64,000 nucleotides of DNA, from NCBI GenBank assembly GCA_963782485.1, contig CAWAJV010000007.1, forward strand, positions 596,677 to 660,676, given 5' to 3'. The notes under the pieces were generated by a model. It was not told the origin of the DNA. It worked only from the letters and a program-made list of their open reading frames with translations, and ran no database searches. The position numbers were made by a program, and so were the translations under genes. Each line of letters opens with the position of its first letter. Positions within the stretch are counted from its first letter, which is position 1. Positions 1 to 64,000 of this stretch are shown here, in pieces. Source of the stretch: an uncultured Actinomycetota bacterium. GTDB lineage: Bacteria > Actinomycetota > Actinomycetes > Frankiales > Frankiaceae.

Positions 1-1
1 C

Positions 2-247
2 GCCGGAGCGAGCCCCGCCACGCTGCAGATCAGCCTCATCCGATCGGCGCTCGGCGCGGGTTGCTCGGTGCTCACCAGCACGACCGCAACCGGCGCCGGA
101 GCGGTCTCGTTCACGATGCCGCGCATCGACGCGACCGTCCCTCGCGGGGACAACGTGGCCCTGGTCGTTTCCAGCGGCAGTCCCGCACGCATCACCGGAA
201 CGGTCGACGCGCCGAGCTACCTCGTCCTGCCGACCAGCCCCAAGTGA
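2..247 (+). CDS. 3' fragment of an unidentified CDS (start lies upstream of the window)
   Basis: Frame 2 is open from the window edge to TGA at 245-247. GC3-rich codon usage is typical of this genome. No Met, so it is absent from the ORF track. Function not recognisable. Confidence 0.3.
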   Translation, partial: AGASPATLQISLIRSALGAGCSVLTSTTATGAGAVSFTMPRIDATVPRGDNVALVVSSGSPARITGTVDAPSYLVLPTSPK

Positions 248-271
248 CCCAACCGGGCCGGCGGCGGACGC

Positions 272-1222
272 TCAGGCTTCGGTGACCCCGCTCGGCCAGA
301 GGCCCGCGCGCTCGTAGATCTTCCGAGCCGGGGCGGCGTCCATCAAGCCGAGCTGCTCGAACTCCGCCATCACCTTGCGGGCGGCGTGTGCCTTCGTCGC
401 CCGCCATTGCGGGTTGCTCTGAGCCACGCGCTTGGCCTCCCCGATCTCGAGCCCAGCGGCCGCGTACGCGCGCGGATGGATCAGCCGGCTCGCGGCCGTC
501 GCGCACGAGATGGCCAGCCGGACAGAGCTCGCGTAGCGCACGGGTGCCGACGTGCTCGCCAGCTGGCGGGCGAGCTCCTCGGACGCGTAGCGCATGTGGC
601 GCGCCTCTTCGATCACGTGGATGTTCATGACGTCGCGCACGAAGGGCTGGACAGCGTCGTCCTTGACGGCCTCGCGCTGCAGGGAGTCGAGCACCTCCTC
701 GACGAAGAGCGCGGCAGCGAAGATCTCGATGGGGCGGCTGGTAGCCCGGAAGAAGCGGCCGAGGGCCAGCGTCTTGCGCCCGGGACCGTAGGCCGGGGCG
801 CCCAGCTTTTCGATCATTTTCCCGAACATGATCGAGTGGCGGCATTCGTCGGCGATCTCGGTGAGCGCGTATTGGACGTGCTGCGTCCGGGGGTCGAGCT
901 CGTAGACGTGGCGGGTCAGCATCGAGATCAGGATCAGCTCGAACCAGATGCCGACGCTGGCGATGCTGGCCGCCTCGTGGCGGGTGAGCTCGGCGCGAGC
1001 CGCGTCGCTCATCGATTCCCACAGCTCAGTGCCATAAAGCGAGCTGCGGTGCCAGGGAACGCCCGGCTTGCTCGGATCGACGGGAGCGTCCCAGTCGACC
1101 TCCACCAGGGGATCGAAGCTGGCCTTCGCCGACGAGCGCAGCAATCGAGCCGCGATCTGCTCACGGTCGGCAGGCTGGCGCGCCCCCGGCTCGCGGGTGC
1201 GACCGGATGGCGCCGGAGACAT
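272..1222 (-). CDS. AurF/CmlI-like diiron N-oxygenase family protein
   Basis: Two E..H carboxylate-bridged di-iron motifs (EIADECRHS, VIEEARHMRY) and ferritin-like helical content. Start taken at the internal Met (MSPAPSG) because the longer ORF's N-terminus is low-complexity junk and is followed by an AT-rich intergenic stretch. Confidence 0.75.
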   Translation of the reverse strand: MSPAPSGRTREPGARQPADREQIAARLLRSSAKASFDPLVEVDWDAPVDPSKPGVPWHRSSLYGTELWESMSDAARAELTRHEAASIASVGIWFELILISMLTRHVYELDPRTQHVQYALTEIADECRHSIMFGKMIEKLGAPAYGPGRKTLALGRFFRATSRPIEIFAAALFVEEVLDSLQREAVKDDAVQPFVRDVMNIHVIEEARHMRYASEELARQLASTSAPVRYASSVRLAISCATAASRLIHPRAYAAAGLEIGEAKRVAQSNPQWRATKAHAARKVMAEFEQLGLMDAAPARKIYERAGLWPSGVTEA

Positions 1223-1268
1223 CTCGGTAACTGTCATACATAAAGAATGTGACATCGAGAATGTAATG

Positions 1269-2054
1269 TCAACTCGCGGCCGTGTCGTGCCTCTCGGCCG
1301 GCGACCCGCGCTCGGACTCGCCGCGCTCACCGAGGGGAAAGACCTTCGGGACCACCTCGTCGACCTGCTGGCGCATGGCCGCCCGGAAACTGGCGAGCAA
1401 CGCCTGGCCGGCGATGGGGACCAGAGCCGCGATCGTCTCGCGCATCTGCTCCCACTCCTCAGCGGGCATGCCACGCTCGACGAAGTCACGCCACACCGTC
1501 GAGGCGATGAGGTCGACGAACACCCGGGCGACGGCGCGCGCGTGTTCGGTCACCAGCGGGCCGACCGCGAGGACCGCTTCGGCCGGCACCCCGAGCCCGA
1601 TGACCTGCTGCCCCGCGTCCAACAACTCCGGCTGCAGCAGCCGCACCCGGCCGTTCGGCAGGAGCTCGACGACCCCGCTGCTCACCAGCCGTTCGAGCAG
1701 TGCCGGGTCGGGCGGCACGCCGGCGCGAGCGGCGAGCGCCACCGCGTCCAGTTCCTCCTCGGCCTCCGGGCGCCACGGGTCACGGACCGTGCGCAGCATG
1801 GCCAGCGCGAGGGTGGCGGAGCGCGTGTCGGCCGCGAGCACCCGCTCGACGGCCGAGAGAGTCAGTCCCTCCGCCAGGAGGTCACGCACCAGGCTCAGCT
1901 GCTCGACGTGTTCGCTGTCGTAATACCCGGTGCGCCCGACCAGGCGCGGCGGGGTCAGCAGGCCGCGCGCCGCGTAGGCCCGCACATTGCGCACCGTCAT
2001 CCCGACCTCGCGCGCGAGCTCGTCGACGGTCAGCTCGTCGGGTCGCCTGGGCAC
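1269..2054 (-). CDS. MerR-family transcriptional regulator
   Basis: N-terminal HTH (MTVRNVRAYAARGLL) followed by a long effector domain. The C-terminal tail (GERGESERGSPA) is encoded by a degenerate copy of the 62-bp repeat. Confidence 0.85.
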   Translation of the reverse strand: MPRRPDELTVDELAREVGMTVRNVRAYAARGLLTPPRLVGRTGYYDSEHVEQLSLVRDLLAEGLTLSAVERVLAADTRSATLALAMLRTVRDPWRPEAEEELDAVALAARAGVPPDPALLERLVSSGVVELLPNGRVRLLQPELLDAGQQVIGLGVPAEAVLAVGPLVTEHARAVARVFVDLIASTVWRDFVERGMPAEEWEQMRETIAALVPIAGQALLASFRAAMRQQVDEVVPKVFPLGERGESERGSPAERHDTAAS

Positions 2055-2084
2055 CGGCGAAGGCTATCGCTGCGCGCTGACCCG

Positions 2085-2097
2085 GATCGGAATTCGA
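2085..2097. promoter_or_regulatory. Imperfect 13-bp palindrome ATCGGAATTCGAT in the divergent MerR / yceI promoter region
   Basis: Seen in sequence; 6/6 arm positions pair except one. Candidate MerR operator. Confidence 0.3.
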
Positions 2098-2162
2098 TGC
2101 TCGTCCAGACCAGTGTCGCTTAGCAGACTTTCGGGACAGCGGCCAGATCTCGGTGTCACAGT

Positions 2163-2765
2163 ATGGCGCACATCATGAAAACGACGCGCATTCCCTCACA
2201 GCCCGCCCCGATCGGCTTGCCACCCGCGGGCGATTGGCTCGTGGACACCGAACGGTCCACGATTTCTTTCAGCGGTCGCGCCTCACGAATCGCTCCGACG
2301 GTGCGGGCTGCATTCGGCGATGTCCGCGGTGGACTTCACCTCGCAACGGATCCGAACGCTTCTCGGGTCGGGGTGTGCGTCGATGTGCGAACCATCTCGA
2401 CCGGAAATCCGGTCTGGGACGACATGCTTCGCGCCGCTAATCCTTTCCGCTCCCATGAGTATCCGCTCGCCCATTTCGCCAGCCGCGCGGTGACGTGGAC
2501 CGGAAAGGGCTTCACCGTCCGCGGCAGCCTCGAGCTGGCCGGACGCGAGAGCGCGCTCACGCTCGAGGCGTCCGTGCACGAAAACGACGACGACTCGGTC
2601 GCGCTGCTGGCTGAGGGCACCATCGACCCGCGCGCGGCCGGGATCTCGCTGAACGTTCCGGGCGCTCGGCTGCTGATGCCTCGCACCATGAGCCTGTCGA
2701 TCGCCGTCATCGCCGGCCGGGCGCGCGCCGCGAAGCGCGGTCGCCAATTCGCTCTCGCCTCCTGA
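2163..2765 (+). CDS. YceI-family polyisoprenoid-binding protein
   Basis: Length about 200 aa; YceI-like beta-barrel sequence pattern. Confidence 0.8.
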   Translation: MAHIMKTTRIPSQPAPIGLPPAGDWLVDTERSTISFSGRASRIAPTVRAAFGDVRGGLHLATDPNASRVGVCVDVRTISTGNPVWDDMLRAANPFRSHEYPLAHFASRAVTWTGKGFTVRGSLELAGRESALTLEASVHENDDDSVALLAEGTIDPRAAGISLNVPGARLLMPRTMSLSIAVIAGRARAAKRGRQFALAS

Positions 2766-3251
2766 TCACGCCCGCCGTCAGCAGTCGTGACGGCCAGCCG
2801 GCGGCGAGCGGGCCATTCAGGTCACCGTCAGAACTGCCGCGTCGGCTGAATGGCCGTCACCCGTTCGCGTGAATTACCGCCGGGGGCATCACGGAGAGTC
2901 AGCCACCCGTGTTTACCAGTCAGCTTCGGGCGGTCTATCGACTTGGCGGACGGGGGCCGCCCGAGGCCACCTACTTTTCAGCCGATATTGCTGGCGATAT
3001 TCGCCTCAGCTGTGGCTTCATCGGCACTCGCCAGGCACCTGGCGCAGCCGGCGCGTGCTCCCGCGACATCGGGTAGTCACTCTCCGGCCTCGAACGTCAC
3101 GTACCGGAATGAATACTCAGAGCTACTACCCCGCGCTGGGCGCAGAGGGTGCCATTTGCGTTACTCGGGGTGACCGGTATTAGCTAAGTGTGAGGCCGGG
3201 CTCGACGAGGATTCCGCCAAGTACCCACCGTCGGCCCGGCCACTTCACTAT

Positions 3252-3270
3252 AGGTCACGACTTGTGACCT
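3252..3270. promoter_or_regulatory. Perfect inverted repeat AGGTCAC-gactt-GTGACCT inside the low-GC non-coding island
   Basis: Seen in sequence. Shares the half-site GTSACCT with the palindrome at 3359-3371. Confidence 0.35.
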
Positions 3271-3403
3271 CGCATTAGCAGTTTTTGACTTTGCGTGACT
3301 CCACCTCGGCGAGTCGGCTCAGGGCTCTCACAGACAGTAACTGTCCGAGTGCGGACTCTCACCTAAGGTGACTTAGCTTGCCTTGCCCAGCCGGTGAACG
3401 GGG

Positions 3404-4357
3404 CTACTTGGCCTTCGCGGGACCGGGCTGCGCCACGATGTCGGCAACGATCGCCGCAGACGTCGTCGTCGTTGACGTCTGGACCGGGGTCACGATGAGC
3501 ACCCGGCTGCCAATCGGGGCCCCGACAATGGCACTGAAAGGATTCGACTGGCCCGTGACTCCGACGAGCGTGGCTTGCGGATAGCCGGTCTTATATGTCG
3601 ACTCCAGGAATTCGCCCGTGTAATACACGGCCTCGTACTGAAGCACGACAAGCCCGGTCTTTACCGCTGCGCCCTTCGCCTTGTAAAGGATCACGGCCGC
3701 CGCTGCCTTTGGCTGCGCCGCTCCCTTGGCCACCTTGATGGTGGGCCGGGCACCCAAGGCGCCGGTGACCGTAATGGGTCCGGTAGCAACGTTCTGCTTG
3801 ACGGCCTTCAAATCGCCATGGGCGGAGCCGGAGTAGACCGAGATCAGGTCGATCACGAAGACGATCGTGTCAGTGCCCTTGATGCCCGCACCGGAGTTGC
3901 CCGAGCTGCCGTACCCATCGCTCGGCGGGACGGACAGCAGTACCCGGCTGCCCACCCGCTTGCCGACCAGGCCCTTGTCCCAGCCCTTGATGACCTGGTT
4001 CACGCCGATGGGCGTGCCGAACGGCGCCTTGCGGTCGTAGGAGTTGTCGAAGACCTTGCCGTTCCAGATTTGCCCGAGGTAGTCGACGACCAGCAACTGC
4101 TTGTCCTGCACGACCGGCCCGGTGCCGGTGGAAAGCACCTTCGTCTGCAGGGTGGCGCTGGGCTTCTCCTTCGGGAACGTGAGCTTGGGCTTGGTGCCGT
4201 AGGCGCCGCTGACCGCCGGGAGCGCCCCGCCGGTAGAGCCCTTGGAGTCGCCAGCGGACGAGCTCGAGCTGCAGGCGCTGATCACCAATAGCAGGAGGAC
4301 CCCGGCTAGAGCGATCACCGCGCGGGGGCGCCGGCGGGCGAGGACGGAAGGCTGCAC
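3404..4357 (-). CDS. FKBP-type peptidyl-prolyl cis-trans isomerase lipoprotein (two FKBP domains)
   Basis: Signal peptide plus lipobox (LLVISAC). FKBP domain signature YDRKAPFGTPIGVNQVIKGWDKGLVG..GSRVLLSVPP. Confidence 0.85.
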   Translation of the reverse strand: MQPSVLARRRPRAVIALAGVLLLLVISACSSSSSAGDSKGSTGGALPAVSGAYGTKPKLTFPKEKPSATLQTKVLSTGTGPVVQDKQLLVVDYLGQIWNGKVFDNSYDRKAPFGTPIGVNQVIKGWDKGLVGKRVGSRVLLSVPPSDGYGSSGNSGAGIKGTDTIVFVIDLISVYSGSAHGDLKAVKQNVATGPITVTGALGARPTIKVAKGAAQPKAAAAVILYKAKGAAVKTGLVVLQYEAVYYTGEFLESTYKTGYPQATLVGVTGQSNPFSAIVGAPIGSRVLIVTPVQTSTTTTSAAIVADIVAQPGPAKAK

Positions 4358-4475
4358 GAAGTTCCCCTTAACGGTGGTCTCCCGCCAAGACCAGTCACCG
4401 ATTATTCACCTGGCGGCGGCACAAAACGCCCTGAGCCTAGATGCCGAGCCTGGGAACGGCATGCAAGAAGCGCCG

Positions 4476-5351
4476 CTACGCGGCGCCTTCCAGTGCGGTG
4501 AACTCCTCGTCGGACAGGTGGACCCCGGCCGCCTCCAGGTTTTCCTCCAGGTGGGCCACCTTGCTGGTGCCCGGGATGGGCAGCATCGCGGGCGAGCGCG
4601 CCAGCACCCAGGCCAGCGCCAGCTGCGCCGGCGGCACCCCGTGGCGCTTGGAGGCCGTGTCGAGAACCCCGCCCGGCTTGGCGAGCTCACCGGTGGCCAG
4701 CGGGAACCACGGGATGAACGCGAGGCCGTTCTCGGTGCAGTAGTCCAGCACATCCTCGTGGTGGCGGTCGGCCAGGTTGTAGAGGTTCTGCACCGACACG
4801 ATGGAGGCGATGCTGCGGCACTGCTCGACCTCGGCGACCGACACCTCCGAAATGCCGAGGTGGCGAATCTTGCCCTCATCCTGCATGGCCCGCAGCTCGC
4901 CCAGCGAGTCCTCCACCGGCACCCGGCGGTCGATCCGATGCAGCTGGTACAGGTCGATGCGCTCGAGCTTGAGGCGCCGCAGGCTCATCTCCACCTCCTG
5001 GCGCAAGTACTCGGGCCGGCCGCAGACCGGCCAGACCCCCGGACCGGTGCGCAGCAGGCCCCCCTTCGTCGCGATGACGAGGTTCTCCGGGTACGGATGC
5101 AGCGCCTTCGCGATGAGTTCCTCGCTGAAGTACGGCCCGTACGAGTCGGCCGTATCGATGAACGTCACCCCGAGCTCGACAGCCCGCCGCAGCACGCGGA
5201 TGCACTCGTCGGGGTCGGCGGGCGGCCCCCAGATGCCCTCGCCGGTGAGCTGCATGGCGCCGAAACCCAGGCGCGCGACGGTCAGATCACCGCCGAGGGT
5301 GATGGTGCCGGCTGCCGACGCAGCCGTGGCGTGAGAGGTCGCAGAAGTCAT
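4476..5351 (-). CDS. Aldo/keto reductase
   Basis: AKR fold motifs (GTSKVAHLEENL, IDTADSYG). Confidence 0.9.
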   Translation of the reverse strand: MTSATSHATAASAAGTITLGGDLTVARLGFGAMQLTGEGIWGPPADPDECIRVLRRAVELGVTFIDTADSYGPYFSEELIAKALHPYPENLVIATKGGLLRTGPGVWPVCGRPEYLRQEVEMSLRRLKLERIDLYQLHRIDRRVPVEDSLGELRAMQDEGKIRHLGISEVSVAEVEQCRSIASIVSVQNLYNLADRHHEDVLDYCTENGLAFIPWFPLATGELAKPGGVLDTASKRHGVPPAQLALAWVLARSPAMLPIPGTSKVAHLEENLEAAGVHLSDEEFTALEGAA

Positions 5352-5406
5352 GATTCGACCCTACGGGGACGTACCGGACTACCGCTCGTCGCGAGATTCG
5401 GCGCGG

Positions 5407-6183
5407 CTACTGGGCGACCCGATACCCGCCGGCCGCGTCACCACCGTCGACGAGGAACTCGCTGCCCGTGCTGTACGAGCTGTCATCCGACGCGAGGAAC
5501 GCCACCATGCGGGCCACCTCCTCCGGCTGCCCGATGCGCGGGATCGGCAGCCCGCGAAAATGGGCGTCACGGTCGACGTCGGCGAAATCGGGGCCGCCGA
5601 TCATCTCGGTGTCGACGGCCCCCGGATGCACGGAGTTCACCCGGATCCCGTAGGCGCCGAGCTCGAGCGCCGCCGTCTTCGTCATCCCGCGTACCGCCCA
5701 CTTCGAGGCGACGTAGCCGATGGCGCCGGCGACACCTTTCAGGCCGGCGACGGAGGAGATGTTGATGATCGATCCCCCGCCCGCGTTGCGCATGGCGGGC
5801 ACCACGGCGCGCATCCCGAGAAAGCAGCCGACCTGGTTGACCGCGATGACGGCCTGGTAATCCTCCAGGCTCATCGTCTCCAGCGGGTCCGCGCGCAGGA
5901 TCCCGGCATTGTTGACCAGGACGTCCAGCCCGCCGAAACGGGCGTCCACGAGATCGACGACGTCCGTCCAGCAACGCTCGCTCGTCACGTCGAGGTGCAC
6001 GTACTGCGCGGCCTCCCCGAGCTCGGCGGCGACCGCGCGGCCGAGCTCGTCCCGCACGTCAGCGATGAGCACGCGGGCGCCGGACTCGACGAACAGGCGG
6101 GCGGCCGTCGCGCCGTGACCCCGCGCCGCACCCGTGATCAGTGCACGCTTTCCGACCAGATCCACCACTGGTGACGCCTCCAC
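5407..6183 (-). CDS. SDR-family NAD(P)-dependent oxidoreductase
   Basis: TGAARGHG Rossmann motif, NNAG motif, catalytic YxxxK (YVASK). Confidence 0.9.
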   Translation of the reverse strand: MEASPVVDLVGKRALITGAARGHGATAARLFVESGARVLIADVRDELGRAVAAELGEAAQYVHLDVTSERCWTDVVDLVDARFGGLDVLVNNAGILRADPLETMSLEDYQAVIAVNQVGCFLGMRAVVPAMRNAGGGSIINISSVAGLKGVAGAIGYVASKWAVRGMTKTAALELGAYGIRVNSVHPGAVDTEMIGGPDFADVDRDAHFRGLPIPRIGQPEEVARMVAFLASDDSSYSTGSEFLVDGGDAAGGYRVAQ

Positions 6184-6241
6184 CCGATGCCGTCAACGCC
6201 TGCTCGAAGGCCCTCGGTAAGCCTGCCCCCGCGAGCCCCCA

Positions 6242-6253
6242 GTGAATATTCAC
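6242..6253. promoter_or_regulatory. Perfect 12-bp AT-cored palindrome GTGAATATTCAC about 57 bp upstream of the lipoprotein gene
   Basis: Seen in sequence; unusual AT-rich dyad in a GC-rich context. Confidence 0.3.
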
Positions 6254-6309
6254 GCCGAACCGCGACCGCCACCGGGGGCGGGCAAACCGCCCGTACTAGT
6301 GTCGATCCG

Positions 6310-7269
6310 ATGCGCCGCCGTGTACCGCCCGCCGCCCTGGCTCTCGTCACGGCAAGCCTTCTCGCCGCGTCAGCCTGCTCCTCTGGCGGCGGGGCCAGCC
6401 CGACCGCCACAGCCGGAGCGCGGGCGGACCCGCCGCCCTCGCCCTCCGCGTCACCCACACCCACACCCACGCCCACGCCGCCCCCTACCCTGCCGCGCGG
6501 TGGGCGCGTCATCTTCCCGCGCTACCGCGTCGTCGCCTATTACGGCGGCAGCGACGGGCCCGGGCTGGGCGTGCTCGGAGCCGGAACGCCCGACCAGGCC
6601 GCGGAAGCGGTCGAGCGGCAGTCCCGGCTGTTCGCCGTCCCCGGTCGCCCGGTGCTGCCGGCCATGGAACTGATCACGACGGTCGCGCTCGCCTCACCTG
6701 GCCCGAACGGCATCTACTCCTCTCCCGGGGATCCGGCGGCAGTGCAGCGCTACCTCGCCGCCGCCCGCCGCCACAAGCAGCTGCTCGTGATGGACTTCCA
6801 GCCCGGGCAAGGCGATTACCTGACCCAGATCAAGCGTTTCGAGCAATTCGTCAAGCAGCCCGACGTGGGCGTCGCGCTCGACCCTGAATGGCACATGCGG
6901 CCCGGGCAGATCCCCGGCCAGGTCTTCGGGTCGTCGTCAGCCGCCGATGTCAATGCGGTATCGAGCTACCTGGCGCAGCTGGTGCGCCGCTACCGGTTGC
7001 CCCAGAAGCTCTTCATCATTCACCAGTTCCGGCAGTCGATGCTCCCGGACCGCCAGCTGATCGTCGCCCGCCCGGGGCTCGCGACCGTCTTCCACGCGGA
7101 CGGCAACGGCGTGCCGGCCGACAAGGTTCAGGTGTACAACCTGCTGGCCTTCCCGGGTCCGCCGTTCCGCCGCGGCTTCAAGCTCTTCTACACGCGCGAT
7201 GTGCCTTTGATGTCGCCGCAGGAGGCGCTGGCCCTCGTGCCACCGCCCGATCTCGTCACCTACCAGTAG
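6310..7269 (+). CDS. Secreted lipoprotein of unknown function (Pro/Thr-rich linker followed by a globular domain)
   Basis: Start chosen at the Met preceding a signal peptide and lipobox (LLAASAC). PTPTPTPTPPPT linker. No recognisable catalytic motif. Confidence 0.55.
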   Translation: MRRRVPPAALALVTASLLAASACSSGGGASPTATAGARADPPPSPSASPTPTPTPTPPPTLPRGGRVIFPRYRVVAYYGGSDGPGLGVLGAGTPDQAAEAVERQSRLFAVPGRPVLPAMELITTVALASPGPNGIYSSPGDPAAVQRYLAAARRHKQLLVMDFQPGQGDYLTQIKRFEQFVKQPDVGVALDPEWHMRPGQIPGQVFGSSSAADVNAVSSYLAQLVRRYRLPQKLFIIHQFRQSMLPDRQLIVARPGLATVFHADGNGVPADKVQVYNLLAFPGPPFRRGFKLFYTRDVPLMSPQEALALVPPPDLVTYQ

Positions 7270-7292
7270 CCCGCCAGAAGAGGAAGCACCGA

Positions 7293-8045
7293 ATGAACGT
7301 CACCATGCAATGCGGCACCGAGATGCTCGCCGGTCACGGTGGTGACGAGATCGAGACGTACGTGGCGCTCCCGGCCGGGCCAGCGGCTGACGGTCCGGTG
7401 CCGGGGGTGGTCGTGATCCACCACATGCCCGGCTTCGACGCGGCTACCAAGGAGATCACCCGCCGGTTCGCCTCGCGTGGCTACGCGGCCATCCTGCCCA
7501 ACCTGCACTACCGCGAGGCACCCGGCGCCGAAGCCGACGACGCCGCTGCCGCCAACCGGGCAGCCGGCGGGGTGCCCGACGAGAGGCTGACCGGCGATGT
7601 CCAGGCCGCCGCCGCTTACCTTCGTGGCCTGCCCGGGTCAAACGGAAAGGCGGGCACGATCGGCTACTGCTCCGGCGGGCGGCAATCCTTTCTCGCCGGC
7701 TGCACCGCCGGGGTCGACGCCGCTGTCGACTGCTACGGCGCGTTCGTCGTCGGCGACGCGCCGGAATCCTTCCCGATTGCGATGCCCTCGATCGTGCACC
7801 TGACCCCGCAGCTGGGGTGCCCGCTGCTCGGCATGTTCGGCAACGAGGACAAGGCTCCCTCGCCGGAGCAGGTCGACGTGCTCGAAGCCGCGCTGCAGGC
7901 CGCAGGCAAGGAGTACGAGTTTCACCGCTACGACAACGCCGGCCACGGCTTCTTCGCGGTCGACCGGCCCATGTACCGCCAGGCCGCGGCCACGGACGGA
8001 TGGGTCAAGATCTTCGACTTCTTCGGCCGCCACCTCGCGGCCTGA
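7293..8045 (+). CDS. Dienelactone hydrolase family protein
   Basis: Alpha/beta-hydrolase; nucleophile motif GYCSGG; C-terminal His. RBS GAGGAAG upstream of the ATG at 7293. Confidence 0.85.
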   Translation: MNVTMQCGTEMLAGHGGDEIETYVALPAGPAADGPVPGVVVIHHMPGFDAATKEITRRFASRGYAAILPNLHYREAPGAEADDAAAANRAAGGVPDERLTGDVQAAAAYLRGLPGSNGKAGTIGYCSGGRQSFLAGCTAGVDAAVDCYGAFVVGDAPESFPIAMPSIVHLTPQLGCPLLGMFGNEDKAPSPEQVDVLEAALQAAGKEYEFHRYDNAGHGFFAVDRPMYRQAAATDGWVKIFDFFGRHLAA

Positions 8046-8076
8046 GCCGCCGACCGGACCGGAAGGACGCCCCACC

Positions 8077-8352
8077 ATGTGCACGTACATCACCGAGCTC
8101 GTCACGATCGAAGGCAGCGGCAAGGGCACCGCGGGGTGGTTCGACCTCACCGACGCGAGCGTCTACGTCGATCATCCGGTGGCGGCGCAGGCCGACCACA
8201 CGCTCAACATCGACTTTCGCAATCCGGCGCGGGGGCCCGCGGCGCGCGTCGCGGTGGAGCTCACGGCAGCGTCCGCCCTGGCACTTGTCGACGCGATCCA
8301 CGCCGCGCTGGCGGCGGTCCCCGAAGGCCTGCTGGAGACCGCCCCGGCGTAG
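8077..8352 (+). CDS. Small hypothetical protein (91 aa)
   Basis: Good GC3 codon bias and tight spacing after the hydrolase gene. No identifiable domain. Confidence 0.4.
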   Translation: MCTYITELVTIEGSGKGTAGWFDLTDASVYVDHPVAAQADHTLNIDFRNPARGPAARVAVELTAASALALVDAIHAALAAVPEGLLETAPA

Positions 8353-8365
8353 CGGATCAGCCGGC

Positions 8366-9352
8366 TCAGCCGACCAGCAGCTCCGGGTTGCGCGTCTGCA
8401 CCATTCGCCGGATCCCTTCGCGCCAGGTGACCTCGGTCGGCTCGCCCACCAGCTCGCGCAGCCGGGTGACGTCAGCGGGCGTGCCTTCGATGGCCGTCGG
8501 GTCGACGGTGAACGCCGGGGTGCGCCCGGTGAGCTCGCCGAGGAAGCCGACCCACTCCTCGATCGTGACCCGCTCCGAACCGGCCCAGTTCACCGTCACC
8601 GCGGGGACAGCCGCCGCTTCCAGCAGGGCCGGCAGCGTGCGGATGATGTCGTCCTCGTGGATCAGGTGGTAGGCGCCGCCGTCGGGCGGGACCGGAATGG
8701 CCATGCCGCCCGAGAGCATCAGCAGGTGAAACCAGGGCCAGCCGCCGTTGTCGCCATAGGGAACGTTGAGCCGGGCGATGACGGTGGGCAGGTTCAACGT
8801 GCGGGCGTACGTGCGGGCAACTGCCTCGGCGGCGACCTTCGACAGCACGTAGTTCGGCATCATCTGGGTGTGGTTGTTGTCGCCGAGCGGGCTGCTCTCG
8901 GGGAGCGGCTCACCCCCCTGCGGCGCGTACACGGCAGTCGACGAGCAGTGCAGGAACGCCTTGGCCCCGGCGTAGCGCGTCATCAGCAGCCCGACCGACT
9001 CGGCATTGGCCGTCAGGTCGGCGTCGCTGTCCTTGGTCTTGGCTACCGCGAAATTGAGCACGTAGTCGGCGGACTCGGGTAGCTCATCCAGCCCCTCGCC
9101 GCTCCCGAGGTCGGCGACCACGCAGTGCACGCCCGCCTCCTCCAGGCTCGTACGGGCGGCGGCGTTCGAGAATCGGGCAGGTGCCCAGACCTCGTTGGCC
9201 AAGCCCGGAGCGGCTAGCGCCTTGGCTACGGGGAGTCCGACCTGTCCGGTCGCACCGGTGACGATGATCTTGGCGTTGTTCAGCACGCGCTCATCTTCCG
9301 ATGCCCACCCGGCAGCCTCAGCACGGGGGTCGGCTGAGGCCGCCGGCAGCAC
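8366..9352 (-). CDS. NAD-dependent epimerase/dehydratase family protein
   Basis: GxxGxxG Rossmann motif (IIVTGATGQVG) and YxxxK (YVLSK). The true start may be the GTG about 22 codons downstream of the first Met. Confidence 0.8.
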   Translation of the reverse strand: MLPAASADPRAEAAGWASEDERVLNNAKIIVTGATGQVGLPVAKALAAPGLANEVWAPARFSNAAARTSLEEAGVHCVVADLGSGEGLDELPESADYVLNFAVAKTKDSDADLTANAESVGLLMTRYAGAKAFLHCSSTAVYAPQGGEPLPESSPLGDNNHTQMMPNYVLSKVAAEAVARTYARTLNLPTVIARLNVPYGDNGGWPWFHLLMLSGGMAIPVPPDGGAYHLIHEDDIIRTLPALLEAAAVPAVTVNWAGSERVTIEEWVGFLGELTGRTPAFTVDPTAIEGTPADVTRLRELVGEPTEVTWREGIRRMVQTRNPELLVG

Positions 9353-9457
9353 GTTGTCGTAGGCATGTGTCCAACGTCGGACCGTGCCCTAGCTGCCCGG
9401 GATGCTGTGCCTGCGGGGTGACTGTGGGCCGGGCGAACCGGTGGGCCCCGGGCAGCG

Positions 9458-9495
9458 AAAAGGGGCCGTCCCGCGTGAGAGCGCGGGACGGCCCC
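9458..9495 (-). terminator. Intrinsic terminator of the electron-transfer operon
   Basis: 14-bp perfect GC stem (GGGGCCGTCCCGCG / CGCGGGACGGCCCC) with a 5-nt loop, followed by TTTT on the minus strand immediately downstream of the ferredoxin stop. Confidence 0.6.
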
Positions 9496-9517
9496 TCGGC
9501 CGCCGACGGATGGGCCG

Positions 9518-9754
9518 TCAGCCAGGCACCACCTTGAGTGCCCGCTTCGGACAGGCGGCAACCGCGTCTGCCACTGCGCCGGCGAGCTCGTCGGGTATCG
9601 CCGACCCGCGCGGGAGGCGTGCGACGGGGTAACCCCAATCATCGGGCTCGAGCAGTTCCGGCACGAGCTCCATGCAGAGCCCGCGCCCGTCGCAGGCGGT
9701 CCAATCGAGGTGCAACCGCTGGGTTCTGGTCGGGGTCGCGGTCGAACCGCTCAT
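9518..9754 (-). CDS. Ferredoxin (single-cluster 3Fe-4S/4Fe-4S type, 78 aa)
   Basis: C-terminal 78 aa of the long ORF with a CxxG..C...CP ferredoxin pattern (ACDGRGLC ... AACP). ATGA overlap with the upstream NuoF-like gene. Confidence 0.75.
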   Translation of the reverse strand: MSGSTATPTRTQRLHLDWTACDGRGLCMELVPELLEPDDWGYPVARLPRGSAIPDELAGAVADAVAACPKRALKVVPG

Positions 9755-11008
9755 CGCCGTCCTCCTGCCACGCAGCCACCTTCGCGGTGGGCTTCGATGT
9801 CGTTCGAAAACGTCATGAGCGCGCTGCGCGCCAGCCGGACGGTGCCGTCCGGGTGGTGACACGCGCCGCGGCCGGCGACCAGTCCGGCCATGCGCTGAAC
9901 TTCGGCTATCGCATCCGGATCGGCTGGCCACCCGGGTTGACCGACCATTCGCCCGAACGCGGCGGCCAGCCGGGGCAACCCGTTGACGCACGGCCCGCAC
10001 TGCCCCGCGCTCTCGTCGGCGAGGTAGTCGAGAATGAGTGAGGTCTGCACGAGTCCGCAGCTCGCCATCGGGAGTGCCGCGACCACCCCGGCACCCGGCG
10101 AGGCGCCGAAGGGCGCCAGCCCGGCCCGGGAGACCGGAGCACGTGCAGCGGCCGGCCACGGGACCCACGCACCGTGATAGCCGCCGATCAGCACCGCCTG
10201 CACGTCCGTCGACGGTCCACCGGCGCTGGCCAGCAGCTGCTCCAGCGGGACTCCGTACTCGAGCTCGTAGACCCCGGGATGGACGACGGCCCCGCTGACG
10301 CTCGCCAGGAACGTGCCCGGTTCGTCGGCGGTACCGGCCAAGCGGAACCACTGCGGACCCATGCGGGCCGCGAGCGCGAGCTGCGCCAGCGTCTCCACGT
10401 TGTGGACGAGCGTCGGCCGGCCGCGCACGCCGGCGGTGACGACCATCCGAGCCTTGTCGCGCGGCAACGGGAGGCCACCGGAAAGCCTCGACGCCACGGC
10501 CGATTCTTCGCCGGAGATGAAGGTGTCAGGCGCTGCGACCAAGGCGACATCGATGCGATCGACCCCACCGCGCTCGATCAGAGCCGCCCGCAGCGCGCCG
10601 ATGAGAATCCTCTGGAACGTAAGCGAAAGCTTGGGCAGCGCCGACCGCGTCGGCCAGCAACTGCAGCCCGTCGAAGACCAGATGCGGCGCGTGGGTCAGC
10701 AGGTAGCGATCCTTCGACGACAGCGGCTCGCCTTCGGCCCCGTTAGCCACCACGACGGCGCGGCGCCCGGCCGCCACGGCCGCCAGCTTGCGTGCCGACG
10801 GGAAGCCGGCGCCTCCGCGGCCGGTGAGACCGCTGTCGGCCATCAAACGGATCAGCTGGTCCGAGCCGGTGACCCACGGAATCGGGCCGACCCGCTCGAG
10901 ATGCGCGCCGAACTCGAGCCAGCCGGCGGCGAGCAGGCGCTTCGTACCCGTCCCAGCCGACGGTCCCGTGCCGAATCCCATGACCGGCTCACGTATCGCC
11001 GCGTTCAT
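9751..11008 (-). pseudogene. NuoF-like NADH-binding FMN/4Fe-4S flavoprotein (51-kDa subunit family), interrupted by a +1 frameshift near 10604-10610
   Basis: N-terminal ORF carries GRGGAGFP and VVANGAEGEP motifs. C-terminal ORF carries ISGEESA, NVET and the SAGQCGPC Fe-S motif. The two frames join at GAT-T-CTC. Confidence 0.7.
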
Positions 11009-11604
11009 CGCGCTCTCCCTGCCAAGCCGACGGAGTTCCTGACCAGCGGGCGTCGCACCTGGCCGTGCTCGGCGTAGCGCGGTGCGAGCCTCCAGCTGAC
11101 CGCTGCGGCGATGGCGAACGCACAGGCTCCGGCGATCACGCGCATCCAGAGCGTGCCGCTGTCGGTGCCGTTGCCAAGCGCGTGGGCGAAGGCGACGGGC
11201 CAGCACAGATACGCCAGCCAATGCACCGCTCGCCACGCGCGCTCAGGCATGCGCCCCCGCAGCAGGCTGGTCGCCACCAAGGTCACGATCAACTCGAGGG
11301 CCAGGGTCCCGAGGCCCTGCCAGAACGGCCGGTACGACCCGAGGAACGGCACGAAGACGTCGGTCACGTTCACGCCGGCCTTGCTGTCGAGCAGCAGGGT
11401 CGTGATGTGGACGCCGATCAGGACGACGGCCAGCAGGCTCGCGTTGCGGTGCACCATGGCGACCGCGAAGCGCGGCAGCCCGAGGATCTGCCGGCCGGAA
11501 CGGCTCGCGATGCCGAGGGCGACGACGATCGTCAGCAGCACGAGGGAGACGACCCCCGTCCCCCGTGCGGCGTACCAGAGCCCGGCGTCAGTGACGGTGC
11601 TCAT
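11005..11604 (-). CDS. Ferric-reductase-like (MsrQ/YedZ-type) haem-b transmembrane protein
   Basis: 199 aa, six predicted TM helices with conserved His pairs. ATGA coupling to both neighbours. Confidence 0.65.
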   Translation of the reverse strand: MSTVTDAGLWYAARGTGVVSLVLLTIVVALGIASRSGRQILGLPRFAVAMVHRNASLLAVVLIGVHITTLLLDSKAGVNVTDVFVPFLGSYRPFWQGLGTLALELIVTLVATSLLRGRMPERAWRAVHWLAYLCWPVAFAHALGNGTDSGTLWMRVIAGACAFAIAAAVSWRLAPRYAEHGQVRRPLVRNSVGLAGRAR

Positions 11605-12554
11605 GACGGGGTCTCCTGCGGGAATCCGGCGATGCAGACGACCTGGGCCGACGCGTCGGCGCTCACGAGACGGGCCGCGAAACCCCGTTCGGCGAGCCAG
11701 GCCGGTGCCGCCGCACCGAGGATCAGCGCGGCCGTGCTGAGGGCATTGGCCTGAGCGCAGGCCGGCGCGCAGACGCTCGCGGTGCGCCAGACCTGCGCCG
11801 CCGGGCGGCAGGAGCGCGGATCGAGCACGTGATGCATCTGCTGCTCACCCGCCATCCACTGCCGCCCTTGCGTGCTGCTGGTGGCGATCGCCGACTCGGG
11901 GGCCAGCCTCACGACGATCGACGGGTCGCCCGGCCGGTCCTGAACCAGCACCTCCCAGCCTGATCCGGGGACCGGTCCCGCGGTCGCGATGTCTCCCCCG
12001 AGCGCCATCAACACGCCGACCGGCAACTCGCGCGCGATCTCAGCCGCGATCAGGTCGGCGGTGAGCGCCTTGCCGGTCGCGCCGAGGTCCAGCCGCATGC
12101 CGGCGGGAACCGTCAGCGTCGCGCCATCAAGGACCACGTGGCGCCAGCTCGGGGCATGGCGCACCCGCAGGGTCGCCCCGCCCGGGCGGAGCGGTTGAGG
12201 CTCGCCCATCTCGGCCCAGTCCCGGTCGTAACCGGCATCGACCAGAGCGTTGCCGATGGTGGGGGTGACGAGCCCATCCGTCGCGCGCGCGGCGTCGAGC
12301 GCGACCCCGATCAGCTGCGCCAGCAGCGGGCTCACGGAAACCGGCCGGCCGCTCGAGCGCGCCATCAGCGTCATCAGCTCGGAGTCGGGACGAAACCGGC
12401 TGCACGCCAGGTCGACCCCGGCGATGACCCGCTCGGCGATCTCCCGGGCGGCAGGCAGCACAGCCGCGTCCGTCACCACCAGGCGCGCGGTGGTGCTCCA
12501 CACCGGCCATTGCGCCGTGGTGGGGGTCAGCGGCAGCGTCTCATTGAGCGGCAT
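11601..12554 (-). CDS. apbE: FAD:protein FMN transferase (ApbE family)
   Basis: ApbE-like N-terminal core (WSTTARLVV ... DLACSRFRPDSELMTL) and Mg/FAD-binding C-terminal region. Start at the Met with an RBS (GGAGGG). No signal peptide of its own. Confidence 0.8.
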   Translation of the reverse strand: MPLNETLPLTPTTAQWPVWSTTARLVVTDAAVLPAAREIAERVIAGVDLACSRFRPDSELMTLMARSSGRPVSVSPLLAQLIGVALDAARATDGLVTPTIGNALVDAGYDRDWAEMGEPQPLRPGGATLRVRHAPSWRHVVLDGATLTVPAGMRLDLGATGKALTADLIAAEIARELPVGVLMALGGDIATAGPVPGSGWEVLVQDRPGDPSIVVRLAPESAIATSSTQGRQWMAGEQQMHHVLDPRSCRPAAQVWRTASVCAPACAQANALSTAALILGAAAPAWLAERGFAARLVSADASAQVVCIAGFPQETPS

Positions 12555-12555
12555 G

Positions 12556-12834
12556 TCAGGACCCTCCGGAGGTGGCAGCGGGTGTCGTGCTGGTACTCGA
12601 CGAGCTGCTGGCCGTCGGGGCGCTCGATGACGCACTGGACGTCGGCGTGCTGGATGAGGTGCTGGATGAGGTGCTGGAGCTGGGCGTGCTGGTCGAGGTG
12701 CTCGCGGCCGACGTCGTGGAATTCGTGCTCTGACTGGCGAGAACGCCGGTGGCGGTCGCCCCCACGGCGGCAACGGCAGCCAAACCGGCCGTTGCCACGG
12801 CAATCTTGCGGCGTCCGCTTTCCCTGACGGTCAC
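12556..12834 (-). CDS. Tat-signal peptide followed by a poly-Ser/Thr low-complexity protein (92 aa); possibly the detached N-terminus of a secreted ApbE
   Basis: Twin-arginine signal (SGRRKIAVATAGLAAV). The S/T tract is encoded by 12-bp tandem repeats. Its stop lies 1 nt before the ApbE ATG. Confidence 0.45.
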   Translation of the reverse strand: MTVRESGRRKIAVATAGLAAVAAVGATATGVLASQSTNSTTSAASTSTSTPSSSTSSSTSSSTPTSSASSSAPTASSSSSTSTTPAATSGGS

Positions 12835-12848
12835 GTCTGCCTCCCTGC

Positions 12849-12872
12849 TTGATTAGAGGCCCGATTGATTGG
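12849..12872. promoter_or_regulatory. Direct repeats TTGATTAGAGG-ccc-GATTGATTGG in the divergent promoter between the electron-transfer operon and the response regulator
   Basis: Seen in sequence. The TGATTG motif recurs at 15457-15520. Confidence 0.35.
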
Positions 12873-13053
12873 AGCGACTGGTGCGCTTCGGTGTGGCCCT
12901 GCCCCGAGCATTGGCAGCCGGGCTGTGGGGCAGCTGTGCGCGGTCCCTGGACTTGCTTTGCCGGGCCGCGACCAGGGATGCTCGCCCCGTTACACAGCCA
13001 AGTCACAGGTGTCGCACAGTCCCTAAGGAAGGTGGCGGCCGAGTCTGTTACCT

Positions 13054-13794
13054 ATGAGGACCCAATCCCCCCTTGCTACCGCCCAGCCCGAGCTGCAGCG
13101 CCCGGGCGGCGGTCCCGTGCGCGCGCTCGTCGTCGACGACGAAGCGACCCTCGCCGAGCTGCTGTCCATGGCGCTCCGCTACGAGAACTGGGACGTGCGG
13201 ACGGCTGGGGACGGGCTGAGCGCGATCCGCACCGCGCGCGAGTTCAAGCCGGACGTCGTCATCCTCGACGTGATGCTGCCCGACCTGGACGGGCTCGAGG
13301 TGCTGCGCCGGCTGCACGCCGACTTCCCGGCGCTGCCGGTGCTCTTCCTCACCGCGAAGGACGCTGTGGAGGACCGCATCGCCGGCCTCACGGCGGGCGG
13401 AGACGATTACGTCACCAAGCCGTTCAGCCTCGAGGAGGTGGTGGCCCGGGTCCGCGGCCTGCTGCGCCGCGCTGCCGTAGCCACGAAGACCGAGTCGCGC
13501 CTGGAGGTCGGCGACCTCGTCATGGACGAGGACAGCCGCGAGGTCGAGCGCGCCGGTGAGCTGATCAACCTGACGACCACCGAGTTCGAGCTGCTGCGCT
13601 TCTTCATGCGCAACCCGCGCCGGGTGCTGTCGAAGGCGCAGATTCTCGACCGGGTCTGGCAGTACGACTTCGGCGGCCAGGCCAACGTGGTCGAGCTCTA
13701 CGTCTCCTACCTCCGCAAGAAGATCGACGCCGGCCGCGAGCCGATGATCCACACCGTGCGGGGCGCCGGGTACGTCCTGAAACCGGCACGCTGA
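13054..13794 (+). CDS. OmpR-family response regulator
   Basis: Receiver domain (VVDDE, D at ILDVMLPD, T..K) and winged-helix output domain. Confidence 0.9.
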   Translation: MRTQSPLATAQPELQRPGGGPVRALVVDDEATLAELLSMALRYENWDVRTAGDGLSAIRTAREFKPDVVILDVMLPDLDGLEVLRRLHADFPALPVLFLTAKDAVEDRIAGLTAGGDDYVTKPFSLEEVVARVRGLLRRAAVATKTESRLEVGDLVMDEDSREVERAGELINLTTTEFELLRFFMRNPRRVLSKAQILDRVWQYDFGGQANVVELYVSYLRKKIDAGREPMIHTVRGAGYVLKPAR

Positions 13795-13801
13795 GCTTCT
13801 G

Positions 13802-15448
13802 GTGACACCGCGGCGGCACATCCCCCGGCCCCGATTTCGGCGGCCGTGGACGCTGCGCGGGCGCCTCCTGGCGGTGCTGCTCGGGCTGCTCGCGCTCGTA
13901 TGCGTGATCATCGGTTTCGTCAGCGTGACAGCGGTCAACCATCAGATCCTCGGCCAGGTGGACCGCCAGCTGGTCAGCGCGGGAGACCGCTCCATCAGAG
14001 CGAATGGCGCCGACGGCCACGACGGCCATGACGACGGCGAGTCGCCGGGAGGAAACGGTTCGCCCGGGTTCCTCTTCGTGCCCGGCCAAGCGGCCGGCAC
14101 GCTGGGCGCGCTGCGCAGCGGCGAGACCATCCTGGGCGCCGGCGTCCTCACCGGGTTCAACACGTCGACCCCCGTCCCGTCCGACGACTACGAGACGCTG
14201 GCCGGCGTGCCTGCGGACAGCAAGCCGCACACCGTCGCTCTCGACGGGCTCGGGGAGTACCGCGTCGTGGTCACCGCCGACGGTGACGGCGACGGCACCA
14301 TGCTGATCACCGGCCTTCCCCTCAAGGACGCCAACGCGACGATCCTGCGGCTCACCTGGGTCATCGTCCTGGTCAGTGCGATCGGGCTGGTCGGGGCGGC
14401 CGTCGCGGGCAGCTTCATCGTGCGGCTCACGCTGCGCCCGCTGCGGCGGGTGGCGGAGACCGCGACCCGCGTTTCCAAGCTCCGCCTCGATCGCGGCGAG
14501 GTGGCGCTTCGCGAACGCGTGCCGGAGGCCGACACCGACACCCGCACGGAGGTCGGCCAGGTCGGTGCGGCACTGAACAGCCTGCTCGGCCACGTCTCGA
14601 CCGCGCTGACCGCCCGCCAGGCCAGTGAGACGCGGGTGCGCCAGTTCGTCGCCGATGCGAGCCATGAGCTGCGCACGCCGCTGGCCGCCATCCGCGGTTA
14701 CGCCGAACTCACCCGGCGGACCGGCGACGACCTCCCGGAGGACATCACCTACGCGATGGACCGGGTGGAGTCCGAAGCCCGGCGCATGACCGGACTCGTC
14801 GAGGACCTTCTCCTGCTGGCCCGGCTCGACGCCGGGCGCCCCATCGACCGGGCGACCGTCGATCTCACGGCGCTCGTGATCGATGCCGTGAGCGATGCGC
14901 ATGCGGCCGGCCCCCAGCATCCGGTGCATCTGAACCTGCCGGAGGAGCCTATCGAGATCACCGGCGATCCGGCCCGGCTGCACCAGGTGCTCACCAACCT
15001 GCTGACGAACGCCCGCACCCACACGGCTCCCGGCACGCGCATCGCGGTGACGCTGCGCCTCGACGATGCTCCTGGGAACGCCGGGGAGCCTGCGGTTGTC
15101 GTCGAGGTCGCTGACGAGGGACCAGGCATCCCGCCTGCCCTGCTCCCCCACATCTTCGAGCGCTTCGCCCGGGCCGACACGTCCCGTTCCCGGATCGCCG
15201 GCAGCACCGGTCTCGGCCTGGCCATCGTCACGGCGGTCGTGGGCGCCCACGGCGGCAGCGTCGACGTGCGCACCCAGCCCGGTCACACCGTCTTCGCCGT
15301 GCGCCTCCCCGTCGCCGGTCGCGCCGCTGCGGAGGCCCCGACCGCGGCCCAGCAGCAGAACCGAGCAGGTCATCCTGGGAGCAGCCTCGACCCCGGCTGC
15401 GAAACGCCGGTCCAGGACCCTCCTCGAGATCGCGCTAGAACGCCATGA
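13802..15448 (+). CDS. Sensor histidine kinase (two TM helices, periplasmic loop, HAMP, HisKA, HATPase)
   Basis: H-box ASHELRTPL, N box LLTNARTHT, G boxes DEGPGIP and GSTGLGLAIV. GTG start 7 nt after the regulator stop. Confidence 0.9.
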   Translation: MTPRRHIPRPRFRRPWTLRGRLLAVLLGLLALVCVIIGFVSVTAVNHQILGQVDRQLVSAGDRSIRANGADGHDGHDDGESPGGNGSPGFLFVPGQAAGTLGALRSGETILGAGVLTGFNTSTPVPSDDYETLAGVPADSKPHTVALDGLGEYRVVVTADGDGDGTMLITGLPLKDANATILRLTWVIVLVSAIGLVGAAVAGSFIVRLTLRPLRRVAETATRVSKLRLDRGEVALRERVPEADTDTRTEVGQVGAALNSLLGHVSTALTARQASETRVRQFVADASHELRTPLAAIRGYAELTRRTGDDLPEDITYAMDRVESEARRMTGLVEDLLLLARLDAGRPIDRATVDLTALVIDAVSDAHAAGPQHPVHLNLPEEPIEITGDPARLHQVLTNLLTNARTHTAPGTRIAVTLRLDDAPGNAGEPAVVVEVADEGPGIPPALLPHIFERFARADTSRSRIAGSTGLGLAIVTAVVGAHGGSVDVRTQPGHTVFAVRLPVAGRAAAEAPTAAQQQNRAGHPGSSLDPGCETPVQDPPRDRARTP

Positions 15449-15456
15449 TTGCCGGA

Positions 15457-15520
15457 ATCTCGCAACTGTCCCGCCGGGTTTCCGTGCTGATCGGCCCTAT
15501 TGCGAAATGTGATTGCCGGA
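15457..15520. promoter_or_regulatory. Two roughly 20-bp direct repeats (TGATTGCCGGAAtcTCGcAA / TGATTGCCGGAAatacTCGAA) about 57 bp apart
   Basis: Seen in sequence, in a lower-GC spacer downstream of the kinase gene and upstream of the CBS membrane-protein gene. Confidence 0.35.
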
Positions 15521-15613
15521 AATACTCGAAGAGCCGGACCGGTTGCGGTCACTACAACGTTGTGGTGGCCGGCCGGCCGGTCCACAGCCCAAGCTTCCTC
15601 GAACGGAACGCCG

Positions 15614-16945
15614 ATGCACCTGCACAAGCCCCACCTCCGCTCCTCCGGCTCCCAGCCGAGCACTGACCTGGACTCCCGCTCCGGTCAGCGACGCGAGCCA
15701 GACCGCCCCCCGCGCCGGCCGCGCGTCACCTTCCGCCCCTCTGCGGTGTTCACGTGGCTCTTCGTCACCCTCGTCATGGTGACCGGCCCGCTGCAGCTCG
15801 CCGTCCCGGATCAGGGCAGCTCGGCGTACTTCTCGGCCGCAGGGCTGGGTGGCCTGGCCGTCGTCGGAGCGCTCATCGTGGCCGAGCTCCGGCGCGCCCG
15901 GCGCATGGCGCAGGCCGGGCTCGACGTGGAGCGCGTCGAGGTGGGCCTGTTGCGAGCCCGCACGGTCGCTACCGGCGAGGTTTCGACCCCCGGAGGACTC
16001 CGGCGCGTCAGCTGGGCAGGTCCCCTGACGCTGGCCGCGACGGCGGCGGTCCTTGCCGCAGCCGGCGGACTCCTGCTCCTATCGGGTTCGCACGGTTTCC
16101 GGCTGCTGGCTGCTTCCGCGCTGTTCTCCGCGATCGGTATCGCCTCACTCGCGATCGCTGACCTGATCCCGGCCCCGGGCTCGCCCGGCAGCCAGCTGAT
16201 CTTCGCGCGCGCCTGGCGGCGCAGCGGGCGGCGCGACACCGCGCTCGCCCCGACCGCCCGTGCTGGTGTCATCAGTGGCTGGGCGTTGATCGTGGCCGGG
16301 TTCGTGCTGGTGACGTTCGTGAGCCTGGCCGGGCTCTGGGTCGGCCTCATCGGGGCTGCTGTCGTCGCCGGCTCGCGGCTCATGCTGGCCGGCGCGCGCA
16401 CCCGAGAGCGCCTCACCGGGCTCCGCGCCACTGACGTGATGTCGGCCGCCCCGCCGGAGGTGTCGTCCTTCGCCACGGCCGGTGTCGCATTCTCGGATGT
16501 GGCCCTGCCCAGCCGGGCCGACCTGCTCATCGTTCGCGACCCGGACGGCAGCCTCGGCGGGATCGTCTCCACCCAAGCACTCGCCGCCGTCCCGGGCGAT
16601 GATCGCGAGCTGGTCCGCGTGCGGCGCCTCGCGATCGCGGCGGGCAACATCCCGATCGTCGGCCCCGACGAGCCGATGGAGCAAGTACTCGAGCAGCTGG
16701 CGGCGCGCCCGCTCGCCGGGGTCGCACTCGTCGTCGATGAGGCGGCCGTCGAGTCCTTCGCGGGAGTGCCGCAGGTCGTCGGCATCATCACCCCCGCTGA
16801 CGTCGCTCGAACCGTCTCTCTCATGGATGCGGCCAACCCGGGCCGGCGCGGCGGCGGTCCCAAGAGGCCCGGTGGGTTCGGTGGATCCGGTGGCTCCGGT
16901 GGCGATACCGGCAACCCCTGGGCGCGCAAGAATCCCTTCGGGTAG
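15614..16945 (+). CDS. Membrane protein with a C-terminal CBS-domain pair
   Basis: Start at the internal Met (MHLHKP) just after a low-GC spacer. Multiple TM helices, then two CBS-like segments. The Gly-rich tail overlaps the start of the repeat array. Confidence 0.65.
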   Translation: MHLHKPHLRSSGSQPSTDLDSRSGQRREPDRPPRRPRVTFRPSAVFTWLFVTLVMVTGPLQLAVPDQGSSAYFSAAGLGGLAVVGALIVAELRRARRMAQAGLDVERVEVGLLRARTVATGEVSTPGGLRRVSWAGPLTLAATAAVLAAAGGLLLLSGSHGFRLLAASALFSAIGIASLAIADLIPAPGSPGSQLIFARAWRRSGRRDTALAPTARAGVISGWALIVAGFVLVTFVSLAGLWVGLIGAAVVAGSRLMLAGARTRERLTGLRATDVMSAAPPEVSSFATAGVAFSDVALPSRADLLIVRDPDGSLGGIVSTQALAAVPGDDRELVRVRRLAIAAGNIPIVGPDEPMEQVLEQLAARPLAGVALVVDEAAVESFAGVPQVVGIITPADVARTVSLMDAANPGRRGGGPKRPGGFGGSGGSGGDTGNPWARKNPFG

Positions 16946-16966
16946 GGGCTTTCTCGGCCCGCCGCC

Positions 16967-17199
16967 GGCGACCCGCGCTCGGACTCGCTCCGCTCGCCCG
17001 AGTCACGATCCCCCATACCCATGGTCGGCGACCCGCGCTCGGACTCGCTCCGCTCGCCCGAGTCACGATCCCCTCCATACCCATGGTCGGCGACCGCGCT
17101 CGGACTCGCTCCGCTCGCCCGAGTCACGATCCCCTCCATACCCATGGTCGGCGACCCGCGCTCGGACTCGCTCCGCTCGCCCGAGTCACGATCCCCTCC
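16967..17199 (+). repeat. Tandem array of about 3.8 copies of a 61-62-bp repeat unit (GGCGACCCGCGCTCGGACTCGCTCCGCTCGCCCGAGTCACGATCCCCTCCATACCCATGGTC)
   Basis: Copies at 16967-17026, 17027-17088, 17089-17149 (1-nt deletion) and 17150-17199 (truncated). Each unit has an internal GACTCG/CGAGTC stem and ends in CCATGG. Confidence 0.85.
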
Positions 17200-17203
17200 G
17201 ACG

Positions 17204-17230
17204 CCCGGGCAGGGCCCATCCCTGCCCGGG
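17204..17230 (+). other. Strong GC hairpin (11-bp stem CCCGGGCAGGG, loop CCCAT) immediately after the repeat array
   Basis: Seen in sequence; no U-tract. Possible factor-independent terminator or structural element. Confidence 0.35.
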
Positions 17231-17316
17231 CGCACCACCCGCACTCGCAACGCTTGATCGACCCTGCACGTTCTGCCACTCCTGCTGGCCGTCTCTTTGA
17301 CCGGAAGGTCTGACAC

Positions 17317-18432
17317 ATGCATGTTTCCCTCTGGGCCTGGGCGGGCTTCGCTGTATTCGTGACGGCGGCCCTGATCCTGGACCTGCGCAACCACCGCAAC
17401 CCCCGCGCCGTCGAGTTCAGGGAAGCCCTGCGCTGGTCGGGCTTCTGGCTCGCGATCGGCTTCGGCTTCGCGGGGCTGCTCTGGCTCACGCACGGCGGCA
17501 CGGCGGCCGCCGAGTACACGTCGGCGTACCTGCTCGAGAAGAGTCTCGCCGTCGACAACCTGTTCGTCTTCGCCTTGATTTTCAGCTACTTCAAGGTGCC
17601 GAGGGAGTACGAGCACCGGGTGCTGTTCCTCGGCGTGGTCGGTGCCCTCGTGTTCCGGGCGATCTTCCTCGCGGCCGGCGTCGCCGTGGTCAGCGCGTTC
17701 GAGTGGGTCTTCTTCGGTTTCGGCGCGTTCCTCGTCTACACCGCTCTGAAGCTGGCGAAGGACGGTGGCGAGCCTGACGTCGACCCCTCCAAGAGCCTGG
17801 CCGTCCGGTTGCTGCGGCGCCTGTTCCCGGTCGCAGACGAGTACTCCGGCCAGAAGATGCTGGTGCGCCGCGCCGGCGTGCTGACGGCCACCCCGCTGCT
17901 GGCGGTCGTCGTTGCCATCGAAGCGGCTGACATCCTGTTCGCCGTCGACAGCGTGCCAGCGGTGCTCGCCGTGAGTGACGACCTGTTCATCGTCTACACG
18001 TCGAACGCCCTCGCGGTGCTCGGCCTGCGCGCGCTCTACTTCTGCCTCTCCGGCCTGCTCACCCGTTTCCACCTGCTCAACAAGGGGCTGGCCGTCGTCC
18101 TCGGCTTCGTCGGACTGAAGATGCTGATGCAGGCCACGCAGCACTACGTACACGGCTTCCCGACCGTGCCGACCGCACTCTCGCTCGCTGTCATCGTTCT
18201 GGTGCTGGCCGGGGCCGTCGTCGGTTCCCTGCTCTTGCCGAAGCCGGACGACGCGGGTGAGCTGGGTGGGACCGAACCGCTGGCCGACGGATCGGTCGGT
18301 GCGCGAGAGCGGGACGATCTCGGTTCCCGAGCCGTTGTCGGAGCGGGATATGGAGGCGATCGCGACTGGGACGAGCGCAGCGAGTCACAGCGCGGGTCGC
18401 TGACCACGAAGCTGGAAGGTGATCGGCGATGA
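17317..18432 (+). CDS. TerC-family integral membrane protein
   Basis: Hallmark TerC segments (YLLEKSLAVDNLFVFALIF; two homologous halves). RBS GGAAGG. The C-terminal about 30 aa are encoded by a reverse copy of the 62-bp repeat. Confidence 0.85.
   Translation: MHVSLWAWAGFAVFVTAALILDLRNHRNPRAVEFREALRWSGFWLAIGFGFAGLLWLTHGGTAAAEYTSAYLLEKSLAVDNLFVFALIFSYFKVPREYEHRVLFLGVVGALVFRAIFLAAGVAVVSAFEWVFFGFGAFLVYTALKLAKDGGEPDVDPSKSLAVRLLRRLFPVADEYSGQKMLVRRAGVLTATPLLAVVVAIEAADILFAVDSVPAVLAVSDDLFIVYTSNALAVLGLRALYFCLSGLLTRFHLLNKGLAVVLGFVGLKMLMQATQHYVHGFPTVPTALSLAVIVLVLAGAVVGSLLLPKPDDAGELGGTEPLADGSVGARERDDLGSRAVVGAGYGGDRDWDERSESQRGSLTTKLEGDRR
18344..18406 (-). repeat. Reverse-orientation single copy of the 62-bp repeat (about 80% identity) at the 3' end of the TerC gene
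   Basis: The reverse complement aligns to the array unit. Confidence 0.6.
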
Positions 18433-19712
18433 ACGAACGGTTGGCGCCTGTGACAGCACTGTCGCCGTTGACGAGCGTGAGCCCGGATCGGCTCAGCAAG
18501 CCCGGCGGACCGGCCTCGAGCATCGCCGCGGCGGCCGCGGCGGACGCCGGCGGGCTCGACCCGAGCCTGCTGGCCGACTACCTCGAGGTTCTCAGCGAGG
18601 TGGCGGGCAACCACCGCCGGCTAAATCGCCAGGAGCTCAACCGGTTCCGCTACCAGGGGCGACGCGCGGCACTCGAGGGAGTCCCGCTGCGGGCGCTCGT
18701 CGAGCTGTACCTGACGGCGGCCTGGCGGCTCTGGCGCCACCTGCCCACCGTGCGCTCCGCGCGCCACCATCCCGACTCGCTGGTGCAGGCAGGCGAGGCC
18801 GTGCTGCGTGCTATTGACGACGCGGTCGCCGCCGGCGTCGAGGGCCACCAGCTGGCCCGGCGCGAGCTCACCCGGCGCGAGGAGGCCGCCCGCCGCGAGC
18901 TGTTCGACGACCTGCTGGCCGGCCGTACCGACGCGACCGGGGTGGTGGCGCGCGCCGCCGACTTCGGGCTCGACCTCGCGGGCCCCCACGCCATCGCCCT
19001 GATCTCGGGCGAGCAGCCATTCGTCGACGGCACCCCGCTGGTCACCCGGCTCGAGTCGGCGGTGCTCGGCGTGAAGGGCGACGCCAACGCCCTCGTCGCG
19101 AGCAAGGAAGGGCTGCTCGTCATCATCTTCGCCGCGCCCGATCAGGCCGCGATTGACTTCGTCGTCGACCGGCTGTCGGAGGAGCTGGGTCCGCGGCCGG
19201 AGCGCCCAATCGCCGGCGCCCCCCCGGCCGTGCAGCTGCGCCGTCCCACCGGAGTCGGGCGCTGGCAGCTCACGCTCGGCCGGGCGCGCCCGGGTGCCGG
19301 CGGGGTGTTCGCCTCCTACGAGGAAGCCCTCGACGCGCGTGAACTCGCCATCCGGCTCCGCCTCGAGCAGCCGGTCGTTGCTGCCAAGGACCTGCTGGTC
19401 TACCGCATGCTGCTGCGCGACCGTTCGGCCATCGCCGACCTGGTGAGCGCGACACTCCGGCCACTGACCGGAGCCCGCGGCGGCGCTGAGCCGCTGCTCG
19501 AGACGCTCGCGGCGTACTACGAGACCGGCGGCAACACGACCGAGACCGCGCGCCGGCTGCACCTCTCGGTGCGCGCCGTGACCTACCGGCTGGAGCGGGT
19601 CTCGCTGCTCACCGGCCGCGACCCGACGAACCCGGCCGACCGTTTCACGCTCAATACCGCCGTGCTCGGCGCGAAGCTGCTCGACTGGCCCCGGCAGCCG
19701 CTGGAGAGCTGA
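18429..19712 (+). CDS. PucR/CdaR-family transcriptional regulator
   Basis: C-terminal HTH (TARRLHLSVRAVTYRLERV) and GGDEF-like middle region. ATGA overlap with the TerC stop. Confidence 0.85.
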   Translation: MNERLAPVTALSPLTSVSPDRLSKPGGPASSIAAAAAADAGGLDPSLLADYLEVLSEVAGNHRRLNRQELNRFRYQGRRAALEGVPLRALVELYLTAAWRLWRHLPTVRSARHHPDSLVQAGEAVLRAIDDAVAAGVEGHQLARRELTRREEAARRELFDDLLAGRTDATGVVARAADFGLDLAGPHAIALISGEQPFVDGTPLVTRLESAVLGVKGDANALVASKEGLLVIIFAAPDQAAIDFVVDRLSEELGPRPERPIAGAPPAVQLRRPTGVGRWQLTLGRARPGAGGVFASYEEALDARELAIRLRLEQPVVAAKDLLVYRMLLRDRSAIADLVSATLRPLTGARGGAEPLLETLAAYYETGGNTTETARRLHLSVRAVTYRLERVSLLTGRDPTNPADRFTLNTAVLGAKLLDWPRQPLES

Positions 19713-19724
19713 GCGGCCGCCGCT

Positions 19725-21716
19725 TCAGGTCAGATCGCTCGCCGGGCCGGTGACGACCGTGGCACCCGTGGAGGGCCGCACTGCATGAGCGACGGTCGGC
19801 GCCTCCGGATGGGTCTCGTGGGGCCAGCTGGACTTCTGCGCGTCGCGCTCCGCCCGGATCACGTGCATGACCGCGTTGATCAGCGCCAGATGCGTGAACG
19901 CCTGCGGGAAGTTGCCGAGGTGGCGACCGCTGCGCACATCGATCTCTTCCGCGTAAAGGTCCAGCGAGCTGGCCAGCGAGAGGAGCTTCTCGCAGAGCTG
20001 GCGGGCCCGGTTGAGCTCGCCGATCTCGACCAGCGCCGAGACCATCCAGAAGGAGCAGATCGTGAACGTCCCCTCCTCTCCGGCAAGGCCGTCGTCGGTC
20101 TCCTCGGTGCGGTAGCGCTGCACCAGGCCATCAAGCGTGAGCTCGTCGGCGATGGCCATGACGGTCGCCCGCAGCCGCGGGTCGTTGGCCGGCAGGAAGC
20201 GCAGCAGGGGCATAAGGAGCAGCGAGGCGTCGAGCGCCTCGGTGTCGTAGTGCTGGGTGAAGACGCCGCGCTCGGAGAGCCCGTTCTCCAGGATGTCGGC
20301 GTGGATCTCATCGGCCGCCGCCTGCCAGCGCTCCACGAGGTCCGCGTCCTCACGGATACGCGCCAGCCGCGCCCCGCGATCGCAGGCGACCCAGCACATC
20401 ACCTTCGACGACGTGAAGTGCTTGGGGTCGCCGCGCACCTCCCAGATGCCACGGTCAGGCTCGCGCCAGTACTTGATGGCGCACTCCACCTGGCGGAACA
20501 GGATCGGCCACAGCCGGTCGTCCAGCCGGTCGCGTGAACGGGTGTGGATGTAGACCGAGTCGAGCACCGCACCCCAGACGTCGTGCTGCTGCTGGGAGTA
20601 CGCGCCGTTGCCGATCCGCACCGGTCGGGCGCCTTCGTAGCCGCTCAGATGCTCCAGGATGTGCTCGTCCAGCGACCGCTCACCGTCGATCCCGTACATG
20701 ATCTGCAGCTCGTGGTCACGGTCGGCGATGTCGGCGATGAAGTAGAAGAAATCGTCGGCCTCCCAGTCGAAGCCCAACGAGTAAAGCCCCCATAGCGTGA
20801 ACGTGGAGTCACGCACCCAGCTGTAGCGGTAGTCCCAGTTGCGCTCGCCCCCCGGGGTCTCCGGCAGCGAGGTCGTGGCAGCCGCGACCAGGGCGCCGCT
20901 CGGTGCGAACGTGAGGCCCTTCAGGGTGAGGGCGCTGCGCTGCAGGTGGCGGCGCCACGGGTGATCCGGAAAGCGCCCGCGGGCCAGCCAATGCTGCCAA
21001 TGGTGGGCGGTCCACACCATGCGCCGGTAGGCCTCGTCGTAGTCGTACGGCGGCGGGTGCTCGGTCCAGGTGAGGGCGACGAACCGGAAGTCGCCTTCCT
21101 TCATCAGCGTGCGCGCGACGGCCTTCGGTCCCTCGAAGCCGATCCGCAGGTCCGAGGTGAGCCGAAGGGTGGTGTCGATCCCGCCGGCCGTCGCCTCTCC
21201 CTGGTGGTAGCCGTAGTCGGTGTAGGACCACTTCGCCGGCTGCCGCCCGTAGTCGAACAGCGGCTCGCAGTCCATCGTCACCTGCACCTCGCCGTTCACG
21301 CAGCGGATGGTGCGCAGCAGGACGTGCTCGGCGTCGTAGTCGGTGGGCGCCCGGCGATGGGTGTGGGAAAGCTCGCCCTCGTGATGCCAGGGCCCGATGA
21401 GCAGCGCGTCACGGACGATGATCCAGCCGGTGGGGGTACCCCAGCTGGTCTCGAGGATCATGGTGCCCGGCAGGTAGCGACGCGCGACCGGAACCGCCAT
21501 GTCAGCGGGCCCGAGCCGGAATCCACCGGCCCCCCGGTCGAGGATGGCGCCGAAGACGCTCGGCGAGTCCATGCGGGGCAGGCACATCCACTCGACGTTG
21601 CCTCCGGGCGAAACAAGCGCGGTCGTTTCGCAGTCGGAGAGAAAGCCGTAATCCGCGATCGGCGGAAACGGGGAATGCCCGACGAGGCCATCTGCCTCAG
21701 GAATCATCTCGGTCAT
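19725..21716 (-). CDS. Glycoside hydrolase family 15 protein (glucoamylase/trehalase-like)
   Basis: Roughly 660 aa (alpha/alpha)6-barrel family pattern. Conserved segments DYGFLSD, WDYRYSWVRD, GNGAYSQQQHDVWG, FTICSFWMV. Confidence 0.85.
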   Translation of the reverse strand: MTEMIPEADGLVGHSPFPPIADYGFLSDCETTALVSPGGNVEWMCLPRMDSPSVFGAILDRGAGGFRLGPADMAVPVARRYLPGTMILETSWGTPTGWIIVRDALLIGPWHHEGELSHTHRRAPTDYDAEHVLLRTIRCVNGEVQVTMDCEPLFDYGRQPAKWSYTDYGYHQGEATAGGIDTTLRLTSDLRIGFEGPKAVARTLMKEGDFRFVALTWTEHPPPYDYDEAYRRMVWTAHHWQHWLARGRFPDHPWRRHLQRSALTLKGLTFAPSGALVAAATTSLPETPGGERNWDYRYSWVRDSTFTLWGLYSLGFDWEADDFFYFIADIADRDHELQIMYGIDGERSLDEHILEHLSGYEGARPVRIGNGAYSQQQHDVWGAVLDSVYIHTRSRDRLDDRLWPILFRQVECAIKYWREPDRGIWEVRGDPKHFTSSKVMCWVACDRGARLARIREDADLVERWQAAADEIHADILENGLSERGVFTQHYDTEALDASLLLMPLLRFLPANDPRLRATVMAIADELTLDGLVQRYRTEETDDGLAGEEGTFTICSFWMVSALVEIGELNRARQLCEKLLSLASSLDLYAEEIDVRSGRHLGNFPQAFTHLALINAVMHVIRAERDAQKSSWPHETHPEAPTVAHAVRPSTGATVVTGPASDLT

Positions 21717-21986
21717 GCGGCCCTTTCTCCGGGTAGGCCTTCGCAGGCCAGACGAACATCCTCCCCTATCGGCGCTGCGTTCAGCTTTACAGACATCGCA
21801 CGCCGTGGGTGACTCCTGTCATCTCAGACACCGACCGAAACGCCGGGTAACGGACCGTCAGCCCACCGGAAGCGGCTGCGCGAAAAGCCGAGCCGGGATA
21901 ACGTAATCGATGTATCACGATGCGTAATGGGCTCCCGGGGGCAAGACACAGGGCACACGTCGCCAGGCCAAGTGGGGGGCTAGGAC

Positions 21987-22694
21987 ATGCAAGATAAAGA
22001 ATTCACGTCCGCAGCCGGGGTGGGTCAGCCCGCCGCGCCGGAAAGGGTGCCGGCGCCCGGCTCCGTCGTGGGCCTGCTCCCATCCGATTCCCGCAGCGGG
22101 GTCGATGGCGCGACCAGCCGGGTGCTCGCGGCAACGCTCAAACACTGGCATTCCGAAACCGGTGGCCTCATCGTGCTCGCCGAGGTCGTGGCGGATGCCT
22201 CGGTCGTCGACGAGGTGTCCGGGCGCAACGTGTGGGGCAGCTTCTCCACCCCCGCAGACGAGCTCATCGTCGTCGCCGCGCTCGCCCGCGAGCGTCCCGG
22301 GGGCGGCGACCTGCTAGAGCTGACCGGTGTTCGCATGCTGGCCTTCGAGCCCCGGCGCCGCAGTGCGCGGGCCGGGCTCAGCCGGACCGTACGGCTGCAC
22401 TCGGGCGGCGCCACTCATGAGGCGACCACCCTGGATCTCTCCCGCGGAGGCTGCCGGGTCTTCACCCGCCACCCCGGCGATCCGCTCGATCCCGGCGCCC
22501 CCGGAAACCTCGCGGAGGGCTACGAGCTCGCCGTCGAGGTGGAACTCGAGGACGGACTCGTCGTCGCTGCGGAGGCGGAGGTCGTCCGCGCGGACGGCCC
22601 CGAGCTGGCGCTGCGCTTCCGCCGGCTCACGGCGACCGATGCGGCCGAGGTGGACGCGGCGGTCTTCCGCGAGCTCGTGCGCGCGAGCGGCTGA
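21987..22694 (+). CDS. Hypothetical protein with a PilZ-like C-terminal region
   Basis: The LSRGGCRVFT ... ELAVEVEL pattern resembles a PilZ barrel. Start uncertain. Confidence 0.45.
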   Translation: MQDKEFTSAAGVGQPAAPERVPAPGSVVGLLPSDSRSGVDGATSRVLAATLKHWHSETGGLIVLAEVVADASVVDEVSGRNVWGSFSTPADELIVVAALARERPGGGDLLELTGVRMLAFEPRRRSARAGLSRTVRLHSGGATHEATTLDLSRGGCRVFTRHPGDPLDPGAPGNLAEGYELAVEVELEDGLVVAAEAEVVRADGPELALRFRRLTATDAAEVDAAVFRELVRASG

Positions 22695-22703
22695 GCCTCA
22701 GCA

Positions 22704-22904
22704 TCATTGCCGGCGACCCGCCACCTCCGGCAGTCGCACGTGCACCTCGTCGGGCGCGTGATCGTGGACCAGCGAGTGCACCCACGCGAGGTCGGCGTGT
22801 TCCGAGGCGTACAGCCGCTGGGCGTCTGGCCCCTCGTCATCCAACAGGTCCATCATCAGGGACAGCGGGATCCCGTCACGCAGGCAGTCCATCGGCTCGA
22901 GCAT
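22704..22904 (-). CDS. Small hypothetical protein (66 aa) downstream of the glycosyltransferase genes
   Basis: Strong GC3 codon bias, co-directional and 43 bp after the GT87 stop. Confidence 0.4.
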   Translation of the reverse strand: MLEPMDCLRDGIPLSLMMDLLDDEGPDAQRLYASEHADLAWVHSLVHDHAPDEVHVRLPEVAGRRQ

Positions 22905-22946
22905 CGAGGCCTCCTCACGAAGTGACCCGGAGCGCCATGCCCGGTA

Positions 22947-24314
22947 CTAGTTACTTCGGACTAGTCCGCGCTCGACTTGAACGCCATCTGCGCGCCGGGA
23001 CCACAAGTACGCCAGCACTGCCGCCGTCTCGACGACGGTGACGAGCGCGCCCCAGCCGCGGATCACCGGCACGTGTTCGAGCCCCGAGATGGCGACAGCC
23101 AGCGTCGCTGCGGCGAGCGCGACGACGGCCACCGGTCGCACGCTGCGCGCGGCGGCGACGACCCGAGAGAAGGGCGCGAGATCGACCGAGCTGGCGGCCT
23201 TCCATGATCGGACACCGGACACCGCCGCGATGAGCCCGATGCCGCCGAGACCCAAGACGTAGCCGGCCGTCTCGTACGAGGAGGGATGAGGTACCGCAGC
23301 GGCCCAGCTGACGAGGCTGAGCGCGACGAAAGGCCAGACCGAGCGGGTCGCCAGCAGCAGCGGTGCCGCGAGCAGCAGGTAGTAGTGGTGCCAGACGATC
23401 GGTGAGGCGAAGAGGGCGGCGACCACGGCCGTCCCGAACAGCATGACCTCGAACCCGTGGCGCCGCGGATGGTGCCGGAGCATGTAGCCGGCGCCGAGGA
23501 GCACTGCCACGGCAAAGACCGTGGCGATCACCGTGGCCAGCCCCAGGGAGGCGTGCCAGCGGATGAGCAGGCCGGTGAGCCCGGCCGTCTGGGGTGCCTC
23601 CAGTCCGCTCAAGACATGCAGCATCGAGGCGTAACCGTCCGAGCCGAGCGGACCGAACGTCCAGCCCGCGCCGAGGGCCAGCCCCGTCACGACGACGGCG
23701 ACGGCGGCGGCTCGATAGCGCCGTGAAAGCAGCAGCCAGCCGAGTACCGGCCACAGGAAGAGCTTGCAGACGATCAGCGCCGCGACCAGGAGCCCGCTGG
23801 CCACGGGGCGATCACGCCAGCGCCAGGCAGCGATGAGCCCGAGCAGGAGCCAGGGATTCACCGAGCCGTCCTGGAGCCCGATGATCGCGCAGGACGAGAG
23901 GAGCACGAGCGCGGCGATCAGCGGCTGCCCGGGACGTGCCAGCCAGCAGGCCAGGCCGATCGCGATCAGCGACGCGATGGCGTAAGCGACGTGAGCAGCG
24001 CCGCCGAGGGCCGCGATCGGCGCGAACCACCAGGCGACCGCGAGCGGGTAGACGAAGGCTGCGTTAGTGCGGATGGTCTCGCTGTGAGTGCTGGAATACG
24101 GATCGTGTCCGTGGACGACCGCACGGCCGGCGCGCAGGAAGACATCCAGATCGACGGGGCGCAACGGCGACACGAAGGTCAGGTAGATCGCTGCGGCGAG
24201 GAGGACGAGCGAGACGAGCGCCACTACCCGCCGGCGCGTGCTGGACAGCGGCACTCCGGCAGGGCCGGAGAAACCAGACCCGGATGCCCTGAGGCTCACG
24301 AGGGAGGTAGGCAT
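22947..24314 (-). CDS. GT87/DUF2029-like polyprenol-phosphate-mannose-dependent membrane glycosyltransferase
   Basis: About 12 TM helices, size and hydropathy typical of PimE-type mannosyltransferases. Confidence 0.65.
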   Translation of the reverse strand: MPTSLVSLRASGSGFSGPAGVPLSSTRRRVVALVSLVLLAAAIYLTFVSPLRPVDLDVFLRAGRAVVHGHDPYSSTHSETIRTNAAFVYPLAVAWWFAPIAALGGAAHVAYAIASLIAIGLACWLARPGQPLIAALVLLSSCAIIGLQDGSVNPWLLLGLIAAWRWRDRPVASGLLVAALIVCKLFLWPVLGWLLLSRRYRAAAVAVVVTGLALGAGWTFGPLGSDGYASMLHVLSGLEAPQTAGLTGLLIRWHASLGLATVIATVFAVAVLLGAGYMLRHHPRRHGFEVMLFGTAVVAALFASPIVWHHYYLLLAAPLLLATRSVWPFVALSLVSWAAAVPHPSSYETAGYVLGLGGIGLIAAVSGVRSWKAASSVDLAPFSRVVAAARSVRPVAVVALAAATLAVAISGLEHVPVIRGWGALVTVVETAAVLAYLWSRRADGVQVERGLVRSN

Positions 24315-25924
24315 CCGCCCTCCGAAGGACCGGCGACGTCTCCCCCACCCAGCGACCAGTGGCTGGCGATCGTGACGTCACCGGTGGTCGCGCTGGTCAC
24401 CGAGGTCCACCCTTCGGCGGTCGAGTTGACGCACGCGGCCGCGTTGCCGACGACCGTCCAGTACGGATTGCTGTGCATACGGATCAGCACGTTGCCTGGG
24501 GCGTGGAAGCGAACCGTGAACGAATCGGCGGTCAGCCGCAACATCGTCGCCGGGCCGCTGGTCAGCCCATCGGAGCCGCGGACCGCCCAGAGCTCCCAGT
24601 TGGCGTCCTTCCAGACCGGCTGCAGGTAGCTCGGGGCGGTACGGATGATCTTGGCTTCGGCCTCACTCGACGGGTCGAGCGGCTCGGTCGACATCGCCAC
24701 CCAGCGGACCCCGTTCTCGACCAGCCACTCGTGGTAGGTGTCCTGGTTCAGGGCGTTGGAGTAGAGGATCTCGTTGTAACGCAGGTCGAGCTGGCGCTCC
24801 CAGCCGCGGGCGAGCGGCATGGTCGGGGCGACGTAACGCGCCTCCCAGTGGCTGCGGGTGAACGGGATCTCCAGCCGGCCGAACGGCTGGTCGTGGGCCT
24901 TCAGGTACTTGAGCAGGCCCGAGTAGTACGGCGCGCTCGCCGCCGGATCGCCGCGGTTGGCGAAAGCCGGGACGATGGGCTCGAAGTGCCACACCAGCAG
25001 CGGCACCAGGACCAGGCCGGCCCAGACTCGCTTGCTGCGCAGCGCGATCATGGCCACGGGCACCGCGAGCAGGCTGCCTGGGCGGGCGAGGTTGCCGCCG
25101 ATGGGGTTGTGCACGAAGAAGAGCGGGATCGCGATCAAGGCGTAGATCACCAGCGCCCGGCGGATCACCTTCGAGCTGCTCGGAACGATCAGCAGCCCGA
25201 TGCCGCTCACGAGCAGGACGGCGATGAAGGTGGAACGGGGGAAGGGGAACGTGCCCTGCTCCGGGAACATCACGACCGCGATGGCACCGATGATCGCGCC
25301 GGACAGCGGCAGCAGCGTGCGCCACGACTTGGCGGCCAGCCACGCCACCGCGGCCAGCAGCAGGAAGAACCCGGCGAGCGGGCTGGCCAGCGAGGTCAGC
25401 ACGGCGGACAGCAGCGCGCGGCGCGGACGCTCGCAGGACACCTGCAGCAGCGCGAGAACGGCAAAGGCCAGGCCGACGGAGAAGGCCATCCGGCCCACGA
25501 CGAGGTTTTCGACGACGGCCGCGGAGAACGCCAGCAGCGCCAGCGTGTGCGGGCGGCCCGTCTCGCGGCGGACCAGCACCGTCGCGAACCGGGCCGTGAA
25601 CGTGCAGGCCAGCAGGCCCACCGTGCCGGAACCGAGCAAGGCCGCCAGAGGCGGGAACAACACGCTGTAGCCGATGACGGTGTGGCCGCCGTACCACTGC
25701 GAGTTCCATATGGTGAAGCCGAAGTGGTGGAACAGCCACACCCGATACGCCTCGGCGGGGGTGTCCGACCCCGTCAGGTGCAACGCGAGGGGGAGGACGC
25801 ACACCAGAGGGGCGACGATCCAGGGATACTGCCCGAAGCCACGAATGACGCCGAGGAGGATCGACATCAGCGTCGACTTCAACCGCGTCACTGGCGAGAG
25901 CGGAGCGACTACGGGCGGCGCCAT
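24296..25924 (-). CDS. Large GT-C-type membrane glycosyltransferase (mannosyl/arabinosyl-transferase-like)
   Basis: N-terminal polytopic membrane domain followed by a soluble C-terminal domain of about 180 aa. Start taken at Met 115 of the ORF, because the upstream part overlaps the divergent gene. Confidence 0.6.
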   Translation of the reverse strand: MAPPVVAPLSPVTRLKSTLMSILLGVIRGFGQYPWIVAPLVCVLPLALHLTGSDTPAEAYRVWLFHHFGFTIWNSQWYGGHTVIGYSVLFPPLAALLGSGTVGLLACTFTARFATVLVRRETGRPHTLALLAFSAAVVENLVVGRMAFSVGLAFAVLALLQVSCERPRRALLSAVLTSLASPLAGFFLLLAAVAWLAAKSWRTLLPLSGAIIGAIAVVMFPEQGTFPFPRSTFIAVLLVSGIGLLIVPSSSKVIRRALVIYALIAIPLFFVHNPIGGNLARPGSLLAVPVAMIALRSKRVWAGLVLVPLLVWHFEPIVPAFANRGDPAASAPYYSGLLKYLKAHDQPFGRLEIPFTRSHWEARYVAPTMPLARGWERQLDLRYNEILYSNALNQDTYHEWLVENGVRWVAMSTEPLDPSSEAEAKIIRTAPSYLQPVWKDANWELWAVRGSDGLTSGPATMLRLTADSFTVRFHAPGNVLIRMHSNPYWTVVGNAAACVNSTAEGWTSVTSATTGDVTIASHWSLGGGDVAGPSEGGCLPPS

Positions 25925-26012
25925 CGTCGCCGGAGGCGGCGTGTTACCGGCCTCCGGCAGGTCGAGGACCGTCACCCGTGCACTTTCCTCTCTGGCGCCT
26001 CCGAGGCAGGCG

Positions 26013-27596
26013 GTGCGGCGTGGCGAGATATCGGTGCTTGCCGGCGCCGGCCTGCTGCTCGGTATTGCGGTAGTCGTTTCGTGGGGACGGCTTGGTCCGG
26101 AGCCGGGATCGGTCAATCCGACCCGATGGTTCGGATTCCTCGCCGCCGTCGCTCCCGATGATGCCAGCAAGGCACGCCTGCTGTACGTCTTGATTCCCGC
26201 GATTTCCCTGCTGATGCTCGCCTGGTGGCATGTGCAACGCATGTCGCTCGGTGGCCGGCTGTCCACCAGGTCGGCGTCACTGGTGGCGGCCTGCTGGGCC
26301 GTGCCGTTCGCTCTCGGGCCCGTGATCGCCAGCCGAGATGCCTACGCCTACGTCGCGCAGGGCCAGCTCGCCCGGCAAGGCTTCGATCCGGCCCGCGCCG
26401 TCGTGAGCCAGCTCGGGCCGGGAGCGTTGCTCTCGGCGGTCGACCCTCGCTGGCGCGACACCCGCCCGCCCTACGGGGGTGTCGCCGTTGCTATTCAGAA
26501 GGCCGCGGCGGGAGCCGGGTCCCCCGGGCTCTCGCTCCTGGTGCTGCGGCTGATCGCGGTGGTAGCGGTCGTCGTGCTCGTCGTGGTGGCCGCGTCCATG
26601 GTCACGCCGTCGCGACGCCCGATCGCGATCACGGCCATCGCCGCCAATCCCCTCGTGTTGCTCCACCTCGTCGCCGGGGCTCATCTGGACGCCGTCGCCG
26701 CGGCCCTGCTCGTCGGCGGCTTGGCCCTCGCCGTCCGGGCACCGGGGCGCGAGCCACCGAGCGAGTGGCGCCACGTGAGCGGCGTCGTGCTCTGCGGGCT
26801 CGCGGCCATGGTCAAGCTGCCGGCAGGGTTGGGCGCCGCGTTCCTGATGGCTCTTGGATTCGCGGTGGCCGGACCCGGGCTGTGGCGCCGGCTGCGCAGC
26901 GTGGCGATCGACCTCTTAGCGATCGTCGCCGCCGTCGGGCTCTCGATGGCGCTGAGCCAGAGCGGGCTCGGCTGGCTGCGCAATTTCGACACCCCCGGCA
27001 GGCTGCGGACGGGGATCGCGCCCGCCGACATCGGGGCGAACCTGATCTCGGCGCTCGCCTGGCTGGTCGGGTTGCACCCGGCGTCCAGCTCGGTGCTCGA
27101 CGCTGCCCGCGGATTGGCCGCCGCGCTGGCTGTCGTCCTGGCGGCCGTGCTGCTCCTCCCGCGGGCGCAGCGCATCGGGGACGGCCAGCGGCGGTGGCGG
27201 TCCCCCACCCTCGATCAGCTCGGCCTGGCGCTGCTGGCGATGGCGCTGCTCGGACCGGTGCTCTACGGCTGGTATCTGGCGCCCGCGCTCCCGCTGCTCG
27301 CCATCGCGGCGAGCCGCGCCCGCGCCGGCCGCGGGGAGCTGGCACCGCCGGTGGCCCAGGCTCTGATCTTCCTGCTATCGGTGGTGCTCACGTTTGCCAC
27401 GGCCCCCACCCTGGAGCCGGTCTGGAGGACTTTGCGCTCCCATCCGGCCTCACTCGTGGTCGTCTCCGTGGTCGTCCTGGCCGGCCTCGTCACCGCGGCC
27501 ATCGCCTGGCGCGGCGCCAGCCGGCGGGCACGTGAATCCGCCGAGCCCAGGAGCGCGCTCCCACCGCGCGAGCCGTCGCTGCAGCGTTCGCTTTAG
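26013..27596 (+). CDS. Polytopic membrane glycosyltransferase-like protein (GT-C/DUF2029-like)
   Basis: Many TM helices. Start placed at the first in-frame GTG that clears the divergent gene. Exact start uncertain. Confidence 0.55.
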   Translation: MRRGEISVLAGAGLLLGIAVVVSWGRLGPEPGSVNPTRWFGFLAAVAPDDASKARLLYVLIPAISLLMLAWWHVQRMSLGGRLSTRSASLVAACWAVPFALGPVIASRDAYAYVAQGQLARQGFDPARAVVSQLGPGALLSAVDPRWRDTRPPYGGVAVAIQKAAAGAGSPGLSLLVLRLIAVVAVVVLVVVAASMVTPSRRPIAITAIAANPLVLLHLVAGAHLDAVAAALLVGGLALAVRAPGREPPSEWRHVSGVVLCGLAAMVKLPAGLGAAFLMALGFAVAGPGLWRRLRSVAIDLLAIVAAVGLSMALSQSGLGWLRNFDTPGRLRTGIAPADIGANLISALAWLVGLHPASSSVLDAARGLAAALAVVLAAVLLLPRAQRIGDGQRRWRSPTLDQLGLALLAMALLGPVLYGWYLAPALPLLAIAASRARAGRGELAPPVAQALIFLLSVVLTFATAPTLEPVWRTLRSHPASLVVVSVVVLAGLVTAAIAWRGASRRARESAEPRSALPPREPSLQRSL

Positions 27597-27687
27597 CCGC
27601 TTGCCTGTACAAAACCGCGAAACGGTCGTTTTGAGGCCGGTATGGCGACAACTTCGCAGTTCGTGACTCTCGCGGCTGGGTGGACTG

Positions 27688-28858
27688 GTGCAGCGGGCGC
27701 GAGACGCGGGCGCTAGATTGCTGGCGGCCATCTTCGAACTCCGAGTGGAGGAAACCCTGAGCGTCGCAGCGTCAGACCCAGCGAGTCCCGAGGTCGCGCG
27801 CGGCCTTCAGCAGTGGCTTTCCACCCGGCTCGAGGGCGGCGAGCAGCTGCGCGTCGGAGAGATCAAGAAGCCGAGCAGTGGCTTCTCGGCGCAGACCTGG
27901 CTGATCGATCTGAACGACGCGTCGACGGGCGCCTTCGCACGCCGGGTCGTCGCCCGCATCGAAACGGACGACCCGCCGGTGTACCCGGTTCAGGTGCCCG
28001 ACCACCCCGGCAACCCGGCCGGGTCGGTTGAGGTGGCGCTGCAATACCAGATCATGCGAGCGGTTTCCGAAGCCGGCGGCATCCCGCTGGCCGGCCTGGT
28101 GGGCTACGAGGCCGACCCGGCGCTGCTCGGGCAACCGTTCTTCGTCATGGATTACGTGGGCGGCGACGTGCCGGCGGAGAGCCCGCCGTACACGACCGAC
28201 GGGTTCTTCACGCAGATCGCTCCCGAGACCCGCACCACCATGCTGCGCAACGGCCTCGCGGCGGTCGCGGCCGTCCATACCGTCCCCTGGCGCAAGGTCG
28301 GGCTCGACTGGCTGATCGCGCCGGGTAACACCCCGTCGATCGACACCCAGGTGGCGCTCTGGAAGCGCTACGCGGAGACCGAGCTGGCGGGCCGCGTCCA
28401 CCCATTGATGGAGACCGGCTGGAAGCTACTGGCGGAGCGGACCCCGTCGGCCGGCGAGCCGGTGCTCAACTGGGGTGACCCCCGGCCAGGCAACATCATC
28501 TGGCGCGACGGGGAGGTGGCCGCGATCACCGACTTCGAGGCCGCGTCCATCGCCCCGCCGGAGATGGATTCTCGGGTGGTGGCTGATGTTCGACCGCACC
28601 ATGCACGAGGGTGCCGGTCAGACGTCGCGGCTGCCCGGCGATCTCGCCCGCGGCGAGCAGCTCGACCTCTACGTTCAGGCCAGCGGCCGTGACGTCCAGG
28701 ACATCGACTGGTACGAGACGTTCGCCGCCGTTCGTTACTGCGCGATCGTCGTGCGCGTGATGAACCGCACGGTCGCCCGGGGTCTCATGCCGGCCGACCA
28801 CACCATCTGGCTGGAGAATCCGGCGGCGGACGCGTTGGCCCAGATCCTCGGCGAGTAG
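27688..28858 (+). pseudogene. Phosphotransferase (APH/choline-kinase-like) family protein, interrupted by a +1 frameshift at 28566-28573
   Basis: The first ORF ends in junk after ...APPEMD. The second frame continues LGWWLMFDRTMHEG..., the conserved APH C-terminus. The junction is GAT-T-CTC. Confidence 0.7.
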
Positions 28859-29057
28859 CGCTTTTCCGTCATCGCCGGGTGCCTTCACGGCCGGTCGAGC
28901 CACCACCCGATCGGGACCTCGAGAACGACCGATCCCGCGGCGGGCCGCTGACCCTCCACACCCGGTGAGGCGCGGCCCCCCGCGCACCCGATATCGGACG
29001 CGCAAACCCGCCGAATATTGACCCGTTCAGCCGTATCCCGTTGGCGGATCCGCTCCG

Positions 29058-31446
29058 ATGCTCACTGGGTCGGCGACGCGGGGGCGGGCTTCTTTGTCAT
29101 TCGAGCGAATGATCCACGATGGGTTCGACGCTGCCCCGGATGAGCCAAGAGCCGTGGATGCGGGGCCGGCCGGCGTGGTCCCAGCCCGGTCGCGTTCACG
29201 CTCACTCGGCGTCGCCGCGGCCACGGCGATCACTACGGCGTGGCTGCTCTTCGTCGTCCTCGTGCTTGCCGGAGTGCTCGCCGCGGGTCTCGTGGCAGCG
29301 ACCATCGCCGTCCTCGCTGCCGGATCGCTGATCTACCTGCGGCTGTGGCGACGCCACCGCGACCTGCAGCGGGTCCATCGATTCGTGGCCGAGCGCTTCG
29401 GCGACCACGAGATCGCCGGCCAGGCCGTGCTTCGCGACGCTGCCAGTCCGGCCACCGAGCTCGCTGCCGGCGCCGAGTTGCTGGAACGCATCCGCGAGTT
29501 CATGGGCGCTGAGTCCGCAGAACTCGTCGTCGATGACGACCGTGGCCGGCTCACCCGGGTTCGCGTGCAGGCCTCCCGCAGTGCGCCGGCGAACGAGAGC
29601 GACCTCGAATGCGCGGGCGCCACCGCCGATGCGTGCATCGTGCAGGAGTCGGGGGTCGCCGCCGCGGACTGGCCGCTGCTGCGCGTACGGCAGCAGGCTG
29701 AGCCGTTGCTGGCTTCAGCCACTACCCGAGACCGCGCGCTGGCCCGCTGGCTGGCCGCGACCGGCACTCGCGAGGCGATCCTGACGCCCGTTCGTGAGGG
29801 TGTCGGCGACCCCATTCTGATCCTGCGGAACCGGCTCGCGGTGGACGGCAGGTTCGGGCGGCGCGAGGTGGTTCAGCTCGAAGCCCTCGCCGACCACTTC
29901 GCGCACGCGCTGCACACCAGCCGGATGCTGTACCGGCTGCGCTACGAGGCCACCCATGACCCGCTCACCGGCCTGTCGAACCGCACCGTGCTCGCCGAGC
30001 AGCTGGACATCGAGCTGAGCGCTGCAGCGGACCGCGGACGCGAAAGGCAGCGTCGCGGTACTGCTCCTGGACCTCAACCGGTTCAAGGAGGTCAACGACA
30101 CGCTCGGTCACCACGTCGGCGACGCCCTGCTCCAGGTCGTCGCCCAGCGCCTGCGCAGCGCGCTTCCGGTGTCGGCGACGATCGCCCGGCTCGGGGGCGA
30201 CGAGTTCTCGATCGTGCTGACCGGCCTCACCGACGCCGCCGGACAGGCACGTGACTACGCCGACGCTGTGCTCGCCTCGCTCGCGACCCCCGTGCGGCTG
30301 GACGATGCCCTGGTGACCAGCGAGGTCAGCATCGGGATCGCCCTCGCGAGCGGCAGTGCCGGCAGCGCCGGCAGCGCCGGCAGCGCCAGCAGCGCCGAGC
30401 TGCTGCGTCACGCCGACACCGCGATGTACACCGCCAAGGCCAGCGGCGAGCATGTCACGGTCTACAGTCCCGCCCTGGACCACGGGCGCGCTGAGCGCAT
30501 GGCGCTTGCCGCCGACCTGCAGAGCGCGCTGGAGGGCGACGAATTCGTCCTGCTCTACCAGCCGAAGCTCAGCCTCGACACCGACCGCGTCGCCGGCGTC
30601 GAGGCGCTGGTGCGCTGGCAACACCCCCAGCTCGGCCTGCTGGAGCCGGATGCCTTCATCCCGCTGGCGGAGGCGACCGGTCTGGTCGAGCCGCTCACCC
30701 GGATCGTGCTCGCCCAGGCTCTCCGGCAGTGTCGCGACTGGGCACGCATGGGGCTTGAGCTCTCGGTCGCAGTGAACCTGCCGGCGCGTTCCGTGGCGAA
30801 CCCGACACTGCCCGCCGCCGTCGTCGAACTGCTGCGCCAGAACGGTGTGGACCCGACCCAGCTCATCCTCGAGATCACCGAGGCAAGCGTCATCAACGAT
30901 CCGGAGCGCAGCGTCCCCGTGCTCGACAAGCTCGCGGCCACTGGCGTCGCCCTGTCACTGGACGACTTCGGCACCGGCTACGCGAGCCTGTCGTACCTGC
31001 AGCGGCTACCGGTACGCGAGGTGAAGATCGACCGCTCGTTCGTCGCCGGGCTGACCGACCCGGACGCCGGCCCCGGGACGGCGGCAGCCAGCCGCGAATG
31101 CGCCACTCTGGTGCGCAGCATCCTGAACCTGGCGGCCGGACTCGAGCTGCGCGTCGTCGCCGAAGGGGTCGAGGACGAGGAGTGCCTGGACCTGCTGCGC
31201 GGCTTGGGCGTGGATGTGGTGCAGGGCTACTTCGTCGGCCGGCCGATGGAAGCGTCACAGCTGGCCCGCCAGCTCGCCGCACACCACGCGGCTCCCATAC
31301 CGGCCATGCGGCTGGCCGCAGTGCAGCGGGTCGAAGTGACGTCACGTGACGTGCCGGAGCCGCGCGAGCGGCGCCGGCGCAGCGCACCGGATGTGCCCGG
31401 CAGGGGTCAGTCGCGCTCGGGCTCGCCGGAGCCCAGCTCCCCGTAG
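29058..31446 (+). pseudogene. Membrane-anchored GAF-GGDEF-EAL protein (c-di-GMP turnover), with a frameshift near 30041-30046
   Basis: TM helices, then a GAF-like region. GGDEF split across two frames (THDPLTGLSNR ... | ... VAVLLLDLNRFKEVND ... RLGGDEFSIV). EAL motifs include ELLYQP-like EFVLLYQPK and DDFGTGYASL. Confidence 0.75.
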
Positions 31447-32594
31447 CCCGGAAGCCGCGGCGGCTTGCGGCCGTTCGCCCCGTCGTCACCTTCCTGCTGC
31501 CCCAGCACCGGACCCGAGCCAAGACCCTCGGTGACTGACCGCAGGATCGCGAGCCCTTGCGATGCCAGCGACGCAACCGTGCCGTTCAGCCCCTCCGCAC
31601 CGTTGAGAACGGTGACGTTGGCGTTGGACAGGCCCGATGCTGCCGCCGAGATCATCTGCGGGAGCTGGGCGATGATCGCCTGGTCCAGCGCGATGCGGTT
31701 CTCCGAGCCGGCCGCCTGCGCCGACAAGCGGGTGCGGTCGGCCTCGGCCTGGGCGAGGGTGCGGATGCGCTCCGCCTCGGCCTGGGCGGGCTTGACGATC
31801 TCGGCGACCAGCTGAGCCTCGCGCAGCTCGGCGTTCTTCTCGGCGACCTTTGCCTGCTCCACCAGGACTTCCTGCTGTGCCTGCGCCGCGGCCAGCGGGC
31901 CGGCCTGCCCGGCGCGCGCCTGGGCCTGGTCGATCTGCGACTGGTACTCGGCGCGGGCGACGGCGGTCTGGCGCTCGTACTCCGCCTGCTGGCGCAGCGA
32001 CTGCTGGCGCGCCTCGGCGGAAGCCTGGTCGGCCCGGGCCTGAGCGATCTGCGCCTCTCGGTTCACGGCGGCTTGGTGGGGTGCGGCAAGAGCGGTGATG
32101 TAGCCGGAGCCCTTGTCGTCGATCGACTGGATCTGCAGCGAATCGACCGCCAGGCCGATCTTGGCCATCTCCAATTTCGAGCCGTCCAGCACCTGCTCGG
32201 CCAGCGTCTGCCGCTCACGAATGATGTCTTCGACCGTCATCGACCCGACGATCGAGCGGAGGTGACCGGAGAAGATCTGCCCGGTCAGGGTGGACATCTG
32301 GTCCTGGTCGGCGAGGAAGCGGCGAGCGGCGTTCGAGATCGACTCCGGATCGTCGCCGACCTTGAAGGCGATGACCGCGCGCACGAGCAGCGTGATGCCC
32401 TGCTGGGTCACGCATTCCTCGGTGACGAGCGCCTCCTGCATGGCCAGCGTCAGAAACGAGACCCGGGACCGGATGGGAAGGACGAAGGCACCGTGTCCGG
32501 TGACGATCTTTACCGGCAAGGCATTGCTGCCTTTCTGCCGCCCACCGGAGACGAGCATCGCCTGGTTGGGCGCCGGAACATGCCATCCGAACAT
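31407..32594 (-). CDS. Flotillin-like SPFH/band-7 protein
   Basis: SPFH domain followed by a long Ala/Gln/Glu-rich coiled-coil (flotillin repeat region). Confidence 0.85.
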   Translation of the reverse strand: MFGWHVPAPNQAMLVSGGRQKGSNALPVKIVTGHGAFVLPIRSRVSFLTLAMQEALVTEECVTQQGITLLVRAVIAFKVGDDPESISNAARRFLADQDQMSTLTGQIFSGHLRSIVGSMTVEDIIRERQTLAEQVLDGSKLEMAKIGLAVDSLQIQSIDDKGSGYITALAAPHQAAVNREAQIAQARADQASAEARQQSLRQQAEYERQTAVARAEYQSQIDQAQARAGQAGPLAAAQAQQEVLVEQAKVAEKNAELREAQLVAEIVKPAQAEAERIRTLAQAEADRTRLSAQAAGSENRIALDQAIIAQLPQMISAAASGLSNANVTVLNGAEGLNGTVASLASQGLAILRSVTEGLGSGPVLGQQEGDDGANGRKPPRLPGYGELGSGEPERD

Positions 32595-32627
32595 CGAGAC
32601 TCCTTCGTCGCGAAGAGCGAGAGTAGA

Positions 32628-32873
32628 TCAGCGGACGAGCGGGTCGCCCTCCGGCAGTGCGTAAGGCCACGGCCAGGGCTCGACATCAACCGCGCGCTCT
32701 CCACGCGAGGAAACGACCAGCACATTCGTGTCGCGCTCGATGACCGCATCGGCGAAGGCGATGAACACCTCACGTCCCCCGCGAACCGGCACGAGCACTT
32801 CCCCCGGACCCTCTGCGCCGCGCACCCGCACGATGATCCGGCCTACCTTGCCGGTCACCTCGGGGTCGACCAC
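32628..32873 (-). CDS. NfeD-like OB-fold protein (short form)
   Basis: Beta-rich OB-like sequence (KVGRIIVRVRGAEGPGEVLVPVRGG..AVIER), immediately upstream of the flotillin gene in the classic NfeD-flotillin arrangement. Confidence 0.5.
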   Translation of the reverse strand: MVDPEVTGKVGRIIVRVRGAEGPGEVLVPVRGGREVFIAFADAVIERDTNVLVVSSRGERAVDVEPWPWPYALPEGDPLVR

Positions 32874-32949
32874 GTACCAAACGGTAACTGTCCGGCGCCC
32901 CTTGCACCGGAGGGCTGTGGAAACCCGCCCCGCGGGGACGAAAACCCGG

Positions 32950-33405
32950 CTACGCCGTCAGCTGGTCGCGCTCCTCGACGGCACCGACGAGCAGCGCCAG
33001 GGTCGCACCGACCTCCGCCCGCTGGGCAGCCCGCAGCGGCAGGCTCTGCTCCCAGTCGTGCAAGTCGGCGTTGACGGCCTTGGCGAGCTGGCGGCCCTTG
33101 GGGGTCAGCGAGACGACCACCCGCCGGCGGTCGTGCTGATCCGGTGAGCGACGCACCCATCCGGCGGCCTCGAGGCGATCGAGGGTGAGGGTCATCCCAC
33201 CCGTCGTGCGCCCGAGCATGGCGCAGATGTCGGTCGGCCGGCCCCGGCCGCCGGGTGAGCGGCGCACCGCCCCTATCACCAGGTAGTCGGCGTAAGCGAT
33301 CCCGCGGGCCTGGCTGATGCGCTCGAGTTCGGCATCCACCAGCAACGTCAGCCGGGCGAGCGGGCTGAGCAGGCTCAGCTCCGGGGGAAGCGCCGGTGCC
33401 GTCAC
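32950..33405 (-). CDS. MarR-family transcriptional regulator
   Basis: Winged-HTH (PTDICAMLGRTTGGMTLTLDRLEAAGWVRR). GTGA overlap with the upstream amidohydrolase gene. The long ORF upstream of this start is antisense junk. Confidence 0.8.
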   Translation of the reverse strand: MTAPALPPELSLLSPLARLTLLVDAELERISQARGIAYADYLVIGAVRRSPGGRGRPTDICAMLGRTTGGMTLTLDRLEAAGWVRRSPDQHDRRRVVVSLTPKGRQLAKAVNADLHDWEQSLPLRAAQRAEVGATLALLVGAVEERDQLTA

Positions 33406-34634
33406 TCGGAGATGCCGAAGCGCTCGAGCCCGTACGCCTTGATCGCGTTGCCGCGCAGGAACTGCCAGCACTCGTGGGCATTCAGCCCCGCGCCGGCACA
33501 CAACCGGTGGGCCACCTCGCGGGAGCGCGGGAAGGTCCCGTCGGAGTGGGGGTAGTCGGTCTCGAACAGGATCGACTCCATGCCGACGGTGTCGCGGGCG
33601 ACCAGACCGTGCTGGTCGTCGAAGACGCAGCCCCAGATGTGGCCGCGGGCGTAGCTGCTGGGCGAGTTCGGCAGGTCGAGGTCGCCGACGCCTTCCTTCC
33701 AGACCAGGTCCATCCGCTCGAGCAGGTACGGAAGCCAGCCGATCTGGCTCTCCGCCCACACCACCTTCAGCTCCGGGAAGCGCGCGAGCGTGCCCGAGAA
33801 AACCCAGTCGACGACGGAACCCTGCGCGTTCTGCGACGACAGGGCCATCGAGGTGGACAGCGGGGCGTCGGGACTCGTCGTCGGCATGCTCGAGGAGGAG
33901 CCGATGTGCATCGAGACGGTGGTCTCCGTCTCGGCACACGCCGCGAGGAACGGGTCCCACTTGCCCGAGTAAAGGCTCGGGAGGTTGAGCTTCGTGGGGT
34001 TCTCCGAGAACGCGACCGCGTGCGAGCCCTTGCCGGCGCAGCGGCGCACCTCGGCGGCGGCCAGGTGGGGATCCCAGAGCGGGATCAGGGTGAGCGGGAT
34101 GAGGCGGCCGCGACCTTCGCCGGCGCACCACTCGTCGATCATCCAGTCGTTGTAGATCTGCAGGCACCGAAGTGCGAGGTCCTTGTCGGAGCGCTCGGCG
34201 AACCCCTGACCGGCGAACCGCGGGAAGATGTTGGGGTAGTTGATCGCCGCCTCGACATGGTTCGTATCCATGTCCTCCAGCCGTTCCTTCTGCTGATACG
34301 TGCCGGGGCGGAAGTCCTCGTAGGTGGCGGCCTTGTTGCTCACTTCACCGCGGGTGAAGCCGGCCGGCCCGTGCAGCAGCCCGGTCGGTACCGCGAGGTC
34401 GTCGAAGAGCCAGACATCGCACCAGTCGCCGTCGGGGGCGTCGCGCACGAAACCGTAATGACCACCGGTGAATTCGAGGCGCACCCGCTCGCGGACGGTA
34501 CGGGGTCCACGGCTGCGCAAGCTCGCCGGGAGCTCGCGCTGCCAGAGGTCGCGCGGCTCCATGACGTGGTCGTCGACCGAAATAATGAGAGGCAGCTCAG
34601 CGGCCTTCGGGGTGGCGGCGCTCGGGGTGGTCAT
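33402..34634 (-). CDS. Amidohydrolase-2 family metal-dependent hydrolase (ACMSD-like)
   Basis: TIM-barrel metal ligands (DDHVMEP N-terminal His pair; HIGSSS; ETDYPHSD). Confidence 0.85.
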   Translation of the reverse strand: MTTPSAATPKAAELPLIISVDDHVMEPRDLWQRELPASLRSRGPRTVRERVRLEFTGGHYGFVRDAPDGDWCDVWLFDDLAVPTGLLHGPAGFTRGEVSNKAATYEDFRPGTYQQKERLEDMDTNHVEAAINYPNIFPRFAGQGFAERSDKDLALRCLQIYNDWMIDEWCAGEGRGRLIPLTLIPLWDPHLAAAEVRRCAGKGSHAVAFSENPTKLNLPSLYSGKWDPFLAACAETETTVSMHIGSSSSMPTTSPDAPLSTSMALSSQNAQGSVVDWVFSGTLARFPELKVVWAESQIGWLPYLLERMDLVWKEGVGDLDLPNSPSSYARGHIWGCVFDDQHGLVARDTVGMESILFETDYPHSDGTFPRSREVAHRLCAGAGLNAHECWQFLRGNAIKAYGLERFGISE

Positions 34635-34685
34635 CGCAGGATCGTGCTCCTTCCGGCGCCCACCAGGGCGCCCTTCCGGAAAAAT

Positions 34686-34703
34686 TAGCTTTGTGCAAAG
34701 CTA
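34686..34703. promoter_or_regulatory. 18-bp palindrome TAGCTTTGtgCAAAGCTA in the divergent amidohydrolase/MarR and cupin promoter region
   Basis: Seen in sequence, 16/18 symmetric. Typical MarR operator geometry. Confidence 0.45.
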
Positions 34704-34772
34704 CGCGAGCAAAAGCTTCCACACAACCCCAGGCCACCCCGTCCCGACGTCTCTAGCATCGGAGCACCGCTT

Positions 34773-35302
34773 GTGACAGCACCGACCGATTCCCCCAAGA
34801 TTCCCGGCAAGGAGCCGATCTTCCGCTCGCTCGACGACCCCGACATGCGCTGGCAGCAGGTCAAGCGGCAGCGCAACGCCGACGGCTCGGAATCCTCCGT
34901 GTGGGAGAAGTGGCTCGCGTTCTCCCCGATCCGCAGTACCTGTCGCTGTACGCGAAGTACGACCCCGGCATGATCGTGCGCCGCCACGGCCACTTCAGCC
35001 CTCACGTGCTCTTCGTGATCGCGGGCGAGCTGTGGTTCGGCGAGACGCATGCCCCGGCCGGCACGCATGTCGAGCTGCCCTACGGCGCCGCCTTCGGTCC
35101 CATCCGGGCCGGGAAGGAAGGCGCGACCCTCTTCGAGGTGATGCTGGGCGACCCGCGCTCGTGGGGCGACGAGCCGGAGACGCTCGAGCATGCCCGCGCC
35201 GAGCATGGGGTCGAGCCGCTGCCCGACGTCGAGCTGGAGTTTCCTGATTGGCTCACGGATCTGCGCAGCCACTGGACGGGCGCCGCAACACCCGAGAGCT
35301 GA
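34773..35302 (+). pseudogene. Cupin-domain protein, frameshifted at the C-run 34924-34927
   Basis: ORF 34773-34973 and ORF 34901-35302 join as ...VWEKWLAFSP|DPQYLSLYAKYDPGMIVRRHGH... when a fifth C is restored. Confidence 0.6.
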
Positions 35303-35359
35303 CCCAGAAGCCGGAAAGTGGTGCACGCCTCAGTCCGCGCCGCTCCCTCGCGATGAAAC

Positions 35360-35386
35360 TTTGGCTCCCGTATGTTTGGAGCCAAA
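35360..35386. promoter_or_regulatory. Perfect 9-bp inverted repeat TTTGGCTCC-n9-GGAGCCAAA upstream of the MFS-MarR operon
   Basis: Seen in sequence. Confidence 0.45.
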
Positions 35387-35448
35387 GCATTTCTCGAGGG
35401 GGGTGGCGCGTGGCTGGCTCGGTCGCCGCGCTCGCCAGAGGTCCGCGG

Positions 35449-36906
35449 ATGGACCCGTACGTCCGCCGCATCGGGCTGGTGACCGTCCTCGGTTCCGTGA
35501 TGTCGGTGCTCGACACCACGATCGTCAACGTCGCTCTCGGCCCGCTCGCCCGCGAGCTGCACACCAGCCTCGCGACGATCCAGTGGGTCGCGACGGGCTA
35601 CCTGCTCGCGCTCGCCGCCAGCGTTCCGGTCAGCGCGTGGGCGGCCAAGCGCGTCGGCATCAAGAAGCTGTACCTCGCCTCGGTGATCGTCTTCACGGTC
35701 GGCTCGGCCCTCTGCGGGCTGGCGTGGTCGGCCGGCAGCCTCATCGCCTTCCGCGTGCTGCAGGGCGTCGGCGGCGGCATGATCATGCCGGTCGGCCAGA
35801 TGATCCTGGTCAAGGCGGCGGGCAAGGAGAATCTCGGCCGGATCATGGGCGTGCTCTCCACCCCCACGGTCATCGCGCCGGTCTTCGGCCCCACCCTCGG
35901 CGGCGTGCTCCTGCAGGCCTTCGGCTGGGAGTGGATCTTCCTCATCAACGTGCCCATCGGCGTCGCGGCGATCTACTACGCGATCAGGGTGCTGCCGGAC
36001 GACGAGCCGGAGTACGCCGGCAAGCTCGACATCCTCGGGCTCCTCCTGGCCGCCGGCGGCACCGTCTCGTTGACCTACGGGCTCTCGGAGACGGGGCTCA
36101 AGGGCTCGGTCGCCGAACCCGGCTCCGGCGGCATGATCGCGCTCGGGTTCCTCCTGCTCGCCGCGTTCGTGATCCATTCGCTGCGCTCCCCCGCGCCATT
36201 GCTGAACATCCGGCTGTTCAAGAACCGGGGCTACGCGGCCGTCGCGGTCGCGTGCTTCACGAGCGGTGCCGCCATGTTCGCGTCGATGGTCGTCTCGCCG
36301 CTGTTCTTCCAGGCCGTTCACCACGAGAGCGCGACGGTCACCGGTCTGCTGGTCGCGCCGACGTCCATCGGCGTGGCGCTGGTGATCAGCTCGGCCGGCC
36401 GGGCGACGGACCGCTTCGGCGGCGGGCGCGTCGCGGTCTGCGGCATCCTCGTGGGCTGCGCGAGCCTGCTGCCCTACACGGTGTTCACCGAGCACACCCC
36501 GTACGGCCTGATCGTCGGGGTCAGCATCGTGCGCGGGATCGGCTTCGGCGCCATCGGCCTGCCGCTGTTCGCCGTCGCGTTCTCGCTGCTGCACGAGGAC
36601 CACGTGCGCGACGCGAGCGCGCAGCTGAACGTGTTGAACCGGGTCGGCGGATCGCTCGGGACGGCCGTGGCGACGGTGGTGCTGCAGCAAGCGCTGCACC
36701 ACCACGCCAACACCCCGGCGGGCGCCGCGGCCGCGTTCCGCCACACGTACTGGTGGCTCTTCGTCGTCGGGGCGATCGCGATCGTCCCGGCGTTCTGGCT
36801 GCTCCTCATCGAGCGGCGCGAGCGCCTTCACCCCCAAGACGGCGGCTTGCACCCCACCCACACCGGCAGCAGCGTTGCGCTCGAATCGGCCCTGGAGGTC
36901 TTGTGA
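35449..36906 (+). CDS. MFS transporter, DHA2 (14-TMS drug:H+ antiporter) family
   Basis: 14 predicted TM helices; motif A-like GxLaDrxGrkxxl region; VLQGVGGG motif. Start at the Met after the operator-like palindrome. Confidence 0.85.
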   Translation: MDPYVRRIGLVTVLGSVMSVLDTTIVNVALGPLARELHTSLATIQWVATGYLLALAASVPVSAWAAKRVGIKKLYLASVIVFTVGSALCGLAWSAGSLIAFRVLQGVGGGMIMPVGQMILVKAAGKENLGRIMGVLSTPTVIAPVFGPTLGGVLLQAFGWEWIFLINVPIGVAAIYYAIRVLPDDEPEYAGKLDILGLLLAAGGTVSLTYGLSETGLKGSVAEPGSGGMIALGFLLLAAFVIHSLRSPAPLLNIRLFKNRGYAAVAVACFTSGAAMFASMVVSPLFFQAVHHESATVTGLLVAPTSIGVALVISSAGRATDRFGGGRVAVCGILVGCASLLPYTVFTEHTPYGLIVGVSIVRGIGFGAIGLPLFAVAFSLLHEDHVRDASAQLNVLNRVGGSLGTAVATVVLQQALHHHANTPAGAAAAFRHTYWWLFVVGAIAIVPAFWLLLIERRERLHPQDGGLHPTHTGSSVALESALEVL

Positions 36907-37385
36907 TGAGTACCGCACCGGCAGGATCGGCGCTCGCCGGCCGGACCGAGGCGATCGGCGAGGCCCAGCGCGCGATGTCGGAGCTGCTCGGTGCCGAGCG
37001 CCGGCTGCGCGCCCGTGACCAGGGCCAGCGCGACCGCATGACCTACGCGCAGAGCCGGGCGCTGATCGCGCTCGCCGAAGTCGGCGGCACCGAGGCCGAT
37101 GTCAGCGCGGGCCAGCTGGCGCGCGCCGCCGATCTGCATCCGGCCTCCGTGACGGCCATGCTCGACCTGCTGGAGGAGCAGGAGCTCGTCGTCCGCCGGC
37201 GGTCACCGCTCGATCGGCGCAGCGTGCTGGTGGCTCTGACCCCCGAGGGCCAGGCCTTGCTGGATCAGAAACGCGCCGAGTGGCGCGCGCGTTGGGAAGA
37301 GGTGTTGGACGGGGTGCCTGACGAGGACATCGCCGTGGCTGCCCGCGTGATGCAGCGGCTAGCTTCCGTCTTCGTTAGTGGCTGA
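36906..37385 (+). CDS. MarR-family transcriptional regulator
   Basis: wHTH (DVSAGQLARAADLHPASVTAMLDLLEEQELVVRRRSPLDRR). Overlaps the MFS stop. Confidence 0.8.
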   Translation: MSTAPAGSALAGRTEAIGEAQRAMSELLGAERRLRARDQGQRDRMTYAQSRALIALAEVGGTEADVSAGQLARAADLHPASVTAMLDLLEEQELVVRRRSPLDRRSVLVALTPEGQALLDQKRAEWRARWEEVLDGVPDEDIAVAARVMQRLASVFVSG

Positions 37386-38630
37386 CTTAGGGGCTGACTT
37401 GGTGGCTGACTTGGTGGCTGACGCTCCAGCGGCGGGTCCGGCGGACGGCACCGCCTCCGGCTCGACGGCGCTCGCGGTCGCGGCGTCCGGCGCCAACTCG
37501 GACTCGGCCACGGCCGCGACCTCGGCCACGGCCGCGGCCGCGACCTCGGACTCGGGCGGCGCGTCCGGTTTGTGGCGCAGCTGCCACTCCAGCCGCGCGT
37601 AGGACCCGAAGCCGATCGGGATCGGCAGCCAGAAGCTCAAGAGCCGGAAGGCCAGCACGCCGAGCACGGCGATGCCGCGCGGCGTATCGAACGCCACCAG
37701 CGCGGGGACCAGGATTCCCTCGACGATCCCGAGACCGCCAGGGGTGATCGGGAGAGCAGCCGCGACGTTAGCCAGCCCGTAGGCGACCAGCAGCCCGATC
37801 GGGCCGAGAGTGTGGCCGAAGGCGCGCACGCACGCCCAGAGCGCCATCGCCTCCAGCATCCAGTTGAGCAGTGCCCAGAGGATGAGCCGGGCGAGGAAAC
37901 GGCGGTCGGCAACCAGCCGGCGGATCGTGCCCGCCAGGGTCGCCACGAGGCGGCGTCCGGCTTCGGCGTCCACCTTCGGCACCCGGTTGAGCAGCTTGAC
38001 GACCATGCGCGTCAGCCGGTTCTCGGAATGGGCGATCAGGATGCCGCCGCCGGTAGCGACGACGATCAGGATCAGCCCGACCGCAGCGACGGGCCCGTAC
38101 AACGGGTTGCTGCCGTGGATCACGAGCGCGGCGATGAGCGCGCCGCCGAGGAGCAGGTTCAGCACGACGGCGGAGCCGACCGTCTGCAACGCCTTACCGG
38201 TGACGGCGCGCTCGGGCGGGACACCGGACCGGGTGAGGAGGCGGTAACCCAGGCCGATGCCCACTGCTGAACCGGCGGGAACGACATGGCTGACGGCCAG
38301 GGTCGAAAGGTCGATCCGCAGCAGCTGGCTGTAGGAGATATCGCGGGAGTCGAGCGAGACCTGACTCAAACGGGCGTACGCGAGCAGGGACAGGACCTGT
38401 GCGAGCGCGGCGGTGGCCATCCACAGCGGCGAGATGTCGCCGAGCAGGCTGGCAGATTTCCGCGCGCCCGCGATCTGCGGTAACAGCGCGAATTCGACGA
38501 CGGCGGCAACGATCAGCAGCCGGATGGCCGGCCCCGCGATGCGCCGCAGGAGCGTCCACCAAGGGCGCCGTGCACCCTCGCTGGCCTCCTGCGCCCCGCG
38601 CGTCGCGAGCTCCGTCGGCATCTGAGACAT
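37359..38630 (-). CDS. UPF0104/LPG-synthase-TM-type flippase-like membrane protein
   Basis: 8 or more TM helices with the characteristic central PxGxG region (LPITPGGLGIVEG). C-terminal tail SATKSATKSAPKSAT from 12-bp tandem repeats. Confidence 0.7.
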   Translation of the reverse strand: MSQMPTELATRGAQEASEGARRPWWTLLRRIAGPAIRLLIVAAVVEFALLPQIAGARKSASLLGDISPLWMATAALAQVLSLLAYARLSQVSLDSRDISYSQLLRIDLSTLAVSHVVPAGSAVGIGLGYRLLTRSGVPPERAVTGKALQTVGSAVVLNLLLGGALIAALVIHGSNPLYGPVAAVGLILIVVATGGGILIAHSENRLTRMVVKLLNRVPKVDAEAGRRLVATLAGTIRRLVADRRFLARLILWALLNWMLEAMALWACVRAFGHTLGPIGLLVAYGLANVAAALPITPGGLGIVEGILVPALVAFDTPRGIAVLGVLAFRLLSFWLPIPIGFGSYARLEWQLRHKPDAPPESEVAAAAVAEVAAVAESELAPDAATASAVEPEAVPSAGPAAGASATKSATKSAPKSATNEDGS

Positions 38631-38743
38631 GTCCTAACCACCGTAAATGGTGCCTGTGTGTGAGCTGAGCAGACTTGCCAAGCCCAGGCCATCTCCCGGC
38701 CCGGCACCACGGGTTGTCATCCCCTGCCGGTTACGTTGCCCGA

Positions 38744-40372
38744 ATGCAGTCGCCAGCAGCAAGCGGCTTTCTGGACCGATCGGCTTCAACGCCCGCGGCA
38801 CGACCCCTGGACCGCCGCGGCTTTCTCGCTCTCACCGGTCTCGCGAGCCTCGCGGCCTGCTCGAGCAGTTCGGGCAAGCCGGCCCCGACCCCCACCCGAA
38901 CGACCCCGAGGCCCTCCCCCACGGCCTCGCGCACCCCACCCAACTGGACCCAGCTGGCAAGCCAACTCGACGGAACGCTCGTCCTGCCCGGCAGCGCGCA
39001 GTACGCGACCGCCCAGCAGATGTACGACTTCCGCTTCGACACCATTACCCCGCAGGCCATCGCCTACTGCGAATCGGCCAGCGACGTGCAGCGCTGCCTC
39101 GCGGTCGCGCGCGATTCGGCCATCAATCCACGGCCCCGCTGCGGGGGCCACTCGTACGCCGGCTGGTCCACCGGCGAGGGGATCGTCATCGACGTGACCC
39201 GCATGGCGGCCGTCACGCCCGGCTCCGGCTCGAGCGTGAGCATCGGCGCGGGCGCCCGGCTGGTCGACGTGTACGCCGGCCTGGCTGCGGCGAACGTAGC
39301 GCTGCCGGCGGGATCGTGCCCGACCGTCGGCGTCAGCGGTCTCACGCTCGGCGGGGGCATCGGTGTCGTCGGCCGCTCGTACGGGCTGACCTGTGACCGG
39401 CTGACCTCCCTCGACATCGTCACGGCGGACGGAACGCTGCACCACTGCACGAAGGACAGCAGCGGCCTGGACGGCGACCTGTTCTGGGCGAGCCAGGGCG
39501 GCGGGGGCGGCAACTTCGGCATCGTCACGGCGTTCGAGTTCGGGACCGTCGCCGCGCCCGACCTCACGACGTTCGCCCTGAGCTGGCCGTGGGCAGCGGC
39601 CGCCGACGTCATCGCCGGCTGGCAGAGCTGGGCGCCGGGCGCCCCCGACGAGATCTGGTCGACCCTGCTGCTGATCGCTCATGTCGGGGGCACCGGCGGT
39701 CCGGGACCGCAAGTGCGCATCGCCGGCGTCTACAACGGCAGTGCGGCGGCCGCCGCCGGGCTGGTGGACGGGCTCGTCTCGGCAGTCGGCAGCCAGCCGG
39801 CGTCGCGCTCGGCGTTCACTCCCCCGGACTACCTGAGCGCGATGCTCTACGAGGGCGGCTGCTCCGGTTACAGCGTCGCGCAGTGCCACCTGCCCACCCA
39901 GAATCCGGCCGGTCTGGTCACCCGCAAGCCCGCGATCGGGGCCTCGGACTACCTGACGAAGCCGATGAGCGCCGCGGGCATCGAGGTGGTCATCGATTTT
40001 GTGAACCAGCGCCAGGCCGACCCCACGCAGGGCGAAGGCGGCGCCCAGTTCGACGCGTACGGCGGGGCGATCAACCGGGTGGCGCCGGAGGCGACGGCGT
40101 TCGCGCACCGCAACGCGATTGCCGGCATCCAGCGCAGCACCTCGTTCACGATGAGCGACTCCGCCCAGGTGATCGCGGCCGGGCGGCAGTGGCTCGACGC
40201 GTTCACGAAAGCGCTACGCCCGTACGTGAGCGGTGGCTCGTACGTGAACTACCAGGACGCCGACCTCGCGAACTGGGCCGATGCCTACTACGGCTCGAAC
40301 CTCAAGCGGCTGCAGTCGATCAAGAAGAAGGCCGATCCGGACCGGCTGTTCGACTTTCCGCAGGCGGTCTGA
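38744..40372 (+). CDS. Tat-exported FAD-linked oxidase with berberine-bridge-enzyme-like C-terminal domain (lipoprotein)
   Basis: RRGFLALTGLASLAAC Tat/lipobox. FAD-binding PCMH region with covalent-His context (CGGHSYAG). BBE-like C-terminus (NYQDADL..YYGSN..RLQSIKKKADPDRLF). Confidence 0.85.
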   Translation: MQSPAASGFLDRSASTPAARPLDRRGFLALTGLASLAACSSSSGKPAPTPTRTTPRPSPTASRTPPNWTQLASQLDGTLVLPGSAQYATAQQMYDFRFDTITPQAIAYCESASDVQRCLAVARDSAINPRPRCGGHSYAGWSTGEGIVIDVTRMAAVTPGSGSSVSIGAGARLVDVYAGLAAANVALPAGSCPTVGVSGLTLGGGIGVVGRSYGLTCDRLTSLDIVTADGTLHHCTKDSSGLDGDLFWASQGGGGGNFGIVTAFEFGTVAAPDLTTFALSWPWAAAADVIAGWQSWAPGAPDEIWSTLLLIAHVGGTGGPGPQVRIAGVYNGSAAAAAGLVDGLVSAVGSQPASRSAFTPPDYLSAMLYEGGCSGYSVAQCHLPTQNPAGLVTRKPAIGASDYLTKPMSAAGIEVVIDFVNQRQADPTQGEGGAQFDAYGGAINRVAPEATAFAHRNAIAGIQRSTSFTMSDSAQVIAAGRQWLDAFTKALRPYVSGGSYVNYQDADLANWADAYYGSNLKRLQSIKKKADPDRLFDFPQAV

Positions 40373-40682
40373 TCTCCGCGAGCTCCTCCTCCTCCAGCGA
40401 TGCCAGCGGCCACCCGACCGCTCCGAGGCGATCGGCCACGCGCGACAGGTCGTTGTCGAGCGGCGGCGCCTTGGTGACGGCACGGATGGCCCGATCGACA
40501 CTGGCCGCGAGATCGGGTTCGTCATCGCCCAGGACGGTGAGGGCGACTTCCAGGACTTCGGCGTCAGTCAGTTGACGGCGTAGCAACGCGAGCAGCGGGA
40601 CGTAGTCCTGCCTCGGCACCCCGTCCGGGTAACCGGCCCGCAAGAAGTCGACAACGGTGCTCAGCAGTGTCATGGCCGCCAC
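40320..40682 (-). CDS. DUF3349-like small protein
   Basis: The N-terminal VVDFLRAGYPDGVPRQDYVPLLALL pattern is typical of this actinobacterial family. Convergent 52-bp overlap with the oxidase gene. Confidence 0.5.
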   Translation of the reverse strand: MAAMTLLSTVVDFLRAGYPDGVPRQDYVPLLALLRRQLTDAEVLEVALTVLGDDEPDLAASVDRAIRAVTKAPPLDNDLSRVADRLGAVGWPLASLEEEELAEIRPPAESRTAGPDRPSS

Positions 40683-40688
40683 CCGCCA

Positions 40689-40952
40689 CTACTTGTCGAC
40701 GATGAGGTAAATCCCGTAGGCCAGTGCCGCGACGACGATCGCGAAACACATCGAACCCGCGACGAGCGCCAGTGAACTGACCCGCACACCCGGTGCGGAG
40801 GGGGTTTCGGTCGCCGGGTTGGGCCCCGCGGGCGCACCGGCCGGGGTCACCAGACGCAGCCCGAGCGCGAAGAGAGCGGGCAGCCCGGCTCCCGCGAGGA
40901 GCCCGACGCCGACGATCTTGCCGACCGCTGCCCAGTCGATCCAGCCGCTCAT
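40689..40952 (-). CDS. Small membrane protein (87 aa) translationally coupled to pit
   Basis: Two hydrophobic helices. ATGA overlap with the Pit stop. Correct frame is the tail of ORF 40689-41732. Confidence 0.5.
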   Translation of the reverse strand: MSGWIDWAAVGKIVGVGLLAGAGLPALFALGLRLVTPAGAPAGPNPATETPSAPGVRVSSLALVAGSMCFAIVVAALAYGIYLIVDK

Positions 40953-42118
40953 GCCGCGCTCACCGCCGGCTCGAGCGGAGCGGGTGTCTCGGCGATGACC
41001 GTGCTCGCCCACTCGTCGTTGACATTGTGGGCCCCGACCGGGGTGCGCCGCGAGTAGCCGAACAGCGCGGCGCAGACCACGACCATGGCGGCACCGACTG
41101 CCGCCGTACCGAACGTTCCGCCGCCGCTGGCGACGGCTTCGGCGCCGGCTCCGACGAGTCCGGCGGCCGGCAGGGTCACCACCCAGGCGATGGCCATGCG
41201 CCCGGCAACGTTCCACCGCACCAGCGCGCCGCGCCGGCCGACCCCCGAGCCGAGGATCGCCCCGGTAGCGACATGCGTCGTCGAGAGCGAGTAGCCGAAG
41301 TGCGACGAGAGCAGGATGGTCGAGGCGGCCGCGCCCTCGGCGGCCATGCCCTGCCGGGCGTCGATCTCGACGAGCCCCTTGCCCAGCGTGCGGATGATCC
41401 GCCAGCCACCGAGGTAGGTCCCCAGGCTGATGGCCACGGCACAGGAGATGATGACCCAGCCCGGCGCCTTGGCGCCGGCGCCGAGCGAGCCGTGGGCCAC
41501 CAGCGCCAGGGTGATGACCCCCATGGTCTTCTGCGCATCGTTCGTGCCGTGCGCCAGCGAGACCATCGACGCCGAGCCGACCTGACCGATCCGGAACCCG
41601 CTCGTGCGGGGACCTTCTGCCATCGACCTGCTGATGCGCAGCAGCAGGAACGTGCCGATACCGGCGATGAAGAGCGCGATGACCGGTGAGAGCAGCGCCG
41701 GCAGCAACACCTTGCTCACCAGGCCATGCCACTTCACCGCATCGAACCCGGCCGCCGCGATCGTCGACCCCACCACCCCGCCGATCAGCGCGTGCGACGA
41801 ACTCGACGGGATGCCGAGATACCAGGTCACGACGTTCCAGGTGATCCCGCCGACCAGGCCCGCAAAGACCACCGTCAGCGTCACCGCGCCGGTCGACACC
41901 AGGCCGCTGGCGATCGTCGCTGCGACGCTGAACGACAGGAACGCACCCACCAGGTTCAGCACCCCGGACAGGGCTACGGCTCCCTTCGGCGGCAGGGCCT
42001 TCGTCGCGATCGAGGTCGCCATCGCGTTACCCGTGTCGTGAAAACCGTTCGTGAAATCAAACGCCAGCGCGGTGATCACAACCAGCGCCAGCAGCACGTC
42101 ACTGTTCACGTGCGGCAC
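40949..42118 (-). CDS. pit: Inorganic phosphate transporter, PiT family
   Basis: Duplicated PiT signature (GFHDTGNAMATSIAT ... GTNDAQKTMGVI). Confidence 0.9.
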   Translation of the reverse strand: MPHVNSDVLLALVVITALAFDFTNGFHDTGNAMATSIATKALPPKGAVALSGVLNLVGAFLSFSVAATIASGLVSTGAVTLTVVFAGLVGGITWNVVTWYLGIPSSSSHALIGGVVGSTIAAAGFDAVKWHGLVSKVLLPALLSPVIALFIAGIGTFLLLRISRSMAEGPRTSGFRIGQVGSASMVSLAHGTNDAQKTMGVITLALVAHGSLGAGAKAPGWVIISCAVAISLGTYLGGWRIIRTLGKGLVEIDARQGMAAEGAAASTILLSSHFGYSLSTTHVATGAILGSGVGRRGALVRWNVAGRMAIAWVVTLPAAGLVGAGAEAVASGGGTFGTAAVGAAMVVVCAALFGYSRRTPVGAHNVNDEWASTVIAETPAPLEPAVSAA

Positions 42119-42372
42119 CCGAGGACGATCTCGCCCAGGCCGCGCCGGCCCGCAAGACAGCGCACCGGTTGCTCGAACAACGCCTCACCCCACGGTTTGC
42201 CGACAGCCGGACACACCCGTTATCCAGGAAACAGGGGGGTCAGGTCATGAGTCTTTGGTCCCCGAGGCGTCGGCCTTGCGCGACGGTAGCGCGCTGAACG
42301 GCTGCCGCGGGCATCAACCCGAGTTCCGCAAGGGCGCCGGGGGCCAGCCGGGCAGCACCGTTGAAGGGGTGA

Positions 42373-43666
42373 TCAGCGCTCTCCCCGGGCAATCTCCGAC
42401 GGCCACGGCGCATCCGGGTTGGCGATGACCGACGCCGGAATCGGGAAGTCGAAGAGTGCCGATGCATTCGCGTAGGTGAGCTTCGCGATGTCGTCCGCGG
42501 GGAACGCGCCGATCTGCTCGCCCAGCAGCTTCTGCGTGTTGGGCCAGGTCGAGTCGCAGTGCGGGTAATCCGACTCCACCAGCAGGTGGTCAATGCCGAT
42601 CCGGTGGCGGTGGTCGAAGCCCGCCGGGTCGTCGATACCGCAGAACCAGAAGTTGCGCTGGAGCACCTCTTTGGGAGTGAGGTCGATGCCGGCCCACGTG
42701 CCGTACATGTCCTGGTAGTTGAGGACGTGGTCGAGACGGTCCATCGAGCCCGGCGACCCAGCCGATCCCGCCTTCACTCATGCAGATCTTCAACTTCGGG
42801 AACCGGACGGGGATGCGCGAGTAGAGCCAGTCGACAGCCGAGAACATGGCGTAGCCGAAGAAGAGCACGCCGACGACGTCGGGCGGTGCCTCGTCGTTCG
42901 TCGACGGCGAGGTCGAGGACGAACCGACGTGAAGGCAGACCACCGTGCCGGTCTCCTCGCAGGCGGCCATCATCGGGTCCCAGTAGCCGCTGTGCAGGCT
43001 CGGAAGCCCGAGCTTTTCGGGGGCCTCGGAGAACGTGACAGCGCGGTAGCCGCGGGCTGCGTTGCGTCGAATCTCGGCGGCGCCGAGCTCCGGGTCGGTC
43101 AGGATCGGCAGCTGCATCGGGATGATGCGCTCCGGGTACTGGGTGTGCCACGACTCGAGATACCAGTCGTTCCAGGCCCGGACGGCCGCGATGCCGAGCT
43201 CCGGGTCCGAGACGCCGAGCTGCAGCCGCTGGCCGCAGAAGCCCGAGAGGAACGACGGGAAGCACAGCGAGGCCCACACCCCGTTGAGGTCCATGTCGTG
43301 GATGCGCTCGTGGATGTCCCAGGCCCCCCGGCGCATCTCGTCGAAACGGGCCGGCTCGAAGCTGTACTCGTCGACCGGGCGACCGACCACCGCGTTGAAG
43401 CCGACGTTCGGCACTTCCTGACCGTCGAACAGCCACGTTTCGCTGCGGTCGGCGCGCTCGATCACCCGCGGCGCGAGGTCGGCGAACTTCGCCGGCAGGC
43501 GACCGTGAAAGGCGTCCGGCGGCTCGACGACGTGGTCGTCGACCGAGCAGATGAGGAAGTCCCGCGGGCGCCGCTCGGGCTCGGGCAGGAACGTCACCTT
43601 GTGCTCGCCGCCGCGGCCGGCGACGGTGAAGCTGACATTGCGTTGAAGTTCGTCGAGGTCCGCCAT
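42373..43666 (-). pseudogene. Amidohydrolase-2 family hydrolase, frameshifted near 42745-42752
   Basis: N-terminal ORF (CSVDDHVVEP ... HVGSSS ... EGGIGWVAG) and C-terminal ORF (DRLDHVLNYQD ... ESDYPHCDS) are collinear with the paralogue at 33402-34634. Confidence 0.7.
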
Positions 43667-43742
43667 GGCGAAACTCCTTCTGAAATAGCGGCGCCGGGGC
43701 GCGATTGACGGCGAGTAAGCGGTGCGTCGGGCTGGTCGAGGG

Positions 43743-44543
43743 CTAGTCGAGAACGGCGGGCTCGCGGGCGATCAGCTGCCGGACGGCGCCCGCCCAGTAG
43801 ACCTCGCTGGCCCGCTTGATCATGGTGTTCTTCATCGCGCCGCGCGCTTCGGGCGGGACGACCTTGTGGGGGCGCCCGATCTTCAGCATGTCGACCATGA
43901 GACGGCATTGCCGGTCGAAGCTCGCGGCCCGGTAGGTCGCCTGCGCGAGCGTCTCCCCGGTGACGATCAGCCCGTGGTTGGCGAGGATCACGATCGACGC
44001 GTCGCCGATGGCGTCGGCCAGGGCCCCGCCTTTCGACGGATCGCTGATCTCGCCGTCGTACTCGTCGACGAACGCGAGGTCGCCGTCGAACATCGTCGTG
44101 GTCTGGTGCAGCACCTCGGGCAGGATGCCGAGCGCCGCCAGCACCGTCACGTGGTAGGGGTGGTTGTGCACGACGACGCGCGCGTCAGCCCGGCGGCGGT
44201 GTAGCTCGGTGTGGATGTGGATCGCGGGCGTGACATCCCACTGCCCGTCGATCACCGCACCATCCGGGTCGACCCGGATCACGTCGGAGGCCGTCACCTC
44301 TTCCCACCACAGACCCCACGGATTCACGAGCATCGACCCGTCCTCGCGGTCGACCCAGGTGAGGTGGCCGCCGATGTTCTCGCTGAAACCGGTGCTCGCC
44401 AGATGACGAACGGCGCAGGCATGAGCCTGGGCGTGGGTCAGCTCGCGCCCGATGGTCGGGACCCGGCTGGCGATCCATCCCGTTCCGTCGTCGACCGGCG
44501 GCGGGGCAAGGAGGTCGTGTCCTCTGGTGTCGAGAGCAGTCAT
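43743..44543 (-). CDS. Class II aldolase/adducin family protein
   Basis: Metal-binding His cluster (VVHNHPYH), about 260 aa. RBS GGAGGA before the Met at 44543. Confidence 0.85.
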   Translation of the reverse strand: MTALDTRGHDLLAPPPVDDGTGWIASRVPTIGRELTHAQAHACAVRHLASTGFSENIGGHLTWVDREDGSMLVNPWGLWWEEVTASDVIRVDPDGAVIDGQWDVTPAIHIHTELHRRRADARVVVHNHPYHVTVLAALGILPEVLHQTTTMFDGDLAFVDEYDGEISDPSKGGALADAIGDASIVILANHGLIVTGETLAQATYRAASFDRQCRLMVDMLKIGRPHKVVPPEARGAMKNTMIKRASEVYWAGAVRQLIAREPAVLD

Positions 44544-45388
44544 GCGTCTCCTCCGATCGGGTACTTGATGGCTGCGGGGGTCCCGAGCATCCGGCGCTCG
44601 AGTGGCACGTCGACGATGGGGTCGCCGGCGCGATGGAGGGCATACGTCTGCGAGGTCGCGAGATGGGCGAGCGCCGCCTCGACGGCTCCCTGCGCATCGC
44701 CCGTCGCGATGCATTCGATGATCCGGGCGTGCTCATCCAGTGCCTCGCGCCGGATGTGCAGCTCCGGGAAACCGTGGCCGTGAGCGGCCTGCTCGGCCCA
44801 GACCCCCTCGTGAGCCGTCCAGATCCGCTCGAGCGACCCCGCGCAGAGGGTGAGTGACGCGTTGCCGCACAGCGCCGCCAGCGCCTCGTGGAACTCGCGG
44901 GAAAGCGCGACGACCCGCTCGTCGTCACGGACCGAGGCCAGCGCCTGCTGCTGCAAGGCTTCGAGCCGCGGAACGACAGCCTCCAACCGATCGGTGCGCT
45001 CTGCACACAACCGGACGCAGGCCGGCTCGATGGCCTGCAGCGCCACCCCGACGTCGGGGAGCTGGATCCCCTGCGTTTCCAGCACGAGCGCCATCGTGAC
45101 GGCGATGCTCTCCACCTTGGGGACGTGGACGACCGCACCACCGAAACGGCCCTGCTGCACCTCGATGAGGCCCTCGCTCTCGAGGATGCGGATGGCCTCG
45201 CGCATGGTCGGCTTGCTCACCCCGAACTCGTGGCCGAGGTCTTCCTGCTTGGGCAGGGTGTCGCCGTCGACCAGCGCCCCGCTGACGATCCGCTCCCGCA
45301 GCTGCCCGGCGACCAGCTCAGCGAGCCGGGGCTGGCGGATCGGGCGAAATGGTGGCGCGGGCGCCAGGTGACGTGCAGCTGTAGCCAT
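44540..45388 (-). CDS. GntR-family (FadR/FCD subfamily) transcriptional regulator
   Basis: N-terminal wHTH (LPKQEDLGHEFGVSKPTMREAIRILESEGLI) and all-helical FCD domain. ATGA overlap with the aldolase gene. Confidence 0.85.
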   Translation of the reverse strand: MATAARHLAPAPPFRPIRQPRLAELVAGQLRERIVSGALVDGDTLPKQEDLGHEFGVSKPTMREAIRILESEGLIEVQQGRFGGAVVHVPKVESIAVTMALVLETQGIQLPDVGVALQAIEPACVRLCAERTDRLEAVVPRLEALQQQALASVRDDERVVALSREFHEALAALCGNASLTLCAGSLERIWTAHEGVWAEQAAHGHGFPELHIRREALDEHARIIECIATGDAQGAVEAALAHLATSQTYALHRAGDPIVDVPLERRMLGTPAAIKYPIGGDA

Positions 45389-45400
45389 GAGGCGGGTAAT

Positions 45401-45412
45401 ACTTCTAGAAGT
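45401..45412. promoter_or_regulatory. Perfect 12-bp palindrome ACTTCTAGAAGT in the low-GC leader of the GntR gene
   Basis: Seen in sequence. Followed by TTTTAGAGACTGTCAATG. Confidence 0.35.
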
Positions 45413-45560
45413 TTTAGAGACTGTCAATGCGAGGGTGGTTGCCGCCGTCGACACCTTGGGTGGCGGAAAGCTACAAGTACGACGCTCCTCAGCGGTGACA
45501 CACCGGGCATATCCCGACAAAGCTCCGCGCCCAAATCGCGATCATGGAGGATTTCGCCGC

Positions 45561-47627
45561 TCACGCTCCGGCGGACGCCGCGTCGAGCACGTGGTCGAGG
45601 AGCCCCTCCTCGATATACGCGGGGAATGCACCTATCTCGAGGGGGCGGCCGCGCTCGTTGTGCCACTGCAGCAGATCGCGCACGACGGGTGACAGGTAGT
45701 AGGCCCCGGAGACCACCAGGCGCAGGGTCGCCAGGCTCTTCCGCGGGCAGCATTCCAGCCGCTCGACGGTCAGCTCACCCGCAGGCACGTCCTGGAGGGC
45801 GGATCGCAGGAGATCAGCAAGGTCCGGTCGCGCTCTCATCAGCGCGTCGAGCAAGTCGTCAGCGACGCCGGCCGCGGCCGCCGACGGCATGCCGTCACCC
45901 TCCGGGATCAGGACCTCGGCGACCCGGCGCAACACTTGCCGCTCAGGAGCGGTGAACCCACTCGAGCGGTTCGACACCCGCAGCGTCGCCGGCACCCGCT
46001 CCGAAGGCCGCTCGGCGGCTCGGGCCGGGTGAGCCGTCTCCGACGGTGAAGGGCCGCGCTGCTCGATCAACCGCTGGGCGGTCCGCAGCGCGAGCGCGCA
46101 GATGGTGCTCGTCGGATTCATGCCACCGGCGGTCGGGAAGACGCTGCCGTCGATGATGCCGAGGTTGCGAATCTGGTGGGTGAAACCCCAGCGGTCGCAG
46201 ACGGAGGTGGCCGGATCTAGGCCCATCCGCGTGGTGCCCATGAAGTGACCGTTGGCCCGCGCCTGTGTCACGGAGATCTGGCTGACGCCGGCCGCGTTGA
46301 AAGACTCGATCGCCCGCTGCGCGTGCCACGCCAGCAGGCTGCGGGTGTTGTCGCCGATCCGGTAGTGCAGCGCCGCCCCGGCCAGCCCGGCAGCGTCGGT
46401 CTCGGCGCTCAGCGACACCCCGTTGCGGTCCTCCGGCAGATCCTCGGCGAGCAGGACCCAGGTGACCCGACGTCCCAGCCACTCGCGCATCCGCTCGTGA
46501 TGGCCGAGCCCCCAACGGGCGCCGGGGCCAAGCGCGGTCACCAGCGGCTGGCCTCCCCCGGTCAGCGCCCACCGGGCACCGCGCACGAAGCCCCGAGCAG
46601 GGTCGGAGCCGTAGAACTGCAGCGAGTTGATGAGGCCGCCGTTGTGACCGTGCCAGGGCGGTGCGTCCGCGACGATCCCGTGGACCAGGGTCATCGGGTG
46701 CAGCATCAGCCCGCGACCGAGGAGGCCGGAGTCGTTCGCGAGACCGGCTTCGTGGCGCGCCGTTGCCGAAGCAAGGAGCAGCCGCGGGGTGCCGATGCCG
46801 TTGGCCGCGCACAGCACGACGGCCGCCTGCTGTTCGTGAACCCGCCCGTCGATGTCGACCCACTCGATACCTGTCGCCCGGTCGGCACGATCGACCAAGA
46901 TGCGCCGCACGACGGCATGGGTGACGAGCGTCCCGCCCAGCTGCTGGAAGCGTGGCCAGTGCGTGAGATCGGCCGATGCCTTCGCTCCCTCGTCGCAGCC
47001 GCGGGAGCAGGTGCCGCGCTGCACGCAGGCATGGCGGCCGTCGCGCGGGGCTGAAAGGATCGCGTTGGTGTCGGGCCACCAGTGCCACCCGAGCCGCGCC
47101 TGCCCGCGCGCGACGGCCAGGCCGAGGGGGCCGATCGGCAACGCCGGCAGCGGCGGCTCGTCACCCACCGGGTAGGCCGGATTCCCGCCCAGCCCCGACA
47201 CTCCGAACTGGCGGTCGGTCGCCTCGTAGAACGGCTGCAGTTCGGCGTAGGTCAGCGGCCAGTCGGAGGCGACCCCATCGGTGCTACGCACCCGGAAATC
47301 GCCGGGGAGCAGGCGTGGCCACTGGGCGTTGTAGAGGACCGACCCGCCGCCGACCCCGTTGTAGTTGAGCGCCGCCATGTCGGACGAGGCCGTATCGATC
47401 GGATAGTCCGAAAGCCCACCGCGAAGCCGCGGATTACTCGACCACTGCTTCAGACCGATCAGCTCCCCGGCCGGCGTATCACCCCCGAACGTGGATCGAT
47501 CCGGCCAGCCACCCTGCTCGAAAACAGCCACGTCCACGCCGGCCTGCGCGAGATGCAGCGCGGCAACGGCTGCGGACGGACCCGCACCGACGATCACCAC
47601 GTCGGAGCGGCCTTTCGGGAGGGTCAT
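45561..47627 (-). CDS. GMC-family FAD oxidoreductase fused to a C-terminal gluconate-2-dehydrogenase-subunit-3-like domain
   Basis: N-terminal GxGxxA (VVIVGAGPSA). GMC C-terminal signature around GTTRMG. An extra roughly 130-aa C-terminal domain is normally a separate small subunit. Confidence 0.8.
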   Translation of the reverse strand: MTLPKGRSDVVIVGAGPSAAVAALHLAQAGVDVAVFEQGGWPDRSTFGGDTPAGELIGLKQWSSNPRLRGGLSDYPIDTASSDMAALNYNGVGGGSVLYNAQWPRLLPGDFRVRSTDGVASDWPLTYAELQPFYEATDRQFGVSGLGGNPAYPVGDEPPLPALPIGPLGLAVARGQARLGWHWWPDTNAILSAPRDGRHACVQRGTCSRGCDEGAKASADLTHWPRFQQLGGTLVTHAVVRRILVDRADRATGIEWVDIDGRVHEQQAAVVLCAANGIGTPRLLLASATARHEAGLANDSGLLGRGLMLHPMTLVHGIVADAPPWHGHNGGLINSLQFYGSDPARGFVRGARWALTGGGQPLVTALGPGARWGLGHHERMREWLGRRVTWVLLAEDLPEDRNGVSLSAETDAAGLAGAALHYRIGDNTRSLLAWHAQRAIESFNAAGVSQISVTQARANGHFMGTTRMGLDPATSVCDRWGFTHQIRNLGIIDGSVFPTAGGMNPTSTICALALRTAQRLIEQRGPSPSETAHPARAAERPSERVPATLRVSNRSSGFTAPERQVLRRVAEVLIPEGDGMPSAAAAGVADDLLDALMRARPDLADLLRSALQDVPAGELTVERLECCPRKSLATLRLVVSGAYYLSPVVRDLLQWHNERGRPLEIGAFPAYIEEGLLDHVLDAASAGA

Positions 47628-47878
47628 TTCCAGCGGAAGTGCACGAAGACGCGTCCGAAATTCTTCGAGTCCTTCTCCACCCGGTGATACAGCGGCTTGA
47701 TGTCCTTCTGCTCGAGGAAACGCAGGACGTGTTTCTTCAGAGCACCCGAGCCCTTCCCAGGGATGATCTCGACGAGCGGCGCTTTCTTGGCCACCGCCTC
47801 ATCGATGACGGCCCGCAGCGCCCGGTCGATGTCGCCCCCACGGTTGTAGATGTCGTGCAGGTCGAGCTTCAGCTTCAT
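47624..47878 (-). CDS. Stand-alone Smr-domain protein (84 aa)
   Basis: Smr fold pattern (LDLHDIY ... IIPGKGSG ... LKK.V). The start codon lies inside the terminal CATGG of a repeat copy. ATGA overlap with the GMC gene. Confidence 0.65.
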   Translation of the reverse strand: MKLKLDLHDIYNRGGDIDRALRAVIDEAVAKKAPLVEIIPGKGSGALKKHVLRFLEQKDIKPLYHRVEKDSKNFGRVFVHFRWK

Positions 47879-47940
47879 GGCAGAGGAGATCGTGACTCGA
47901 GCGAGCGCAGCGAGGTCGAGCGCGGGTCTGCGACCATGAG
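47876..47940 (-). repeat. Reverse-orientation copy of the 62-bp repeat immediately upstream of the Smr start codon
   Basis: The reverse complement aligns with the array unit (about 80%). Confidence 0.55.
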
Positions 47941-47994
47941 TACGACCCTTCCTCGAAGCAGGTGCACGCCCCGGCGAATTACTTGTACAGTTCG

Positions 47995-48190
47995 CGCAGC
48001 CCCAGCATTGCGGTGGGGTGACGCAAGGTCCAGCGAAGCCGGTGAGATCCCGGCGCTGTCCCGCAACGGTGATGCCCCTCGGGGACGAGCCCGGACGCCT
48101 GTCTTGTGTCGACGACTGTCCTCGGAGGAAGGGCGGTTCGTTTCGGCGCGGGCTTCCGCGCCGCAGCGGGCTTGCTTCACGCTCCCCGCT
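47995..48190 (+). ncRNA. Cobalamin (AdoCbl) riboswitch
   Basis: Contains AAGG..AGCGAAGCCGGTGAGATCCCGGCGCTGTCCCGCAACGGTGA, matching the B12-element core (GCCGGTGAnAnTCCGGCgCtGtCCCGC-aaCgGTaA). Sits upstream of a BtuF-like binding-protein gene. Confidence 0.7.
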
Positions 48191-48204
48191 CACACGGAGG
48201 AACC

Positions 48205-49161
48205 ATGCGGCCGCTTCGGCGCCGATTCACCCTCGCTGTCACCGCCGTCACCGTCGCGACGGTGGCCGCCTGTGGCAGCAGCACCACCGGGGCGTCTTCG
48301 TCGGTCAGCCCTTCCGGCGCGTCCGGCGCGGCCCGCGCCGCCAGCTTCCCGGCCACCGTCAATGCCAACGGCACGACGGTCACCATCAAGCAGAAGCCGA
48401 CTGCCATCGTCTCGCTGTCGGCCACAGCGACCGAGATGCTCTACGCCATCGGGGCCGGAAGCCAGGTCAAGGCCGTCGATCAGTACTCCAACTACCCGCC
48501 CGCGGCGCCGAAGACGAAGCTCTCCGGCCTGCAGACCAATGTCGAGGCGCTCATCGCCGAAAAGCCCGACCTGGTGCTCGTCGATGCGGACCGCAACGGC
48601 CTGGGCAAGCGGTTGGCCGCACTGTCGATTCCCGTGCTCGTGCTCCCGGCCGCCACGGCCATCGATGACGTCTACGCGCAGCTCGACGAGCTCGGCACCG
48701 CCACCGGCCATGCGTCGGAAGCGACGAAGGAAAGCGCCGACCTCAAGAAGAACCTCGCCGACATCGTCGCATCCGTGAAGAAGCCGAGCACCCCGATCAC
48801 CTACTACTACGAGCTCGAGCCCGACTACTACTCCGTCACCTCCTCGACGTTCGTCGGCAAGCTCCTCCGCCTGATCGGCATGAGGAGCATCGCCGACAAG
48901 GCCGCGGACGCCACCTCCACCGGCGGCTACCCGCAGCTGAGCGCGGAGTACATCATCAAGGCGAATCCGGACGTGATCCTGCTGGCCGACACCATCTGCT
49001 GCCAGGCGAGCGCCGCGACGGTGGCCAAGCGGGCGGGATGGTCCACGATCACCGCCGTGTCGAAGGGTGAGGTGATCCCGTTGAGCGACGACATCGCCTC
49101 GCGTTGGGGTCCGCGCATCGTCGACCTGGTCAAGACCGTCGCCGACGCGGTCAAGGGCTAG
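48205..49161 (+). CDS. ABC transporter substrate-binding lipoprotein, cobalamin/siderophore (BtuF-like) class
   Basis: Signal peptide plus lipobox (VATVAAC). Class III SBP pattern. RBS GGAGGA. Confidence 0.85.
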   Translation: MRPLRRRFTLAVTAVTVATVAACGSSTTGASSSVSPSGASGAARAASFPATVNANGTTVTIKQKPTAIVSLSATATEMLYAIGAGSQVKAVDQYSNYPPAAPKTKLSGLQTNVEALIAEKPDLVLVDADRNGLGKRLAALSIPVLVLPAATAIDDVYAQLDELGTATGHASEATKESADLKKNLADIVASVKKPSTPITYYYELEPDYYSVTSSTFVGKLLRLIGMRSIADKAADATSTGGYPQLSAEYIIKANPDVILLADTICCQASAATVAKRAGWSTITAVSKGEVIPLSDDIASRWGPRIVDLVKTVADAVKG

Positions 49162-49179
49162 CAGGCAGGACCGACCACC

Positions 49180-50307
49180 ATGGGCTCAGCAGGCGCAGAA
49201 GGCCTGGTGCCGAGAACCGGGACGCGTTCGCGCGCTCGCTTCCTGATCCGGGGCCGCGTACTCGACGCCGGCAAGCCGCGGCCGTGGACGTTCGTCCTCG
49301 CCGTGACCTCGCTGATTGCGGCGATGCTCGTGGCGCTCTCGGTCGGGCCGGCGGCCATCCCGATCGGGACCTTGTTGCAGGCGGCCGCGAACCATCTCCC
49401 GCTGCTGCCGCACGCCCACGTCGACACGGTCGACAGCAACATCCTCTGGCAGGTGCGGATGCCGCGGGTGATGCTCGGGGTGGTGGTCGGCGCCATGCTG
49501 TCGGGCGGCGGCGCTGCGTATCAGGGCGTCTTCCGCAATCCGCTGGCCGACCCGTACCTGCTGGGCGTCGCCGCGGGCGCGGGCCTCGGCGCCACGGCCG
49601 TGATCATCTCGGGGGGTGGCGTCACGCTGATCCCGCCGGCCGCCTTCGCCGGAGCGGTGGTAGCGGTCGCCCTCACGTATGCGCTCGGCGCCAGTGCAGC
49701 CCGCGGCACGAACGCGCCGGGGATCGCCAGCGGAACGGCCTCGATCGTGCTCGCCGGAGTCGCGGTCGCGGCGCTGCTCACCGCCGTGCAGTCGTACCTG
49801 CTGCAGCAACATCTGGACTCGGTGCAGAACGTGTACTCGTGGATCCTCGGACGGCTGACACTTGCCTCCTGGTCCGACGTGACGACCGTGTTGCCGTACG
49901 CCGCGGTCGCGGCGATCGTCCTGCTCCTGCACGCCCGGCAACTCGACGTGCTTCGGGTCGGTGAGCTCGAGGCCGGCAGTCTCGGACTGGACACGGTGCG
50001 GCTGCGCCTCATCGTCGTCGGCGCTGCAACGCTCGGAACCGCGGCGGCCGTGGCGGTCAGCGGGCTCATCGGCTTTGTCGGCATCATCGTGCCCCACGCC
50101 GTGCGGCTGACGACGGGCGCCAGTTACCGGCGGCTGCTACCGCTGTCGATGATCTTCGGTGGGACGTTCCTCATCCTCGCCGATGTGCTCGCCCGCACCG
50201 TGCAGTCGCCGAGCGAGGTGCCGATCGGCGTCGTCACCGCGTGCATCGGTGCCCCGTTCTTCCTGTACGTGCTGCGCTCGCGGCGGGCCCGCGAGCAGCT
50301 GTCGTGA
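49180..50307 (+). CDS. FecCD-family ABC permease (BtuC-like)
   Basis: About 10 TM helices; FecCD signature region. Confidence 0.9.
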   Translation: MGSAGAEGLVPRTGTRSRARFLIRGRVLDAGKPRPWTFVLAVTSLIAAMLVALSVGPAAIPIGTLLQAAANHLPLLPHAHVDTVDSNILWQVRMPRVMLGVVVGAMLSGGGAAYQGVFRNPLADPYLLGVAAGAGLGATAVIISGGGVTLIPPAAFAGAVVAVALTYALGASAARGTNAPGIASGTASIVLAGVAVAALLTAVQSYLLQQHLDSVQNVYSWILGRLTLASWSDVTTVLPYAAVAAIVLLLHARQLDVLRVGELEAGSLGLDTVRLRLIVVGAATLGTAAAVAVSGLIGFVGIIVPHAVRLTTGASYRRLLPLSMIFGGTFLILADVLARTVQSPSEVPIGVVTACIGAPFFLYVLRSRRAREQLS

Positions 50308-50317
50308 GCGGGCAGCC

Positions 50318-51091
50318 GTGATCCAGGTTCAGGCCCTCAGCGTCCGCTTCGAGCGCACGATCGCGCTTGACGCGGTCAGCATGACCGTCGCCGACGGCGA
50401 GTGGTTGGCCGTTGTCGGCCCCAACGGCGCGGGCAAGACGACGCTGCTGCGCTGCCTCGCTCACCTGGTGCGCCATGACGGCGACGTGCGGATGGCCGGC
50501 ACGCCGCTGGCCCGGATGTCGCGCCGCGCCCTGGCCCGGATGGTCGCGTACGTGCCGCAGCGGCCGGTCTTTCCGCCCGACATGTCGGTGGCCGAGTACG
50601 TCCTGCTCGGGCGCACTCCCCACATCGGTTACCTGAGCTCGGAAACCGCAGCGGATAAACGGATTTGCGCTGAACTGCTCGAGCGGCTTCGCCTGGACGA
50701 GATGGCGGCGCGACGCTTGAGCACGCTGTCTGGGGGCGAGCTGCAGCGACTCGTGCTGGCGCGTGCCCTGGCGCAGCAGGCGCCCGTTCTGGTGCTGGAC
50801 GAGCCGACGAGCGCGCTGGATCTGGGCCGCCGGGTCGATGCGCTGGAGCTCGTCGATGAGCTGCGCCGGGAACGTGACCTCACGGTCGTGAGCGCGATCC
50901 ATGATCTGACCCTCGCCGGGCAGTTCGCCGACACGCTCGCGCTCATGGATTCCGGACGAGTCGTCGCCGTCGGCGCGCCGAAGGAGGTGCTGCGCGAGGA
51001 GTTGCTCGCACCGCTGTTCGGGGTAGGTGTGACCGTGCTCGAAGAGGACGGCGATCTCGTCGTCGTCTCCAGGCGAGCCGACCGCGGGTAG
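50318..51091 (+). CDS. ABC transporter ATP-binding protein (BtuD/FecE-like)
   Basis: Walker A GPNGAGKTT, signature LSGGELQR, Walker B VLVLDEPT. GTG start. Confidence 0.9.
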   Translation: MIQVQALSVRFERTIALDAVSMTVADGEWLAVVGPNGAGKTTLLRCLAHLVRHDGDVRMAGTPLARMSRRALARMVAYVPQRPVFPPDMSVAEYVLLGRTPHIGYLSSETAADKRICAELLERLRLDEMAARRLSTLSGGELQRLVLARALAQQAPVLVLDEPTSALDLGRRVDALELVDELRRERDLTVVSAIHDLTLAGQFADTLALMDSGRVVAVGAPKEVLREELLAPLFGVGVTVLEEDGDLVVVSRRADRG

Positions 51092-51092
51092 A

Positions 51093-52292
51093 TCAGGCGG
51101 TCGGCAGCGCGCCGGCCTGCTCCAGCAGGTACTTGCCCGCGTCGGTGAACGTGTTGTCGTCGACGAAGATGTGTTGGGTGCTGGCATGCGTGTCACGCCA
51201 GATCCGCTGCAGGACGCCTGGACGGATGCCGTTCGCGCCGGACCAGTGATAGGCGAAGTCGACGACGGCGGAGCTCACGTGAGCGGCATGCGTAGTCGCC
51301 TGGCGCAAGGTGTGCAACTGCTCCGGCGAGATCATCTCGCCAGCAGGGATGGACGCCTGCACGCTGGCGAACGCGTCGAAGACGAACGCCCGCGCCGCCT
51401 TGAGCATGGCTGTGTGGCGCCCGAGATCGAACTGGAAACGCTCGAATCCCGCCACCGTCGTGGCGTGGCCCATGCGCTGCTTGCTTGCCGCAAGAGCCAC
51501 GATCTCGTCGACCGCCCGCCGGCTCACGCCGAGCGCGAAGCCGGCATGACCGGCTGACGTCATGCCCATCACACCGAGCCGGTACAGCGATCCGCCGCGG
51601 TAAGGCGTCGGGTCGGTCAGCACGAACGTGAACTGCTCCGGGACGACGCGCTCGGAGATGACGTAGTCGTACGAGCCGGTACCGACGAGTCCCATGACGT
51701 CCCAGCCATCACGGAAATCGACCTCCTCGCGCGGCACGAAGAACGCCCGGATGACCGGCCGCCCGTTGTTCATGCGCAGCTGGTCGCCCTCCATCTCGAC
51801 CGTGCCGCCGCCGATCCAGCCGGCATGGCCGGTGCCCGATCCGAACTGATAGCTGCCGGACACCTTGAAGCCGTCGCCCTCGCGAATGGCCGGACCCTTT
51901 GGCGAGAACTGGCCAGCGGCGATGGCGATGCCGCCCGCGAACATCTCGCGGACGGCGTCCTCACCCAGATAGGAGGTCATCGCGGACGTGCTCGCGTTAG
52001 CCATGTGGGACCAGCCGATCGACGGATCCGCCGCCGTCAGCTCCTCGAAGACACTCACGGCCGTGACCGCGTTGACCTCGGACCCGCCAAGCTCCCTCGC
52101 GACCATGAGGCCGAAGAGCTCACTCTCCTGCAGCGCCTCGACCACCGGGGCCGGCATCGTGCCGAGCCGCTCACCGGCTTCGGCCTCCGCCTCGATGATC
52201 GGCGCCAGCTTGCGGGCCCGCTCGACGAACTGCTGGTCGACCCGGGCAGCTTCGTCTGCTGACCCGACGGGCTGTCGGACAGTCGTCGTCAT
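51093..52292 (-). CDS. Acyl-CoA dehydrogenase-fold flavin-dependent oxygenase/dehydrogenase
   Basis: ACAD N/M/C domain architecture, about 400 aa. Confidence 0.8.
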   Translation of the reverse strand: MTTTVRQPVGSADEAARVDQQFVERARKLAPIIEAEAEAGERLGTMPAPVVEALQESELFGLMVARELGGSEVNAVTAVSVFEELTAADPSIGWSHMANASTSAMTSYLGEDAVREMFAGGIAIAAGQFSPKGPAIREGDGFKVSGSYQFGSGTGHAGWIGGGTVEMEGDQLRMNNGRPVIRAFFVPREEVDFRDGWDVMGLVGTGSYDYVISERVVPEQFTFVLTDPTPYRGGSLYRLGVMGMTSAGHAGFALGVSRRAVDEIVALAASKQRMGHATTVAGFERFQFDLGRHTAMLKAARAFVFDAFASVQASIPAGEMISPEQLHTLRQATTHAAHVSSAVVDFAYHWSGANGIRPGVLQRIWRDTHASTQHIFVDDNTFTDAGKYLLEQAGALPTA

Positions 52293-52342
52293 ACGGTTCC
52301 TCCTGGGCGACCACGGGGGTTGCGAGCTGGCTCACACCCTAG

Positions 52343-52831
52343 ATGGGCCAGACTGGCGGGGTGCCTGTGCCTGTGCCTGTGTCTGTGCCACGTCGCTTCG
52401 CGGTCGCCGCTCTGGCCCTTTCCCTGAGCCTCCTGATGGGGGCTTGTGGCGCGTCGCAAGCACCCGATACCGCCAGCGGCACCATGACGGGGAGCGGAAC
52501 CGTCCCGCATCTCGGTGAAGCCTCCCAGGGCGCCATCAGCGTCTCCGGCGCCAGCGTGCAGCAGTCGGGCACCCAGCTGGCCGTGACGGCCACGATTCGC
52601 AACGCGGGCGCCAGCGCCGACGAGCTCGATTCGGTGATGAGCCAGGTCAGCAACGTTCTGACCCTGTCGCCTCCGGTGACCCTTCCCCCGCACGGATCGG
52701 TCGTCCTGGGCGAGGGCAAGACCCGTGTGGTGCTCACCCAAAACGGCCGGCTCGAGCCCGGCGGAACGGTCGCGCTGACCCTGAACTTCCGCAACGCCGG
52801 CGCGGTCGAGGTGTTCTCGAGTTTCTCCTAG
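52343..52831 (+). CDS. Secreted lipoprotein (PCuAC/DUF461-like beta-sandwich?)
   Basis: Lipobox LLMGAC. N-terminal VPVPVPVSVP encoded by a (GTGCCT)n microsatellite. Start may lie downstream of the annotated Met. Confidence 0.55.
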   Translation: MGQTGGVPVPVPVSVPRRFAVAALALSLSLLMGACGASQAPDTASGTMTGSGTVPHLGEASQGAISVSGASVQQSGTQLAVTATIRNAGASADELDSVMSQVSNVLTLSPPVTLPPHGSVVLGEGKTRVVLTQNGRLEPGGTVALTLNFRNAGAVEVFSSFS

Positions 52832-53460
52832 CCCGGCAGCAGCACGTTCGCCAGCACGTCGATAGCGGCTGACACGTCGTCGACCATCCGCCGGTACACG
52901 CTGGTTCGCCGTCCGATGGGGTCCGCGATGTCGAGTTCGGACTCCGGCGTAGCGACCAGGCCACGCTCGTCCTGCAGCCATCGAACCACGGCGTGCGCCC
53001 GCTTGGGCAGGCGGTCAGGCAGCGAATCCGCAACGGCCGCAGGCATTCCTGCCAGTAGGGAAGCACTCTCGCGCAGCGTGAAGGTCTTGGGATAGGCCTC
53101 GGGCCAGAGCCGCCCGATGCGCAGCCGATGGTCGCGGGTACCGGTCAGGACGAGATCGGCCTGCTCGAGCAGATCACCGGTCAGGGCGCGCGATCGGAAG
53201 TCCCGCATCCCGGGCAGCCCACGCTTCTCGAGGAGGACGGCGATCGTGCGGTCGATGCGCCAGCCGTCCTCGGTCGCGACCCCGGCACTCGTCGCCGTGA
53301 GCGCCGCGGTGGATGTTGCCCCACCGGCCTCCTCGACCCGCTGGCGCAGGAGTGCCTCGGCGGTCGGAGAGCGGCAGATGTTGCCGGTGCAGACGAAGAG
53401 CACGCTGAACGTGCCGAGGCCCTCCCCCGGCTCGATCCCGTTCGTGGCTGCCGCGCTCAT
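52828..53460 (-). CDS. Low-molecular-weight protein-tyrosine phosphatase / ArsC-like
   Basis: CTGNICRSP P-loop motif with a DP acid. Confidence 0.85.
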   Translation of the reverse strand: MSAAATNGIEPGEGLGTFSVLFVCTGNICRSPTAEALLRQRVEEAGGATSTAALTATSAGVATEDGWRIDRTIAVLLEKRGLPGMRDFRSRALTGDLLEQADLVLTGTRDHRLRIGRLWPEAYPKTFTLRESASLLAGMPAAVADSLPDRLPKRAHAVVRWLQDERGLVATPESELDIADPIGRRTSVYRRMVDDVSAAIDVLANVLLPG

Positions 53461-53480
53461 CCACCGCGAACGTACGCGGC

Positions 53481-54722
53481 TCAGGCGAGGACGAGCAGGC
53501 CATCCCCCAGCTTCGCGGACGGTGCGAACTCCACCGGCATCTTCTCGATGCCGCTGATGAAGTTGTTACGCCGCCGCTCGAGCGGAGCGTCGGAGGCCAG
53601 CGCCAGGTCGGGGATGCGGTCGAGGACACGGTCGAGCATCACCCGCAGCTCGAGACGCGCCAGGTTGGACCCGAGGCAGAAGTGGGAGCCGACGCCAAAC
53701 GCCACGTGGTCGTTGGGCTCGCGATCCGGGATGAAGGTCTCCGGGTCGTCGAAGTGGGTCTCGTCGTAGTTGGCCGACTCGTACATCAGCAGAACCTGGT
53801 CGCCCTTGGCGAGCGAGGCACCGCCGAACTCGTAGTCACGCGTCATCGTGCGGCACATGTTCTTGATCGGTGAGACCCAGCGCAGCATCTCCTCCACCGT
53901 CGGCTGGATCCGCGAGCGGTCGGCCTTCACAGCCTCCCAGTGTTGCCGGTGGCGGAGCAGCTGCTCGATGCCGCCGGCGATGACGTGACGCGTCGTCTCG
54001 TCGCCGCCGATGAGGATGAGCAGGGTCTCGCCGATGACGTCCTCGTCGCTCAATCGCTCGCCATCGATCTCGGCGTTGATGAGGATGCTGATGAGGTCAT
54101 CGGCGGGCTCGGCGCGACGCTGCGCGACGACCTTCGTCGCGTACTCGTGCCACGCGATGGCCGACTTCATCTGGCGTTCGACGACGTCTTCATCGCCGAC
54201 CCCGAGCGTGCCGAGCATCCCCTCGCTCCACTCGAGGACGTCGTGCCGGTCCTCCGGGAGCACGCCGAGCATGTCGGCAATGACGATGACGGGCAGCTGG
54301 GCGGCGACGTCGTGCACGAAGTCGGCCGAGCCGCGCTCGCAGATCGTGTCGATGATGTCGTCGCAGAGCTGGCGCGTCCGTGGCTCGTGCTCGGCTATGC
54401 GCCGCGGGGTGAACCCCTTGCTGACCAGGCTGCGCCGCTTCAGGTGAGCCGGGTTGTCCATGTCGATCATGTGGTTGATGCCGCCGGTGAACGGGCGGGA
54501 TCCATTGGCACTGCTGAAGATCGCGGGGTGCGTGCTCGCGTAATCCACGAGGTCGTAGGACATGATTCCCCAGAGCCCGCTCGACTCGTCGCGGAAGACC
54601 GGCGCCTCGCGCCGCAGCGCCGCATAGACGTCGTGGGTCTCTCCCGCGTAGAAGTCGCCATCCGCGAGACGCGCCCGCGCGGCGATCTCGGGCGGTACGC
54701 CTTGAGCTTCCATGGCCGTCAT
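53481..54722 (-). CDS. Cytochrome P450
   Basis: I-helix GGDETT, ExxR (EEMLRW), haem-binding FGVGSHFCLG. ATGA overlap with the BVMO gene. Confidence 0.9.
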   Translation of the reverse strand: MTAMEAQGVPPEIAARARLADGDFYAGETHDVYAALRREAPVFRDESSGLWGIMSYDLVDYASTHPAIFSSANGSRPFTGGINHMIDMDNPAHLKRRSLVSKGFTPRRIAEHEPRTRQLCDDIIDTICERGSADFVHDVAAQLPVIVIADMLGVLPEDRHDVLEWSEGMLGTLGVGDEDVVERQMKSAIAWHEYATKVVAQRRAEPADDLISILINAEIDGERLSDEDVIGETLLILIGGDETTRHVIAGGIEQLLRHRQHWEAVKADRSRIQPTVEEMLRWVSPIKNMCRTMTRDYEFGGASLAKGDQVLLMYESANYDETHFDDPETFIPDREPNDHVAFGVGSHFCLGSNLARLELRVMLDRVLDRIPDLALASDAPLERRRNNFISGIEKMPVEFAPSAKLGDGLLVLA

Positions 54723-56671
54723 CTGTCTACCTCCTGTGGGTAAGAGACCACATAGTCGGAGAGGTCCGGACGCCGGGTCCAGGTCCAGTAGTCGACCAGC
54801 GGCCATGGACTCAGTGAGTGGATCTTGCCCTCGGGGTTCTTGAAGTGCGAGTGCTTGATCGACGGCTGCGCCCAGACCAGCGTGCTGAGCTCGTCCTGCA
54901 CCTTCTTGTAGTACGCGTCGTGCACGTCCTGGCGAGGCTCCATCGAGGTGTGCTTGCCGGAGATCAGCGTGTCGATGCAGCCGGTGATGTAGCGCATCTG
55001 GCATTCGGAATGGAAGATCAGGCTGCCGCCGTGGGCCAGGTTGGTACCCGGCCCGTACATGCAGAACAGGTTCGGAAATCCCGGGATCGTGATGCCGAGG
55101 TAGGCCGCCGGGCTCTCGCCCCATTCCTGCCCGAGGTTGCGGCCACGGCTGGTGATCTGCATCGGCCAGAGCGCGCGGTTGGTGTAGAAGCCGGTCGCGT
55201 AGACGATGATGTCGGCCTCGTAGCGCTCGCCCGTGACGGTGACGATGCCCGTCGCGTCGATGTGGTCGATCTCGTCGCGTACCAGATCGACATTGTCGCG
55301 CTTGAGCGCGTTGAGCCAGCTTCCGTTGTCCTGCAGGGTGCGCTTGCCCGTCGCCGGATAGTCCGGAACCACCTTGGCGAGCAGCTCGGGATCGTCGCCC
55401 ACCTGGCTCTCGATCCATTGCGTGAACATGATCCGGGTCAGGTCGTTCGTCGCGTTGACCGCGCGCTGCTGGTCCTCCCACTCGGGGTCGACGCGTGAGC
55501 CTTCCACGCTTCGGCCGCTGGCCGGCCAGAAGATGAGGAACCGGTACCAGCGCCCGTAGTAGGGCAGGTGGCGCAGCGCCCAGCGCACCCCGGGACCGAC
55601 CTTGGCGTGGTAGTTCGGATTCGGGAACATCCACTGCGCGGTGCGCTGGAAGACCGTCAGATGCTCGACTTCGGGGGCGATGGTCGGTGCGATCTGGAAG
55701 CCGCTGGCACCGGCCCCGATCATGGCGACCTTCTTGCCCCGGTGGTCGACGGAGTGGTCCCAGTTCGAGGAGTGAAACCACGGGCCGGCGAAATCGTGCA
55801 TCCCCTTGATGTCAGGAATGTGGGCACGGTTCAACTGCCCGACCGCGCTGATGATCGCCCGCGCGGGCAGCACGTCCTCGCAGCCGTCTGCGGCCCGCAC
55901 CCGCACCTGCCACAGACCGGTGTCGTCGCTCCAGTCGGCGCCGATGACCTCGGTGTTCCAGCGCACGCTCGGCTCGATGCCGTGGCGGTTCATGACGTCA
56001 CGGAAATAGGCCGCGAGCTCGGGCTGCTGGGCGAAGAATTCGGTCCAGTGGTCACTCGGCTCGAACGAGTAGCAGTAGAAGTGGTTGCCGACATCGACCC
56101 GGGCGCCGGGGTAGCTGTTCTCGTACCAGGTGCCGCCCGGACCGCCGTTCTTCTCGATGATCGTGAACGGGATGCCGGCTTCCTTCAAACGAATGCCGGC
56201 CAGCAGTCCCGACTCCCCGCAACCGATGACGACGACCGGGAACGCGGCCTTCTCCTCGGGGGTGGCGTGCAACTCGACCTTGCGGGCGTCGACGTCGTCG
56301 AGCTCCATCTCCTCCATCAGGAGCGGGATGTAGTTCTCCGGGACCTCCTCGCAGACCATCCAGCTCATCATCTCGTGGATGAGCTCCGGCGACGGCGGGG
56401 GCGGCAGGGTGCAGCCGCGATCGCGGTAGTCGCGGATGACGCCGAGCGCGATCCGCCGGACCTCGGCCTTGTCCTCCTCGGACATGTAGCCCTGGACCTC
56501 GTTCAGGAAGAGGCCCTGCGGCTTGAGGCGGCCACGGATGAGCTCGGGATCGCCGGACATGTGGACGAGCGAGAGCATCAGCGTAGGGATGCTCACGTCC
56601 TCCAGGGCCGCCGCGATCGTCGCGTCGTCGTCGGAGAAGGGCTCTCCGGCGTGCAGGCTGCTCATGGCCAC
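54719..56671 (-). CDS. Type I Baeyer-Villiger (flavin-containing) monooxygenase with N-terminal extension
   Basis: Two Rossmann motifs (VIGCGESG, MIGAGASG) and BVMO fingerprint FxGxxxHxxxW (FAGPWFHSSNW). Confidence 0.9.
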   Translation of the reverse strand: MAMSSLHAGEPFSDDDATIAAALEDVSIPTLMLSLVHMSGDPELIRGRLKPQGLFLNEVQGYMSEEDKAEVRRIALGVIRDYRDRGCTLPPPPSPELIHEMMSWMVCEEVPENYIPLLMEEMELDDVDARKVELHATPEEKAAFPVVVIGCGESGLLAGIRLKEAGIPFTIIEKNGGPGGTWYENSYPGARVDVGNHFYCYSFEPSDHWTEFFAQQPELAAYFRDVMNRHGIEPSVRWNTEVIGADWSDDTGLWQVRVRAADGCEDVLPARAIISAVGQLNRAHIPDIKGMHDFAGPWFHSSNWDHSVDHRGKKVAMIGAGASGFQIAPTIAPEVEHLTVFQRTAQWMFPNPNYHAKVGPGVRWALRHLPYYGRWYRFLIFWPASGRSVEGSRVDPEWEDQQRAVNATNDLTRIMFTQWIESQVGDDPELLAKVVPDYPATGKRTLQDNGSWLNALKRDNVDLVRDEIDHIDATGIVTVTGERYEADIIVYATGFYTNRALWPMQITSRGRNLGQEWGESPAAYLGITIPGFPNLFCMYGPGTNLAHGGSLIFHSECQMRYITGCIDTLISGKHTSMEPRQDVHDAYYKKVQDELSTLVWAQPSIKHSHFKNPEGKIHSLSPWPLVDYWTWTRRPDLSDYVVSYPQEVDR

Positions 56672-56697
56672 CCCAGGGTCTCGATTGCAGAAGCTGA

Positions 56698-56723
56698 GTA
56701 GACAGAATCGCAGAGTTGTCTAC
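56698..56723. promoter_or_regulatory. Perfect inverted repeat GTAGACA-n12-TGTCTAC between the BVMO-P450 operon and the divergent TetR gene
   Basis: Seen in sequence. Classic TetR operator geometry. Confidence 0.5.
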
Positions 56724-56734
56724 GCTGGCATCTT

Positions 56735-57364
56735 GTGGGGTCCCCCGTCGCCGCGTCAAGCCGAGCTTCCGCTGCCCGAACGCCCGTGCCTGCGGCCGGC
56801 GAGACCACCCGCGAGCGGCTTCTCGATGCCGCCGAGAACTGCATACGGCGCAGCGGGATCCGCCGCACGACGGTGGGTCAGATCGCCGAGGAAGCCGGCA
56901 TCTCGCGGGCCTGGCTTTACCGCCTCTTTCCGGACAAGACGGCTCTCATCGGGGCAGCCCTGCTACGCGGCGACGAGGAGTTCTGGGCCCGTGCCCGGGC
57001 CCACGTCGACAACGCCACGACCCTCGCGGATCAGGTGGCTGCGGCCGTCACCTTCAGCCGCACGAAGCAGCCCGCCGCGCTCGTCCTGCACCTGAAGGAG
57101 AGCGAGCCGGAAGCGATGGCCGCGGTCGTGGGCAGCGGGCTGCGCCAGATCCTCCCGGGCATGACCGGCTTCTGGCACCCCTACCTGGAGACCGCCCGCG
57201 CCCGCGGTGAGGTGCGCGCCGACCTCGACGTCGCGCAAGCGGCCGAGTGGATCCTGCGCATGGTGCTCTCGCTGGTGACGGTGCCGGGCGACGTCGTCGA
57301 CATCGACGATCCGCAGGCGGTCCGGTCGTTCCTGCGTGCGTTTCTCATGACCGGGCTGAACTGA
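56735..57364 (+). CDS. TetR-family transcriptional regulator
   Basis: N-terminal HTH (TTVGQIAEEAGISRAWLYRLFPDK). Confidence 0.85.
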   Translation: MGSPVAASSRASAARTPVPAAGETTRERLLDAAENCIRRSGIRRTTVGQIAEEAGISRAWLYRLFPDKTALIGAALLRGDEEFWARARAHVDNATTLADQVAAAVTFSRTKQPAALVLHLKESEPEAMAAVVGSGLRQILPGMTGFWHPYLETARARGEVRADLDVAQAAEWILRMVLSLVTVPGDVVDIDDPQAVRSFLRAFLMTGLN

Positions 57365-57376
57365 GCGGGCGGTCGC

Positions 57377-58357
57377 TCACGGCGTGATGACCCGGATCGG
57401 GCTCCCATCGAGCCAGGCAGTGATGTCCTCGACGACGTCACCGTAGAAGGCGGTGTACGCCGTGGTGGAGACGTAGCCAATGTGCGGGGTGATCACGGTG
57501 TTGGGGGCCCCGCGCAGCGGATGCCACTCCGGCAGCGGCTCCACGTCGAACACGTCGAGTCCGGCTCCGGCGATGCGCCCGCTGCGCAACGCCTCGATCA
57601 GCGCGTGCTCGTCGACGATCGGTCCGCGCGAGGTGTTGATCAGGTAGCCCTTCGGGCCGAGCGCCGCCAGCTCGGGCGCTCCCACCAGGCCGGTGGTGCG
57701 CTCGCTCAGCTTCAGGTGGATGGTGACGATGTCGCTGCGGCTGAACAGCTCGTCCTTGCTGACGTACTCGGCGCCCGCGGCAGCGGCAGCCTCCGGGGTG
57801 AGGTTCTGGCTCCAGGCCAGCACCCGCATGCCGAAGGCGTTCGCGTACTGGGCGATCCGCGGCCCGATACGTCCCATGCCGAGGATCCCGAGCGTCGACC
57901 CCTGCAGCTCGATGCCGACCCCCAGCTGCCACTTGCCGGCCCGCACCGCGGCATCCTCGGCAGCGATCCCGCGCGTCACCGCCAGGATCAGGCCCCAGGT
58001 GAGCTCCGGCGTTGCCGCACCCGCTCCGCCCGTGCCACAGACGGTGATGCCGAGCCGCTGCGCCGCCTCGACGTCGATGACCGCATTGAACGGGCCGGTC
58101 GTGACCAGCAGTTGAAGCTTCGGGAGCCGGGCGAGCACCCGTTCCGGAAACGCGGTGCGCTCGCGCATGGCGACGACGACAGCGAACGGGGCCAGCCGCT
58201 CGACGAGCGCGTCCTCGCCCGACAGGTGGTTGTCGAAGACGACGACCTCGGCGCGGCCGCCGAACGACCAGTCGCCGAAGGTCAAGGCGACGTTCTGGTA
58301 GTCGTCCAGCACGGCGACCTTGGGGAGCTCATCGGCCGGCACTGGGGTTTGCGCCAT
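57377..58357 (-). CDS. D-isomer-specific 2-hydroxyacid dehydrogenase
   Basis: GxGxxG (GILGMGRIG), catalytic R/E/H pattern. Confidence 0.85.
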   Translation of the reverse strand: MAQTPVPADELPKVAVLDDYQNVALTFGDWSFGGRAEVVVFDNHLSGEDALVERLAPFAVVVAMRERTAFPERVLARLPKLQLLVTTGPFNAVIDVEAAQRLGITVCGTGGAGAATPELTWGLILAVTRGIAAEDAAVRAGKWQLGVGIELQGSTLGILGMGRIGPRIAQYANAFGMRVLAWSQNLTPEAAAAAGAEYVSKDELFSRSDIVTIHLKLSERTTGLVGAPELAALGPKGYLINTSRGPIVDEHALIEALRSGRIAGAGLDVFDVEPLPEWHPLRGAPNTVITPHIGYVSTTAYTAFYGDVVEDITAWLDGSPIRVITP

Positions 58358-58392
58358 CCGTCAGGTCTACACCAGCTGGCTCAGGCGCCGAG

Positions 58393-58827
58393 CTACGGGA
58401 GCGCCTCGAGCACGCGAGTCATCTTGACGACGGTCTCGTCGCCGAGCCGACGGAACTCGCCGCGCAGAAAGGGGTCGGCGAGCTTCGCCACGCCGTTGAA
58501 GACGATGTCGGAGTCGTAGCTGATCCGGGTGCGTTCGCCGTCGGCGGCGAACGTGATGTCGTCGGTCGACGTCGCGGTCTTGTTGCGCCCCACGAAGGTC
58601 AGCCGCTCGGGCTCCAGGCGGCTGAGCTCGTAGTTGAGCTCCGTCTCCTTGCCGCGGATCTTCGAGACGTTGTGCCAGGTGGCGCCGACCTGGATCGGCC
58701 CGGAGCCCACGCGCGTGCAACGAACCGTGCCGGGATCCCAGGCCTCGGCGTGGCCGAAGTCCGTGAGGTAGTCGACCACCGCCGGCAGCGGCGTGGCGAC
58801 GGTGAATGTGCGCTGGGTGTGGACCAC
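58393..58827 (-). CDS. SRPBCC (Bet v1-like polyketide cyclase/dehydrase) family protein
   Basis: About 140 aa beta-grip pattern. GTG start inferred; the longer ORF would overlap soxR. Confidence 0.55.
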   Translation of the reverse strand: MVHTQRTFTVATPLPAVVDYLTDFGHAEAWDPGTVRCTRVGSGPIQVGATWHNVSKIRGKETELNYELSRLEPERLTFVGRNKTATSTDDITFAADGERTRISYDSDIVFNGVAKLADPFLRGEFRRLGDETVVKMTRVLEALP

Positions 58828-58901
58828 GAAGCTCCCTACGAATGCGTGCTCCTGCCATCCAAGTCGACGCCGCGGATTTGCGCACCTCGCTGAGCACGCG
58901 G

Positions 58902-59384
58902 CTATACGGAAGCGTCGTGCGCCTCGTGCGCCTCCCGGAGCGGGCGCGGGAGGTAGACCGCGCCGGGACCGGCGCCGGCGGCGACATCGTTCGGGTTGCT
59001 CAGCCGGCAACGCTGGAGCGACAGGCAGCCACACCCGATGCAGGAATCCAGCCCGTCCCGCAGGCGCACCAACGCATCGATCTGCTCGTCGAGCCTTCCG
59101 CGCCAGGCGCGCGACATGCGCGACCAGTCGGCGCGGGTGGGCGTCCGGCCGGCCGGCAGCTGATCCAGCGCGTGGCGCACCTCCTCGAGGCTCAGGCCGA
59201 TGTTGCGTGCTGCTCGGATAAAGGCCAGCCGGCGCAGGACGGAACGCTCGTAGCGGCGTTGCTGGCCGCTGGTGCGGCTCGCAGAGATCAGGCCGGCACG
59301 CTCGTAGTAACGCAGGGCCGACGTGGCAAACCCGCTGCGCTCCGCAGCCTCGCCGATGGTGAGCAGATCGTGGGTGTTGAGCAT
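58902..59384 (-). CDS. soxR: Redox-sensitive MerR-family regulator SoxR
   Basis: MerR HTH plus the diagnostic [2Fe-2S] motif CIGCGCLSLQRC. Confidence 0.85.
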   Translation of the reverse strand: MLNTHDLLTIGEAAERSGFATSALRYYERAGLISASRTSGQQRRYERSVLRRLAFIRAARNIGLSLEEVRHALDQLPAGRTPTRADWSRMSRAWRGRLDEQIDALVRLRDGLDSCIGCGCLSLQRCRLSNPNDVAAGAGPGAVYLPRPLREAHEAHDASV

Positions 59385-59400
59385 CGCGCTGCCCTATCGC

Positions 59401-59431
59401 TTGACTTAAAGCTGACTTCAGGTTTCAGCAT
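59401..59431 (+). promoter_or_regulatory. Candidate SoxR-controlled promoter: TTGACT, a 19-bp spacer containing an 18-bp imperfect palindrome (AAAGCTGActTCAGGTTT), then CAGCAT
   Basis: Seen in sequence. The 19-bp spacer is the MerR-family hallmark. Confidence 0.4.
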
Positions 59432-59469
59432 AGCGGCAGGACGCCGATCCGCGGCGTGAGGAGGTAGCA

Positions 59470-60171
59470 GTGTCCAACGCTCTGATCACCGGTGCATCGC
59501 AGGGCTTCGGCCGCGCGCTCGCCATCGAGCTTGCAAGGCATGGCTGGACCGTCATCGCGACCGGACGGGACAGCGAGCGCCTGCGCCGGACCCAGGCCGG
59601 CGGGGCCCGCCACATCGTCACCGTCAGTGGCGACGTCCGCGATCGCGCGCACCAGTTGGCGCTCATCGACACCGCGCGCGATCTCGGCGCGCTCGACCTT
59701 CTCGTCCTCAACGCGAGCGAGCTCGGGCCCAGCCCGCTGCCCGACCTCGCGTCGATCGACCCGTCCACCTTGCGGGAGATCTACGACGTCAACGTGATCG
59801 CGCCGGTCGCTCTCACGCAACTCGCCCTCCCACTCCTGCAGCAGGCAGCAGAACCGGTGATCGTGGCGCTGAGTTCGGATGCCGCGGTGGAGGCGTACCC
59901 GACCTGGGGCGGCTACGGCGGATCGAAGGCGGCACTCGACCACACGATGGCGGTGCTGGCCGCCGAGCTCGATCCCGGCCCGCCGGCCGTCTACGCGTTC
60001 GATCCGGGCGACATGCGCACGGACCTGCACCAGCGCGCCTTTCCCGACGAGGACATCACCGACCGTCCCGAGCCACAGGCCGTCGTACCCGCCTTCCTGG
60101 CTTTGCTCCGCACCCGTCCGGCGAGTGGCCGGTATCGCGCCGCGGACCTACTGGCGGGTGCGGCCCGATGA
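59470..60171 (+). CDS. SDR-family oxidoreductase (divergent from soxR)
   Basis: TGASQGFG motif, YGGSK catalytic pair. RBS GAGGAGG. Confidence 0.85.
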   Translation: MSNALITGASQGFGRALAIELARHGWTVIATGRDSERLRRTQAGGARHIVTVSGDVRDRAHQLALIDTARDLGALDLLVLNASELGPSPLPDLASIDPSTLREIYDVNVIAPVALTQLALPLLQQAAEPVIVALSSDAAVEAYPTWGGYGGSKAALDHTMAVLAAELDPGPPAVYAFDPGDMRTDLHQRAFPDEDITDRPEPQAVVPAFLALLRTRPASGRYRAADLLAGAAR

Positions 60172-61262
60172 CCCCTGCTGCGCTCAAGGGATCAGCCGCC
60201 CTGGACACTGCGCAGACCCGTTTCACCATCCCGCCGCAGGCTTCGGCGCGCGTCCCGCCCGAAGCGCGCGGGCTGGCGCGCGACGAGGTGCGCCTCATGG
60301 TGGCCGCGCCCGGGCGCATCACCCACACCCGGTTTCGTCACCTCGCCGATCACCTTTCAGTGGGCGACCTCGTCGTGGTCAACACGTCGGCGACGATCGC
60401 GGCCGCGGTACCGGGTAAGCGTCGGCGGGCCGGTGCCGGGCTCGTCGACACCGTCGTGCACTTCTCGAGCCCGGCCGGGAACGGCCGGTGGATCGTGGAG
60501 CTTCGAGACGCATCGCGGCATCGCGTCCACGACGGGCGCGCCGGCGAGCGCATCTCGCTCCCCCACGGCGTCACGCTCAGCTTGACGGCACCCTGGCCGC
60601 ACCGGCCTGCGCGCCAGGGCAGCCGGCTCTGGCTTGCAGACGTCGGGGTCGAGTCCGGCGTGATGGCCTACCTCAAGCGGGAAGGACAGCCCATCGCCTA
60701 TGACCACATCGACGGACGCTGGCCGCTCGCCGCGTACCAGACCGTCTTCGCCCAGCACCCGGGCAGCGCGGAGATGGCCAGCGCGGGGCGGCCGTTCTCC
60801 GCGCGGCTGGTCGCCGACCTGCAATCGCGCGGCATCGGCATCGCGCCGGTCGTGCTGCACACCGGCGTCTCGTCCCTGGAAGCCGGGGAACGACCCCTTC
60901 CGGAGCGCTACGAGGTGACGGCCGCGACTGCCGCGCGGATCAACGCGACGCGAGCACGCGGCAAGCGCGTCATCGCCGCCGGCACGACCGTCACGCGCGC
61001 GGTGGAGACCGTTGCCGACGAGGACGGCACCGTCCACGCCGGCACCGGACTGACCGAGCTCGTCATCAGCGCGCAGCGGCCGCCGCGCGCGATCGACGGC
61101 CTGATCACGGGTTGGCACGAGCCGCAAGCGTCACACCTCCTGCTCCTGGAGGCGGTCGCCGGCAGCCGGCTCGTCGCCGGCGCCTACGCCGAAGCGCTCG
61201 ACCCTGCCACCGGCGGCTACCTCTGGCACGAGTTCGGCGATTCCTGCCTGTTCCTGCCGTGA
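60168..61262 (+). CDS. S-adenosylmethionine:tRNA ribosyltransferase-isomerase (QueA)-like protein
   Basis: QueA-like N-terminal pattern (DEVRLMV ... F.HL.D.L..GDLVVVN.S) and C-terminal GTT..R..E. ATGA overlap with the SDR gene. Confidence 0.7.
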   Translation: MTPAALKGSAALDTAQTRFTIPPQASARVPPEARGLARDEVRLMVAAPGRITHTRFRHLADHLSVGDLVVVNTSATIAAAVPGKRRRAGAGLVDTVVHFSSPAGNGRWIVELRDASRHRVHDGRAGERISLPHGVTLSLTAPWPHRPARQGSRLWLADVGVESGVMAYLKREGQPIAYDHIDGRWPLAAYQTVFAQHPGSAEMASAGRPFSARLVADLQSRGIGIAPVVLHTGVSSLEAGERPLPERYEVTAATAARINATRARGKRVIAAGTTVTRAVETVADEDGTVHAGTGLTELVISAQRPPRAIDGLITGWHEPQASHLLLLEAVAGSRLVAGAYAEALDPATGGYLWHEFGDSCLFLP

Positions 61263-61272
61263 CCCGGAATGC

Positions 61273-61634
61273 CTAGCGGAAGGCGACGGGCGCGAAGTGT
61301 TCGATGACCGGCGCCGGCTCGTAGAAGTGATGGAGCAGGCGTCGCCACTCCTGGAACGCCGGCGACTGGCGGAACCCGACGAGGTGGTCGTCGATCGTGT
61401 CCCACTCGACCAGGAGCAAGTAGCTGCCGGGGCGCTCGACGCAGCGGCCGAGCGTGACCCCCGGCAACCGGGGGAGGCCAGGATCAGGGCTTTGGCTTCG
61501 GCGAAGGCGGCTTCGAAGGCTTCTTCCTGCCCGGTACGCACCGGCAGCAGACCGTGTTCGGTGATCACGTAACAGGAGCTTAGCGGCCCGGCAGAGTCGA
61601 AATTGAAGCCGAAATCGAGTATCCCGTGGCCCAA
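61273..61634 (-). pseudogene. ABM (antibiotic-biosynthesis monooxygenase) domain protein, frameshifted at the C5 run 61458-61462
   Basis: N-terminal half in one frame (VITEHGLLPVRTGQEEAFEAAFAEAKALILASPGC) and C-terminal half in another (VTLGRCVERPGSYLLLVEWDTIDDHLVGF). Restoring one G/C gives a continuous ABM domain. Confidence 0.6.
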
Positions 61635-61987
61635 GGGGCTTGCGAAAACCGAAATCTGCGCGAAGCCGCCTATAGACCATTGATTTCGGAACCGTATTGG
61701 CGGTTGACAGCGTCCCGTTGTTCATCTGACGATCGGCGTGCAATGGGGGTGCCGGGTCCAGTCCTCGCCCGGCAGTGTCAACGCAGATCCCTGCACCCAG
61801 CATCAGGAGCGAGGACCGTTTCCGTTGGTAAACCAGCTCATCGTCCGGCTCCGCAGCCGGCTCCCGACACCCCCCTCCTTCGTGGCACGCCTCCGGCAGC
61901 GCGTCGCTGCGACGGCGAGCCGCCTCACGGGCGGGCGGCCGGCATCCCGGCGGCGCGTCACCCCACGCCACCGGGCCCAACGGGAAT

Positions 61988-62941
61988 GTGCCCCGACCCC
62001 TCCCGATCCAGCCGGAGCGCGGCGAGGGGCATGGCGACCGCCCGCCCCGTATCGCCAGGCTCGATGCAGCCGGGACGATCGTGTCGGCGAACGCCGAGTG
62101 GCAGGCGCGCTCGGCCGGCGACGCGCCGATGACCAGCGGGGTCGGGACGAACTACCTGAGCGCGTGCGAGCAATTCGCCTCCACCGGCCTGCCGGGGGCG
62201 GCTGAGGCGGTGAAGCTCGTCCGCAACGCGCTTTCCGGCGCCGTCGCCGATCACCGGATGAGCTACGGCGTCGCGAACGAGATGGACTCCGGCTGGTTCA
62301 GCCTTCAAGCGATCGCCTTGCCGGGTGGCGACGGCGCCCTCGTCGTGCTCGAGGACGACACCTGGCGTCATGAGGTCGAGGACGACCTTCGCTACCGCGC
62401 CTTCCACGATCCGCTGACCGGGCTCGCCAACCGGGCACTGCTCATCGACCGGCTCGAGCACGCGCTGCGTGGAGCCGAGCGCGGAGCGCGTTCATCCGCG
62501 GTCCTGTTCATCGACCTGGACGACTTCAAATCGGTCAACGACCGGCTCGGCCACCTCGCCGGCGACGCGGCGCTGTGCGAGGTCGCGCATCGGCTGGGCA
62601 GCTGCACGCGCGCCTCCGACACGGTGGGCCGCTGGGGCGGGGATGAGTTCGTCATCGTGGCCGAACGCCTCGATGACGACATCACCGCCGATGTCCTCGC
62701 CTCGCGGGTGCAGGAAGCACTCCTGGAGCCGATGCCGATCGCCGGCGAGTACCTGTGCATCCATGCCTCGATCGGCGTCGCGCATCGCCTCGACGACGAG
62801 ACGGCGGTGCAGGTCGTCGAGGCGGCTGACCGCGCGCTGATCGCTACCCGGGCGCGCCGGCGGCGGCCACGCGTCAGCCGCGGCAACCGGAGGTCCTCCC
62901 GTGAGGTCGGCGTCGTCTTCCACGGGCCGCCGGACGGCTGA
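61988..62941 (+). CDS. Diguanylate cyclase (PAS-like sensor plus GGDEF)
   Basis: GGDEF domain (FHDPLTGLANR ... VLFIDLDDFKSVNDRLGH ... RWGGDEFVIV). Start uncertain. Confidence 0.8.
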   Translation: MPRPLPIQPERGEGHGDRPPRIARLDAAGTIVSANAEWQARSAGDAPMTSGVGTNYLSACEQFASTGLPGAAEAVKLVRNALSGAVADHRMSYGVANEMDSGWFSLQAIALPGGDGALVVLEDDTWRHEVEDDLRYRAFHDPLTGLANRALLIDRLEHALRGAERGARSSAVLFIDLDDFKSVNDRLGHLAGDAALCEVAHRLGSCTRASDTVGRWGGDEFVIVAERLDDDITADVLASRVQEALLEPMPIAGEYLCIHASIGVAHRLDDETAVQVVEAADRALIATRARRRRPRVSRGNRRSSREVGVVFHGPPDG

Positions 62942-62961
62942 GTCCCCGGGCAGGAGCCCGG

Positions 62962-63726
62962 TCAGCTGACGTTGGCCCCGATCAGATAGCCGACGAGGTA
63001 GGTGACTCCGGCTGCCAGCGCCCCAAGAGCGAGCTGGCGAGCCCCGCTGAACCAGGCGCTGCGGCCGGTGAAGCGCGACGTGACCACGCCGACGGCGAAC
63101 AGCGAAACCGCCGAAACGGCAAGCGCTGCATACAGCTGCGAGACGCCGGCCAGAAACGTCACCAGGGGCAGGACGGCCCCTACTGCGAAGAAAGCGAAGC
63201 TGCTGCCCGCCGCCGCCCACGGGCTCGAGACCCCGGTCGGGTCGACCCCGAGCTCCACGAGGCTGTGGGTCTGCAGGGCTTGCTCCGGGTCAGACGAGAG
63301 CTGCCGGGCGACCCGCAACGCCAGATCGGGGTCGACGCCGCGCTTGGCGTAGTTCTCCGCCAGCTCGGCCACCTCGGCCTCGGGATGGCGGCGCAGCTCC
63401 AGAGCCTCGACCGCGACCTCGTTGGCGATCGACTCGTTCTGACTCTTCACCGAGGTGTACTCACCAGTGGCCATGCTGAACGCCCCCGCGACCAGCCCGG
63501 CGACACCCGTGAGCAGCACAGTGTGGCGGCTCGCGCCGCTTCCGCTGATACCTGCCACCAGGCTGACATTGCTGACCAGCCCGTCCATGGCTCCGAACAC
63601 GGCCGGGCGCAGCCACCCGCCCTGCACGTCACGGTGCTGATGGTCGCTCGAGCCTGCTGGTTGGGTCGGGCTCGCCGGCCCTACCCTTGCGGGAGTCGAT
63701 GTCTGCTCGCGTTCACCGCTGGTCAT
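62962..63726 (-). CDS. VIT1/CCC1-family iron/manganese transporter
   Basis: N-terminal cytoplasmic segment followed by 5 TM helices (AVFGAMDGLVSNVSLVAG). Confidence 0.8.
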   Translation of the reverse strand: MTSGEREQTSTPARVGPASPTQPAGSSDHQHRDVQGGWLRPAVFGAMDGLVSNVSLVAGISGSGASRHTVLLTGVAGLVAGAFSMATGEYTSVKSQNESIANEVAVEALELRRHPEAEVAELAENYAKRGVDPDLALRVARQLSSDPEQALQTHSLVELGVDPTGVSSPWAAAGSSFAFFAVGAVLPLVTFLAGVSQLYAALAVSAVSLFAVGVVTSRFTGRSAWFSGARQLALGALAAGVTYLVGYLIGANVS

Positions 63727-63835
63727 GCAGCCATCCAACCCGAGGACCGGCGATCCGCGGGTAACCGGGACCGCCGGAAAGTGGCGACACTATGCTGACC
63801 CGACCGGTCGGTCCCCCGGTGGCTTGAGGTGACAG

Positions 63836-64000
63836 GTGTCGATCACGGCAGCTTCAGCATCGGATCGGGCAGGTTCGTCATCCCTCGCCTGCCCGTACTG
63901 CGCGGCGGATGTGCCGACCGCCGGCTTTGACGTCTGGCGCCATCAGCCCCGGCTAGCCACGGGCCGCTGCCCCGGCTGCGCCCGCGACATCACCGTTCCG
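63836..64000 (+). CDS. 5' fragment of a CDS with a Cys-x2-Cys ... Cys-x2-Cys zinc-ribbon-like N-terminus (continues past the window)
   Basis: Open GTG-initiated frame to the window end; CPYC ... CPGC. Weak. Confidence 0.2.
   Translation, partial: MSITAASASDRAGSSSLACPYCAADVPTAGFDVWRHQPRLATGRCPGCARDITVP

Follow-up and report, generated by a model that had tools for sequence, protein, structure and literature searches.

We found that a five-gene operon in the window, a 64,000-nt stretch of DNA from an uncultured Actinomycetota bacterium, probably specifies a complete electron conduit across the membrane, one of the MsrQ-like systems associated with flavinylation. The sequence-only reading of this DNA had proposed a conduit that carries electrons from NADH to the outside and is built on ApbE flavinylation. 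As a prediction this fits the evidence, and the domains and operon structure behind it hold. The feature of the system that looks undescribed appears to be its candidate flavinylation target. The earlier reading had missed that the small S/T-rich ORF at the head of the operon ends, judged by its sequence, in an ApbE motif.

Operon structure and redox proteins

Five minus-strand genes (12834..9518) are translationally coupled and followed by a strong hairpin terminator (Table 1). The order is a small S/T-rich ORF, ApbE, a Ferric_reduct (MsrQ-like) cytochrome, a NuoF-like flavoprotein and a ferredoxin. The genes were found at the positions proposed earlier, their order and coupling were borne out, and profile searches of the products against Pfam and NCBIfam agreed with the domain assignments. 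Overlaps of 4, 4, 4 and 1 nt had been described. Three junctions, including that between the PF01794 and PF02424 genes, are indeed 4-nt ATGA overlaps, but the fourth, between the small ORF and ApbE, is TGAcATG with a 1-nt spacer. The proposed intrinsic terminator folds at -55.8 kcal/mol (z = -6.4), and 0/200 shuffles folded as well. Its U run consists of four U, the first two of which pair and close the stem; a simple consensus scan missed the terminator because the scan needs at least 5 T.

Table 1. Features of the operon and its divergent two-component system, with positions in the window.
Feature	Position	Strand	Evidence or detail
Intrinsic terminator	9458..9497	-	16-bp GC-rich stem (9497..9460), 6-nt loop, UUUU run
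Small ferredoxin, 78 aa, only three Cys (C21-x5-C27 ... C68-P69)	9518..9754	-	Fer4_15, E=5e-12
Predicted NuoF-like NADH-binding FMN/Fe-S protein, 418 aa with extra base removed	9751..11008	-	Complex1_51K E=3e-30, NADH_4Fe-4S E=5e-14, SLBB
Single inserted T breaking the NuoF-like frame, GATTC[T]CATC	10604..10604	-	Missing from L082; homologues read through
Predicted MsrQ-like / ferric-reductase-domain (FRD) di-haem b protein, 199 aa	11005..11604	-	PF01794, 33.1 bits vs cut-off 28
FAD:protein FMN transferase ApbE, 317 aa, without N-terminal signal peptide	11601..12554	-	PF02424, E=2e-44
Small, putatively secreted or anchored protein, 92 aa, candidate ApbE substrate	12556..12834	-	Recurrent architecture, C-terminal ApbE-type motif
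Codons for terminal S-G-G-S, candidate FMN site on last Ser	12559..12570	-	Conservation, n=57 loci
Two TTGATT copies (12849, 12865), 16 nt apart, just upstream of small-ORF RBS	12849..12870	+	Not conserved in L001
CTGTG-N6-CTGTG-N6-CTGTG direct repeats, 11-bp spacing, candidate OmpR-type regulator site	12993..13019	-	Conserved in L001
OmpR/PhoB-family response regulator, divergent from operon	13054..13794	+	Response_reg plus Trans_reg_C
Membrane histidine kinase, extracytoplasmic loop about 140 aa	13802..15448	+	HAMP, HisKA, HATPase_c

The sequence-only reading depended on these genes keeping company elsewhere, and their co-occurrence was near-universal among 80 related loci. ApbE, FRD, NuoF-like and ferredoxin genes are contiguous in 62/80 loci and the last three in 76/80, and the ferredoxin gene directly follows the NuoF-like gene in all 80. 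The loci belong to Actinomycetota and to a few Dormibacterota and Acidobacteria MAGs. A relative is encoded in at least 598 stretches of species-representative genomes. None of MsrP, VIT1 or any other acceptor gene was recurrent within ±6 kb across the 80 loci, and no FMN_bind gene turned up in these neighbourhoods.

The divergent response regulator is 94 % identical to its counterpart in the syntenic locus L001 and reached no equivalog cut-off in NCBIfam. TGATT-type repeats had been suggested as its binding site. Such repeats are present, and two of the six TTGATT copies in the whole 64 kb lie here, but they are absent from the matching intergenic region of L001, the closest locus; the conserved element is the CTGTG-N6 triple. 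NTGTG-N6 triple repeats gave 15 matches in 0.96 Mb of related loci, clustered in the region of the two-component system and the operon, against about 0.04 expected by an estimate from base composition rather than a shuffle control. From the sequence evidence, the operon is probably under the control of the neighbouring OmpR-type two-component system, acting via these CTGTG direct repeats.

The haem ligands of the 199-aa protein, whose presence the earlier reading had treated as decisive, were found: His52, His66, His128 and His141 are invariant in 75/75 homologues. The pairs are spaced 14 (52/66) and 13 (128/141) and lie on helices 45-72 and 121-142 of an AF2 model. His pairs in NOX proteins show the same 14/13 spacing. 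The model (mean pLDDT 75) contains five long helices and the sequence five hydropathy peaks, which corrects the previous count of six transmembrane helices. The best Foldseek matches were STEAP1/2, SpNOX and the NOX5 TM domain, with a probability of 0.98-1.0 and a TM-score of 0.46-0.59 at E values of only about 0.04-0.2. The modelled fold matches that of the FRD superfamily (STEAP, NOX, SpNOX). Public annotation calls homologues 'sulfoxide reductase heme-binding subunit YedZ/MsrQ'.

The NuoF-like protein, for which we found >7,500 homologues, aligns to Nqo1/NuoF structures (E=4e-42). Its FMN/NADH site motifs (GRGGAGFP and the acidic loop GAEGEP) are kept in alignment with the Nqo1 residues, and G63, G65, G66, G68, F69, P70 and E92-P95 are invariant among homologues. 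For the Cys of cluster N3 (CxxCxxC...C), C337, C340 and C383 align and Ala stands in place of the first of the four (ESAGQCGPC). C317 and C412, which are near-invariant (80/81 and 77/81 homologues), could from their conservation be substitute Fe-S ligands. We rejected an assignment as the complex I subunit NuoF proper: TIGR01959 scored 180 bits against a cut-off of 558, and other NuoF models also fell below cut-off. Nor is it encoded with other complex I subunits (NuoE/G): the neighbours in the 80 loci are ApbE, the FRD protein and ferredoxin, with no other recurrent family. The three Cys of the ferredoxin, C21, C27 and C68, are conserved in 79 to 80 of 80 homologues. The C-x5-C ... C-P pattern with the central Cys missing and the Fer4_15/Fer4_13 domain are those of [3Fe-4S]-type single-cluster ferredoxins, and its cluster is predicted to be of this type.

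A candidate flavinylation substrate

ApbE in the window appears to be cytoplasmic. The PF02424 profile begins at residue 22 (profile position 4 of 266) and so leaves no room for a signal peptide; the N-terminus is not hydrophobic, and the in-frame sequence upstream of the start has a GC3 of 0.41. Cytosolic ApbEs exist (PMC12052999).

The small ORF starts with GTG, 6 nt downstream of the Shine-Dalgarno (SD) sequence GGGAGG, and matched no family in Pfam or NCBIfam. Its product has a twin-arginine N-region (SGRRKIAV) and an A/G/V-rich hydrophobic segment, then 58 aa of S/T-rich disordered linker, and ends in ...AATSGGS-COOH. Of about 75 loci that could be evaluated, about 65 have this architecture upstream of the apbE or FRD gene, with disordered linkers of 40–150 residues. 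RR directly precedes the A/G/V-rich segment (mean hydropathy about 2.0) in 44/59 loci, and VLA/AxA-like sites follow the hydrophobic segment in some lineages. The small ORF and its motif stay beside the FRD gene in 8 loci that lack an adjacent apbE.

The extreme C-terminus of these proteins, [T/V]-S-G-[G/A]-S, shows protein-level conservation across about 65 loci. Across 57 loci, the last residue is Ser in 57/57, position -1 is Gly or Ala in 56/57, -2 is Gly in 49/57 and -3 is Ser or Thr in 55/57. All four kinds of Gly codon are used, and Gly and Ser codons vary synonymously. An SD-like core lies over the motif codons in only 17/57 loci and is missing from 40/57; since every motif codon also varies synonymously, this favours selection on the protein. 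The strict [ST]G[GA][ST] C-terminus occurs in 47/65 small ORFs versus 58/8546 background ORFs, and those 58 are mostly these same small ORFs. Among the seven proteins of the locus, [ST]G[AG][ST] occurs in the small ORF alone. In 4 Streptosporangiaceae variants the motif is internal, 30 aa before the stop, with a His-rich tail (H.RHV..YHD) downstream.

A flavinylation target encoded with the operon had been sought, and the S/T-rich ORF supplies one by prediction: its terminal SGGS-COOH fits [S/T]-G-[A/G]-[S/T] with the acceptor last. The start of the canonical D-x-x-[S/T]-G-A-[S/T] motif is not matched, since the window protein has Ala at -6; 9/57 loci have Asp there, and others have Gln, His or Val. 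The window motif also has Gly at -1 where the canonical motif has Ala. The minimal ApbE motif is 7 residues long and is most effective at the ends of proteins; changing its Asp to Ala has a minor effect, and Ser is a less favoured acceptor than Thr (PMC12052999). Unstructured C-terminal extensions of FMN_red proteins have been flavinylated experimentally (PMC11334425). Our literature search found no report of a natural ApbE substrate whose acceptor is the very last residue and that lacks a flavin-binding fold.

Proposed electron path and related systems

We propose that the cytoplasmic NuoF-like protein would oxidise NAD(P)H at FMN and pass electrons through its Fe-S cluster to the three-Cys ferredoxin. 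The ferredoxin would reduce the membrane protein's inner haem b (His52/His128), and electrons would move to the outer haem b (His66/His141) and on to FMN bound by ApbE, through a phosphoester, to the C-terminal Ser of the small protein. FMN on the exported peptide could then reduce an external acceptor. The flavin might stay at the cytochrome's outer face, or its linker might let it swing across to that acceptor. Because ApbE lacks a signal peptide, the simplest route would be for the small protein to be flavinylated in the cytoplasm and then exported by Tat.

E. coli MsrQ/YedZ is a haem-b FRD-family protein that takes electrons from a flavin reductase in the cytoplasm and hands them to a partner outside it. 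The window system resembles E. coli MsrPQ with Fre in using such a membrane protein between the cytoplasm and an extracytoplasmic partner, but it has no MsrP molybdoenzyme nearby, its donor is the NuoF-like protein plus ferredoxin rather than Fre/quinol, and its partner is a predicted flavinylated peptide. NOX, SpNOX and STEAP share the fold and the spacing of bis-His pairs; here, two separate proteins (NuoF-related and small ferredoxin) replace the fused FAD/NAD dehydrogenase, and five helices are seen in place of six. Listeria EET (Ndh2, EetA/B, PplA, FmnB) and NQR/RNF also deliver NADH electrons to an extracytosolic ApbE-flavinylated protein. Their membrane carriers are quinone/EetAB or NqrB/D/E, whereas ours would be a di-haem FRD protein, and their flavoproteins have folded FMN_bind domains and their ApbE (FmnB) is extracytosolic, unlike here.

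The sequence-only reading had regarded the NuoF-like donor side as unknown, but Méheust et al. 2021 (eLife; PMC8238504) counted a NuoF-like (PF10589) gene in 31 MsrQ-like flavinylation clusters, in one sentence and with no experiments, and proposed NAD(P)H as the donor. The gene combination is thus not new in kind. As in those predominantly actinobacterial clusters (PMC8238504), a PF01794 di-haem membrane protein adjoins apbE, and the operon falls within their definition (PF01794 in a cluster with apbE, FMN_bind, DUF3570 or DUF2271). It falls outside their signal-peptide criterion, which concerns ApbE or FMN_bind; here the predicted export-type signal is on the unannotated small ORF, which is probably why only 31 such clusters were counted. 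Profile searches and neighbourhoods revealed no FMN_bind, DUF3570 or DUF2271 gene in the cluster. The published clusters 'typically' contain an FMN_bind protein, whereas here the candidate substrate is a domain-less peptide ending in SGGS. A dedicated ferredoxin is always present, and the family is far larger (at least 598 stretches versus 31 clusters).

With no folded FMN-binding domain, the small protein resembles, in sequence, a natural flavin-tag. The engineered flavin-tag of Tong et al. 2021, as cited in PMC12052999, is a short unstructured terminal motif with the acceptor Ser/Thr last that suffices for ApbE; here the tag would be the sole functional element of a natural protein. The C-terminal extensions of FMN_red proteins likewise end in an acceptor Ser/Thr, but they fold back onto a flavin-binding domain (PMC11334425), which the small protein lacks.

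Alternative explanations and implications

Several points were counted against our main reading. For the scheme to work, Tat would have to export a peptide that is flavinylated and unfolded. The first N3 Cys is Ala, the NuoF-like gene is frameshifted and no conserved acceptor or reductase lies nearby. The motif lacks Asp at -6, has Gly for Ala at -1 and offers Ser as the acceptor. One alternative is that the operon, in the manner of MsrQ, supplies one dedicated extracytoplasmic reductase whose gene lies elsewhere (such as an MsrP-like molybdoenzyme or a ferric/cupric reductase for metal uptake) rather than serving as a general or extracellular outlet, with the flavin-peptide only an adaptor. 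The YedZ/MsrQ annotation of homologues, the VIT1 iron transporters associated with some MsrQ-like clusters (PMC8238504) and the His-rich Streptosporangiaceae tail are consistent with this, as is the best NCBIfam match of the kinase, a sub-threshold hit to a heavy-metal sensor family. The kinase is below every equivalog cut-off, however, and the neighbourhoods show no recurrent MsrP, VIT1 or other acceptor gene; we consider this explanation rather unlikely. We also think it unlikely that, in a genuine conduit, the C-terminus of the small ORF serves, for example, cytochrome docking, processing or translational coupling instead of flavinylation, while ApbE modifies an FMN_bind-type protein encoded elsewhere in the genome. 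In favour of this, most motif members lack the canonical Asp and Ala, GGAGG-like sequences cover the Gly codons in 17/57 loci, the small ORF can occur without adjacent apbE, and typical MsrQ-like clusters have an FMN_bind gene (PMC8238504). Against this stand the synonymous variation and the 40/57 loci without an SD-like core, the retention of the motif even 30 aa from the stop, neighbourhoods without FMN_bind or another recurrent gene, and the sufficiency of short terminal tags for ApbE (PMC12052999).

The extra base in the deposited assembly, where just a 231-aa C-terminal piece of the NuoF-like protein is called (P0033), could mean that the frameshift is genuine and the operon a recent pseudogene remnant, dead in this genome. 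The earlier reading had named a dead NuoF-like gene as fatal to its proposal. In L082, an independent assembly 99.93 % identical over 4315 bp, the gene is intact (418 aa), so it is not an old pseudogene. L082 differs at two other positions and may be a different strain, but by codon position both differences are synonymous third-position changes. The lesion is single, all invariant residues are retained, and the closest related records are long-read MAGs, where single-base indels are presumably a common error. We regard a dead system as quite improbable. Still less probable is a NOX-like oxidase that would produce extracellular superoxide or peroxide from O2 at its outer haem or tethered flavin, either as a signal or in antagonism. 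NOX and SpNOX do share the fold and His pattern of the 199-aa protein, and a flavinylated Streptomyces multi-FMN protein is reported, as summarised in a review (PMC12052999), to use O2 as acceptor; nothing points specifically to an oxidase, however, and flavin-tag and ApbE would be superfluous to NOX chemistry.

Within the conduit reading, we tentatively raise the possibility, itself doubtful, that the small proteins form an unrecognised class of ApbE substrate. Such a substrate would be a domain-less disordered protein whose sole functional element is FMN on its C-terminal Ser, made by a signal-less cytoplasmic ApbE and exported by Tat, and it would work as a flavin shuttle, tethered or set free, from the MsrQ-like outer haem through the actinobacterial wall. 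If this is true, a widespread system was almost entirely missed by earlier surveys, because these counted only clusters with a signal peptide on ApbE or with a recognised flavin domain.

Gene content of the operon and integrity of the NuoF-like gene

The five-gene electron-transfer operon that had been noticed from the DNA alone was confirmed, with small corrections. The DNA of the window is high in GC (~70 %). Pfam searches bore out the domains assigned to each of the four annotated products, and the small ORF at the head of the operon had no match in Pfam or NCBIfam. Gene coupling had been described as overlap throughout. Three junctions are indeed ATGA overlaps, but the first, between the small ORF and apbE, reads TGAcATG and has no overlap. 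Folding supported the intrinsic terminator proposed 3' of the ferredoxin gene, giving a 16-bp GC stem followed by UUUU (-55.8 kcal/mol, z = -6.4 vs shuffles). A scan for consensus terminators and promoters returned no matches and overlooked this terminator because it demands five T; an Rfam scan of 9000-18000 also gave no matches. From its sequence, the locus appears to be a compact five-gene unit with predicted NADH input through the NuoF-like protein and the ferredoxin.

Features of the operon and the divergent two-component genes (window positions)
Feature	Coordinates	Strand	Description
Small ORF	12834..12556	-	92 aa; GTG start; GGGAGG ribosome-binding site
ApbE	12554..11601	-	317 aa; PF02424, E=2e-44 (Pfam)
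Ferric-reductase-domain (FRD) haem protein	11604..11005	-	199 aa; Ferric_reduct PF01794, 33 bits vs cut-off 28 (Pfam)
NuoF-like protein	11008..9751	-	Complex1_51K E=3e-30, SLBB, NADH_4Fe-4S E=5e-14 (Pfam)
Ferredoxin	9754..9518	-	78 aa; Fer4_15, E=5e-12 (Pfam)
Response regulator, OmpR/PhoB-type	13054..13794	+	Pfam; divergent from operon
Histidine kinase, HAMP/HisKA/HATPase	13802..15448	+	Pfam; divergent from operon

The frame of the NuoF-like gene changes near 10604, and homologues align unbroken over the junction. A lookup of the exact 199-aa haem protein located an independent 4.3-kb assembly (L082, run ERR11571143) that is 99.93 % identical to window positions 13328..9014. The two sequences differ by two substitutions in apbE (third codon positions, by our own count) and by one base, where the window reads GATTC-T-CATC and L082 reads GATTCCATC. 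Because the NuoF-like gene is intact in L082 (418 codons), the extra base must be an assembly error or else a strain variant of very recent origin. The window's NuoF-like protein also keeps every family-invariant residue, and long decay into a pseudogene, the earlier concern, does not apply.

Conservation, neighbourhood and regulation

Scanning a single genome for each species, we identified at least 598 stretches that encode a protein related to the NuoF-like one. The window proteins were then mapped onto the best 80 non-redundant loci among them. The ferredoxin gene directly follows the NuoF-like gene in 80/80. The FRD, NuoF-like and ferredoxin genes are collinear in 76/80, the exceptions being contig ends or rearrangements, and this answers the question of whether the genes co-occur elsewhere. 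All four annotated genes, from apbE to the ferredoxin gene, are contiguous in 62/80. Hosts among these loci include Pseudonocardiaceae, Micromonosporaceae, Nocardia, Streptomyces, Kitasatospora, Microbacteriaceae, Streptosporangiaceae, Acidimicrobiales, Solirubrobacterales and Gaiellaceae, together with a few Dormibacterota MAGs and one Acidobacteria MAG. Culturable bacteria with homologues include Amycolatopsis bartoniae DSM 45807, Subtercola boreus and Streptomyces strains. The closest related locus among the matches listed (L001) comes from a MAG of an uncultured Actinomycetota.

We searched 6 kb on either side of the 80 loci for further partners using a crude all-against-all ORF clustering. 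Two-component genes were the only recurrent neighbours. Within the limits of this crude ORF calling, the same flanks held no conserved terminal reductase or acceptor, and genes for MsrP, VIT1, FMN_bind proteins or cytochromes did not recur. Synteny between the window (7300..9352) and L001 (11368..13313) continues past the operon through an epimerase, DUF6295 and a dienelactone hydrolase. In L001, unlike the window, the ferredoxin and epimerase genes are separated by two further genes, for a YkcB_C glycosyltransferase-like protein and an unknown protein of 204 aa. Beside the kinase gene, the window encodes a 481-aa ORF (15500..16945) that has no Pfam match, looks membrane-associated with a Gly-rich C-terminus, and is missing from L001. 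Upstream of a gene for a TerC-family membrane protein (17317..18432), the intergenic region holds a 61-bp unit in 3.8 tandem copies (16966..17199, 97 % match), for which Rfam gave no hit at the gathering score.

In 40/80 loci an OmpR-type pair is found within 6 kb, and 9/80 have a clear orthologue of the window regulator (>=60 % identity). Against NCBIfam, the regulator and kinase both fell below every equivalog cut-off. The sequence-only reading had pointed to TGATT-type repeats in the divergent promoter. TTGATT does occur there, with two of the window's six copies at 12849 and 12865, but the stretch is missing from the L001 intergenic region even though the L001 regulator is 94 % identical to that of the window. 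A different element, CTGTG-N6-CTGTG-N6-CTGTG with 11-bp spacing (13019..12993), is conserved between the window and L001. The CTGTG repeats are therefore likely a better candidate for the regulator's site than the TGATT repeats. Relaxed NTGTG-N6 triplets number 15 in 0.96 Mb of related loci against an expectation of ~0.04, which is our own estimate from base composition with no shuffle control. They cluster at the two-component genes or the operon in L001, L013, L014, L016, L029, L038, L061 and L068. Examples of (C/T)TGTG-N6 repeats with 11-bp spacing lie at L001 6033, L013 3317-3354, L014 3536-3573 and L016 1614-1651, and in Amycolatopsis loci a second copy is found on the far side of the kinase gene.

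A small ORF with a conserved flavinylation-like C-terminus

The small ORFs share the same architecture locus after locus. Each ends at the apbE start and combines a basic N-region (with RR in 44/59 loci), an A/G/V-rich, weakly hydrophobic segment (mean hydropathy ~2.0), a tail of low complexity, 38-153 residues long (median 72; 70-97 % S/T/G/P/A/N), and, at the very C-terminus, [A/V]-[T/V]-S-G-[G/A]-S-stop. An upstream ORF is present in 65 loci, with a strict [ST]G[GA][ST] ending in 47/65 and, counting close variants, a motif ending in 57/65. Among these 57, counting back from the proposed acceptor, the last residue is Ser in 57/57, position -1 is Gly or Ala in 56/57, -2 is Gly in 49/57 and -3 is Ser or Thr in 55/57. 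Such endings occur in only 58/8546 ORFs of >=60 aa in the same loci, most of the 58 being these small ORFs, and in 2/585 ORFs of the window; the motif is absent from all six other proteins of the window locus. In 8 further loci without an adjacent apbE, the small ORF directly precedes the haem-protein gene. The motif is internal (TSG[GS]SG, as in VATSGGSG...) in four Streptosporangiaceae loci (L025 ~1045, L051 ~4233, L053 ~4069, L061 ~4275), whose small ORFs run ~30 residues past it to a His-rich ..H.RHV..YHD[S/N], possibly a metal site.

Annotation of the small ORF is uneven. It is called in L001 (86 aa) and replaced in L082 by a 53-aa antisense call (596..757, -). Because gene callers miss or mis-call it, annotation pipelines and Pfam-based surveys are blind to it. 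GC3 was uninformative as a coding test, since the S/T codons of the low-complexity tail make a second frame equally GC3-rich.

We considered whether the motif could be a by-product of the apbE ribosome-binding site, as its Gly codons in the window (GGA GGG) overlap the GGAGG before apbE. Across loci, all four Gly codons (GGC, GGA, GGG, GGT) are found at both Gly positions, the codon for Ala at -1 is GCG, GCA or GCC, and Ser is TCG, TCC, TCA, TCT or AGC. A GGAG or GAGG core falls within the last 18 nt in only 17/57 loci. The next start codon may overlap by 1 nt or lie as much as ~80 nt away, with the motif persisting at 30-80 nt and also where it is internal, and the Ser/Thr residues flanking the Gly positions are equally conserved. 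Because codons vary, Shine-Dalgarno cores are few and spacing is variable, we reject this artefact as the main cause and conclude that the motif is conserved at the protein level. We also considered the ORF as a detached or recoded ApbE signal peptide, fused by read-through or frameshift. This explanation was rejected because frame relations to apbE vary and some loci have no apbE; the stop codon is always present, and spacing to apbE varies too.

The C-terminus can be compared with known ApbE targets. ApbE moves FMN from FAD onto the last Ser or Thr of D-x-x-[S/T]-G-A-[S/T]. A search for this motif, which had been proposed as a check, succeeded in part: the small ORF has the core [S/T]-G-[A/G]-[S/T] but does not follow the Asp rule, position -6 being Ala in the window and Asp in 9/57 loci. 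Seven residues are enough for ApbE, the engineered flavin-tag performs best at a protein N- or C-terminus, and changing the motif Asp to Ala has little effect; changing G to A, or A to V, cuts the yield by half, and Ser is a poorer acceptor than Thr (2025 JBC review, PMC12052999). Unstructured C-terminal extensions of FMN_red proteins have been shown by experiment to be flavinylated (Huang et al. 2024, PMC11334425). Judged by its sequence, the small ORF resembles a naturally occurring flavin-tag on a tether.

An RR followed by a weakly hydrophobic segment has the look of a Tat signal, and small ORFs of the Pseudonocardiales and Micromonosporales types carry VLA, AYA or AHA sites after the segment. 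ApbE itself is predicted to be cytoplasmic, because its Pfam match starts at residue 22, its N-terminus is hydrophilic and the in-frame sequence upstream is non-coding, as judged from a GC3 of 0.41. Signal-less cytosolic ApbEs are known, for example in Klebsiella (PMC12052999). In the most economical model, FMN would be attached to the small protein in the cytoplasm, followed by a putative Tat export step, and the exported flavin peptide could be either anchored or released.

Predicted electron path and relation to known systems

The NuoF-like protein aligns near full length with Thermus Nqo1 and mycobacterial NuoF (E=4e-42) and retains both the flavin loop (GRGGAGFP) and the acidic loop for NADH. 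It misses the NuoF equivalog cut-offs by far (180 vs 558 bits), and its gene is never beside other complex I genes in the 80 loci. Three of the four cluster-N3 Cys of complex I NuoF align (C337, C340, C383), whereas the first is replaced by alanine; C317 (80/81 homologues) and C412 (77/81) are also near-invariant. We conclude that the protein is not a NuoF, but its predicted role resembles that of the complex I module that oxidises NADH. Just three Cys are present in the ferredoxin, in a C-x5-C...C-P pattern kept in 79 to 80 of 80 homologues, which we take to be that of [3Fe-4S] single-cluster ferredoxins.

The membrane haem protein has the bis-His ligands expected of it, with His52, His66, His128 and His141 invariant in 75/75 homologues. 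Their spacings of 14 and 13 are presumably those of the two bis-His haem sites in NOX-family proteins. An AlphaFold2 model built from 35 sequences (mean pLDDT 75, pTM 0.69) has five long helices (3-34, 45-72, 94-114, 121-142, 152-173) rather than the six transmembrane segments first assigned, and the His pairs lie on the second and fourth. Top Foldseek matches in the PDB were STEAP1, STEAP2, the Streptococcus pneumoniae NADPH oxidase and the NOX5 transmembrane domain (probability 0.98-1.0, TM-score 0.46-0.59, E-values only ~0.04-0.2). Loops 35-45 and 115-125 are Arg-rich and the C-terminal tail is basic, features that probably mark the cytoplasmic side. On that basis, His52/128 would form the inner haem site and His66/141 the outer, with the short N-terminus outside. 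Residues D73, P86, F87, Y91, R92 and W95 of the outer loop and N-terminal W10 and R14 are invariant. The predicted outer face (residues 1-14 and 73-95) is more conserved than most helices. The flavin tail may dock on this face.

Extracytosolic flavinylation is a major alternative to cytochromes for bacterial electron export, and to our knowledge actinobacterial MsrQ-like systems are still uncharacterised. The sequence-only reading did not recognise this gene combination as described, yet it was outlined in a survey that found 1797 "MsrQ-like" flavinylation clusters, mostly in Actinobacteria, 31 of which carry a NuoF-like (PF10589) protein suggested to act as NAD(P)H donor (Méheust et al. 2021, PMC8238504). 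Clusters were retained in that survey only if ApbE, FMN_bind, DUF3570 or DUF2271 was predicted to have a signal peptide or lipobox. The present family fails this filter, which plausibly explains 31 clusters there against at least 598 stretches here. The literature we searched contained no experimental follow-up of the NuoF-like/MsrQ-like combination and no mention, in an MsrQ-like context, of a ferredoxin, a domain-less C-terminal-motif protein or a signal-less ApbE. The system is of the kind outlined in 2021, and what appears new is the proposed carrier and the implied route of cytoplasmic flavinylation and Tat export.

Comparative evidence supports well the central proposal that NADH drives a transmembrane conduit leading to an extracytoplasmic carrier with attached flavin. 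Our results suggest that the minimal flavin-tag of engineers is already in use in nature. If the model is true, ApbE substrates reach beyond folded domains, an exported carrier can be fed by cytoplasmic flavinylation, and hundreds of soil Actinomycetota would gain an uncounted extracellular or envelope electron-transfer route.

Follow-up and report, generated by a model that had tools for sequence, protein, structure and literature searches.

Repeat copies and their neighbours in the window

The terC gene of a Frankia-like soil actinobacterium is followed by a pucR-like gene and preceded by a CBS-like gene, and copies of a short repeat occupy both its upstream spacer and its 3' end. In the 64-kb stretch of DNA that was analysed here (the window), the same repeat also occurs at the start codon of an Smr gene and, as a partial copy, in the 3' end of a MerR-like gene. 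The repeat is a genuine but rare family of hairpin-forming units of about 60 bases. Its copies and the associated features are as follows.

1291..1335, minus strand: partial copy with inner stem, loop and 3' arm (blastn, exact core hit, covariance model)
16959..17202, minus strand: head-to-tail array of four units (Tandem Repeats Finder; covariance model, 57-80 bits)
17141-17202, 17080-17140, 17018-17079 and 16959-17017, minus strand: the array units (covariance model)
17124..17189, minus strand: mini-ORF of 21 codons, GTG...TGA, product MTRASGASPSAGRRPWVWRGS (script translation, sequence)
17201..17233, no strand assigned: perfect 12-bp G+C hairpin adjoining the GGAG end of the array (sequence)
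18349..18410, plus strand: complete single copy in the orientation of terC and pucR (covariance model, 78.1 bits)
18429..18432, plus strand: ATGA overlap of the terC stop (18430-18432) and the pucR-like start (18429-18431) (ORF list, sequence)
47875..47937, minus strand: mini-ORF of 20 codons, MVADPRSTSLRSLESRSPLP, on the Smr strand (frame check, sequence)
47879..47940, plus strand: full single copy at the Smr start codon (covariance model, 74.5 bits; sequence)

The window thus contains a four-unit array, two full single copies and one partial copy, and nothing further. An initial annotation had proposed a 62-bp dispersed repeat family, and this proposal was confirmed. Tandem Repeats Finder located 3.8 copies (97% matches) at 16966-17199, with a unit length of 61-62 nt. 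Minus-strand matches to this unit were found at 18346-18419 (E about 3e-15 with blastn and 3e-6 with nhmmer) and at 47883-47942 (about 3e-15 and 6e-6), along with a shorter plus-strand match at 1296-1331 (1e-7 and 0.055). The copy previously placed near 1299 represents only about two-thirds of a unit. The degenerate core GACCCGCGCTNNNNCTCGCNNCGCTC was present without mismatches at all six places, where shuffles gave an expectation of 0.03 hits. When a covariance model trained on 12 copies was used to scan the whole 64 kb, only the six full units (57-80 bits) and the copy at 1.3 kb (13.9 bits) rose above noise, the latter scoring so low because its 5' arm is missing. As had been claimed, the copies are placed at gene boundaries, the nearest ORF start or stop being within about 90 nt at all four loci; two of the copies are on the plus strand and two on the minus strand.

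No Rfam family matched the repeat, either at the gathering threshold or at a permissive E-value. A blastn search of PLSDB plasmids and a pattern scan of viral contigs also yielded no matches and no parent insertion sequence, and a literature search on the element's own sequence strings gave none. These results agree with the earlier view of a MITE/REP-type dispersed family that has no named counterpart. A protein search with the translated array returned no hit, and this peptide is evidently rarely emitted by gene callers.

Structure of the repeat unit

The strand on which the unit is structured is the opposite of the one chosen in the initial annotation, which used the less informative strand and recognised only the inner part of the hairpin. 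On the structured strand, the unit is about 58-62 nt long and consists of GGAG, two unspecified nucleotides, GATCGYGACT, a stem, the loop GAGCGNAGCGA, the returning stem and AGCGCGGGTC..CGACCATGA. The GGAG is Shine-Dalgarno-like, in 7 of the 12 copies the GYGA tetranucleotide contains overlapping GTG start and TGA stop codons, and the 3' end, CGACCA(T/N)GA, often yields ATGA or GTGA. Terminal inverted repeats are present, and their 5' arm GCAGATCGCGACT and 3' arm AGCGCGGGTCTGC make up the basal helix. The GACTCG/CGAGTC hairpin described previously forms the inner part of this structure, but the real helix is an imperfect one of 19-21 bp that spans nearly the entire unit. The CCATGG that had been regarded as terminal proved to be the unit junction of the terC array only, and does not mark a fixed end of the unit.

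An alignment of 12 distinct copies, drawn from several genomes and from metagenome contigs, needed no internal gaps. In this alignment, 95.6% of the cells of a 21-pair hairpin were paired, as compared to 32-37% with slid partners, and RNAalifold independently predicted 19 of these pairs. Double-sided changes were observed at seven pairs, a level of covariation that none of 500 shuffles reached. Five of the covarying pairs fall at Ns of the search pattern and two more lie outside of it; the covariation was therefore not imposed by the search. The 11-nt apical loop is invariant, while the sequence of the stem varies and covaries. In 5 of the 12 copies the GTG start is changed to GCG with the base pair retained, which indicates that the hairpin is better conserved than the mini-ORF.

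RNA folding of the GGAG strand gave -22 to -32 kcal/mol (z -0.8 to -3.8), as compared to -14 to -22 kcal/mol (z +0.7 to -1.2) for the opposite strand. Many stem pairs are U-G or G-U, and it is because of these pairs that only the GGAG strand folds well. With DNA energy parameters, the strand asymmetry vanished.

Junctions occupied by the element

The spacer that separates the CBS-like gene from terC contains the array, whose structured strand is antisense to both genes. Folding of 16940-17320 gave -211.7 kcal/mol (z -5.9) for the minus strand versus -147.8 kcal/mol (z -0.8) for the plus strand. The window is collinear with the syntenic loci L042 and L044, at 70-83% nucleotide identity. Upstream of terC, the spacer measures 372 nt here versus 103 and 61 nt in two array-less syntenic relatives, and the array region contains 334 nt more than that of L042. 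The mini-ORF at 17124..17189 is the sole intact 21-codon mini-ORF of the array; GGAGG is found 5 nt upstream of it and its TGA stop overlaps the GTG of the next unit as GTGA, and the chain of mini-ORFs is broken by a 1-nt deletion in that next unit. A CRISPR array was ruled out, since no spacers separate the head-to-tail units. The adjoining hairpin at 17201..17233 produced only spurious miRNA-like Rfam alignments, which reflect its palindrome, and no T-run terminator call, and scans for terminator and promoter consensus sequences around terC found nothing. The yybP-ykoY riboswitch (RF00080) had no match in the window at the gathering threshold and none in 16900-17400 at E up to 10. Together with the 61-103 nt that syntenic relatives have at this position, these scans confirm the earlier remark that terC lacks such a leader.

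The second copy at terC (18349..18410) is contained in the variable 3' tail of the annotated ORF, where it encodes ...GYGGDRDWDERSESQRGSLTT..., and it ends 18 nt before the overlap of the terC stop and the pucR start. Its RNA fold reaches -28.0 kcal/mol (z -3.0). The block between aligned segments in this tail is 68 nt longer than in syntenic L042, and the motif DRDWDERSES was found in none of the 25 closest TerC homologues inspected. A similar arrangement was seen at the MerR-like gene (1269-2054, minus strand), with which the partial copy is co-oriented and which reads through it to give the tail GERGESERGSPAERHDTAAS. This copy has 35 nt at 89-91% identity to array units, and homologues of the MerR-like protein align only as far as about residues 233-240 of 261. 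That the repeat forms the C-terminal tail of TerC and, as a degenerate copy, the 3' end of the MerR gene, as had been suggested, is thus upheld in both cases by an ORF that reads through the repeat into a non-homologous tail. For annotation, the element accounts for odd C-terminal tails and ORFs that are called too long, and for breaks in assembly where such arrays occur in these genomes.

The covariance-model hits also confirmed that terC is flanked by copies in opposite orientation. We rejected a composite-transposon-like bracketing by these inverted copies, since terC holds the same syntenic position in relatives that lack the repeat. L039 was rejected as a second example of bracketing, its contig carrying a large inverted duplication.

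The copy at Smr lies in a divergent region, with Smr on the minus strand and a cobalamin riboswitch and BtuF-like gene on the plus strand, and its structured strand is antisense to Smr. CATG occurs at both of its edges (47876-47879 and 47935-47938), 59 nt apart. The mini-ORF at 47875..47937 starts at the upstream ATG copy, behind the displaced Shine-Dalgarno sequence GAGGAAGGG (47946-47954), and its TGA stop overlaps the Smr ATG to form ATGA; the ORF at 47875..48180 (minus strand) ends ...LMVADPRSTSLRSLESRSPLP. The idea that the repeat supplies the Smr ATG was not sustained. The same 84-aa protein with the identical start was found at the other Smr loci inspected, where an SD-like motif precedes the start by 8-12 nt and the element is absent, the Pfam alignment of Smr starts at residue 5, and the element as delimited by the covariance model starts 1 nt past the ATG. 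The Smr ATG is ancestral, and the element was apparently inserted at this start codon. The element separates the ATG from its Shine-Dalgarno sequence, and the 20-codon mini-ORF with its ATGA overlap would re-couple both, a natural case of a start-codon insertion bridged in this way. The same copy is present in L045, a 94.7%-identical relative, and absent from syntenic L047, where the spacer is about 60 nt shorter. A near-identical empty site was not found for this copy, the sole close relative (L045) carrying it and the other Smr loci being too divergent.

The array at terC, the copy in the terC tail and the one at Smr are all missing from syntenic relatives and are therefore lineage-specific insertions. 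The initial annotation had gone further and described the repeat as actively reshaping gene ends; the evidence extends only to this lineage-specific presence or absence.

An exact-core scan of species genomes found true members in only three, namely the La2 Mycobacteriales MAG, a Frankiaceae MAG and an uncultured Actinomycetota MAG, and exact-core scanning identified six soil metagenome contigs with the element. Copy number seems very low outside the window. Pattern scanning of the genome collection returned 33 loci, of which only L007, L019, L024 and L027 match beyond the pattern; the others were dismissed as chance hits in G+C-rich coding DNA, and L036 from the metagenome scan was likewise a chance hit.

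In two MAGs the element occupies the zwf-opcA junction, where the zwf stop is within the GTGA of the element and a mini-ORF, or a chain of 62-nt mini-ORFs, ends in ATGA or GTGA on the opcA start. At an ssb-rpsR junction, the ssb TAG adjoins the GGAG of the element. Lineage-specific insertion is clear at these two junctions, at the Smr start and in the terC tail. A mini-ORF that is co-oriented with the flanking genes and overlaps them with its start and stop is present at the zwf-opcA junctions of L019/L007 and L024 as well as at Smr. This arrangement is not seen in the window array, L027b or L037; in the latter two, the GTG frame finishes elsewhere than on the start of the next gene. The number of units at one shared junction is one in L024 versus at least four in La2. 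L027 carries a half-unit array, made up of two 5' halves followed by six 34-nt 3' halves; we therefore rejected the idea that one copy is nested within another's loop at this locus.

Relationship to known repeats and origin of the element

MIRU-type repeats have been used in tuberculosis typing since the late 1990s and, to our knowledge, their origin, mobility and function are still unexplained. PMC12548453 and PMC3184786, which summarise Supply et al. (1997), describe them as intercistronic repeats of 40-100 bp, with ORFs that overlap the flanking genes and with 4-nt direct repeats, and as thought to insert at start codons with a -4 spacing. The element resembles them in its unit of 59-62 nt, present singly or in variable-number head-to-tail arrays, in its intercistronic position at terC-pucR, zwf-opcA and ssb-rpsR, in its imperfect terminal inverted repeats and in its apparent insertion at a start codon (Smr). 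It also has an internal SD-like motif and a mini-ORF that, at some junctions, makes 4-nt start/stop overlaps with the neighbours. However, its host is Frankiales-like and not Mycobacterium, and some of its copies are antisense to their neighbours. With regard to spacers, the promoter region that houses the Smr copy is divergent, and the array is placed between co-directional genes that may be co-transcribed. CATG flanks the Smr copy, and other copies show different repeats. The corresponding sites of relatives are shorter and element-free, at 70-83% identity too divergent for exact boundaries.

The element and MIRU292 of M. avium have the 11-mer GAGCGCAGCGA in common. Nevertheless, a comparison with this one canonical MIRU gave no statistical support for homology (p of 0.08-0.37 for local alignment and of 0.03-0.77 for the two-block test). 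MIRU292 also lacks the whole-unit hairpin and folds to -15.7 kcal/mol on both strands, with no strand asymmetry. The family, judged by this unit, is independent of MIRU in sequence and belongs to another actinobacterial lineage, yet has the same junction-hugging design. To this design it adds a well-supported structure, with a covarying stem and invariant loop that fold well only as RNA, and clear lineage-specific insertions at defined junctions.

Some likeness was also found to MAPK_TR_3, a tandem repeat with a 57-bp unit in M. avium subsp. paratuberculosis K-10 (PMC7977185, Table 1). Both ends and the basal stem are as in the element (GGAG-GATCGCGA ... GCGGGTC-CGACCAT), the same strand folds better (-25.8 vs -19.0 kcal/mol), and two-block similarity had p 0.003-0.03. 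In contrast, an apical part CGGGC-GAA-GCCCG replaces the GAGCGCAGCGA loop. A relationship, judged from one published unit, is suggestive but not established.

The REP/BIME elements of proteobacteria are imperfect palindromes of 20-40 nt that bear a conserved 5' tetranucleotide and are linked to RAYT transposases; they number in the hundreds and are frequently paired in inverted orientation. They can shield upstream mRNA and adjust how strongly the genes of an operon are expressed relative to each other. The element is likewise a short G+C-rich extragenic or intercistronic hairpin, but it is 58-62 nt long, lacks a GTAG-like head, is single or head-to-tail and was found in few copies in other genomes. 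Delihas (PMC2759123 and PMC3184786) and, for Coxiella, PMC5896051 deal with MITEs of bacteria and with small mobile sequences that contain ORFs or lengthen proteins. Like these, the element is apparently non-autonomous, has terminal inverted repeats, is located at gene ends and can be read through, adding peptide tails to host proteins. It differs in lying near the lower limit of MITE sizes and in having no known parent insertion sequence and no consistent target-site duplication, the copies showing variously CATG, GGAGA, TAG..GGAG or TGGARG.

We consider it probable that the element is a small non-autonomous hairpin-forming interspersed repeat of the MIRU/REP/MITE kind, carried by this Frankiales-like soil actinobacterium and a few relatives. 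Its copies would be mobilised in trans by some enzyme, would land on translation start and stop junctions, and would then expand locally into variable-number tandem arrays. Insertion may be tolerated through the frames across the element, most of which are stop-free, so that the upstream ORF would just be extended; alternatively, a mini-ORF of about 20 codons may bridge the insertion, its 4-nt stop/start overlap preserving translational coupling. Transcription in the structured orientation would give an mRNA hairpin of -22 to -32 kcal/mol, which, judging from REP elements, probably modulates the 3' stability of mRNA or the relative expression of neighbouring cistrons. Because the array and the Smr copy are antisense to neighbouring genes, such an mRNA-level role is impossible as a role for every copy. 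No transposase, no high-identity empty/filled pair and no consistent target-site duplication were found, which counts against this reading.

An immobile origin could take two forms. The hairpin might be a host cis-regulatory RNA motif, its invariant 11-nt loop acting as a site of protein or RNase binding or of processing, that is selected in place and tunes expression between adjacent cistrons. Covariation involving G-U pairs, which function in RNA alone, a constant loop on a variable stem, the orientation of most copies along an adjacent gene and the retention of the zwf-opcA copy in two divergent MAGs are all consistent with such a motif. We nonetheless regard both its immobility and its selection in place as unlikely, given that copies sit beside unrelated genes (among them terC, merR, smr, zwf-opcA and ssb-rpsR), presence or absence differs among syntenic relatives, tandem copy number varies and half-unit arrays exist, certain copies are antisense to neighbours or inside coding tails, and no Rfam family matched. 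The copies might instead be relics of local duplication, slippage or gene conversion, or degraded ends of a larger insertion sequence. Copies tens of kilobases apart in one genome, unrelated loci in at least five other genomes or metagenome contigs at 77-90% identity, compensatory stem changes, which argue for selection on structure, and three independent lineage-specific gains relative to syntenic relatives make this very unlikely, even though the full and half-unit arrays show active slippage and a consistent target-site duplication was not found. It seems equally improbable that the junction features are by-products of high G+C, with its stop-free frames and common ATGA/GTGA overlaps, although mini-ORF conservation is incomplete among copies and about a quarter of co-directional gene pairs overlap regardless (PMC12548453).

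Two other readings were weighed. The element could be REP-like and mobilised as ssDNA by a RAYT or an IS200/IS605-type Y1 transposase encoded elsewhere, with hairpin and loop as the recognition structure. The strand-specific hairpin with its conserved loop and covarying stem, the extragenic and junction positions and the stabilisation of upstream mRNA by REPs (PMC3184786) all suit this possibility. It is made highly doubtful by the loss of strand asymmetry under DNA energy parameters, the absence of a GTAG-type 5' tetranucleotide and of inverted-pair (BIME) organisation, the apparently low copy number and the even orientation in the window (two plus, two minus), hence no replication-strand bias. 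Finally, the element could act as a portable translational coupler under selection, with copying perhaps proceeding via an RNA intermediate, in which case a trans-acting factor (reverse transcriptase, recombinase or RNA-binding protein) would read the loop and direct insertion at junctions. We give this reading little credence, but retain it because of the G-U pairs that form only in RNA, the invariant 11-nt loop on a covarying stem and the junction positions. If true, it would offer a way to approach the mechanism, so far unsolved, by which MIRU-type repeats move.

The closest named homologues of the flanking genes' products were from Frankiaceae (69%), Motilibacter and Jatrophihabitans for TerC and from Frankiales MAGs for Smr. 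The tails of most close TerC homologues likewise end ...R, which would be compatible with a similar stop/start junction.

Copies of the repeat and their hairpin

The initial annotation had placed a dispersed repeat family at gene edges, and the family, its coordinates and its gene-edge position were confirmed by Tandem Repeats Finder, blastn and nhmmer searches, a core scan and a covariance model. In the window (69.7% G+C), one strong array and three separate matches were found:

16966-17199: tandem array, period 61-62 nt, 3.8 copies, 97% matches (Tandem Repeats Finder)
18346-18419, strand opposite to the array unit: near-full copy, blastn E ~3e-15, nhmmer 3e-6
47883-47942, strand opposite to the array unit: near-full copy, blastn E ~3e-15, nhmmer 6e-6
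1296-1331: shorter match, blastn E 1e-7, nhmmer 0.055

A degenerate 20-base core common to all copies matched the window at exactly these six places, where 0.03 matches are expected in shuffled sequence. The covariance model, trained on 12 copies and run over the window with filters off, gave 57-80 bits for the six full units and 13.9 bits for the 1.3-kb copy, and no further copies in the window rose above noise. The repeat match annotated near 1299 was thus upheld (blastn E 1e-7), but as about two-thirds of a unit rather than a full one.

The alignment of 12 distinct copies was free of internal gaps. On the structured strand, which carries GGAG and is opposite to the unit described initially, the consensus was 5'-(TAG/ATG)GAG-NN-GATCGYGACT-[5-7 variable]-GAGCGNAGCGA-[5-7 variable]-AGCGCGGGTC-NN-CGACCA(T)GA-3', with 34 invariant columns that include the 11-nt centre. 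RNA folding of this strand predicted one long hairpin of -22 to -32 kcal/mol (z -0.8 to -3.8), as compared to -14 to -22 kcal/mol (z +0.7 to -1.2) for the other strand. The internal GACTCG/CGAGTC hairpin that had been annotated is present, but folding of the units and the 12-copy alignment showed it to be only the inner part of this longer structure. The same asymmetry was seen for the RNA fold of the whole spacer upstream of terC (-211.7, z -5.9, versus -147.8, z -0.8).

A 21-pair helix laid on the 12-copy alignment had standard pairs in 95.6% of cells, as compared to 32-37% when partners were slid by 1-3 columns, and seven of its pairs showed double-sided changes. The observed covariation score was reached in none of 500 shuffles, and RNAalifold independently predicted 19 of the 21 pairs. 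This covariation was not imposed by the searches: of the seven covarying pairs, five stood as Ns in the search pattern and two fell outside it. Numerous U-G/G-U pairs (columns 12-48, 15-44, 20-40, 22-38 and 23-37) become A-C mismatches on the other strand, which explains the asymmetry of folding; when DNA energy parameters were used, the strands no longer differed and most of the stability was lost. Thus, the modeled hairpin looks like a feature of RNA.

Elsewhere in the window, a 12-nt tandem repeat (TTAGTGGCTGAC, 4 copies, 37375-37422), unusually A+T-rich for this genome, is followed by a 24-nt repeat of 2.5 copies (37497-37555); both are unrelated to the 62-nt family.

Lineage-specific gains at gene edges

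The element occupies start/stop junctions, and three of its sites in the window are lineage-specific gains. The terC locus shares its gene order (response regulator, histidine kinase, CBS-like protein, TerC, PucR-like regulator, GH15) with a locus, L042, of the MAG 'Mycobacteriales bacterium La2_metabat2.010' (La2), whose TerC is 81% identical to that of the window, and with a second relative, L044. Both are collinear with 13.0-22.4 kb of the window at 70-83% nucleotide identity. The CBS-terC spacer measures 372 nt in the window versus 103 nt in La2 and 61 nt in L044. Relative to L042, the window is longer by 334 nt in the unaligned block at the array and by 68 nt in that at the end of terC, and no significant covariance-model match to the element was found in either relative's terC locus. 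Within the array, only the first unit keeps an intact mini-ORF.

The 18.3-kb copy lies in the orientation of terC within its variable tail-coding region and ends 18 nt upstream of the ATGA in which the terC stop overlaps the pucR-like start. The initial annotation had proposed that the repeats add C-terminal tails, and at the ORF level this was borne out: the terC frame runs through the copy without a stop and gains ~20 residues. Among the 25 closest TerC homologues inspected, not one has the resulting DRDWDERSES motif; their variable tails mostly end in ...R, endings compatible, from sequence, with a similar stop/start junction. The MerR-like gene (Pfam MerR_1) likewise reads through its partial copy, and homology to other proteins stops at residues ~233-240 of 261, directly before the repeat-encoded GERGESERGSP, which supports the same claim.

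Three minor features adjoin these copies. Adjoining the array (17201-17233) is a perfect 12-bp G+C hairpin (GCCCGGGCAGGG / CCCTGCCCGGGC) with a 5-nt loop and without a T-run, which neither syntenic relative has; it may serve the upstream gene as a terminator or belong to the inserted DNA. In the terC-tail copy, the 5' arm (TGGAGGCGATCGCGA, 18351-18365) resembles the native terC/pucR junction downstream (TGGAAGGTGATCGGCGA, 18413-18429), so that an imperfect direct repeat of ~16 nt lies on both sides of the copy; this repeat could stem from a further, incomplete unit or from a long target duplication, or amount to no more than two Shine-Dalgarno (SD)-plus-start motifs. On the minus strand (1237-1300), the extended MerR-like ORF ends with a TGA inside a TTGACA-like hexamer, followed by an A+T-rich stretch just upstream of an AurF-family oxygenase gene; the extension therefore overlaps a likely promoter or operator of that gene.

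At the Smr gene, the proposal that the repeat supplies the ATG did not hold. An 84-aa protein with the same start is the common form among 120 listed matches, the Pfam Smr domain alignment begins at residue 5, and in the other Smr loci inspected, which carry no element, an SD-like GGGAG/GGAGG precedes the start by 8-12 nt. The junction in the window reads ...GAGGAAGGGTCGTACT-CATG-[element]-CATG-AAG; an SD with an ATG is now found 59 nt ahead of the Smr ATG. A 20-codon ORF (MVADPRSTSLRSLESRSPLP) begins at this upstream ATG and traverses the element, its TGA overlapping the Smr start as ATGA. MIRUs are thought to insert at start codons, the repeat ORF then being coupled to the gene with -4 spacing (PMC12548453); the Smr copy has the same arrangement, but on the element's unstructured strand. 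In the syntenic La2 locus (BtuF-like gene, riboswitch, Smr), the spacer is ~60 nt shorter and the element is missing. The Smr copy is present in a contig, L045 (ENA ERZ25039483 contig_68550), with 94.7% identity to the window across 6.2 kb (44.6-50.9 kb). This contig derives from a sister strain or species, whose genome would be ideal for filled/empty-site comparison across the remaining genome; its ENA sample also yielded the more distant L044. The 47.9-kb copy sits between Smr and a cobalamin riboswitch (RF00174, 46.1 bits, 48009-48120, plus strand) upstream of the divergent BtuF-like gene (periplasmic-binding, Peripla_BP_2, ~48106-49161).

Distribution, junctions and orientation elsewhere

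One NCBI/ENA protein, encoded on a 1.09-Mb contig, matches the window TerC at 100% identity; the closest named homologues are from Frankiaceae (69%), Motilibacter and Jatrophihabitans for TerC, and from Frankiales MAGs for Smr. In an exact-core scan that covered one genome per species, 33 loci were matched, with full elements in only 4:

L007 and L019, two contig ends of La2: tandem units at zwf-opcA (L019 1-145, L007 270-392; at least 4 units)
L024, Frankiaceae MAG: 1 unit at zwf-opcA (6349-6410)
L027, uncultured Actinomycetota MAG: several copies

A scan of JGI metagenomes, with five stem positions left free on each side, gave seven contigs, six of them with true members and all of these short. 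No element matches were found in plasmids, viral contigs, Rfam or, as sequence strings, the literature. As far as these genome, metagenome, plasmid and viral searches see, the family is rare and taxonomically narrow. An independent short-read assembly with an identical TerC protein (L001 1-33, Logan ERR11571143) starts inside the last array unit; such arrays evidently interrupt assemblies, and counts of copies from draft genomes and MAGs are likely underestimates. On one metagenome contig (L039 1780-2760), a large inverted duplication with one copy per arm is probably a fold-back assembly artefact, so its two copies are not independent.

Between zwf (glucose-6-phosphate dehydrogenase, G6PD) and opcA, the zwf frame ends in ...WRRP* within the element's TGG-AGR-CGA-CCG-TGA, the 5' arm encoding this conserved G6PD C-terminus with rare AGR/CGA codons. 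In L024, a GTG overlapping the zwf stop opens a 21-codon ORF that ends in ATGA at the opcA start; in La2, the visible units are GTGA-linked mini-ORFs, the last ending in GTGA at opcA. Hairpin pairing is largely kept in these copies, with one A-G mismatch in L024. In L027, a copy separates ssb (...DEPPF-type tail, TAG) from rpsR in the operon rpsF-ssb-rpsR-rplI, and in L037 the first bases of the element overlap the TGA of the gene upstream. In 5 of the 12 copies GCG stands in place of GTG, the base pair being kept, and in L027b (one L027 locus) and L037 the GTG frame has no stop on the next gene's start. Of the two features, the hairpin is better conserved; the coupling ORF is frequent, not universal.

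L027 also contains, at 7730-7985, the element's 5' half twice, followed by six tandem copies of its 34-nt 3' half (CAGCGAAGCCGAGCGCGGGTCTGCGACCATGAAG), at first taken for a nested insertion and actually a half-unit variable-number array.

The structured strand is plus for the 18.3-kb and 47.9-kb copies and minus for the array and the 1.3-kb copy, which indicates no replication-strand bias in the window. It runs in the direction of one or more neighbouring genes at 18.3 kb, at 1.3 kb and at five loci outside the window (zwf-opcA, counted once, L027b, L037, L038 and L041), and is antisense for the array and for the 47.9-kb copy relative to Smr. A co-orientation bias is suggested but not statistically secure.

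Nature and relatives of the element

The copies form a multi-copy family with subfamilies and variable-number arrays, including the half-unit array, and the basal helix constitutes imperfect terminal inverted repeats. We consider it probable that the element is an interspersed repeat of the MIRU/REP/MITE kind, non-autonomous and hairpin-forming. A cis-regulatory RNA of the host, selected in place, would account for the RNA-only pairing and the invariant loop; the unrelated gene contexts, the presence or absence of copies between relatives and the tandem arrays argue against it, and we regard it as unlikely. An origin as a REP/RAYT-type single-stranded-DNA element seems quite improbable, as does a set of non-mobile relics of duplication or conversion. 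REP/BIME and classical MITE features are shared only in part.

As an interspersed repeat, the element would be moved in trans by a separate enzyme and would persist by being nearly harmless, frames through it being mostly open. Since it imports GGAG together with GTGA/ATGA, coupling to the downstream gene would be kept by read-through or a bridging mini-ORF. By analogy with REPs, its hairpin in mRNA may alter 3' stability or the ratio of adjacent cistrons.

The element represents a known kind of repeat, but its sequence family is new and unnamed. Read-through repeats that add peptide tails are reported for enterobacterial small mobile sequences and Coxiella MITEs. Beyond the routine are the RNA-specific hairpin, well supported and with an invariant loop; the clean insertion at a start codon, bridged by a mini-ORF that ends in ATGA; and the occupation of core junctions such as zwf-opcA and ssb-rpsR. 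These points offer testable ways into the long-standing question of how elements of the MIRU type spread and what they do.

In how it works, the element most resembles MIRU. Two published M. avium units were compared (PMC7977185). Similarity to the one canonical MIRU292 unit was not significant (local alignment p 0.08-0.37; two-block test p 0.03-0.77); MIRU292 contains the exact 11-mer of the element's loop, GAGCGCAGCGA, but lacks the whole-unit hairpin and the strand asymmetry. Because of this, and because the host, unlike that of MIRU, is not Mycobacterium, filing the element as MIRU was rejected. MAPK_TR_3, an M. avium tandem repeat, has both ends and the basal stem in common with the element (GGAG-GATCGCGA...GCGGGTC-CGACCAT), folds better on the same strand and has a two-block similarity of p 0.003-0.03, a lead suggesting that related elements exist in mycobacteria.
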